The notes under the pieces are model-generated. The model made no database searches. It was not told the origin of the DNA and saw nothing but the letters and a program-made list of their open reading frames with translations. A stretch of 34,959 nt of DNA, taken from contig CAYYXJ010000003.1 of NCBI GenBank assembly GCA_964475455.1, forward strand, positions 1-34,959, written 5' to 3'. The first letter of the stretch is position 1, and the number at the start of each line of letters is the position of its first letter. This DNA is from an uncultured Clostridiaceae bacterium (GTDB lineage: Bacteria > Bacillota > Clostridia > DUPQ01). This document shows positions 1-34,959 of this stretch, in pieces. Made by a program: the position numbers and the translations under genes.

Positions 1-1097
1 ACAAATATACTTCCTGCAACAGTCACTATTACATACCCGATATTGTTTATGAAACTCATTACCGGCATTATAACGCCCGAGATAAACTGGGCTTTCCAAC
101 CTGCTGCATAGAGTTCTTCATTTATTTGGTCAAATTCAGCTATTGAATCATTTTCCTTGCCGTATGCTTTAACAATCTTATGGCCGGTGTACATTTCTTC
201 TACATGCCCATTTAACTGACCCAGGGTTTTTTGTTGTATCTTGAACTGCTCTTGAGACTTGGAAGCAATGAACTTGGTTGCAAATGCACTTAGAGGTAAA
301 ATTACAAGAGTAATCAAAGTCATCCATGGACTTATTGTAAGCATCATTATTATTATTCCAAGCATCGTAATGACTGATGATATCAATTGAGTAAGGCTTT
401 GTTGCATGGTGCTGCTTATATTATCCATGTCATTCGTCACTCTGCTCAGAACATCTCCGTGTGCCTTGTCGTCGAAGAATTTAAGAGGAAGAAGCTGAAG
501 TTTATTGTTGAGTTCTTTTCTCATGTTATAAACTGATCGCTGAGCAACTGCAGCCATGACATACATGTTCAGATAACTGAATATTGAACTGACAATATAT
601 AGACCAATCAGCCATGCCATAATAACAGCGATTGCATCAAAATCTATTGCAGCTCCGGGTATTCCCTGCATCTTCATCATTAGACCCTTGAAAAGTTCTG
701 TTGTTGCTTTACCGAGAATTTTCGGACCTACTATAGCAGAGGTTGTTGCAAGAACAGACATTATCAAAACAAAAATTAAATTAACTTTGAATGGTTTAAG
801 GTACTCAATCAAGCGTCTGAGTGTGCCTTTAAAATCCTTTGCCTTTTCTGCGGGTCCCCTCATTCCGGGTCCCATTCTCATTCCACCGCCCTCGGGTTTT
901 TTGGGACCTCCGAAACCTTTCATTGGTGCGGGGTTATTTTCATTGGGAAGCGAATTGTCAGAACCGGGGTTAGGTGTCATACCGTCACCCGGTTTGAATC
1001 TATTTTTCCTTGCTCTTTTCATCATTGCCTTCTTGTCCTTTTTGCTCATTGGCATATTTTTATTGTTCATATTGTTTTTATCATTCATTTTGTTCAT
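1..1097 (-). CDS. ABC exporter fused permease/ATPase subunit, N-terminal (transmembrane) part only; the gene continues beyond the window start
   Basis: Absent from the ORF track because it is truncated by the window edge. My reverse-strand translation from ATG 1097 gives MNKMNDKNN...GPAEKAKDFKGTLRRLIEYLKPFKVNLIFVL...PKILGKATTELFKGLMMKMQGIPGAAIDFDAI..., with no stop down to position 1. This is typical of a type I ABC exporter transmembrane domain. Its ATG overlaps the upstream gene's stop as ATGA at 1094-1097, suggesting translational coupling. Confidence 0.8.
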   Translation of the reverse strand, partial: MNKMNDKNNMNNKNMPMSKKDKKAMMKRARKNRFKPGDGMTPNPGSDNSLPNENNPAPMKGFGGPKKPEGGGMRMGPGMRGPAEKAKDFKGTLRRLIEYLKPFKVNLIFVLIMSVLATTSAIVGPKILGKATTELFKGLMMKMQGIPGAAIDFDAIAVIMAWLIGLYIVSSIFSYLNMYVMAAVAQRSVYNMRKELNNKLQLLPLKFFDDKAHGDVLSRVTNDMDNISSTMQQSLTQLISSVITMLGIIIMMLTISPWMTLITLVILPLSAFATKFIASKSQEQFKIQQKTLGQLNGHVEEMYTGHKIVKAYGKENDSIAEFDQINEELYAAGWKAQFISGVIMPVMSFINNIGYVIVTVAGSIF

Positions 1098-2821
1098 GCC
1101 AATTCCTCCTCTGACAACTGGGAAGAAACAATTTCGCGGTAAATACCATTACTTTTCAGGAGTTCCCTATGGGTTCCTATTCCACTGATCCTGCCGTTGT
1201 CCAGAACAATAATTCTATCTGAATTCATTATTGTACTTACTCTTTGGGCAACAATAATTACAGTGGATTCAGAGGTTTCTTCTTTCAATGCTTTTCTTAG
1301 TTTAGCATCTGTCTTGAAGTCGAGAGCGGAGAAGCTGTCATCAAATATATAGATTTCAGGTTTTCTCACCAAAGCCCTGGCAATGGAAAGCCTTTGCTTT
1401 TGTCCGCCGGATATGTTGGTTCCGCCCTGTGAAATTATTGAGTCGAACTTACCTTCACGTTCCTCTATGAATTCCATGGCCTGTGAGGTTATTGCCGCTT
1501 TTTCAACTTCTTCAATGGTTGCGTCAGGTTTCCCATAACGGATATTATCAGCAACACTTCCTGTAAATAGAACTGCTTTTTGTGGTACATAACCAATTTT
1601 CTTCCTGAGATGTTCCTGTGTCATTTTTTTTATCGGAACACCGTCTATCAGTATTTCTCCGCTTTCAGAATCATAAAATCTTGGAATCATGCTGACAAGG
1701 GTGGTTTTACCCGAACCTGTTCCACCGATGATGGCTGTTGTTTCTCCGGGGTTTGCACTGAAGGAAATATCCTTGATGGCACACTCCTCTGCACCGGGGT
1801 ATTTGTAACAGACGTTTTTAAATTCTATATATCCTTTTTTATCAGCTGCTTCAACTGGGTTTTCAGGATCATTTATTTCCGGATACATATCAAGGACTTC
1901 ATTTATTCTTTCTGCTGAAGCAGATGCCCTGGGGACCATTATGAACATCATTGACAGCATCATAAGTGAAAACATTATCCTCATGATGTATTGTATGAAT
2001 GCCATCAGGTCACCTACCTGCATTGCACCGCTGTCTATCCTGTGACCTCCGAACCAGACAACGGCAATTGTAGCCAGATTAATTATAAGCATTAGTGCGG
2101 GCATCAAAAATGCCATTATCCTGTTAACTTTTATTCCGGTTTCCGTCAGGTCAAGACTAGCTTCATCAAATCTTTTTGTTTCTCTATCTATCCTATTAAA
2201 AGCCCGTATAACACGTATACCGGTAAGGCGTTCCCTGAAAACCAGGTTTACTTTATCAAGCTTTTTCTGAAGTGACTTGAACAAAGGCATTCCTTTTTTA
2301 ACAAGCCAGAAAATTATAAGAAGTATGACTGGCAGAGCATATAGAAGTATGGTTGCCAGTTTTGGATCTTTATCGATTGACATTATTACTCCGCCGATAA
2401 ACATCAGTGGAGCATAAATCATTAATCTGAGCATTATGACGACAACATTCTGCATCTGGTTGATGTCATTGGTTGTTCGGGTTATCAAAGAAGCCGTGCC
2501 TATTTTATTAAACTCATGCAATGAGTAGCTTTCAACCCTGGAAAAAACTTTTTTCCTCAAGCTCTTACCGAACCCAATGGCAACCCTGGCTCCCAGATAG
2601 CTGGCAGCTATTGTGAAAACACCTGCGGCTCCGGCAATTGCCAGCATCAGAAGTCCCTTATTTACAATGTAGTCGGTATCTGCATTTACAATACCTGTAT
2701 CTACTATATCGGACATAATGTTGGGCAGATATAATTCTGCAATGGCCTGTAGAAATACCAGCACAGTAACAAATATTATTGGTACTGTAAAAGGTTTTAA
2801 TTTTTTAAGTAGTTTTATCAT
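1094..2821 (-). CDS. ABC exporter fused permease/ATPase subunit (heterodimeric multidrug-type exporter partner)
   Basis: 575 aa. The N-terminal half has six predicted TM segments. Walker A is GGTGSGKTT, the ABC signature is ISGGQKQRLSIARAL and Walker B is IYIFDDSFSALD. Confidence 0.92.
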   Translation of the reverse strand: MIKLLKKLKPFTVPIIFVTVLVFLQAIAELYLPNIMSDIVDTGIVNADTDYIVNKGLLMLAIAGAAGVFTIAASYLGARVAIGFGKSLRKKVFSRVESYSLHEFNKIGTASLITRTTNDINQMQNVVVIMLRLMIYAPLMFIGGVIMSIDKDPKLATILLYALPVILLIIFWLVKKGMPLFKSLQKKLDKVNLVFRERLTGIRVIRAFNRIDRETKRFDEASLDLTETGIKVNRIMAFLMPALMLIINLATIAVVWFGGHRIDSGAMQVGDLMAFIQYIMRIMFSLMMLSMMFIMVPRASASAERINEVLDMYPEINDPENPVEAADKKGYIEFKNVCYKYPGAEECAIKDISFSANPGETTAIIGGTGSGKTTLVSMIPRFYDSESGEILIDGVPIKKMTQEHLRKKIGYVPQKAVLFTGSVADNIRYGKPDATIEEVEKAAITSQAMEFIEEREGKFDSIISQGGTNISGGQKQRLSIARALVRKPEIYIFDDSFSALDFKTDAKLRKALKEETSESTVIIVAQRVSTIMNSDRIIVLDNGRISGIGTHRELLKSNGIYREIVSSQLSEEELA

Positions 2822-2836
2822 AATAATCCTTCCAAA

Positions 2837-3307
2837 TCATTCTTTAATAATAAAAGTAAAGTATTCAAACACTTCCTGAAGTAAAGATGCCAACTCTCCG
2901 CTTTTTTCTTCTCCCAGATAATCGGAAAGGCCGGTAAACCGTTTGTAAAAATCTTCATAACCCTTCTTAGCTAAATCACGTCCTTTACCCGACAATATTA
3001 CCCGTGTAACCCTTCCGTCATCCTCATCGGGAATTTTTTCAACATAACCCTTGCGTTCAAGGCTTTTGACAAGCTGGGTTACAGTAGGGACGGCGACACA
3101 TAGTTCGTCACTGATTTCAGAAATTTTCAGACCGGATCCTTTTTCCATATATGTGTGTTTAACAGTATGCAGGACCATGAATTCACTGGGCTTAAGTTCT
3201 TCAACATGTTTGGGTCTCCAGTGGATTTTTCGAAACTGTGAGAAAGCACTCATTAGTTTTTCAGCATTGATATTCTTTTCTTCTTTGATTGTGGACACCT
3301 CTTTCAT
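2837..3307 (-). CDS. MarR-family transcriptional regulator, first gene of the marR-ABC-ABC operon
   Basis: 156 aa with a winged-HTH region ISEISDELCVAVPTVTQLVKSLERKGYVEK..DDGRVTRVILSGKG. It lies 15 bp upstream of the ABC gene on the same strand. No strong SD precedes the start, so the exact start is uncertain. Confidence 0.82.
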   Translation of the reverse strand: MKEVSTIKEEKNINAEKLMSAFSQFRKIHWRPKHVEELKPSEFMVLHTVKHTYMEKGSGLKISEISDELCVAVPTVTQLVKSLERKGYVEKIPDEDDGRVTRVILSGKGRDLAKKGYEDFYKRFTGLSDYLGEEKSGELASLLQEVFEYFTFIIKE

Positions 3308-3309
3308 TT

Positions 3310-3330
3310 ATTTAGTTAAACAACCTAAAT
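3310..3330. promoter_or_regulatory. Inverted repeat ATTTAG-N9-CTAAAT, candidate MarR auto-operator
   Basis: A perfect 6-bp inverted repeat lies between the predicted marR -10 element and the marR start codon, overlapping the expected TSS. The operator role is inferred from position only. Confidence 0.3.
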
Positions 3331-3331
3331 A

Positions 3332-3359
3332 ATATTATCACATAGTATTCTGTTGTCAA
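3332..3359 (-). promoter_or_regulatory. Sigma-A-type promoter for marR/ABC operon
   Basis: The reverse strand reads TTGACA (3359-3354), a 16-nt spacer, then TGaTAATAT (extended -10, hexamer 3337-3332). Confidence 0.55.
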
Positions 3360-3371
3360 TATATAATTTTG

Positions 3372-3399
3372 TTGACATAAGAAGTTTTTATGATAAAAT
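3372..3399 (+). promoter_or_regulatory. Sigma-A-type promoter for the tRNA-Val/tRNA-Thr pair
   Basis: TTGACA (3372-3377), a 16-nt spacer, then TGaTAAAAT (hexamer 3394-3399). It sits about 18 nt upstream of the tRNA-Val 5' end and back-to-back with the marR promoter. Confidence 0.6.
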
Positions 3400-3416
3400 T
3401 ATTCTTGCGCAATTTT

Positions 3417-3492
3417 GGGCGCATAGCTCAGCTGGGAGAGCACCTGCCTTACAAGCAGGGGGTCATAGGTTCGAGCCCTATTGCGCCCACCA
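3417..3492 (+). tRNA. tRNA-Val (anticodon TAC)
   Basis: 76-nt cloverleaf folded by hand. The acceptor stem is GGGCGCA/TGCGCCC, the D stem GCTC/GAGC and the anticodon stem CCTGC/GCAGG with loop CTTACAA. The T arm is ATAGG-TTCGAGC-CCTAT, followed by discriminator A and an encoded CCA. Confidence 0.95.
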
Positions 3493-3497
3493 ATCCC

Positions 3498-3573
3498 GCT
3501 GGTGTAGCTCAGCCGGTAGAGCAGCTGATTTGTAATCAGCAGGTCGGGGGTTCGAATCCGTCCACCAGCTCCA
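3498..3573 (+). tRNA. tRNA-Thr (anticodon TGT)
   Basis: 76 nt. The acceptor stem is GCTGGTG/CACCAGC, the D stem GCTC/GAGC and the anticodon stem GCTGA/TCAGC with loop TTTGTAA. CCA is encoded. The T stem GGGGG/CCGTC carries one G-G mismatch (positions 3548 and 3560) and one G-T pair, hence the slightly lower confidence. Confidence 0.88.
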
Positions 3574-3607
3574 AAACAACCTTGGTCAGTCAGGGTTGTT
3601 TTTATTT
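3574..3607 (+). terminator. Rho-independent terminator after the tRNA pair
   Basis: AAACAACCTTG-gtcagt-CAGGGTTGTTT forms a stem of about 11 bp with one G-T pair, followed by a TTTATTT run. Confidence 0.8.
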
Positions 3608-4018
3608 GCGGCTTGTAGCTGTCTGAAAACAACCTATTTTTTGTTCGGGAAAAAAGCAAAACATCATAAAATGTATACCATTGTTGTTATTTAACCAACT
3701 CTGGAACGTTCAATCTGAATTACCTGCATTTTAATCTATTAATGGAGGCAATCAATGAATATAAGACCATCTTCATTAAATCCGGTGGAGTGGGTTTAAT
3801 AATGAACCTGAACAGCAATCCGGGAAAAACCAGCGGCTAGGATTATTCCGCTCCATGATCTGTGCTTACTGAACAAATTTTACTGTCCGGTCTATTGGTA
3901 ACTTTGGATTTTTAAGAATAATTTTCGTATCTGTGCAGAAAAATTAAAATCGTTTTTTAATACATTTATATTCTTCTGGGAGTATAATCATATCAGACAA
4001 TGGTTTCCGGAGGCATAT

Positions 4019-5161
4019 ATGGGAAGACGCGAGGATTTCAGAAGGACACTGAATCACATTACACCTGAAAATATGATATTGGATCTTGGGGGCAATCCTC
4101 TTTCATCCATGGAGGGAGACAGTCCTGATAAATTGCTGGATTTTCTTGGTTTCAAGGCGGAGAAAAGTGAAAACATTCTTTTCGGCAAGACCAGAAAGGT
4201 CGATGAGAGAATCCTTGATTATCTTGATATTGACACCAGGTCCATCGGTACAATACTGACTCCCATGGATTCACAGTATGAAGTGCTTTCCGATGACCTG
4301 TATATAGACGAATGGGGAATTAAAAGAAAGTTCACCGGCATGTACTGGGATATAGTCGAATATCCGTTGAAGGGTGCCTCGGCAGATGACCTTGATTCAT
4401 ACAGGTGGCCTGATCCTGAGAGCCTGGATTATGACCTTATAGATGAATTTGCAAGACAGGCAAGAAAATACCATGATGAAACAGATTACCTAATCTGCGG
4501 GGAACATCCTGTATATGGAATCTTTGAGATAGGGTGCTGGATGTGCGGATTCGATGACTTCCTTCTTAAAATGGCCATTGATGAGAAGTTCGTCAGGAAG
4601 TTCTTTGAAAAAATACTCGAATACCAAAAAGTAGTATCAAAGGAATATTATTCAAGGGTTGGCAGCTACATACACTACACATCAAGCGGTGATGATTTTG
4701 CAACCCAGACGAGTCTTTTCATGTCACCAGGTATGTTCAGGGAGCTAATTAAACCGTACCTGAAGGAGCGTATTGAGTTTACTAAAAAATATACCGATGC
4801 AGCATTCCTGCATCATTCCTGCGGAAATGTCCATGACATAATCGATGACCTGATAGACTGCGGTGTGGATATTCTGAATCCCATTCAACCCACCAACGAA
4901 CACATGGCACCTGACAATCTTAAGAAGACTTTTGGAAAACGCATAACATTCCATGGTGGGCTTGATACCCAGGCGGTCCTGCCATTTGGTACAGAGGATA
5001 CGGTCAGGGAAGCGGTGAAAGAATTGGTTGGGGCCATGAACCATGACGGTGGATATATTTTCGCTGCTGCCCATAATATCCAGCCCGATGTGCCGCCTGC
5101 GAATGTCATCCATATGTTCAAGGCTGCCAGAGAATATGGTTCACGGGGCAGGACTACATGA
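4019..5161 (+). CDS. Uroporphyrinogen decarboxylase (URO-D) family protein, MtaA/CmuA-like fold; substrate unknown
   Basis: 380 aa. The family-like core is SSGDDFATQTSLFMSPGMFRELIKPYLKERI...LHHSCGNV...CGVDILNPIQP...FAAAHNIQPDVP. An SD GGAGG lies 5 nt upstream of the ATG. Confidence 0.75.
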   Translation: MGRREDFRRTLNHITPENMILDLGGNPLSSMEGDSPDKLLDFLGFKAEKSENILFGKTRKVDERILDYLDIDTRSIGTILTPMDSQYEVLSDDLYIDEWGIKRKFTGMYWDIVEYPLKGASADDLDSYRWPDPESLDYDLIDEFARQARKYHDETDYLICGEHPVYGIFEIGCWMCGFDDFLLKMAIDEKFVRKFFEKILEYQKVVSKEYYSRVGSYIHYTSSGDDFATQTSLFMSPGMFRELIKPYLKERIEFTKKYTDAAFLHHSCGNVHDIIDDLIDCGVDILNPIQPTNEHMAPDNLKKTFGKRITFHGGLDTQAVLPFGTEDTVREAVKELVGAMNHDGGYIFAAAHNIQPDVPPANVIHMFKAAREYGSRGRTT

Positions 5162-5184
5162 TATAATTTATTGGTGAGGTGCTT

Positions 5185-6120
5185 ATGGATTTATATTCTG
5201 TCGTAATACCATTATATAATGAGGAAGAAGTAGTACTTGAATGCGTAAGGCGTGTTTCTGGTGTACTTGAAGAAATTGATGGCGATTATGAAGTCATTTT
5301 TGTAAATGACGGAAGTCACGATAAAACAATGGAGCTTGTACAGGGTGAATGCAGTAAAAACAAAAAACTTAAGGTTTTATCATTTTCAAGAAACTTCGGT
5401 CATCAGATTGCTATAACCGCAGGGATGGATCATGCACAAGGTGATGCTGTTATAGTTATGGACGCAGATTTGCAGGATCCACCGGAAGTCATAAAAGATC
5501 TGATTGCTAAATATAAAGAAGGATATGATGTTGTCTATGCTGTTCGCTCCAAAAGAAAAGGTGAAACATTCTTCAAAAAATTAACATCCAAGGTTTTCTA
5601 TCGATTCCTGAGATACATGTGCAACATCGATATTCCTGTTGACACAGGGGACTTCAGGCTCATAAGCCGAAAGGTCTGCAATGTAATGAAAAATCTTACG
5701 GAACGAAATCGTTATGTTAGAGGTTTGGTGTCGTGGGTTGGATTCAAACAGGCGGCTGTGGAATATGTAAGGGAAGAACGGTTCGCAGGAGAAACAAAAT
5801 ATCCTTTAAGAAAAATGCTGAAACTATCCATGGATGGAATTACATCTTTTTCAACAAAACCACTAACCATGTCAAAGAATCTTGGTTTTCTGACAGCAGC
5901 TGCAGGATTCATATATATGATTGTAGTAGTCCTTCAAAAATTTGTTTTTGGCAAAACAGTACAGGGATGGGCGAGTCTGGCAGTGCTTATTTTACTCTTA
6001 GGTGGAATACAATTGATAATGCTTGGATTCATTGGAGAATATATAGCAAGGATATTTGACGAAAGCAAAAACAGACCCCTTTATATCATAGAGGAAAAGA
6101 TAAATATTGAAGAAGACTGA
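5185..6120 (+). CDS. Family-2 glycosyltransferase, polyprenyl-phosphate sugar transferase type (GtrB/CsbB/ArnC-like)
   Basis: Motifs are VIPLYNEEE, VNDGSHDKT and MDADLQDPPE, plus two C-terminal TM helices. The ATG at 5185 follows the SD GGTGAGG. The ORF-track start at 5179 is a GTG two codons upstream. Confidence 0.85.
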   Translation: MDLYSVVIPLYNEEEVVLECVRRVSGVLEEIDGDYEVIFVNDGSHDKTMELVQGECSKNKKLKVLSFSRNFGHQIAITAGMDHAQGDAVIVMDADLQDPPEVIKDLIAKYKEGYDVVYAVRSKRKGETFFKKLTSKVFYRFLRYMCNIDIPVDTGDFRLISRKVCNVMKNLTERNRYVRGLVSWVGFKQAAVEYVREERFAGETKYPLRKMLKLSMDGITSFSTKPLTMSKNLGFLTAAAGFIYMIVVVLQKFVFGKTVQGWASLAVLILLLGGIQLIMLGFIGEYIARIFDESKNRPLYIIEEKINIEED

Positions 6121-6964
6121 TATTTTTTACAGCGATATGCACATGCACGGTAGTTATAGCGACGGCAGAGGAAGTCTGCGGGAGTTTATTAAGTCTGCAG
6201 TTGAAAAAGGTTTTTCCACAATTGGGTTTTCAGACCACAGCCCGGTACCCCTTGATAACTGCTGGTCTATGAAACTTTCTGATTTGAATTCATATATTGA
6301 TGAAATTAGCAGCCTTAAAAAAGAGTATCATGGCAGAATTGAAGTTCTTCTTGGTGTTGAACTTGATTATATTAATGGAGTGGATGTAAAGGAATATATT
6401 AACTATGAATCCCGTGGATTTGATTATTTTATAAGTTCAGTACATTATGTTTACAGCAAAAGACTAGGTAGATATTTTGAAGTTGACGGACCTGCGGATT
6501 TATTCAATATCCTGCTTGAGAAAGGGTTTGATAACGATATTGGACTACTGATCCAGAATTACTACGATGATGTAAGAAAAATGATAAAAGATTATAAACC
6601 TGCTGTTATTGGTCATCTGGACTTGATAAAGAAGAATAACGGTACAGAAAGATATTTTAAAGAAGAAAGCAGCTTATATGTAGAGGAAGTAGACAAGACC
6701 CTTGAAGTAATAAAAGAGTATGGGGCTTTGATAGAAATAAATACAGGGGCCATTTCCAGGGGTTATACTAAAACACCATATCCATCTTTATATATTTTAA
6801 AGAAATGTCTTGAAAATGGCATTGGAATTACTTTGAATTCCGATGCACATGAACCTTCTAACATTGGATATAAGTTCAAGGATATAATTGATATGGCGAG
6901 AACCATTGGATTCGCTGAGATATATTTTTACAGTAATGGTGAATGGAGACCTTTTTCACTTTAA
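6107..6964 (+). CDS. PHP-domain phosphoesterase, HisJ-family histidinol-phosphatase-like
   Basis: PHP metal-ligand motifs are DMHMHGSYSDG, FSDHSP, SVHY, IGHLD and NSDAHEP. The start is uncertain: either TTG 6107, which overlaps the GT2 stop, or ATG 6137. Confidence 0.75.
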   Translation: MKKTDIFYSDMHMHGSYSDGRGSLREFIKSAVEKGFSTIGFSDHSPVPLDNCWSMKLSDLNSYIDEISSLKKEYHGRIEVLLGVELDYINGVDVKEYINYESRGFDYFISSVHYVYSKRLGRYFEVDGPADLFNILLEKGFDNDIGLLIQNYYDDVRKMIKDYKPAVIGHLDLIKKNNGTERYFKEESSLYVEEVDKTLEVIKEYGALIEINTGAISRGYTKTPYPSLYILKKCLENGIGITLNSDAHEPSNIGYKFKDIIDMARTIGFAEIYFYSNGEWRPFSL

Positions 6965-7017
6965 CATGATGAATTGATGGTGTATAATATCTTTCATTGT
7001 TAATACGGAGGAACCAA

Positions 7018-7305
7018 TTGAAAATTTCAAAAGAAACTGTTTTATATGTAGCTGACCTTGCCAGATTGAATCTTTCTGAGGAGGAATCCGAAAGACTTTC
7101 TGACGAAATGGGTCGGATTCTGGGCTATATGGAAAAACTCAACTCACTTGACACATCAAATGTAAAAGCCATGGAGCATGTTGAACCAATCAGTAATATT
7201 TTAAGAGAAGACGTTGTAGAAGAATCATTTGACAGGGAATTAATTCTTTCAAACGCGCCCGATGAACAGGATGGTGCATTCAGGGTTCCCAGGGTGGTGG
7301 AATAA
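7018..7305 (+). CDS. gatC: Asp/Glu-tRNA(Asn/Gln) amidotransferase subunit C
   Basis: 95 aa, MKISKETVLYVADLARLNLSEEE...VPRVVE. A TTG start at 7018 follows the SD GGAGG. It lies directly upstream of gatA and gatB. Confidence 0.9.
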   Translation: MKISKETVLYVADLARLNLSEEESERLSDEMGRILGYMEKLNSLDTSNVKAMEHVEPISNILREDVVEESFDRELILSNAPDEQDGAFRVPRVVE

Positions 7306-8759
7306 ATGGATATTAAGAAACTTACAATTAAAACAGCTTCCCAATATCTTAGGAACGGAGAAATTAGCCCCGTGGAACTCATAGATGAGTTTTATAAGAG
7401 AATTGATGAAACGGACAGTACGATAAATGCGTATATATACCTTAGCAAAGAAAAAGCAATGGAACAGGCGGTTAAATCATCATCAACATTAGGTGTTGAT
7501 AACAAGCCTTTGGCATGTATTCCAATGGCAGTTAAAGATAACATGTGTACTGCGGGGATTGAAACAACCTGCGGCTCAAAGATTCTGGATAATTTCATTC
7601 CACCTTATACCGCAACAGCGGTCAGTAAACTGGAGGATGCCGGAGCGGTTATGCTGGGCAAACTCAACCTTGATGAATTCGCTATGGGCGGAACCACTGA
7701 AAACTCATATTACAAGAAAACAAAAAATCCATGGAATATTAAGATGGTTCCGGGAGGTTCCTCCGGAGGTTCTGCTGCTGCGGTTGCATCCGGTCAGGCA
7801 ATTTTTGCCCTGGGTTCAGATACGGGTGGGTCAATCAGACAACCGGCAGCTTTTTGTGGAGTTGTTGGTCTAAAGCCCACCTATGGTACTGTTTCAAGAT
7901 ATGGACTTGTAGCATTTGCTTCAAGCCTTGATCAGATTGGCCCTATCACAAAGACTGTAGAATTGTTTTAAATGCGATAGCCGGAAGAGATCCCCGGGAT
8001 TCAACAAGCATAGAAACGGGAATAAACGATTACACCGAAGGGATAAATGAAAGCCCTGAAGGGATGAAAGCCTGTATACCTGCTCAGTATCTTTCTGAAG
8101 GAGTAGCCCCTGATGTACGGGATAAAGTAAAAAAGGCAATTGCTTATTATGAAAGCATTGGAGTTCGCTGTGAAGAAACTTCCCTTGATCTTGCTGATTA
8201 TGCAATTGCCGCCTATTACATTATATCTTCTGCTGAAGCCAGCTCAAATCTTGCAAGATATGATGGCATAAAATATGGTTATAGAAGTAAAAATTTCAAA
8301 AACCTGCTTGAACTGTACAAGAACTCAAGAAGTGAAGGGTTCGGGGATGAAGTAAAGAGAAGAATAATGCTCGGAACCTATGCCCTTAGTTCCGGTTATT
8401 ATGATGCATATTATAAAAAAGCCCTGAAGGTCAGGACCCTTATCAAACAGGAGTTTGACGAGCTATTTGCAAAATATGATTTTATTATCGGTCCTACAGC
8501 TCCGACTACGGCATATCCCCTGGGAGAAAAATCCGGTGACCCCCTGGAAATGTATCTTGGTGATGTATTTACAGTATCAGTTAACATTGCCGGCCTTCCT
8601 GCAATATCCATACCCTGCGGGTTGGATAAAAACGAACTTCCCATAGGAATGCAGCTGATTGGTAAAGCCTGTGGCGAAAAAACAATCCTGAGGGCAGCAA
8701 ATGCCTATGAAATGGGAAACCCTTTCCCCATGGCTGAGGAGGTATCCCATGGATTATGA
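7306..8759 (+). pseudogene. gatA: Glutamyl-tRNA(Gln)/aspartyl-tRNA(Asn) amidotransferase subunit A, interrupted by a frameshift near 7952-7971
   Basis: The N-terminal 221 aa (7306-7971) carries the amidase signature [12 protein letters not shown]. The C-terminal part is in another frame, open from 7932, and reads [19 protein letters not shown]... through to the stop at 8759. The two parts together make about 485 aa, the normal GatA length. Confidence 0.85.
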
Positions 8760-10188
8760 AATTGTCATAGGCCTTGAAATTCATGTGGAGCTTTCCACAA
8801 AATCCAAGATGTTCTGCGGGTGTACCACCGAATTCGGTGGAGATATTAACACGCATTGTTGTCCGATTTGTACATCGATGCCCGGAACATTACCGGTTAT
8901 GAACAAGAAGGCAGTTGAATATGCCGCCCGTGCGGGACTTGCCATGAACTGCAGTATTTCAAATTTTTCAAAGATGGACAGAAAGAATTATTTTTATCCG
9001 GACCTGCCCAAGGCATACCAGATTTCACAGTTTGACCTGCCGATTTGTAAAGGCGGTCATGTGGATATAGAAGTAGATGGTAAATCAAAGCGCATAGGAA
9101 TCACCAGGATTCATATGGAAGAGGATGCCGGAAAACTGCTTCATGACCAGTGGGACAACGGAACACTGGTTGATTACAATCGATGTGGGGTTCCTCTGAT
9201 AGAGATAGTCAGCGAGCCTGATATGCGTTCACCGCAGGAAGCCCGGGATTTTGCTGAAAAAGTAAGATCAATACTTCAATATGTAGGTGTTTCTGATTGT
9301 AAAATGCAGGAGGGTTCGCTAAGGGCAGATGTTAACTTGTCAATACGTCCCACTGGAAGTAATGTTCTTGGAACCAGGACAGAAATGAAGAATCTGAATT
9401 CATTCAAATCAATATTGCGTGCAGCTGAATCAGAAGTAATAAGGCAAATAAAGCTTATTGAGTCAGGTGGCAAGGTAATTCAAGAGACAAGGCGCTGGGA
9501 TGATGATGCCGGTAAGAGTTATTCAATGAGAAGCAAAGAAGAAGCTCATGATTATAGATATTTTCCTGAACCGGATCTTGTACCAATTGAGATAACAGAC
9601 AATCTGTTAGAGGAATACAGGAAATCTCTGCCTGAAATGCCATGGGATAGATTAAAAAGGTATACAGAAAAACTTGAAATCCCTGATTACGATGCATCCT
9701 TGATAACTTCTTCTGTTAAAACTGCAGATTTCTTTGATAAGGCAGTAGAAGCAGGAGCAGACCCTAAAACGGCTTCAAACTGGATTATGGGTGATTTAAT
9801 GAAGCTTATGAAGGAAATTGATACAGAAGAGATTCCTTTTGAGGGAAGTAGCCTCGCAGAATTGATTTCATTGATTGAAAGTGGCAAAATAAGCAACAAT
9901 ATTGGGAAAACCGTCCTTGAGGAAATGTTCAGGTCCCAAAAGGCAGCGAAGACAATTGTCAGGGAAAAAGGTCTGGAAATCGTAAGTGATGCAGGCGCGC
10001 TTGAAGAGGTTGTCAGCAAGGTCATCGAAGCCAATCCGAAATCTGTTGCAGATTACCTTGCAGGAAAAGAAAAGGCTGCGGGATTCCTTATGGGACAGGT
10101 TATGAGAGAAACAAAAGGTAAGGCGAATCCGGGAATTATTAGTGAGATTATAAAAAACAAACTTGAAGCAATGAAAGATATGCAATAA
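8749..10188 (+). CDS. gatB: Asp/Glu-tRNA(Asn/Gln) amidotransferase subunit B
   Basis: MDYEIVIGLEIHVELSTKSKMFCGC...HMEEDAGK..., with a C-terminal YqeY-like tail. The ATG at 8749 follows the SD GAGGAGG and overlaps the gatA stop. The ORF-track start at 8701 is an upstream in-frame extension. Confidence 0.95.
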   Translation: MDYEIVIGLEIHVELSTKSKMFCGCTTEFGGDINTHCCPICTSMPGTLPVMNKKAVEYAARAGLAMNCSISNFSKMDRKNYFYPDLPKAYQISQFDLPICKGGHVDIEVDGKSKRIGITRIHMEEDAGKLLHDQWDNGTLVDYNRCGVPLIEIVSEPDMRSPQEARDFAEKVRSILQYVGVSDCKMQEGSLRADVNLSIRPTGSNVLGTRTEMKNLNSFKSILRAAESEVIRQIKLIESGGKVIQETRRWDDDAGKSYSMRSKEEAHDYRYFPEPDLVPIEITDNLLEEYRKSLPEMPWDRLKRYTEKLEIPDYDASLITSSVKTADFFDKAVEAGADPKTASNWIMGDLMKLMKEIDTEEIPFEGSSLAELISLIESGKISNNIGKTVLEEMFRSQKAAKTIVREKGLEIVSDAGALEEVVSKVIEANPKSVADYLAGKEKAAGFLMGQVMRETKGKANPGIISEIIKNKLEAMKDMQ

Positions 10189-10207
10189 AAAATTAACATA
10201 TCTTTTC

Positions 10208-10236
10208 TTGTGTATAAAATAGTGTTTATATATAAT
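10208..10236 (+). promoter_or_regulatory. Possible sigma-A promoter for pta-ackA
   Basis: TTGTGT, a 17-nt spacer, then TATAAT (10231-10236). The -10 is good and the -35 is weak. Confidence 0.35.
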
Positions 10237-10268
10237 GATTGGGCGTTTTGCGGAAATGGAGAAGAAAA

Positions 10269-11273
10269 ATGGGTTTTCTGGAAAAGATGATTGAAAAGGC
10301 GAAAGCCGACAGGAAGACAATAGTGTTGCCTGAAACAACGGATTTAAGAATTATACGTGCGGCGGCTGATGTCAACAAAAAAAATATCGCAGATATTATT
10401 TTGATAGGCGACAGACAGCAGATAACGGAAGATGCCAGGTCAAATAATCTGGATATTTCAAAATCACAAATAATAGAAATAGATGAATTTGAAAAATTCA
10501 ATGAATTTGTTGATAAACTTGTAGAACTTAGGAAACACAAGGGAATGACTGAGGAAAAAGCAATTAAGTTAATGAAGGATCCCCTTGTATTCGGAATAAT
10601 GCTGGTAAAAATGAAGATGGCAGACGGCATGGTTGCAGGAGCAATCAATTCCACTGCAAATACACTCAGACCGGCACTTCAGATTTTAAAAACCGCTCCA
10701 GGCACAAAACTGGTTTCCTCTTTCTTTATCATGTGTGTTCCGGACTGCGAATATGGTGATAATGGAACTTTTGCATTCGGAGACTGCGGCTTAATAGAAA
10801 ATCCTGACACAGATCAACTTGCAGAAATTGCCATATCGACAGCTGCTTCATTTAAAAGTCTTGTTGGCAAGGAGCCTGTAGTTGGTATGCTTTCATATTC
10901 AACCATGGGAAGTGCACAGAGTGAGCTGACAGATAAAGTTGTAAATGCAACAAGGATTGCTAAAGAAAAAGCCCCTTCCCTTGCAATTGACGGAGAATTC
11001 CAGCTTGATGCAGCCATTGTTGAATCTGTTGGTAAAAGCAAAGCTCCTGACAGTGAATATGCTGGTAAGGCCAATGTTCTTATATTCCCGGACTTGAACG
11101 CAGGCAATATTGGGTATAAACTTACACAGCGCCTTGCTAAGGCAGAAGCCTACGGACCTTTGCTTCAGGGGATAGCAAGTCCTGTAAATGACCTTTCAAG
11201 GGGATGCAGCGCAGAGGATATAACAGGTGTTGTTGCCATTACGGCTGTCCAATCGCAGAATATGGGGAAATAA
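10269..11273 (+). CDS. pta: Phosphate acetyltransferase
   Basis: 334-aa PTA_PTB-type protein ([12 protein letters not shown]...IVLPE...GPLLQG...[11 protein letters not shown]) lying directly upstream of ackA. The start is taken at ATG 10269 after GGAGAAG. Confidence 0.88.
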
Positions 11274-11275
11274 TA

Positions 11276-12499
11276 ATGATGGTATTGGTTATCAATGCAG
11301 GCAGTTCATCTTTAAAATATCAACTTATTGATATTACACAACAGAGACTGCTGGCCAAAGGGTTATGTGAAAGAATAGGGTTTGAAGACAGTGTTCATAT
11401 ATACTCCAAGGCGGATGGGTTCAGGGATGAAGCCACTCTTGCTCTTCACAATCAGGTTGAGGCCATTGATGCCATGCTTAAAATGCTCACTGACCCTGAA
11501 AAGGGAGTCATTGCTTCGATGGATGAAATTGAAGCAATAGGACACAGGATTGTTCACGGGGGTGAAGCCTTCAACCAGTCCATGCTCATTGATAATGAAG
11601 TGCTTGAAGTTCTTCGTCAATGCATTGACCTGGCTCCAATTCATAATCCTGCAAACATCATGGGAATCGAGGCTTGCCGTCAGGAAATGCCTGATATCCC
11701 TATGGTTGGTGTATTTGATACTGCTTTCCATCAAACCATGGATCCCAAGGCTTTTATATATGCACTTCCATATGAAATGTATAAAAAACACGGAATCAGA
11801 AAATATGGATTTCATGGAACAAGCCATAAGTATGTAATGAAACGTGCAGCCGTAATGCTTGGAAGACCGGTTGAAGAACTTAAATTGGTTTCCTGTCATC
11901 TGGGTAATGGTGCAAGCATATGCGCCATTGAATATGGTAAATCAATTGATACCAGCATGGGATTCACACCACTTTCAGGTCTTGCAATGGGTACCCGAAG
12001 CGGTACAATTGACCCGGCTTTGATATCCTTCATAATGGATAAAGAAGGAATGACTGTTGAAGAAACAAATGCATATTTGAACAGGAAATCAGGTGTACTG
12101 GGAATATCAGGTATAAGCAGTGATTTCCGGGACTTGTTGAAAGCTTCCAAGAATGGAAATGTAAGGGCTAAGCTTGCCATAGAAGTATTTGCATACAGAG
12201 TAAAAAAATATGTTGCAGAGTACATTGGTATTATGAACGGAGTTGACGCAATTATATTCACAGCAGGAATCGGTGAAAACAATAATCTGGTCAGAAAGCT
12301 TGTAACTGACAATATGGAATATGCGGGAATCAAATGTGATCCTGCAAAAAATATATCCGACACCGGAAGGGAAATGGATATAAGCACCGATGATTCACCT
12401 GTAAGGATTCTGGTTATTCCTACCAATGAAGAAATGGAAATTGCCCTTGAAGTAAAAAGAGTATTGGAAGAAAAAGAAATTTCAAAAAAGAATCAGTAA
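11276..12499 (+). CDS. ackA: Acetate kinase
   Basis: [17 protein letters not shown]..., then [25 protein letters not shown] and SCHLGNGAS. The ATG at 11276 lies 3 nt after the pta stop. Confidence 0.95.
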
Positions 12500-12570
12500 T
12501 ATTCTTTTGTACTGTTGAGTTCTTAAATTTTCAGTGGCCGGGCCGGTCATTGGCGACCTCTTTTATTTTC

Positions 12571-12599
12571 TTGACATAGATAAATGGCAAACGTATAAT
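12571..12599 (+). promoter_or_regulatory. Consensus sigma-A promoter for yceD-rpmF
   Basis: Perfect TTGACA (12571-12576), a 17-nt spacer, then perfect TATAAT (12594-12599). Confidence 0.7.
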
Positions 12600-12632
12600 A
12601 TCATTTGACGGTTTTGGAAAGGAGACATCGCT

Positions 12633-13136
12633 ATGCGTATCGATATCACCGAAATTGATGGAAGAAACGGTGCGTATATAAGTGTTGAAAAGGATGTTGC
12701 CTCTTCTGAACTGATAACCGGTAACAGCGAGGTGACGCTTGGTGAAAGTGTACACGTTGATTTGAAAATTGAATATATTGAAGGAATGATTATCGTTTCC
12801 GGAATTGTATCCGGGAAATACCATGCTGTTTGCGGAAGGTGCCTTGCGGATATTGAAGAAAAATTCAATATTGAAATCCGGGAAAACTTCATGCATGCTT
12901 CGGACTTAAGCGAGGAAAGCGATGATTATATGTACGAAGGTGGGCACCTGGAACTTACCGCTTCACTGATTGACAATATTCTGCTTGATTTACCAAGGGT
13001 GATGTTGTGTCGGGAAGACTGTAAGGGACTGTGCAGCAGCTGTGGAAAGAACCTGAATGATGGAAATTGTTCCTGTGACCACAGTGACCATGGTATAAAT
13101 TTACAAATGGAGAAATTGAAGGATTTTTTCGACTAA
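12633..13136 (+). CDS. yceD: YceD/DUF177 family protein (large-subunit ribosome maturation-associated)
   Basis: 167 aa with a C-terminal Cys cluster CREDCKGLCSSCGKNLNDGNCSC. It holds the conserved position immediately upstream of rpmF, and an SD GGAG lies 8 nt upstream. Confidence 0.8.
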   Translation: MRIDITEIDGRNGAYISVEKDVASSELITGNSEVTLGESVHVDLKIEYIEGMIIVSGIVSGKYHAVCGRCLADIEEKFNIEIRENFMHASDLSEESDDYMYEGGHLELTASLIDNILLDLPRVMLCREDCKGLCSSCGKNLNDGNCSCDHSDHGINLQMEKLKDFFD

Positions 13137-13156
13137 TAAGGCGGGAGGTGTTATAA

Positions 13157-13339
13157 ATGGCAGTACCAAAAAGGAAAACGTCAAAAACCAGAAGAAATAC
13201 AAGGAGAGCTCACTACAAGCTGGAAGCTCCTAATCTGGTAAGATGTCCCCAGTGCAATACTTTAAAGGAACAACATAAGGTATGCAAGGAATGCGGTTAT
13301 TATAAGGGTAAAGAAGTTGTAGAAAAAACTGCTGAATAG
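13157..13339 (+). CDS. rpmF: 50S ribosomal protein L32
   Basis: MAVPKRKTSKTRRNTRRAH...CPQCNTLKEQHKVCKECGYY, 60 aa. Confidence 0.97.
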   Translation: MAVPKRKTSKTRRNTRRAHYKLEAPNLVRCPQCNTLKEQHKVCKECGYYKGKEVVEKTAE

Positions 13340-13349
13340 CTGATAAACA

Positions 13350-13376
13350 AGACAGCGCAAGGCTGTCTTTTTATTT
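13350..13376 (+). terminator. Rho-independent terminator after rpmF
   Basis: AGACAGC-gcaag-GCTGTCT (7-bp stem) followed by TTTTTATTT. Confidence 0.8.
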
Positions 13377-13430
13377 CTTTAAAAATTATAGTCATTGGAT
13401 GCTATCCAATTGAATCAGGATGTGTTAACA

Positions 13431-14753
13431 GTGAAGGATGAAAAAAGAATACAGGATGTTGAATATGAGAGCATAGCCTGGGAAGCCGGACTGGAACCCG
13501 GTGACTACATTCTGTCCATGAATGGGAAAAGTCTCAAAGATATCTTTGACTACCAATTTCTCATGGATTCGTCAAAGATAAGACTCCGGGTAAAAAAACA
13601 GGACGGTCGCTTTGAACGTATAAAAATTCATAAAGACAAGTATGAGGACATAGGATTGGTCTTTCATGACGAGCTTATGGGTAATGAAAAAAGCTGTACC
13701 AACAAATGCATATTCTGCTTCATAGACCAGCTTCCCCCGGGTATGAGAGATTCAGTGTACTATAAAGATGACGATGCAAGGCTTTCCATGCTTCATGGTA
13801 ATTATGTAACACTTACGAACACAACAATGTCAGAGCTGAAAAGACTTGCCAAACGCGGTATTTCACCCATAAATATTTCAGTTCACACTGTTAATCCTCA
13901 GTTGAGGATAAAAATGATGACAAACCGGTTTGCCGGGGACATCATGGAAAAAATTGCTTTTCTTTCTAAAAAGAATATAACGATGAACTGTCAGGTAGTT
14001 TTGGTAAGGGGATACAATGACGGGGAAGAACTGGAAAAAACCATAACAACCCTGCATCAGTATTATCCGGCGGTAAACAGCCTTTCCGTTGTTCCAGTCG
14101 GTTTGACAAAACATAGAAAAAACCTATGCGAGCTAATTCCGTATGACCGTGAATCATCAGCAAAAGTTATTGAACTCATTGATAAATATAATGATGAATT
14201 CAGGGAAAAATCCGGCAAAGGCTTTGTATATGCTGCTGATGAATTCTATGTCTTGGCAAGAAAAACGGTACCGTCATCAGAATATTACGATGGTTACCCT
14301 CAAATCGAAAACGGTGTAGGTCTTGTTACATCATTCAAAGATGAAATTGACATGGTACTTCAGGAAGAATATGAAGAAGTTGATGAAAGAACAATCAGTA
14401 TTGTCACCGGTACTGCTGCTCTTTGGGTAATGAAGGATATAGCATCAAGCATAGAGAAGAAATTCAAAGGGTTGAAGGTGAATGTGTTTTCTGTTGAAAA
14501 CAAATTTTTCGGTGAATCTGTTACAGTTGCCGGGTTGCTTACCGGAAATGATATAATGAAATCACTTGTGGGAAAAGATCTTGGTACGGAATTGTTCTTT
14601 CCTTCAGTCATGCTGAAGGCTGACGAAGATATTTTCCTGGATAATATTACGCCTGATCAAATGGCAGATGTTCTTGGGATAAAAGTCACCCAGGTCAATG
14701 TATCAGGTGCAGATTTAATTGATAAAATAATAAGGGGGGCCAAAGATGAGTAA
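13431..14753 (+). CDS. PDZ-domain / radical-SAM-like DUF512 family protein
   Basis: An N-terminal PDZ-like segment (AWEAGLEPGDYILSMNG) is followed by the CxxxCxxC motif in SCTNKCIFCFIDQLPPG. It is found upstream of der, as in many Firmicutes. The start is uncertain: GTG 13431, or TTG 13395 or 13410. Confidence 0.72.
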   Translation: MKDEKRIQDVEYESIAWEAGLEPGDYILSMNGKSLKDIFDYQFLMDSSKIRLRVKKQDGRFERIKIHKDKYEDIGLVFHDELMGNEKSCTNKCIFCFIDQLPPGMRDSVYYKDDDARLSMLHGNYVTLTNTTMSELKRLAKRGISPINISVHTVNPQLRIKMMTNRFAGDIMEKIAFLSKKNITMNCQVVLVRGYNDGEELEKTITTLHQYYPAVNSLSVVPVGLTKHRKNLCELIPYDRESSAKVIELIDKYNDEFREKSGKGFVYAADEFYVLARKTVPSSEYYDGYPQIENGVGLVTSFKDEIDMVLQEEYEEVDERTISIVTGTAALWVMKDIASSIEKKFKGLKVNVFSVENKFFGESVTVAGLLTGNDIMKSLVGKDLGTELFFPSVMLKADEDIFLDNITPDQMADVLGIKVTQVNVSGADLIDKIIRGAKDE

Positions 14754-16074
14754 TCCAATAGTAGCCATAGTCGGGCGTCCCAATGTGGGAAAATCCGCAT
14801 TTTTTAATTATATTGTAGGTAAAAGAATTTCTATAGTTGAAGATACTCCCGGAGTAACCAGAGACAGGATTTATGCTAAATCTGAATGGCGGGGCAGAGA
14901 GTTTACTGTAATTGATACAGGCGGTATAGAGCCATTTTCAAATGACCTGATATTGAAGCAGATGAGAGCCCAGGCGGAAATTGCAATTGAAACAGCTGAT
15001 GTTATTATTCTTATTACAGATATAAAGGATGGTGTTACGGCTGCTGATATAGAAGTTGCACAAATGCTGTATAAATCCGGTAAACCATCTGTGGTTGCTG
15101 TTAATAAAGTTGATAATGTCGGACCTGTTCCTGCTGATGCTTACGAATTTTATAACCTTGGACTCGGTGAAATATTTACAATATCTTCTCTACATGGTCT
15201 TGGTATGGGAGAACTTCTTGATGCCGTATATGCTAAATTTGATGACGGTAAAAATCAGGAAGAGGATGATGATGTCATACATGTTGCTATAATTGGAAAA
15301 CCAAATGCAGGAAAATCATCACTCTTGAATAAATTTCTTGGAGAAGAAAGAGCCATAGTCAGTGATATTCCCGGTACAACAAGGGATGCATTGGATACTC
15401 CGATTACTCATGATGGACAAAAATATATTTTCATCGATACTGCAGGCATAAGAAGAAAAAGCAAGATATATGACAATGTTGAGAAATACAGTATACTCCG
15501 TTCATGGACAGCTGTTGAAAGAGCAGATGTCTGCCTCCTTCTTATAGATGCCGCCGACGGGGTCACTGAACAGGATACAAAAATTGCCGGTTATGCACAC
15601 GAGGAAGGCAAGGGAATAATAGTGGCTGTCAACAAATGGGATTTAATTCAAAAGGAGAACAGCACATATAAACAGTTTACTGATGAAATAAAGGCAAAGT
15701 TTGCTTTTATGAGATATGCTCCGGTAACTACTATCTCAGCAAAAACCGGACAAAGGGTAACAAGTCTGTATAAAATGATTGAGGAAGTTTTCAGCAACTG
15801 CAATCTGCGTGTAGCAACAGGGGTATTGAATGATATTTTAAATGATGCCATGGCTATGGTCCAACCACCTTCAGACAAGGGGAAGAGACTGAAAATATTC
15901 TATATGACACAAACTTCAGTAAAACCCCCGACATTTGTTCTCTTTATTAATAACAAGGACCTGCTTCATTTTTCATATCTTAGATATATTGAAAACCAAT
16001 TGAGGGAATCGTTTGGGTTCTACGGTACACCCGTAAGATTTGTCATTAGAGAAAAGAACAAAGGAGAGAAATAA
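14746..16074 (+). CDS. der: Ribosome-associated GTPase Der (EngA)
   Basis: Two tandem GTPase domains carry P-loops GRPNVGKS and GKPNAGKS plus NKVD/NKWD motifs, with a C-terminal KH-like domain. The gene overlaps the upstream stop by 8 nt. Confidence 0.95.
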   Translation: MSNPIVAIVGRPNVGKSAFFNYIVGKRISIVEDTPGVTRDRIYAKSEWRGREFTVIDTGGIEPFSNDLILKQMRAQAEIAIETADVIILITDIKDGVTAADIEVAQMLYKSGKPSVVAVNKVDNVGPVPADAYEFYNLGLGEIFTISSLHGLGMGELLDAVYAKFDDGKNQEEDDDVIHVAIIGKPNAGKSSLLNKFLGEERAIVSDIPGTTRDALDTPITHDGQKYIFIDTAGIRRKSKIYDNVEKYSILRSWTAVERADVCLLLIDAADGVTEQDTKIAGYAHEEGKGIIVAVNKWDLIQKENSTYKQFTDEIKAKFAFMRYAPVTTISAKTGQRVTSLYKMIEEVFSNCNLRVATGVLNDILNDAMAMVQPPSDKGKRLKIFYMTQTSVKPPTFVLFINNKDLLHFSYLRYIENQLRESFGFYGTPVRFVIREKNKGEK

Positions 16075-16721
16075 TGGAAATACTTTTTCTCATATTAAGT
16101 GCAATTGCAGGATATGCACTTGGTTCAGTCAATTCATCTGTAATAGCGGGCAAAATACACGGTGTTGATATCAGGGCAAAGGGAAGCGGCAATGCGGGAC
16201 TTACTAACACCCTTCGTGTTCTGGGAAGAAATGCGGCACTTATGGTTCTTGCCGGCGATATATTGAAGGGCGTGATTGCTGTTCTTATCGGTATTTTGAT
16301 GAGGGGCTGGGTTACAGGATCACCGGGAGAATACTATCCTGTAATTGCAGGAACATTTGCAGTCGTCGGTCATAACTGGCCCGTATATTTTAAATTCAAA
16401 GGCGGCAAAGGTATTCTTACTACAGCTACCGTTATATTTATGCTCGATTGGAAAATCGGTATTACTGTTCTGATTTTGTTTATTATAATTGTTTATGTTA
16501 CAAAGTATGTATCTTTGGGTTCAATCATAGGCGCACTGGTTGTTCCGGTGGCAGCATTGATATTCGGTCATGATGCAGTTTTCATTATATTTATGACACT
16601 TCTGGCAATTCTGGCTATTGACAGGCACAGAGCCAATATAAAGAGGCTTATGGACGGCAATGAAAATAAATTGAGTTTCAAGGGAAAGCAGGGTGAAGAT
16701 TCTGGAAAAGGAACTGTTTGA
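16074..16721 (+). CDS. plsY: Glycerol-3-phosphate acyltransferase PlsY
   Basis: Polytopic membrane protein with a GSGNAGLTN motif and HNWPVYFKFKGGKG. A TAATG overlap joins it to der. Confidence 0.9.
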   Translation: MEILFLILSAIAGYALGSVNSSVIAGKIHGVDIRAKGSGNAGLTNTLRVLGRNAALMVLAGDILKGVIAVLIGILMRGWVTGSPGEYYPVIAGTFAVVGHNWPVYFKFKGGKGILTTATVIFMLDWKIGITVLILFIIIVYVTKYVSLGSIIGALVVPVAALIFGHDAVFIIFMTLLAILAIDRHRANIKRLMDGNENKLSFKGKQGEDSGKGTV

Positions 16722-17118
16722 TTTCATAGAAAATCTTGAATATGAAAATCCGGATCAGATGTCTGCCCAGGCACTTGCTTATGTAGGCGATGCTGTATAT
16801 GAACTATATATAAGAGGGAAACTGGTATCAATGGGTATCAGAAGTCCCAAGAAATTGCATTCCTCAAAAGTTAAGTTTGCGAAGGCGTCGGGTCAGCGAA
16901 TTGTATATGAAAAAATTCAGGACAGTCTGAATGAGGCAGAAACCCGGGTTGCCTCAAGGGGAAGGAACGTGAAATCATCATCAGTCCCTAAAAATGCAGA
17001 CCCGGCAGATTACTCTTACGCAACTGCATTTGAAGCACTGATTGGATATTTATATCTGAAAAATAATAAGGCACGGTTGATGGAAATACTGGAGACCGCC
17101 ATTGGAGAAATAACATGA
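16693..17118 (+). CDS. mrnC: Mini-ribonuclease 3
   Basis: RNase III-like signature ALAYVGDAVYELYIRGKL and ATAFEALIGYLYL. It lies directly upstream of rlmB, as in B. subtilis. The start (GTG 16693) is uncertain. Confidence 0.8.
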   Translation: MKILEKELFDFIENLEYENPDQMSAQALAYVGDAVYELYIRGKLVSMGIRSPKKLHSSKVKFAKASGQRIVYEKIQDSLNEAETRVASRGRNVKSSSVPKNADPADYSYATAFEALIGYLYLKNNKARLMEILETAIGEIT

Positions 17119-17861
17119 ACGAAGAAACAAATATAATTGCAGGAAGAAATCCTGTTTTTGAGGCCATCAAGGCAAGAACTGAAATAAGTTCAATAATGGT
17201 TGCAAAGGGTTCGACTGAAGGAACCATAAAAGCAATCATATCAACTGCCAAAAAGAAAAAAATTCCCGTCAAGGAAGTGTCTCCTGTCAAACTTGACGGT
17301 CTTGTTCCCCAGGGAAACCATCAAGGAGTGGTTGCCATAATATCACCCATCAAATATATATCATTGAATGATATATTTAAAATTGCAGAAGAAAAGAATG
17401 AGCAACCGTTTATTGTAATACTTGATGGCATTGAGGATGTACATAATCTGGGAGCTATAGCAAGAACCGCAGAGGCATGCGGTGTTCATGGGATAATAAT
17501 CCCAATGCACAGGGCAGCTTCTGTAACAACAACATCAGTCAAGGCAAGTGCAGGAGCTCTCATGCACATACCTGTGTGCAGGGTTACAAATATAGCGGTA
17601 ACAATGGAGGAACTGAAAAAGAAGGGTATGTGGATTGCCGGAGCAGATATGGAAGGAGCACAGCCTTACTACAAATCAAATCTAAAGGGACCTTTGGCCA
17701 TTGTCATCGGAGGCGAGGGGCAGGGAATCCGGAGGCTGGTCCTTGAAAAATGTGATTTCACAGTTAGTATCCCAATGAAAGGCAGGATGTCTTCACTGAA
17801 TGCGTCAAATGCTGCCGCAGTAATACTCTTCGAAGTGCTCCGACAAAGAGAAGAAAATTGA
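17115..17861 (+). CDS. rlmB: 23S rRNA (guanosine-2'-O)-methyltransferase, SpoU/TrmH family (YacO/RlmB type)
   Basis: An N-terminal L30e-like substrate-binding domain is followed by the SpoU motifs LDGIEDVHNLGAIARTAEACG, IVIGGEGQGI and SLNASNAAAVILFE. An ATGA overlap joins it to mrnC. Confidence 0.85.
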   Translation: MNEETNIIAGRNPVFEAIKARTEISSIMVAKGSTEGTIKAIISTAKKKKIPVKEVSPVKLDGLVPQGNHQGVVAIISPIKYISLNDIFKIAEEKNEQPFIVILDGIEDVHNLGAIARTAEACGVHGIIIPMHRAASVTTTSVKASAGALMHIPVCRVTNIAVTMEELKKKGMWIAGADMEGAQPYYKSNLKGPLAIVIGGEGQGIRRLVLEKCDFTVSIPMKGRMSSLNASNAAAVILFEVLRQREEN

Positions 17862-17908
17862 TAAAGGATTTATTTCTCAGGTCAATGATTTAAACTGATT
17901 GCATGATC

Positions 17909-17928
17909 CCGGGCCCAGGCCCGGTTTT
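17909..17928 (+). terminator. Rho-independent terminator after rlmB
   Basis: CCGGGC-ccag-GCCCGG (6-bp all-GC stem) followed by TTTT. Confidence 0.65.
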
Positions 17929-17934
17929 CATATA

Positions 17935-17963
17935 TTGAATAAGCTATTGGGAATTGATAGAAT
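17935..17963 (+). promoter_or_regulatory. Sigma-A-type promoter for the second URO-D-like gene
   Basis: TTGAAT (17935-17940), a 17-nt spacer, then TAGAAT (17958-17963). Confidence 0.5.
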
Positions 17964-17985
17964 TGGGTGGCGGAGGAAACGGAAG

Positions 17986-19110
17986 ATGTTTGATTATGAA
18001 AATGCAAGGGCAAAAGCCGGATTTGATTGGTATATCGGGACATCGGTTTATGCCTTCATGGAACTTGCCGGTATATCACTGCATGAGTACAACACCAATC
18101 CGCTGGCCGGCATAGAAGTTCATAAACCAAAATATTTTGACATTTGCAGGGAAAAATTTGGAAATTATCTGAATCCTGTCGGAATATCCACACCCGCTGT
18201 ATCCTATGGTCATATTAATTTTCTCGGAGTTGACCTGGTATTCCCACAAGGAGACGGTGAAGTCAATTATGTCCATGAAAATAAATCGTTGAAAGAGTGG
18301 GTTGAAATATTCAAAGAAAAAGCAACTTTCAATGAAATGACCGAATACGGAAAATTTTTCCTTGAGTATAGAGAGAAATTACGGGATGCTTACCCGGGTA
18401 AGCATGTGGGATGGAGTATGGGTTATGAAGGGCCTGTTACTACCGCATATGAAATCAGAGACATGAACATTTTCTATGATTTATATGATGACCCGGAAGG
18501 CACACATGATTTCCTCAAGGCACTTACACTCAATATCATTGAATATATAAAATTTCACAGAAAGATTAACGGATTACCAGTATTCAATAAGGAAGAAGGT
18601 GCCATGTGTGATGATATAGCCTCAATGGTTCCACCTGATAAATTCGAGGAGTTTGTCCTGCCGTACTGGGAGCTGTATTATAGAGGAACTTCTTCAGGCA
18701 GAAGATTCATGCACACTGAGGACCATACATACAAAACAATGAAATACCTGGAAGCTGCAGGTATAACATATTTTGATCCATCAATATCACATAAGCTAAA
18801 CCCGCAGCTGATCAGGGATAATTGCCGGGTGCCGTTCGGTTGGAGAATGGGGTCATTTCATTTCAGGGACCTCAGTCCTGATGAAGTAATGGACTGGGTC
18901 TATAAAGCAGTTGAAGATGGAGCATCAAAGGTATTTACCCATGTTACCAAAATGATGTTGGATGAAGGGCATGTTAAAAAAGTAAAAGCATTTCATGAAG
19001 CTGCTGTAATCTCAAAGGAAATGCTTGACAAAGGTGTGTCCAGGGAAGAAGTAGGTAAACTTGTTTCCAAGGCAGGAAGGGAAAAATTCTGGGCAGGATG
19101 GCCCGGATAA
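17986..19110 (+). CDS. Divergent URO-D-like TIM-barrel protein (putative), function unknown
   Basis: The ATG at 17986 lies 9 nt after the SD GGAGG. The ORF-track start at 17899 would span the terminator and promoter. The segment CDDIASMVPPDKFEEFVLPYWELYY resembles the URO-D-family DD..S.ISP..F.EF..PY core. The family assignment rests on memory of that motif only. Confidence 0.5.
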   Translation: MFDYENARAKAGFDWYIGTSVYAFMELAGISLHEYNTNPLAGIEVHKPKYFDICREKFGNYLNPVGISTPAVSYGHINFLGVDLVFPQGDGEVNYVHENKSLKEWVEIFKEKATFNEMTEYGKFFLEYREKLRDAYPGKHVGWSMGYEGPVTTAYEIRDMNIFYDLYDDPEGTHDFLKALTLNIIEYIKFHRKINGLPVFNKEEGAMCDDIASMVPPDKFEEFVLPYWELYYRGTSSGRRFMHTEDHTYKTMKYLEAAGITYFDPSISHKLNPQLIRDNCRVPFGWRMGSFHFRDLSPDEVMDWVYKAVEDGASKVFTHVTKMMLDEGHVKKVKAFHEAAVISKEMLDKGVSREEVGKLVSKAGREKFWAGWPG

Positions 19111-19119
19111 AAGGTTTTG

Positions 19120-19920
19120 ATGAAAGATAATTTTTATTCCAGGATACTCAATTGGGTTCTACCTATCTTTGTTGTATTCACCATTATTACAGGAGGCGTA
19201 ATTGAGGGGCTTGTAATTCTGATAGCATATCTGGTGTTTAGATTTTACAACGAAAGGGATAAGTTTTTTTCTTTCTTTGGGAAAAGTAATTATTTGAAGG
19301 GAAATCTGGAGAAGTCCATCAGAAATTATGAAAGAGCCTATAAAACAGGAAAAGCTGAGGCAAAGGTTGTTGTTTCATATGCATATGCGTTGATACTCGG
19401 AGGTGATTTTCAAAAAGCGGATGAAATACTTTCACAGCTGAAAGTCAGAAAGGATGCACAATCCGTTTATACCCAGACGGCACTCTGTGATGCTGTATTG
19501 ATGTGGAAAAGAGACAGGAAGTTAACGAATGCAATTTCTTCACTGGAGCATTTTGATGATACTCTTAGGACATCCTCATATTACGGAATCCTCGGTAAAA
19601 TGTTCCTCGATACGGGAAACATTAAAAAAGCCAGGGATTTTAATGAAGATGCCTACAGATACAATAGCAAGAGTTCCGATATTCTGGAAAATCTTATAAG
19701 GGTCTACTGTATGGAGGAAGATTATGAACGGGCTGCCAAGGCTGCTGAAGTGTTGTTGAAGAAAAAGCCCGGGTCACTTGATGCATGTTTTTATTGTGCA
19801 GTTGCATTTGAAAATACAGGTAAAGAGAAGAGAGCCAGGATGCTTTATAAAAAAGCATTGAAATTTGATGAAATGCTGATATCCACGGTTTCACATGAAA
19901 TGGTGAATCAGAAGATTTGA
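19120..19920 (+). CDS. Membrane-anchored TPR-repeat protein
   Basis: An N-terminal hydrophobic hairpin (ILNWVLPIFVVFTIITGGVIEGLVILIAYLVF) is followed by TPR-like helical repeats (...AYRYNSKSSDILENLIRVYCMEEDYERAAKAAEVLL...). Confidence 0.65.
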   Translation: MKDNFYSRILNWVLPIFVVFTIITGGVIEGLVILIAYLVFRFYNERDKFFSFFGKSNYLKGNLEKSIRNYERAYKTGKAEAKVVVSYAYALILGGDFQKADEILSQLKVRKDAQSVYTQTALCDAVLMWKRDRKLTNAISSLEHFDDTLRTSSYYGILGKMFLDTGNIKKARDFNEDAYRYNSKSSDILENLIRVYCMEEDYERAAKAAEVLLKKKPGSLDACFYCAVAFENTGKEKRARMLYKKALKFDEMLISTVSHEMVNQKI

Positions 19921-19929
19921 GAGGTGCTT

Positions 19930-20793
19930 ATGTATAGTAAAAAGGCCATATATTTCAACTATAAGTCATTCGCAGCAATTTTGTTTTTGTTATTGTTTCC
20001 GGCTACATTGATTTTTTCCGGTGGCTCAATGAGCGTAGCAACGCTTTCCATATATCCTGTTCTGGGAGCGGTATTACTTGCAGCAATAATTGCTTTCCCC
20101 GGACTGCCCAGGCTGCTTGCAATAAATGCAAATGCCGACCTCAAGACGGATAACATATCAAAGGCATTGAAAAAAACAAGATTTGCATGCAGGCTTCCGT
20201 TTGTTCCTGTCAGCGTACATATATTCACTGCTTATATATACCTGGTCAATGGATTGCTCCCGGAAACCAAGGAAAAGCTTGAAGAGATAAAGGATATGGA
20301 GAAGTCTTTTCCTGAAGAAAGCAAATATATTGCTGTGCAGGCACTTTTCACATGGCTTGCTGCCGGGAATCCGGAAGCCGGACTTGAACAACTTGGTGAG
20401 CTTAATAGAAAAGGAGCAAATGAATCAATTTATTATGCTGCGGGAAAAATGATGAATATTTGCAAGGAACCCGCAGAAGCCCGGAAATATAATGAACAGG
20501 CAATGGAGTTTAATCCCGGCAACAGGGACATAATGGAAAATCTGATTATTTCATATTGCCGTACAGGTCAGGACCACGACGCAAAACTATTGTTCAGAAA
20601 CTTGTACTATGACATGAAAGCAACTTCAGACAGCCTGTATTATATGGCGGAACTTAAGATCAGGGACGGCAAGAAGCCGGATGCTGCTGAATACCTTGTT
20701 GCGGCACTGGAAATTGAAGATATCTCAACAAATATAATAAAAAGAAGTATGATTGAGACAAAGCTGAACGAATTAAGAGGTAATTCCATATGA
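19930..20793 (+). CDS. Membrane-anchored TPR-repeat protein, paralog of the preceding gene
   Basis: N-terminal TM segments are followed by TPR-like repeats. It shares the ...NPGNRDIMENLIISYCRTGQDHDAK... block with the upstream gene (DILENLIRVYCMEEDYERAAK). The ATG at 19930 follows GAGAGGTG. Confidence 0.65.
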   Translation: MYSKKAIYFNYKSFAAILFLLLFPATLIFSGGSMSVATLSIYPVLGAVLLAAIIAFPGLPRLLAINANADLKTDNISKALKKTRFACRLPFVPVSVHIFTAYIYLVNGLLPETKEKLEEIKDMEKSFPEESKYIAVQALFTWLAAGNPEAGLEQLGELNRKGANESIYYAAGKMMNICKEPAEARKYNEQAMEFNPGNRDIMENLIISYCRTGQDHDAKLLFRNLYYDMKATSDSLYYMAELKIRDGKKPDAAEYLVAALEIEDISTNIIKRSMIETKLNELRGNSI

Positions 20794-21689
20794 GGTTCAG
20801 GAAATTCATCAGAATACTCGGGGATTACGCCGGAATTTCCGCCGGAGCAGCCATTGCGGCGGTAGGAATAAATATATTTCTGTTTCCATATAAAATTGCA
20901 CCCGGAGGAATAACAGGGTTGGCAACTGTCCTTTACTATGTCTTCAATAGTTTCCTCCCTCTTGGTGTATTGATTATAATTTTAAACCTCCCCTTGTTTA
21001 TATGGGGTGTCATCAAGTTAAAATGGAAATTTATGATCAGGACGCTTTTTGCCACGGTGGTGATGTCTTTAATAATTGACCTGACCGCATCTTTGCTTGG
21101 AACAATAGGGTCCAATTATTTGATGCCCGGTGAAACTGATTTGATACTGTTTGCATTTTTCGGAGGTCTTATAGTGGGCATCGGACTGGGAATCATATTC
21201 AGGCTTCATGCAACAACAGGCGGAACGGATTTGATAGCTGAACTGGTAAGGCGCAGCGGTGTTAATCTTACAATGGGTCAGGCATTGATGATATTCGATG
21301 CAATGATAGTGGTATTGGCAGGGATATTCTTCCAAAGCTTCATGCTTGCGCTATATGCATTGATAGCGGTGCTTGTAACATCCAAGGTTGTGGATTCAAT
21401 ATTGGAAGGATTTAATTTTTCAAAGGGTCTGTTTATAATTTCATCAGATCCGGACAGTATATCCGAAAGAATAATGAACGACCTCGGGAGAGGACTTACT
21501 GGTTTTCAGGGAACGGGTAAATTTACAGGAAATGCCAAGGAGATACTTTTCTGTGTTGCCAGGGCAAAATTCATACCCGATATTAAAAGTATAGTAAAGG
21601 AAGTTGACCCAAATGCTTTTATTGTAGTTACCAATGTCCATGAAGTGCTTGGAGAAGGTTTCAGGGGCTTTGACAACCAAATTAGCTGA
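20790..21689 (+). CDS. YitT-family membrane protein (DUF2179 C-terminal domain)
   Basis: A polytopic N-terminal half (KIAPGGITGLATVL, TTGGTDLIA) is followed by a soluble C-terminal DUF2179-like domain. An ATGA overlap joins it to the upstream TPR gene. Confidence 0.8.
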   Translation: MRFRKFIRILGDYAGISAGAAIAAVGINIFLFPYKIAPGGITGLATVLYYVFNSFLPLGVLIIILNLPLFIWGVIKLKWKFMIRTLFATVVMSLIIDLTASLLGTIGSNYLMPGETDLILFAFFGGLIVGIGLGIIFRLHATTGGTDLIAELVRRSGVNLTMGQALMIFDAMIVVLAGIFFQSFMLALYALIAVLVTSKVVDSILEGFNFSKGLFIISSDPDSISERIMNDLGRGLTGFQGTGKFTGNAKEILFCVARAKFIPDIKSIVKEVDPNAFIVVTNVHEVLGEGFRGFDNQIS

Positions 21690-21725
21690 TTGTATACTAT
21701 TTAAGAATAAGTTAGGAGAAAACAA

Positions 21726-22571
21726 ATGGATAAAAAAACACTGTTGGAATTGAAGAAAAAAGCAGTTAGAGTAAGAAAACATATCCTGGACGAAGTGTAC
21801 AGTGCACAAAGCGGACACCCCGGTGGATCGCTTTCGAGTACAGAGATATTTACATACTTGTTTCAAAGTGAAATGAACATAGATCCTGCAAATCCCAAAT
21901 GGGCAGATAGAGACAGATTTGTTCTTTCGAAAGGCCATTGTGCCCCGGGTTTATATGCATCACTTGCAGTTAGGGGGTTTTTCCCTGAAAAAGACCTGAC
22001 GGGATTTCGGAGCATCGACAGTTATCTTCAGGGTCATCCCAGCATGAAGGATGTTCCGGGAGTGGATATGTCTACAGGGTCACTTGGTCAGGGTATATCA
22101 ACTGCTGTTGGAATGGCTCTTGCCGGTAAGCTTGATAAAAAGGATTACAGGGTGTTTGCCTTGCTTGGAGACGGCGAAATACAGGAAGGTCAGGTATGGG
22201 AGGCGTTTATGTCTGCCGCGCACTATAAGCTTGACAATCTTACTGCATTCATTGACCATAACGGACTGCAGATTGACGGTAATATATCAGATGTCATGTG
22301 CCCGGAGGATGTTGTTGAAAAATTCAGGGCATTCTGCTGGAATGTCATTCAAATTGACGGTCATGACCTTGAAGCAATAGAAGCAGCAGTCGAAGAAGCA
22401 AAGAAAACAAAGGGTAGACCTACCATAATTGTTGCCGAGACAATAAAAGGTAAAGGGGTTTCATATATGGAAGGAATTGCCGGGTGGCATGGAATGGCTC
22501 CCAATGAAGAGTTATATAAAAAGGCGATTGCTGAACTCGATGAAGCAATGGCTTCCCTGGAGGTGGAATAA
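21726..22571 (+). CDS. Transketolase, N-terminal (TPP-binding) subunit
   Basis: SGHPGGSLS, SKGHCAPGLYA and GDGEIQEGQVWEA, 281 aa. Confidence 0.92.
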   Translation: MDKKTLLELKKKAVRVRKHILDEVYSAQSGHPGGSLSSTEIFTYLFQSEMNIDPANPKWADRDRFVLSKGHCAPGLYASLAVRGFFPEKDLTGFRSIDSYLQGHPSMKDVPGVDMSTGSLGQGISTAVGMALAGKLDKKDYRVFALLGDGEIQEGQVWEAFMSAAHYKLDNLTAFIDHNGLQIDGNISDVMCPEDVVEKFRAFCWNVIQIDGHDLEAIEAAVEEAKKTKGRPTIIVAETIKGKGVSYMEGIAGWHGMAPNEELYKKAIAELDEAMASLEVE

Positions 22572-23506
22572 TGGCTGAAAAAATTGCTACAAGACAAGCT
22601 TATGGAGACGCTCTGGCAGAATTCGGAGCAGATGAAAGGATAGTCGTTTTTGATGCGGATCTTTCCAAATCAACCAAAACTGCTATTTTTGAAAAAAAGT
22701 ATCCTGAAAGATTTTTCAATATGGGAATAGCTGAAGCCAATATGATGTGTGCTGCAGCAGGTATGTCAACCTGCGGGAAAACAGTATTTGCAAGCACATT
22801 TGCAATATTTGCTGCCGGAAGAGCATGTGAGCAGGTAAGGAACTCAATATGTTATCCTAACCTGAATGTAAAAATAGGTGCAACGCATGCAGGTGTTACC
22901 GTAGGTGAAGACGGAGCCAGCCACCAGATGCTTGAAGACATTGCAAACATGAGAGCGCTGCCCAATATGACAATCATAAATCCTGCCGATGCAGTTGAAA
23001 CAAGGCTTGCTGTCAAAGCATCCATTGAGCACAAAGGACCTGTTTACCTCAGACTTGGAAGACTTAATGTTCCTGTGATTTTTGATGAAACATATAAGTT
23101 TGAAATAGGTAAAGGTGTAGAAATCAAAGCAGGCACCGATGTAACCATAATAGGGACAGGTCTTTTGGTTCATGAAGCCATCATAGCATTTGATATGCTT
23201 GCGGAAAAAGGTATTTCCGCTCGTATAATAAATATGCCGACAATCAAACCCATTGATGAGGATATAATAGTTAAGGCTGCCAGGGAAACCGGAGCCATAG
23301 TAACCGCTGAGGAACATAATATATACGGAGGCCTGGGCAGTGCTGTTTGTGAAGTTGTGGCTGAAAAATGTCCGGTTCCGGTTTTGAGAATAGGCACAAA
23401 GGACAAGTTCGGTAAAAGCGGAAAGCCGGAGCTCCTTATGAAGGAATACGAACTCACAGCGGAAGACATCGTCAAAAAGGCAGAGGAAGTCCTTAAACTG
23501 AAGTAA
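22571..23506 (+). CDS. Transketolase, C-terminal (pyrimidine-binding and C-terminal domain) subunit
   Basis: RQAYGDAL, FNMGIAEANM and GEDGASHQ, 311 aa. A TAATG overlap joins it to the N-terminal subunit gene. Confidence 0.92.
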   Translation: MAEKIATRQAYGDALAEFGADERIVVFDADLSKSTKTAIFEKKYPERFFNMGIAEANMMCAAAGMSTCGKTVFASTFAIFAAGRACEQVRNSICYPNLNVKIGATHAGVTVGEDGASHQMLEDIANMRALPNMTIINPADAVETRLAVKASIEHKGPVYLRLGRLNVPVIFDETYKFEIGKGVEIKAGTDVTIIGTGLLVHEAIIAFDMLAEKGISARIINMPTIKPIDEDIIVKAARETGAIVTAEEHNIYGGLGSAVCEVVAEKCPVPVLRIGTKDKFGKSGKPELLMKEYELTAEDIVKKAEEVLKLK

Positions 23507-23514
23507 AACAAAAA

Positions 23515-23538
23515 GGAATGCAGTTGCATTCCTTTTTT
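23515..23538 (+). terminator. Rho-independent terminator after the transketolase genes
   Basis: GGAATGC-agtt-GCATTCC (7-bp stem) followed by TTTTTT. An A-tract upstream makes it potentially bidirectional. Confidence 0.8.
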
Positions 23539-23551
23539 GTCTGAGGGAGAT

Positions 23552-24352
23552 ATGAAACCTTATATATTTGACAGCCATGCACATCTTGATGACAAAAGAT
23601 TTGATGAAGACAGGGAAGAAGTAATAAAAAGAGCAGAAAAGGCAGGTGTGGCCGGATTGATAAATGTCGGAGCTGACCTTGAGTCAAGCCGCACAACTCT
23701 TGAACTCGCCCAAAAACATGGATTTATATATGCGGCTGTCGGTGTACACCCTCATGACGCCAGTGGTTTTGATGAATTTACTGAAAAAGAAATAGTGAGA
23801 ATGGCAGATTCCGGTAAAGTTGTTGCCATAGGGGAAATAGGACTTGATTACCATTATGATAATTCCCCGAGGGATCTTCAAAAACAAGCATTTACAAAGC
23901 AACTGAGAATTGCAGCATCTATGGATCTTCCGGTTATAATACACAACAGGGAAGCCCACAAGGATTGTCTGGATATATTAAAACAAGAAAAAAATGACAG
24001 ACAAAGAGGGGTGTTCCACTGTTATTCAGGAAGTGCTGAAATGGTGAGGGAAGTAATTGAGCTTGGTTTTTACATATCTTTTGCAGGAGTTATAACATTC
24101 AAGAATGCAAAAAGAGCGACAGAAGCATTGAAGCTAGTACCGCAGGACAGACTTCTTTTTGAAACTGATTGTCCTTATCTGTCTCCGGAGCCTTACAGAG
24201 GAAGAAGAAACGAACCCGCTTTTACAGAATATACAGCTAAGAAAATGGCTCAAATCCTTGATGTTAACTATGAAGAGCTGTGCCGGAGTGTCTGGGAAAA
24301 TACTCATAGATTGTTCAGTCGTTTGCCAAATGGTAACCATATGATAAAATAA
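23552..24352 (+). CDS. tatD: TatD-family metal-dependent hydrolase (YabD type)
   Basis: MKPYIFDSHAHLDD, GEIGLDYHY, IIHNREAH, HCYSGS and ETDCPYL. The ATG at 23552 follows the SD GAGGGAG. Confidence 0.9.
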   Translation: MKPYIFDSHAHLDDKRFDEDREEVIKRAEKAGVAGLINVGADLESSRTTLELAQKHGFIYAAVGVHPHDASGFDEFTEKEIVRMADSGKVVAIGEIGLDYHYDNSPRDLQKQAFTKQLRIAASMDLPVIIHNREAHKDCLDILKQEKNDRQRGVFHCYSGSAEMVREVIELGFYISFAGVITFKNAKRATEALKLVPQDRLLFETDCPYLSPEPYRGRRNEPAFTEYTAKKMAQILDVNYEELCRSVWENTHRLFSRLPNGNHMIK

Positions 24353-24394
24353 TGACTGGCGGATGATTCGCCTTTTGACCTTTTGGAGGTTTTT

Positions 24395-25117
24395 ATGAAA
24401 AAAGCAGCCGTAATAACTGTCAGTGCAATTCTCTTCATTGTACTGCTTGCTGTAAACTATTTATTGTGGGATAACTCCACCAAACAGGAGAGCATCAAGG
24501 AACTTGAAACCAAGGAAGAAACAAAACAGGAATCCCTGGAACAGGTTTTGAATGATTACTGGAATGAAAAGAATGCAAATACCGAGCTTCAAAAACAGAT
24601 TACTGAACTTCAGGATACAATAAAAGAAAAAGATGCCGAGATTAATAAACTGACTGTAGAAAAGCTGGATATATACACAATCGTAGGAGATAAAAACGCC
24701 ATACTAAGTCAGCTTAAAAGAAACTCTGACTCTGTGAACTATACAACGATAGTGGATGAATGGGGTGGAAATATTGTGAAAAATGACTATTTTCTGGCAT
24801 ACAGCAGTCATAATGAAAAAAACATTTTCAATAACAGGTCTGACATTCTTTTTACCCGATATGGAGAAATGTTTGCAAACATTGAATTCATGGAGGTTAC
24901 AGAATTCAGAGTCAGGTTGATAGAAGGTGAAGATTCACTGGATGAAGTTGCCAAGAACAGAATAGTTTTTGATGCACTTTTAAATGTGGAATTAATTAAG
25001 GATACTGAGGGGTACCCTGTCAGTGACCCGATTTTCAACAACGGAATCAACCATTTCAAAATAACACTTTCATTTGATACAGGCAGAGGGCAGTGGATTA
25101 TCTGGACCATAGAATAG
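24395..25117 (+). CDS. Hypothetical membrane-anchored coiled-coil protein
   Basis: The ATG at 24395 follows the SD GGAGG. An N-terminal signal-anchor (AAVITVSAILFIVLLAVNYLLW) is followed by a Glu/Lys-rich coiled coil and a C-terminal globular domain of about 120 aa. I recognised no family motif. Confidence 0.6.
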   Translation: MKKAAVITVSAILFIVLLAVNYLLWDNSTKQESIKELETKEETKQESLEQVLNDYWNEKNANTELQKQITELQDTIKEKDAEINKLTVEKLDIYTIVGDKNAILSQLKRNSDSVNYTTIVDEWGGNIVKNDYFLAYSSHNEKNIFNNRSDILFTRYGEMFANIEFMEVTEFRVRLIEGEDSLDEVAKNRIVFDALLNVELIKDTEGYPVSDPIFNNGINHFKITLSFDTGRGQWIIWTIE

Positions 25118-25194
25118 ACGGGGATACACCTGTATTTCAATTTATTGGAAAGGACCGGGCTTGGGTATGATAAAAGAAGCAGATTTCACCTTTG

Positions 25195-25223
25195 TTGACA
25201 AGCAATGGGTATTTAAGTATAAT
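25195..25223 (+). promoter_or_regulatory. Consensus sigma-A promoter for the yabE-like gene and rsmA
   Basis: Perfect TTGACA (25195-25200), a 17-nt spacer, then perfect TATAAT (25218-25223). Confidence 0.7.
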
Positions 25224-25252
25224 CTGTTTGCTTTTTGAAAGGCAGGTAAAAA

Positions 25253-26326
25253 ATGACCACGCACCATGATAAAGTGCAGAAATATGATTTTATAAAATAT
25301 ACAGTGTCAGGAATCTTCCTGATACTTTTCTGTGCGTTTATTTCACTATATTTCTTTGAAAACAGTATGAAGGATGTAATGCTGACCATTAATGGAAGGG
25401 TTTATGCCGCAAAGACAATACAGGATACAGTTGGGGATTTCATAGAAAACAACGATATCCCGTTTGATCAAAATCATGATTACATAACTACATCGCTCAA
25501 TGCACCCCTTGATATGGAAAGCACCAACAGCTTTGTAATCAAAAATGCTGTATCGGTTACCTTGCAGTATGATGGTGTTGAAAAAGAGATGATGACCTAT
25601 GTTGATACCATAGGAGATCTCCTAAAAGAAAATAATATAATGCTATATGAAAATGACAGAATAAACATGTATACCCCTGAAACTCCGATTGTTTCCGGAA
25701 TGGTCATTGAAGTTGTGAGGGTTACCAAGGACATGGAAATCATTCGGTCTCCGATTCCATACAAGGTAAAAGTAGTGGAAAACCCGACCATGGGACAGAA
25801 TGAAATCAATGTTCTGCAGACAGGTGAATACGGAGAGCATGGCCTTCAATTCATGATAACCTATGAAAATGGTGTTGAGGTTTCAAGGGAAACAATACTC
25901 AATGAAGTCATTAAACCTGTTGTTGACGAAGTTATTGAAAGAGGAACAATTCCGGTTAAAACCATTCAGGGAACCGGGCAGACTTTCATGTACAGCAAGA
26001 TGGTAGTGATGGAAGCTACAGCCTATACACTTGACCCTGCCGAGTGCGGTGGCAAGGAACCAGGGGATCCACTGTACGGTATAACCCGGTCGGGACTTCC
26101 TGCTGAAAGAGGAGTTATTGCGGTCGATCCAAATGTGATACCTTTGTTTACAAAAGTATACATAGAAACGGCTGAGGGAAAATTTATTGATTATGGAATG
26201 GCCATTGCAGCAGATACCGGAAGTGCAATCATCGGCAACAGGATAGATTTGTACATGGAAGAAAAATCAGAGGCACTGTTGTGGGGCAGAAGAGACGTCA
26301 GGGTATACTTTGTATATGAAAACTGA
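25253..26326 (+). CDS. YabE-like cell-wall protein (DUF348 repeats, G5 domain, C-terminal 3D domain)
   Basis: An N-terminal TM segment is followed by repeated DUF348-like segments, a G5-like region (VVENPTMGQNEINVLQTGEYG) and a C-terminal 3D-domain pattern (ATAYT...TRSGLPAERGVIAVDPNVIPLFTKVYIE...ADTGSAI). It keeps the conserved position upstream of ksgA/rsmA. Confidence 0.8.
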   Translation: MTTHHDKVQKYDFIKYTVSGIFLILFCAFISLYFFENSMKDVMLTINGRVYAAKTIQDTVGDFIENNDIPFDQNHDYITTSLNAPLDMESTNSFVIKNAVSVTLQYDGVEKEMMTYVDTIGDLLKENNIMLYENDRINMYTPETPIVSGMVIEVVRVTKDMEIIRSPIPYKVKVVENPTMGQNEINVLQTGEYGEHGLQFMITYENGVEVSRETILNEVIKPVVDEVIERGTIPVKTIQGTGQTFMYSKMVVMEATAYTLDPAECGGKEPGDPLYGITRSGLPAERGVIAVDPNVIPLFTKVYIETAEGKFIDYGMAIAADTGSAIIGNRIDLYMEEKSEALLWGRRDVRVYFVYEN

Positions 26327-27185
26327 CGAAAACAGTTTGTTCAACAGACTGAAAAAATTTGATATAAGACCCATCAAAAGCCTTGGTCAGAACTTTCTTA
26401 TAGACAATAATGTAATAACGAAAATAATTGAATCCGCAAAAATAAATAAAGACGACCTGGTCATTGAAATCGGTCCCGGAGCAGGAAGTATGACAAAAGT
26501 CATAGCCCAAAAGGCAGGAGCTCTGGCAGCCATTGAGATAGACAGACACATGATGCCTCTTCTGGAAGAAGTTCTCTCATCTTTTGATAACACTATATTG
26601 ATTAATAAAGATGTCCTTGAAGTAAATATCGAGGAGGAAGTTCTTTCACATTTCCCGGGATATAATTCCTACAAAGTTGTTGCAAATCTTCCGTATTACA
26701 TAACAACACCGATAATAATGAAATTCATAGAGTCAAAAAGCCCTCCTGCGCAGATGACTGTCATGATGCAAAAAGAAGTTGCAGATAGACTGCGTGCTAC
26801 TCCCGGTAATAAGGAATATGGTTCGCTGACGGTTGCGACCGGTGTGTTTTGCAACATATCAAAGGTTATGGATGTTAGCAGCGGTTGCTTTTATCCCAGA
26901 CCGGATGTAACCAGTACCGTTTTAAATCTTCAAAACAAGGGAAAAGATATACTAAAGGGTTTAGACCGCGAGTTGTTCTTTTCCATCGTCAGGGCGTCTT
27001 TTTCACAAAGAAGAAAAAAGATGTCAAATTCCCTGGTAAACACAGCGGGACTTTCTTTGACCAGAGAACAGATTGAAAGTATTCTGGTGGACATGGGAGT
27101 TTCCAGTGATATACGGGCGGAAAAGTTATCTTTGGAACAGTTCATCACTTTCTCGACAAATATCGAAAGATTGTTAAGCAATTAA
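26316..27185 (+). CDS. rsmA: 16S rRNA (adenine1518/1519-N6)-dimethyltransferase
   Basis: SLGQNFL, EIGPGAGSMT and NLPYYITTPI. The ATG at 26316 overlaps the end of the upstream gene, and the ORF-track start TTG 26310 lies two codons upstream. Confidence 0.95.
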   Translation: MKTDENSLFNRLKKFDIRPIKSLGQNFLIDNNVITKIIESAKINKDDLVIEIGPGAGSMTKVIAQKAGALAAIEIDRHMMPLLEEVLSSFDNTILINKDVLEVNIEEEVLSHFPGYNSYKVVANLPYYITTPIIMKFIESKSPPAQMTVMMQKEVADRLRATPGNKEYGSLTVATGVFCNISKVMDVSSGCFYPRPDVTSTVLNLQNKGKDILKGLDRELFFSIVRASFSQRRKKMSNSLVNTAGLSLTREQIESILVDMGVSSDIRAEKLSLEQFITFSTNIERLLSN

Positions 27186-27197
27186 CGAAAAAACCCT

Positions 27198-27225
27198 TTT
27201 ACAAACAAATAAAATCGAGTATAAT
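27198..27225 (+). promoter_or_regulatory. Sigma-A-type promoter for pck
   Basis: TTTACA (27198-27203), a 16-nt spacer, then TATAAT (27220-27225). Confidence 0.55.
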
Positions 27226-27249
27226 GGCTTCGATTACGTTTTGACCAAT

Positions 27250-27268
27250 ACCGGGTATGCCGGTTTTT
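27250..27268 (+). other. Short hairpin plus U-run in the pck 5' leader
   Basis: ACCGG-gtatg-CCGGT (5-bp stem) is followed by TTTTT and ends 2 nt before the SD AGGAGG (27271-27276). The function is unknown. Confidence 0.35.
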
Positions 27269-27283
27269 ATAGGAGGTAAGAGA

Positions 27284-29131
27284 ATGTTAAATAATGTTTT
27301 GGACCAGGCAAATCTTAAAAAGCTTGAGGCCCTTGACAACCAGAAAGTAATGACCAACCTTAAGATGGCAGTTGAACTTTGCAAGCCTGCCAAAGTTACA
27401 GTCATTACTGATTCAGCAGAAGATATTGCATATCTCAGAAATCTAGCCATCGTGAATGGTGAAGAAAGCAAACTGAAAATGAAGGGTCACACAATTCATT
27501 TCGACGGTATGCAGGATCAGGCCAGGGATAAGGCAAATACAAGATATTTGCTGGAAGAAGAAGTTAATTGGGGAATGGATGTTAACTATATAATGAAGGA
27601 CAAGGGGCTGCCTGAAGTTCTTGGATTCTTGGATGGTTCCATGGAAGGCAAGGAGATGCTTGTGACATTCTTTGCACTCGGACCTCAAAATTCCAAATTC
27701 ACAATAGGAGCTATGCAGATAACGGATTCATCATATGTCGTTCACTCAGAAACGCTTCTTTATCGTGCTGGTTATGAACACTTCAAAAAAGTTTTGAAGG
27801 GTTCTGATGATTTCTTTTTCTTCTTACATTCAGCAGGTGAACTTGATGAAAGAAATAATACAAAGAATATAGACAAGAGAAGAATTTATATTGACCTCGC
27901 AGAAAACACAGTTTACACGGTAAACAATCAGTATGCCGGAAACAGCGTAGGACTCAAGAAACTTGCATTCAGACTTGCAATCAAGAAAGCCCACACAGAG
28001 GGCTGGCTTGCAGAGCACATGTTTGTAATGGGTGTTCATGGAAAACCAGGTAGAATAACTTATTTTGCAGGTGCTTTCCCAAGTGCATGCGGAAAAACCA
28101 GTACCGCCATGATTCCCGGACAGACAATAGTTGGCGATGATATTGCTTACCTCAAGAAGGTTGACGGCAAAATCATGAGTGTAAATGTTGAACAGGGTGT
28201 TTTTGGTATTATCAAGGATGTTAATGAAGCGGGCGATCCGGAAATCTGGAAAGCTCTTACAACACCCGGCGAAGTAATCTTCTCCAATGTATTGATTAAT
28301 GACGGAACTCCATATTGGTCAGGAATGGATATAGAAACACCCAAGGAAGGTGAAAACTATTCCGGTGAATGGTTTGAAGGAAAGAAAGACAAAAACGGCA
28401 AGGAAATTCTTCTTGCGCATAACAATTCCCGTTATACCATTAGAATAAGTGAACTTGAAAATGCAGATGTTCTTGCAGATGCTCCTGAAGGAGTAGATAC
28501 AAAGGGTCTTGTGTTTGGTGGAAGAGATTCTGATACAACAGTTCCTGTTGTCGAGGCACTTGACTGGGCACATGGCGTTATGATTGGTGCAACCATTGAA
28601 TCAGAAACAACATCAGCAACTCTTGGAGCTGAAGGAGTCAGGGTATTCAATCCAATGGCTAACCTTGACTTTATAGCAATTCCTCTTGGAGATTACATTA
28701 AGAACTACCTTGAATTCCAAAATGGTGTTGATGAAGAAACCAAAGTTTACGGTACCAACTATTTCCTCAGGGATGAAAACGGCAAGTGGTGCAACGGCAT
28801 GCTTGACAAGAAGATTTGGATATTGTGGGCTGACGGAAGAGTAAACGGAGAATTTGATGCTATCAAATCTCCTGTAGGATATTTGCCTAAGTATGAAGAC
28901 CTGAAAAATCTTTTTAAAGCTAATCTTGACAAGGATTATACTGAAAAGGAATATAATCAGCAGTTCTCCATCAGGGTTGACAAGTATCTTGCAAAGATGG
29001 ACAGAATGATTGCAATTTACAGCAAGGTTGATATGCCTGCTGAATTTACAGCACAGCTTGAAAACCAGGTTAAGAGATTGAAAGAAGCCAAGGAAAAGTA
29101 TGGCAGCGTAATCACACCTGACAAATTCTAA
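27284..29131 (+). CDS. pck: Phosphoenolpyruvate carboxykinase (GTP-dependent type)
   Basis: 615 aa. The GTP-PEPCK P-loop GAFPSACGKTSTAM is present, along with the GDDIAYL and NSRYT motifs. The ATG at 27284 follows AGGAGG. Confidence 0.9.
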   Translation: MLNNVLDQANLKKLEALDNQKVMTNLKMAVELCKPAKVTVITDSAEDIAYLRNLAIVNGEESKLKMKGHTIHFDGMQDQARDKANTRYLLEEEVNWGMDVNYIMKDKGLPEVLGFLDGSMEGKEMLVTFFALGPQNSKFTIGAMQITDSSYVVHSETLLYRAGYEHFKKVLKGSDDFFFFLHSAGELDERNNTKNIDKRRIYIDLAENTVYTVNNQYAGNSVGLKKLAFRLAIKKAHTEGWLAEHMFVMGVHGKPGRITYFAGAFPSACGKTSTAMIPGQTIVGDDIAYLKKVDGKIMSVNVEQGVFGIIKDVNEAGDPEIWKALTTPGEVIFSNVLINDGTPYWSGMDIETPKEGENYSGEWFEGKKDKNGKEILLAHNNSRYTIRISELENADVLADAPEGVDTKGLVFGGRDSDTTVPVVEALDWAHGVMIGATIESETTSATLGAEGVRVFNPMANLDFIAIPLGDYIKNYLEFQNGVDEETKVYGTNYFLRDENGKWCNGMLDKKIWILWADGRVNGEFDAIKSPVGYLPKYEDLKNLFKANLDKDYTEKEYNQQFSIRVDKYLAKMDRMIAIYSKVDMPAEFTAQLENQVKRLKEAKEKYGSVITPDKF

Positions 29132-29154
29132 TTTCAATAAGAAATACATGGATC

Positions 29155-29190
29155 AAACCACCATTGGTTATGCCGATGGTGGTTTTTTTA
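29155..29190 (+). terminator. Rho-independent terminator after pck
   Basis: AAACCACCAT-tggttatgccg-ATGGTGGTTT (10-bp stem) followed by TTTTTA. Confidence 0.85.
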
Positions 29191-29210
29191 TTTGGCAGGA
29201 TGACCGTCTG

Positions 29211-29239
29211 TATACAATAAAAATAGGTTGTTATATAAT
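29211..29239 (+). promoter_or_regulatory. Possible sigma-A promoter for zapA
   Basis: TATACA, a 17-nt spacer, then TATAAT (29234-29239). The -35 is weak. Confidence 0.35.
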
Positions 29240-29268
29240 GGAGATAACAAAAGTTCGGGAGTGATTTC

Positions 29269-29649
29269 ATGAACAAGGTTAAAATAAGGATAGCGGGCAA
29301 GGACCATTGGATAGTTGGAACGGAATCTGAGGAATTCATCCAGAAGATAGGACTTTATGTTGACAAGAAAATGACTGAAGTGATGAAGGCCGGGGAAAAC
29401 AATCTTAGTACTGTAATGGGCTCAGTTTTGGTTTCGGTTAATATAGCTGATGATTATTTCAAGGAAAGAGACCGGGCCAATCAACAGAAAACAAAAATGA
29501 ATGAGATGGAAAAACAAATCAAGGACCTGCAGAATAAACTTAATACCCTTGATGCAAAGTGCAGCAGACTTGAGGATGAAAAGGAAAATTTAAAGCTTAA
29601 GCTTGTTGAACGTGAGACTGAGCTACGGCAAATGAAAAAGCCTTATTAA
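29269..29649 (+). CDS. zapA: Cell-division protein ZapA
   Basis: MNKVKIRIAGKDHWIVGTESEEFIQKIGLYVDKKMTEVM...VNIADDYFK is followed by a coiled-coil tail. The layout matches Firmicute ZapA (YshA) as I recall it. Confidence 0.75.
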   Translation: MNKVKIRIAGKDHWIVGTESEEFIQKIGLYVDKKMTEVMKAGENNLSTVMGSVLVSVNIADDYFKERDRANQQKTKMNEMEKQIKDLQNKLNTLDAKCSRLEDEKENLKLKLVERETELRQMKKPY

Positions 29650-29651
29650 AT

Positions 29652-29678
29652 AAAACCGCTTCAGAGCGGTTTTTCTTT
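29652..29678 (+). terminator. Rho-independent terminator after zapA
   Basis: AAAACCGCT-tcag-AGCGGTTTT followed by TCTTT. Confidence 0.8.
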
Positions 29679-29701
29679 GGAGCTGACAACGGGGGACTAA
29701 C

Positions 29702-30199
29702 ATGAGAGAGAAAATAAATGTTTATATCGAGAAGTGCAGGAAGACTGCACGGGTACCGGAATACTCAAATGCCGGTGATGCGGGAATGGATATATATGCA
29801 GCCGAAGAATGTATAATCAAACCTGGTGAAACTGTTTTGATACCAACAGGATTAAAAGTTGCTATTCCTGATGGTTTCGAAATACAGGTAAGACCAAGAA
29901 GCGGAATTTCACTCAGAACAAAACTCAGGGTTTCTAATTCGCCGGGAACCATAGACAGTGGTTTCAGGGATGAAATACAGATCATTGTAACCAATATATC
30001 AAAACCCGGTTCTGATGATACGGTTAGAACCCTTGACAAAGAAAATGGTGGGGATGGCACATACAGAGTGAGTTGTGGTGACCGTATTGCGCAGATGGTG
30101 CTTGCGAGAGTGCCGATGATAGAATTCATGGAGACAGATTCTGTTTTGGATATAGGTAATGATAGAGGCGGTGGATTTGGCTCAACCGGACATAAATGA
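29702..30199 (+). CDS. dut: dUTP diphosphatase (trimeric dUTPase)
   Basis: AGDAGMDIY, RPRSGISL, GTIDSGFRDEI and GDRIAQMVL, with a C-terminal RGGGGFGSTG arm. Confidence 0.9.
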   Translation: MREKINVYIEKCRKTARVPEYSNAGDAGMDIYAAEECIIKPGETVLIPTGLKVAIPDGFEIQVRPRSGISLRTKLRVSNSPGTIDSGFRDEIQIIVTNISKPGSDDTVRTLDKENGGDGTYRVSCGDRIAQMVLARVPMIEFMETDSVLDIGNDRGGGFGSTGHK

Positions 30200-30831
30200 T
30201 GAATCCTGATTATAAAACAATTAGTGAACCTGGTTTTTCAGAGACTGTGGTAAAAAAATCACGGTTTATATCCTATGCAATGTCTGTAGCTGATGAGGAT
30301 AGCGCAAAACTTTTCATTGAAAACATTAAAGAAAAACACAGGGATGCATCTCATAATACATATGCCTACATAGTTGGCAAAGATACTGTAACGGAGAGAT
30401 ATTCTGATGACGGGGAACCTGGTGGAACAGCAGGCATTCCTATCCTTGAAAAAATCAGACACTTCGGCCTAACTGATATTGTTGTGGTAGTAACCAGATA
30501 TTTCGGGGGAAAACTTCTTGGAACCGGCGGTTTGGCAAGGGCATATTCAGGTGGGGCCGAGGATGTCATTAACAGATGCGGTATTTCAGCCTATATAAAA
30601 GGATATCTGGTTTCAGTGTCAACGGACTATCATTATCTGGGAAAAGTTCAGAACTATATTCAAGGCAATGCTTACCGGGTTTTGGATGAAAATTTTACAG
30701 ACCATGTTATAATTAGTACGCTTATTCCGGTACAGGAATATGATAAAGTAAAAAAACATATAAAAGATATAACAAATGCCAGGGCATTTGTTGATGTGGT
30801 CAAGGAAGAATATATTGAAATGGAGATTTGA
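30196..30831 (+). CDS. yigZ: YigZ / IMPACT-family protein (UPF0029)
   Basis: KSRFISYA, ASHNTYAYIVG, DDGEPGGTAG and VVVTRYFGGKLLGTGGL. An ATGA overlap joins it to dut. Confidence 0.8.
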   Translation: MMNPDYKTISEPGFSETVVKKSRFISYAMSVADEDSAKLFIENIKEKHRDASHNTYAYIVGKDTVTERYSDDGEPGGTAGIPILEKIRHFGLTDIVVVVTRYFGGKLLGTGGLARAYSGGAEDVINRCGISAYIKGYLVSVSTDYHYLGKVQNYIQGNAYRVLDENFTDHVIISTLIPVQEYDKVKKHIKDITNARAFVDVVKEEYIEMEI

Positions 30832-30833
30832 AT

Positions 30834-31556
30834 ATGTCGGGGCACTCGAAATGGGCCAATATCAAACACAGAAAAGAAAGCAGTGATGCAAAGAGGGCAA
30901 AGATATTTACCAAAATCGGCAGGGAAATTTATGTAGCCGTAAAACAGGGCGGAGCTGATCCTGACGGTAATTCAAAGCTGAGGGATGTAATTGCCAAAGC
31001 AAAGGCTGCCAACATGCCCAATGACAATATTGCCAGAAGTATAAAAAAAGCAGCCGGAGCAGGAACCGGGGAAAACTATGAGGAAATCATCTATGAAGGA
31101 TACGGACCCTCAGGAGTTGCAGTCATTGTTGAAGCCATGACAGATAATAGAAACAGAACTGCTTCTGATGTCAGACATGTCTTTGATAAATACGGCGGAA
31201 ATCTCGGGACTACCGGATGCGTATCATATATGTTCGATAAAAAGGGAATCCTTATCATAGAAAGAAATGATGATATGGATGAGGACACGGTTATGCTGGC
31301 AGCCCTTGAAGCAGGAGCCGAGGATATAACTTCTGAAAAAGAATTCTTTGAAATAATCACTGCTGCAAATGATTTTTCAACAATCAGAGAAAACATGGAA
31401 AAGGAAGGGTTTGAGTTCATCGAAGCACAGATTAATATGATTCCTCAGAACACGGTATCATTGGATGAAGAAAGCAAAGCTTCATTTGAAAAAATCATAG
31501 ATGCCCTTGAAGACAATGATGATGTTCAAAACATATATCACAACTGGGAAGATTGA
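30834..31556 (+). CDS. yebC: YebC/PmpR-family DNA-binding transcriptional regulator
   Basis: MSGHSKWANIKHRKESSDAKRAKIFTKIGREI...YEGYGPSGVAVIVE...DNRNRT. The ATG at 30834 lies 8 nt after GGAG. Confidence 0.95.
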   Translation: MSGHSKWANIKHRKESSDAKRAKIFTKIGREIYVAVKQGGADPDGNSKLRDVIAKAKAANMPNDNIARSIKKAAGAGTGENYEEIIYEGYGPSGVAVIVEAMTDNRNRTASDVRHVFDKYGGNLGTTGCVSYMFDKKGILIIERNDDMDEDTVMLAALEAGAEDITSEKEFFEIITAANDFSTIRENMEKEGFEFIEAQINMIPQNTVSLDEESKASFEKIIDALEDNDDVQNIYHNWED

Positions 31557-31559
31557 AAT

Positions 31560-31976
31560 ATGATTAATACAACAGAAATAATTGCAAGATATGCTGAAAC
31601 AGACAAAATGGGAATCATACATCATAGTGTTTATGCCGTTTGGTTTGAAGCAGCAAGAACAGAGTTTATCAAGGGAATCGGAATACCATACAGTGAGTGT
31701 GAATCGCGTGGCCTGATGTTGCCTCTCATAAGCCTCGAATGCAAATATAACAAACCGGCATATTATGAAGATGTCATTGCAATTGAATCAAGCATCCAAA
31801 AGGCTACGCCGGTCCGCCTCGTAATCTCATATACTGCAAAAAATAAAAACACAGGAGACCTGATTGCAACCGGCAAGACAATACATGTCTGGACCGACGG
31901 TGATCGAAAACCAATCGATATGCGAAAAAAAGCACCTGATATTTATCAACTGATGATCAACAATGTAACCGAATGA
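31560..31976 (+). CDS. Acyl-CoA thioesterase, 4HBT/YbgC hotdog family
   Basis: 138 aa, RYAETDKMGIIHHSVYAVWFEAARTEFI, a hotdog-fold pattern. Confidence 0.8.
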   Translation: MINTTEIIARYAETDKMGIIHHSVYAVWFEAARTEFIKGIGIPYSECESRGLMLPLISLECKYNKPAYYEDVIAIESSIQKATPVRLVISYTAKNKNTGDLIATGKTIHVWTDGDRKPIDMRKKAPDIYQLMINNVTE

Positions 31977-32009
31977 CCTTCAACCGGGGGTTTTTCTTTA
32001 TCCCCGCAA

Positions 32010-32255
32010 ATAATCATTCCCGACCTGAATATTTGCGATAATCATTCCCGACCTGAATATTGCGATAATCATCCCCGACCTGAATATTGCGATAATCATC
32101 CCCGACCTGAATATTGCAATAATCATCCCCGACCTGAATATTTGCGATAATCATCCCCGACCTGAATATTGCAATAATTATTCCCGACCTGAATATTTGC
32201 GATAATCATCCCCGACCTGAATATTGCAATAATCATTCCCGACCTGAATATTAAG
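32010..32255. repeat. Tandem array of nine 27/28-bp direct repeats with no spacers, consensus ATAATCATYCCCGACCTGAATAT(T)TGCR
   Basis: Units start at 32010, 32038, 32065, 32092, 32119, 32147, 32174, 32202 and 32229, with lengths 28, 27, 27, 27, 28, 27, 28, 27 and 27. A truncated copy precedes the array at about 31999-32009. Confidence 0.95.
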
Positions 32256-32259
32256 TGGT

Positions 32260-32287
32260 TTGATATGAGAGGGTTTTGTAGTATAAT
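32260..32287 (+). promoter_or_regulatory. Sigma-A-type promoter for the nuclease-helicase gene
   Basis: TTGATA (32260-32265), a 16-nt spacer, then TATAAT (32282-32287). It begins 5 bp after the last repeat unit. Confidence 0.55.
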
Positions 32288-32293
32288 TATTTA

Positions 32294-32307
32294 AGAACAT
32301 ATGTTTG
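32294..32307 (+). promoter_or_regulatory. LexA-type SOS (Cheo) box
   Basis: AGAACATATGTTTG compares with the Bacillus-type consensus CGAACRNRYGTTYC / CGAAC-N4-GTTCG. The GAAC-ATAT-GTTT core has one half-site mismatch. It lies 7 nt downstream of the -10 hexamer, over the expected TSS. Confidence 0.6.
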
Positions 32308-34673
32308 GAGGGGTTGTGGGTAAGAAAACTGTCAGGGCATCTGTCAGGGAGATTGTTGAATTTAGTTTAAAAAAAGGCAGTCTTGAAAAAGGACGATCTG
32401 CCATAAGCGTTGAGGATGCTTTTGATGGAACCAGATGTCATGTTGAATTTCAGGAAAAAATGACAGGCAAATTCGGAGCAGATAAATTCAAGTCTGAAGT
32501 ATACCAAAAGTGTGAAATTGAAAATGATGAAATAAATCTCATTATTTCCGGTCGAATTGATGGTGTTCTGTATTCAGAAGAGTCAATTTATATTTATGAA
32601 ATTAAATCTGTAGCCAGGGAGATTGAAACAATTGCTGAGTCTGAATTTCCTGTTCATTGGGCGCAGGCAGAATGCTATGCATGGATGCTTCTTGATAATA
32701 CTGATAAAAATGAGATTTATATCCGTCTGGTCTATATTAATCGTGACAGCCGGGAAAGCAAACAATTCGAAAGGGTGTATTCAGGAAAAGAAATCGATGC
32801 TGCTTTTAAAAAAATGGTAAGCCCTTACATTGAATGGATGGCAGGTATCAGAAAGTGGGAAGTCCTTAGGAATGAAAGCATAAAAGCCATGGAATTTCCT
32901 TTCTCGTATTACCGGCTTGGACAACGGGAAATGGCTGAAAAAACATATATATCTATAAAAGATAAAACCCGGCTTTTTGTGCAGGCTCCTACGGGAATAG
33001 GTAAAACAATGGGAGCTGTATTCCCGGCAATAAAGGCATTGGGTGAAGGCTTGGTTGATCGTATATTCTATCTTACAGCCAAGAATGTAACTTCTTTGAT
33101 AGCTGTGGAAAACTACAAAAGGCTTGCTGAAAACGGATTGAATCTAAGGACTGCTGTAATAACTGCAAAGGACAAGGTTTGCCCTCTGGAAAAAAGAAAC
33201 TGTGACCCTGAATTCTGCGAAAGAGCAAAGGATTATTATGATCGTTCTCCTGCAGCACTGAAGGAACTTCTGACGAACCAATTCATGGATAGGAATGTTG
33301 TTGGTAAGTATGCAGATAAATATAATATTTGCCCGTTTGAACTCTCCCTGGATGCTTCTCAATACAGTGATTTGGTTATTGGTGATTACAACTATTTGTT
33401 TGATCCAAGGGTGAGATTGATCAGGTTCTTTGAAGATGTTGGGGAAGACTATTGTTTCCTAATTGATGAAGCCCACAATCTTGTGGAACGTTCCAGGGAG
33501 ATGTTTTCAAGCTTGATTGAAAAAAAGAAAGTGCTTGAATTAAAGCGGGAAACCAAGCCTGCATGGGATGACTTAAAAGAAAGACTTGAAACGGTCAATA
33601 AACAGATGTTGACATTGAAAAAGGATATTTTCAATGATTACAAGGAGGAAAATTATGCTGCCATGCATGAAATTCCGGGCAACCTTGTATCTGCAGTCAG
33701 AAGATGTACGGTTCTTATGGAATTTTATCTGGATAATGATATGGATGAAGAATACAAGGAAAAATATATGGAGCTTTACTTCGATTTCATGTTCTTTTCG
33801 AAGATTTCAGAGCTATATGATGATTGTTATGCTACTTTTTATGAAGCAAGCGGAAGCAATCTTAGAGTAAAACTCATGTGCCTTGATCCCTCCAAACTAC
33901 TTTCAAGGGTTATGGATAAAGGTCGTAGCTCAATACTTTTCAGCGCAACACTTCAACCTCAGGATTATTATAAGAACATATTGGGCGGACGGAGGAACGA
34001 CAGATCTATAAGCCTTCCATCTCCTTTTCCCGTAGAAAATCTCAGCATTGTGATAGAAGGACGAATCAGTACAAAGTACAGGGAAAGACACAATTCGTAT
34101 TATAATGTAGCAAAATTGCTAAGAGATGCCTTTGGTAAAAGAACAGGAAATTATATAGCATTTTTCCCTTCCTACAGATACATGCAGGATGTTTTGCATA
34201 TATATGAAGAATTTTCCCTGGATAATGAGATAATTGTACAAAAACCCGGAATGAACGATACTGAGAGAGAAATTTTCCTGGAAAAATTTGAAAACCACGG
34301 TTCCTGTACTCTGGTAGCCTTTGCTGTCATGGGTGGGATTTTCGGAGAGGGCATTGACCTTGCGGGAGAAAGACTTTCGGGGGTTGTTATCATTGGAACA
34401 GGACTGCCCACTGTTTGTCCTGAACGTGAACTCATAATGAACCATTACAATGAAAAAAACGGTTCTGGGTTTGACTATGCCTACACATTTCCCGGTCTCA
34501 ACCGTGTCCTTCAGGCTGCAGGAAGGGTAATAAGAAGTGAATATGACAAAGGTTTTGTCATTTTGATTGATAAAAGATTCATAAGTTACAAATACAGGGA
34601 TTTATACCCGGAGTGGTGGGTTCCGGAATATATAACTTCATCTGATGAGGATATTACTGATTACATAGTGTGA
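32301..34673 (+). CDS. PD-(D/E)xK nuclease domain fused to an FeS-cluster XPD/Rad3/DinG-family SF2 DNA helicase
   Basis: The N-terminal nuclease motifs are GRID87GV, IYE100IK102S and Q122AECY126. The helicase has Walker A QAPTGIGKT, a four-Cys cluster C-x6-C-x4-C-x37-C, DEAH (LIDEAHNL) and C-terminal motifs SATL and QAAGRVIRS. The start is ambiguous: either ATG 32301, with no SD and lying inside the LexA box, or in-frame GTG 32316, 4 nt after GGAGG. Confidence 0.85.
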   Translation: MFGGVVGKKTVRASVREIVEFSLKKGSLEKGRSAISVEDAFDGTRCHVEFQEKMTGKFGADKFKSEVYQKCEIENDEINLIISGRIDGVLYSEESIYIYEIKSVAREIETIAESEFPVHWAQAECYAWMLLDNTDKNEIYIRLVYINRDSRESKQFERVYSGKEIDAAFKKMVSPYIEWMAGIRKWEVLRNESIKAMEFPFSYYRLGQREMAEKTYISIKDKTRLFVQAPTGIGKTMGAVFPAIKALGEGLVDRIFYLTAKNVTSLIAVENYKRLAENGLNLRTAVITAKDKVCPLEKRNCDPEFCERAKDYYDRSPAALKELLTNQFMDRNVVGKYADKYNICPFELSLDASQYSDLVIGDYNYLFDPRVRLIRFFEDVGEDYCFLIDEAHNLVERSREMFSSLIEKKKVLELKRETKPAWDDLKERLETVNKQMLTLKKDIFNDYKEENYAAMHEIPGNLVSAVRRCTVLMEFYLDNDMDEEYKEKYMELYFDFMFFSKISELYDDCYATFYEASGSNLRVKLMCLDPSKLLSRVMDKGRSSILFSATLQPQDYYKNILGGRRNDRSISLPSPFPVENLSIVIEGRISTKYRERHNSYYNVAKLLRDAFGKRTGNYIAFFPSYRYMQDVLHIYEEFSLDNEIIVQKPGMNDTEREIFLEKFENHGSCTLVAFAVMGGIFGEGIDLAGERLSGVVIIGTGLPTVCPERELIMNHYNEKNGSGFDYAYTFPGLNRVLQAAGRVIRSEYDKGFVILIDKRFISYKYRDLYPEWWVPEYITSSDEDITDYIV

Positions 34674-34707
34674 AATTCCCATGGAGCCATTATGATATAA
34701 TTCAATC

Positions 34708-34959
34708 ATGGATTTAGTGACTGTCAGGCAGATGCAATCTGCTGATTCATATGCAATCAATACTGTAGGGATACCTGAAGAGGTATTGATGGATAATGCA
34801 GCAAAAGCCCTGGTCAAGGGAGTTTTATCCAACACAGATGTATACGGCTGTAAAATTGCAGTGTTCTGCGGCCCGGGAAACAATGGCGGAGACGGATGGG
34901 CAGCTGCAATCAGATTTTCTGAACTTGGAGCCGCTGTAACAATTTATGCAAAGGAAACT
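34708..34959 (+). CDS. nnr: NAD(P)H-hydrate epimerase / ADP-dependent dehydratase (YjeF family), N-terminal part; the gene continues beyond the window end
   Basis: Absent from the ORF track because it is truncated. My translation from ATG 34708 gives MDLVTVRQMQSADSYAINTVGIPEEVLMDNAAKAL...IAVFCGPGNNGGDGWAAA..., the YjeF N-terminal signature, open to the window end. Confidence 0.85.
   Translation, partial: MDLVTVRQMQSADSYAINTVGIPEEVLMDNAAKALVKGVLSNTDVYGCKIAVFCGPGNNGGDGWAAAIRFSELGAAVTIYAKET

Follow-up and report, generated by a model that had tools for sequence, protein, structure and literature searches.

In the window, by which we mean the whole 34,959-nucleotide stretch of DNA analyzed here, from an uncultured Clostridiaceae bacterium, a spacer-less tandem array fills most of the gap between a thioesterase gene and a helicase gene and adjoins the helicase promoter, as the sequence-only reading of this DNA had described. 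The upstream gene (31560–31976, + strand) encodes a YbgC/FadM-type 4HBT acyl-CoA thioesterase by its NCBIfam and Pfam matches, and is the last of a run comprising ZapA, dUTPase, a YigZ family protein, a YebC/PmpR family protein and the thioesterase itself; the same gene order is found in L051–L053 and L056–L058, handles that here denote loci of related lineages. The downstream gene (32316–34673, + strand) encodes, again by Pfam and NCBIfam matches, a Rad3/XPD–DinG-family helicase with an N-terminal PD-(D/E)XK (Cas4-like) nuclease domain. Otherwise the window is housekeeping chromosome, with an MsbA-like ABC transporter, two tRNAs, gatA/gatB, pta–ackA, der, plsY, rlmB, transketolase, PEPCK, zapA, dut and the YigZ and YebC/PmpR family genes, and it holds no replication, partition, phage or cas genes.

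The array consists of 8.9 abutting copies of ATAATCATYCCCGACCTGAATAT(T)TGCR at 32010–32252 on the + strand, a description on which the sequence itself, TRF and a regular-expression parse agree. It opens with three units that end in G: U1 (32010–32037, 28 bp), U2 (32038–32064, 27 bp) and U3 (32065–32091, 27 bp). These are followed by U4 (32092–32118, 27 bp), U5 (32119–32146, 28 bp), U6 (32147–32173, 27 bp), U7 (32174–32201, 28 bp), U8 (32202–32228, 27 bp) and a partial, 24-bp U9 (32229–32252) that is cut after ATATT. A degenerate or partial unit beginning ATCCCCGCAA occupies the left flank (31998–32009). Variation among the units is confined to three sites, namely T or C at position 9, TT or TTT, and a terminal G or A, apart from a single C>T change at unit position 6 of U7. 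From U4 to U8, 27-bp units ending in TTGCA alternate strictly with 28-bp units ending in TTTGCG, which produces a 55-bp higher-order repeat. Accordingly TRF scores the array at 403 with a period of 27 (8.9 copies, 92% matches), at 446 with a period of 55 (4.5 copies, 95% matches) and at 423 with a period of 82, whereas the remaining tandem repeats of the 35 kb do not exceed a score of 55. In a scan of the window, the consensus unit with up to three mismatches matched seven times, always inside the array, where shuffled sequence gives an expectation of 0. The unit halves were likewise confined to the array (0–0.8 matches expected for the unit and its halves), and a 14-mer core matched nine times within it; the one match of this core outside, with one mismatch at 30543–30556 inside the YigZ family gene, is a chance match. 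The roughly nine 27/28-bp units, their variable sites and the 55-bp period that had been read from the letters are thus all borne out, as is the uniqueness of the array within the 35 kb. A head-to-tail, spacer-less repeat of a unit between 10 and 100 bp, present far above chance, is what is meant by a minisatellite.

The array is not a product of a single assembly. Two short contigs from ENA metagenomes, L001 and L002, also encode the exact thioesterase protein; they are independent short-read contigs of the same species that differ from the window by one to three substitutions, and both of them enter the array. The array is therefore real.

On its left, the array is preceded by a terminator-like hairpin (31971–31997, + strand; GAA.GACCUUC-AACC-GGGGGUU.UUC), recognized by a consensus scan and local RNA folding, which overlaps the thioesterase stop codon and carries the U-rich tail UUUCUUUAU. 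All five sequence-distinct relatives with a thioesterase–helicase gap that were inspected have clear intrinsic terminators at the corresponding place, and the hairpin of the window is a putative terminator as well; the sequence-only reading, which had seen no convincing terminator behind the thioesterase gene, is to be amended on this point. On the right lies the best promoter match of the region, the sigma-70-type TTGATA-16 nt-TATAAT (32260–32287, + strand), which agrees with the consensus at 11 of 12 positions. The stretch from GTGGTTTGATA to TATAAT is kept in the closest relative, L051, and the −10 element in all related loci inspected. A LexA (Cheo) box, GAACATATGTTT (32295–32306, + strand), lies downstream of the −10 element and upstream of the ribosome-binding site. 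It agrees with GAACnnnnGTTT, the motif that PMC4234289 uses for clostridial LexA, and is a predicted site of LexA binding. The ribosome-binding site itself, GGAGG (32307–32311, + strand), is kept by most relatives, some of which have GGAG or GGGG instead. The array does end directly before the −35 element, but unit homology stops at 32252 and not at 32255, the last three letters (AAG) being non-unit sequence, and the distance to the −35 hexamer (32260–32265) is 7 bp, not the 5 bp first given.

A search with the helicase protein led to a clade of uncultured Clostridia whose helicases are about 52–81% identical, and nine related lineages were taken from it, eight for comparison of their loci and one, P0017 (53% by BLASTP), as a protein only. 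In order of BLASTP helicase identity, the lineages whose gaps contain no repeats are L051 (81%, gap of 129 bp), L052–55 (77%, 72 bp), L056 (70%, 109 bp) and L141 (57%, 161 bp), to which are added L140 (63%) and L142 (55%), where the upstream gene differs and the gap is again free of repeats. The remaining two, L057 (63%, 218 bp) and L058/59 (62%, 166 bp), carry duplications of their own. Adjacency of the thioesterase and helicase genes is kept in seven of the nine lineages, and the longer order PEPCK, ZapA, dUTPase, YigZ, YebC/PmpR, thioesterase, helicase, YjeF, Alr is conserved in most. Against syntenic gaps of 72–218 bp in these relatives, the gap of the window measures 324–339 bp with its 8.9 copies of the 27/28-bp repeat. 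The array occurs in none of the related loci inspected, even though these keep the −10 element, the LexA box and the ribosome-binding site; the orthologous sites of the inspected relatives are empty of it, as they would be for a lineage-restricted minisatellite.

The two duplications of the relatives are instructive. L058 bears tandem terminator hairpins in its spacer (41 bp × 2.8, TRF score 218), and L057 bears three copies of a single hairpin, TTGTCCCTAGGGACAA; within the fetched loci, both duplications are restricted to the thioesterase–helicase spacer. They resemble the array in occupying the same spacer, in being local duplications, and in leaving the downstream promoter, LexA box and ribosome-binding site intact. 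They differ from it in sequence, which is unrelated, and in make-up, since they are full G+C-rich terminator hairpins with T-runs in about three copies, whereas the unit of the array is not a terminator and is present in about nine. Because L057 and L058 gained these other duplications independently, the spacer appears to tolerate or even attract unrelated duplications, and this readiness to accept unrelated sequence argues against a sequence-specific function of the array. As a background, 73 distant helicase loci (36–44% identity, from an alignment of the helicase against metagenomes) showed tandem repeats upstream of the gene in five weak cases, the best with a score of 96.

Searches of wider collections brought up no counterpart of the unit beyond roughly chance numbers. 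An 18-mer of its invariant core, scanned against 185,579 species genomes (596 Gb), gave 48 single matches where we estimate about 35 by chance, and none of these matches was tandem or spanned a whole unit. The one match of 24 nt, L047, was judged a coincidence, as the sequence there (..EIIIPDLNI..) codes for part of a membrane protein that is unrelated. A 22-mer of the unit had no match in the JGI metagenomes and the 18-mer none in IMG/VR, blastn against plasmids and phages returned nothing, and Rfam 15 had no gathering-level match in the region, the best E-values of a relaxed Rfam search being 1.1–1.4 at 16–18 bits against cut-offs of 60–112. A widely dispersed REP-like family, which had been named as the finding that would make the array a generic genomic repeat, is thus absent from the species genomes, the JGI metagenomes and IMG/VR, and the array appears, from these sequence searches, to be private to one species.

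Nor does the array look like a gene. Its non-coding character, proposed from the start, is upheld by a + strand without any open reading frame of 30 aa or more and a − strand with only mechanical ones of 37–46 aa. A coding reading was nevertheless tried: with nine codons to the 27-bp unit, two frames stay open on either strand, yet the frame is broken by the 28-bp units and the + strand offers no start codon, and the reading was dropped. A search of 5.8 billion proteins with a four-frame chimera of the unit found nothing, a result that is uninformative, as the search also missed an array-derived open reading frame known from L002.

The reading that we prefer, at a probability of roughly 0.7, is that the array is a recent, lineage-private minisatellite that arose by slippage or unequal recombination and has no selected function. 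Under this explanation, a native 27/28-bp stretch of the spacer that separates the terminator of the thioesterase gene from the LexA-controlled promoter of the helicase gene would have been amplified head to tail, probably through replication slippage or unequal recombination, with amplification of single units coming first and of 55-bp two-unit blocks later. The units are homogeneous (92% matches with a period of 27, 95% with a period of 55), which suggests that the expansion was recent, and the higher agreement at the longer period indicates that its later rounds copied two-unit blocks. The source of the unit can be surmised from the closest relative. In L051, conservation with the window starts at GTGGTTTGATA, immediately to the right of the array, and the diverged spacer before it contains single pieces of a unit, in the order ATTCCCG, 17 nt, GATAATAATCAT and then the conserved GTGGTTTGATA. 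An inverted-repeat scan found neither terminal inverted repeats nor a target-site duplication flanking the array, only arm-to-arm matches within it. These pieces, the degenerate unit of the left flank and the lack of flanking inverted repeats or duplication are together consistent with a unit that came from the native spacer and not from an inserted element. The effects of the amplification would be incidental, in that about 245 bp were added between the upstream terminator and the promoter while the promoter, LexA box and ribosome-binding site were left intact. That there is no selected function is the most likely state of affairs because the array is non-coding and has neither a conserved partner nor a counterpart in relatives.

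So understood, the array is a further instance of a well-known kind, the bacterial intergenic minisatellite. Such minisatellite or VNTR loci, reviewed in PMC3899988, include the MIRU-VNTR loci of Mycobacterium tuberculosis and the MLVA loci of many species. Like the array, they are made of head-to-tail units of tens of base pairs without spacers, lie between genes, show high identity with few variant positions and are present in one lineage, and their origin is likewise ascribed to slippage or unequal recombination. Two differences bear mention. VNTR loci are in practice defined by copy-number polymorphism among strains, whereas the same-species contigs available here end inside the array, and the 55-bp two-unit period is a detail seldom reported for them. 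The copy number of the array is probably variable, and of the roles offered by the sequence-only reading the VNTR idea is the one that survives, shorn of its contingency component: a promoter switch would need repeats within the −35/−10 spacer, over a core promoter element or inside the reading frame, but with its end at 32252 the array stops short of the −35 element, which begins at 32260, and the 16-nt spacer and everything downstream lie outside it. Being wholly upstream of the −35 element, the array cannot, by gaining or losing units, change the −35/−10 spacing, the promoter geometry or the reading frame. What the array is likely to offer is a strain-typing (VNTR) marker for one uncultured Clostridia species; it matters little beyond its own locus.

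Among the explanations that would give the array a function, a cis-regulatory platform is the first to be weighed. On this account, nine near-palindromic 18-bp sites, TGAATATTGCRATAATCA, spaced 27–28 bp apart, bind a dimeric regulator or a nucleoid-associated protein, and either tune the helicase promoter or serve as a decoy. The unit junctions of the type ending in GCA do form a palindrome, TGAATATTGCAATAATCA, that is self-complementary at 16 of 18 positions, the array comes within 7 bp of the −35 element, and a DNA-binding regulator of the YebC/PmpR family is encoded two genes upstream. Yet the commoner junctions, those ending in GCG and those of 28 bp, are by our own count palindromic at only about 14 of 18 positions or fewer, and an AT-rich 18-mer with a 16/18 palindrome is, by our estimate, only marginally unusual when all centers are considered. 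A spacing of 2.6 turns would moreover put neighboring sites on different faces of the helix. The site was not found elsewhere in the 35 kb, and relatives lack it although they conserve the promoter, the LexA box and the gene order. We regard a regulatory platform as unlikely. The iteron or operator platform of the sequence-only reading fares no better, given a housekeeping chromosomal setting without replication or partition genes, the absence of similarity to plasmids or phages, and relatives that do without the array. Ordered direct repeats of 20–30 bp are also a trait of iterons and CRISPR, but iterons go with a rep gene next to them and with origin features, neither of which was found at the array, and CRISPR needs unique spacers and cas genes, whereas the units here abut directly and the only Cas-like signal is a sub-threshold Cas4 match to the helicase PD-(D/E)XK domain (20 bits, where the cut-off is 65).

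The second functional explanation takes the array to be a transcribed, repetitive RNA of nine or ten tandem 27-nt hairpins with C-rich loops (UYCCCGACC), made by read-through from the thioesterase operon or from an unrecognized promoter, whose role could be to stabilize the mRNA at its 3′ end or, as a sponge, to capture sequences that are G-rich and Shine-Dalgarno-like. Regulatory RNAs of Firmicutes have UCCC motifs, which C-rich loops of this sort resemble. On a transcript of the − strand, should one be made, the loops, GGUCGGGGA, could bind CsrA-type proteins. At first sight, the folding numbers favor such an RNA. Each unit can be drawn as a hairpin with the 5′ arm GCRAUAAUCA, the loop just given and the 3′ arm UGAAUAUUGC, at −5.0 to −5.3 kcal/mol. 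The strongest local hairpin (32005–32037), whose 5′ arm joins CGCAA of the left flank to the first bases of U1, reaches −8.6 kcal/mol (z = −4.6), and the fold of the whole gap on the + strand has a z of −3.65. G·U pairs, including the one created by the C>T change of U7, preserve pairing on the + strand only. These numbers are inflated, however, by the repetition and by the free choice of register. In a register-free control, in which the 27-nt unit was shuffled and tandemized, between 6.5% (A variant) and 25% (G variant) of the shuffles folded as well on the + strand, and 24–83% on the − strand, so that the hairpins and z-scores are not significant (+ strand p = 0.065–0.25), and the structured-RNA reading was rejected on that ground. 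The centroid structure of the array is unpaired, the closest relative L051 has no homologous hairpin, and the terminator-like hairpin stands upstream of the array. Promoter-like sites are absent from both strands of the array, and none enters from the − strand side. The repetitive structured RNA suggested by the sequence-only reading, for which Rfam is empty as well, is therefore not sustained once the register is freed, and we hold a transcribed RNA of this kind to be very unlikely. An antisense CsrA sponge was tried and set aside, as a scan of the − strand gave neither a promoter nor a terminator and its fold does not surpass that of shuffles. The known CsrB/RsmZ-type sponges have their own promoter and terminator, GGA loop motifs and conservation across species; the − strand loops of the array do contain GGGGAUG, but the promoter and terminator are missing and relatives lack the array.

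A different doubt concerns the length of the array and not its nature. While the array itself exists, its length in the window and the order of its units might in part be an assembly artifact, produced where a cycle in the de Bruijn graph was resolved arbitrarily. Both same-species contigs stop inside the array, and L002 has a different letter from the window at both 32127 and 32157, within the array. A single-base frameshift in gatA, beside an A-run elsewhere in the window, may be a sequence error. Against this, L002 aligns without gaps over the first 5.5 units and reproduces the 28/27/27/27/28 order of the first five, and the variant positions distinguish most of the 55-bp blocks. As L002 repeats the order of unit lengths without gaps, the TT/TTT difference between units cannot be put down to a homopolymer error. 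An arbitrary resolution of this kind has, in our judgment, only a slim chance of being right, and it would touch copy number alone. L002 shows no resolvable difference in copy number from the window, and the exact copy number given here is provisional on account of those contig ends and of the two differing positions. The array likely breaks short-read assemblies, which explains the contig ends of this species at the thioesterase–helicase gap.

The array could also be a minisatellite lying inside a small mobile element that is non-autonomous, of MITE or REP-like type, dispersed in the source genome and inserted at this locus. Intergenic MITEs with spacer-less 23-nt minisatellites do exist, the example being BrickBuilt of Porphyromonas gingivalis (PMC4596501), which shares with the array its spacer-less units of about 25 nt, its intergenic location and its proximity to promoters. 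A sequence present in one species and absent from its relatives is, moreover, what an insertion would leave, and the search for further copies in the source genome covered the 35-kb window, most of that genome lying outside it. BrickBuilt, however, has 19 dispersed copies per genome, leader and tail subunits, ends with inverted repeats, and promoter activity (PMC4596501), whereas the array has one locus within the 35 kb, no flanking terminal inverted repeats, no leader or tail modules and no promoter-like site inside. Short G-rich and T-rich motifs at its flanks recur in the array-free L051 and so do not represent a target-site duplication, pieces of the unit are present in the L051 spacer, and the 185,579 species genomes gave close to chance matches while the metagenome and viral collections gave none. 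A mobile origin is thus quite improbable. REP and BIME clusters, which in Enterobacteria lie at the 3′ ends of operons, invite the same comparison, having hundreds of dispersed copies, alternating orientation within BIMEs and a conserved GTAG end. The array shares with them small hairpin-capable units just after a terminator and between co-directional genes, but all its units are direct, it occupies a single locus within the 35 kb, and its hairpins are not significant.

Finally, the array might be functional and newly evolved, as a weak-hairpin RNA sponge or 3′-end stabilizer that is transcribed together with the operon upstream, or as a nine-site DNA decoy that tunes the SOS-regulated helicase promoter, a prospect to which we give very little credence. 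Were it true, the array would be a regulatory or RNA element that had originated de novo through the expansion of a repeat, and, together with the duplications of L057 and L058, it would suggest that repeat "insulators" separating a constitutive operon from a LexA-controlled gene have been selected for repeatedly; the findings lend no support to such a function.

The most useful by-product of the comparison is the conserved LexA-box layout of the helicase gene, together with a corrected start codon. The comparison fixes this layout as a terminator, a sigma-70-type promoter, the conserved LexA box, the ribosome-binding site and a GTG start. The box, AGAACA(T/G)(A/T)TGTTTG, is present at a conserved position in all related loci inspected, and is found in only 3 of the 73 distant helicase loci, being absent from the other 70. 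Because this architecture is conserved across the related loci, the gene of the Rad3/XPD-type nuclease-helicase probably belongs to the SOS genes of this clade of uncultured Clostridia. As to the start, the sequence-only reading had placed it at an ATG at 32301, which lies inside the LexA box, upstream of the ribosome-binding site, and is not conserved. The probable start is the GTG at 32316, which most related loci keep. In keeping with this, the database copy of the helicase of the window, P0001, has 785 aa and matches the GTG start, which is why an exact look-up of the 790-aa form that begins at the ATG finds no record. In L052–L055, ATTTGT stands in place of the ATG, and the GTG after GGAGG is kept. 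The 324-bp gap stated earlier is correct to the ATG, and becomes 339 bp when measured to the more probable GTG.

Upstream of the Rad3/XPD-type nuclease–helicase gene, a Cheo/LexA-type box, AGAACATATGTTTG, at window positions 32295–32306, separates the −10 element from the ribosome-binding site. A box of the same type lies directly 5′ of the helicase start in the related Clostridia loci L051, L052–56, L057, L058 and L140–L142. It is kept in all nine close-clade lineages, as opposed to a mere 3 of the 73 distant homologues. This lopsided distribution suggests that the helicase was recruited into the SOS regulon specifically in the close clade. The sequence-only reading had placed the helicase start at the ATG at 32301, a codon that falls within the LexA box itself and 5′ of the GGAGG. 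The conserved start is instead the GTG at 32316, which yields a protein of 785 amino acids, matching the database copy, P0001.

The spacer between the thioesterase and helicase genes, which in the window holds the array of 27/28-bp units, also contains duplications in relatives. In L058, from the Clostridia MAG GCA_016935835.1 (helicase 62% identical to that of the window), a 41-bp unit is repeated 2.8 times in tandem at 2846–2961 of this spacer. Each copy constitutes a complete intrinsic terminator, in which AAACAGTTGCC-CAAG-GGCAACTGTTT precedes a T-run. L059, a separate contig whose helicase is identical to that of L058, starts within the last 41-bp copy. In L057 (helicase 63% identical), the same spacer bears three copies of the hairpin TTGTCCCTAGGGACAA at 2783–2965, two of which are full terminators, with a different terminator situated between copies. 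With the L057 hairpin copies, the clade counts three independent duplication events in this spacer. A further departure is seen at 3020–3930 of L054. The 77% relative is represented by three near-identical contigs, and this one lacks a called YebC/PmpR family gene, the expected thioesterase position holds only an 89-amino-acid remnant, and the YigZ–helicase distance is ~250 bp less than in L052 and L053. L054 may represent a deletion variant in the population of this relative.

Away from these loci, 24 nt of array unit 7, ATAATTATTCCCGACCTGAATATT, recur without mismatch on the minus strand of L047 (218–247). They fall in the coding sequence (..NNEIIIPDLNIIKK..) of a 351-amino-acid membrane protein from an unrelated Bacillota MAG; the in-frame translation of the 27-bp array unit reads IIIPDLNIA. 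The L047 match, one of 48 at roughly chance level, was judged a coincidence. Among the distant helicase loci, L117 and L122 carry a 9-bp repeat, AACCCAACA/G, in 5.8 copies ~60–120 bp upstream of the helicase match, its sequence unrelated to the window array.

Elsewhere in the window, gatA (7306–8759) is split into two open reading frames, 7306–7971 and 8064–8759. The break, near 7955–7970, is an apparent single-base frameshift beside an A-run (..ATCACAAAGACTGTAGAATT..), past which the downstream part continues in the adjacent frame; it stems either from an error in sequencing or from a genuine shift of frame in this essential gene. Two adjacent tRNA genes at 3417–3570 (Rfam RF00005, 71 and 67 bits) are flanked by a divergent pair, encoding a MarR-family regulator and an MsbA-like ABC exporter, and by a methyltransferase-like gene.
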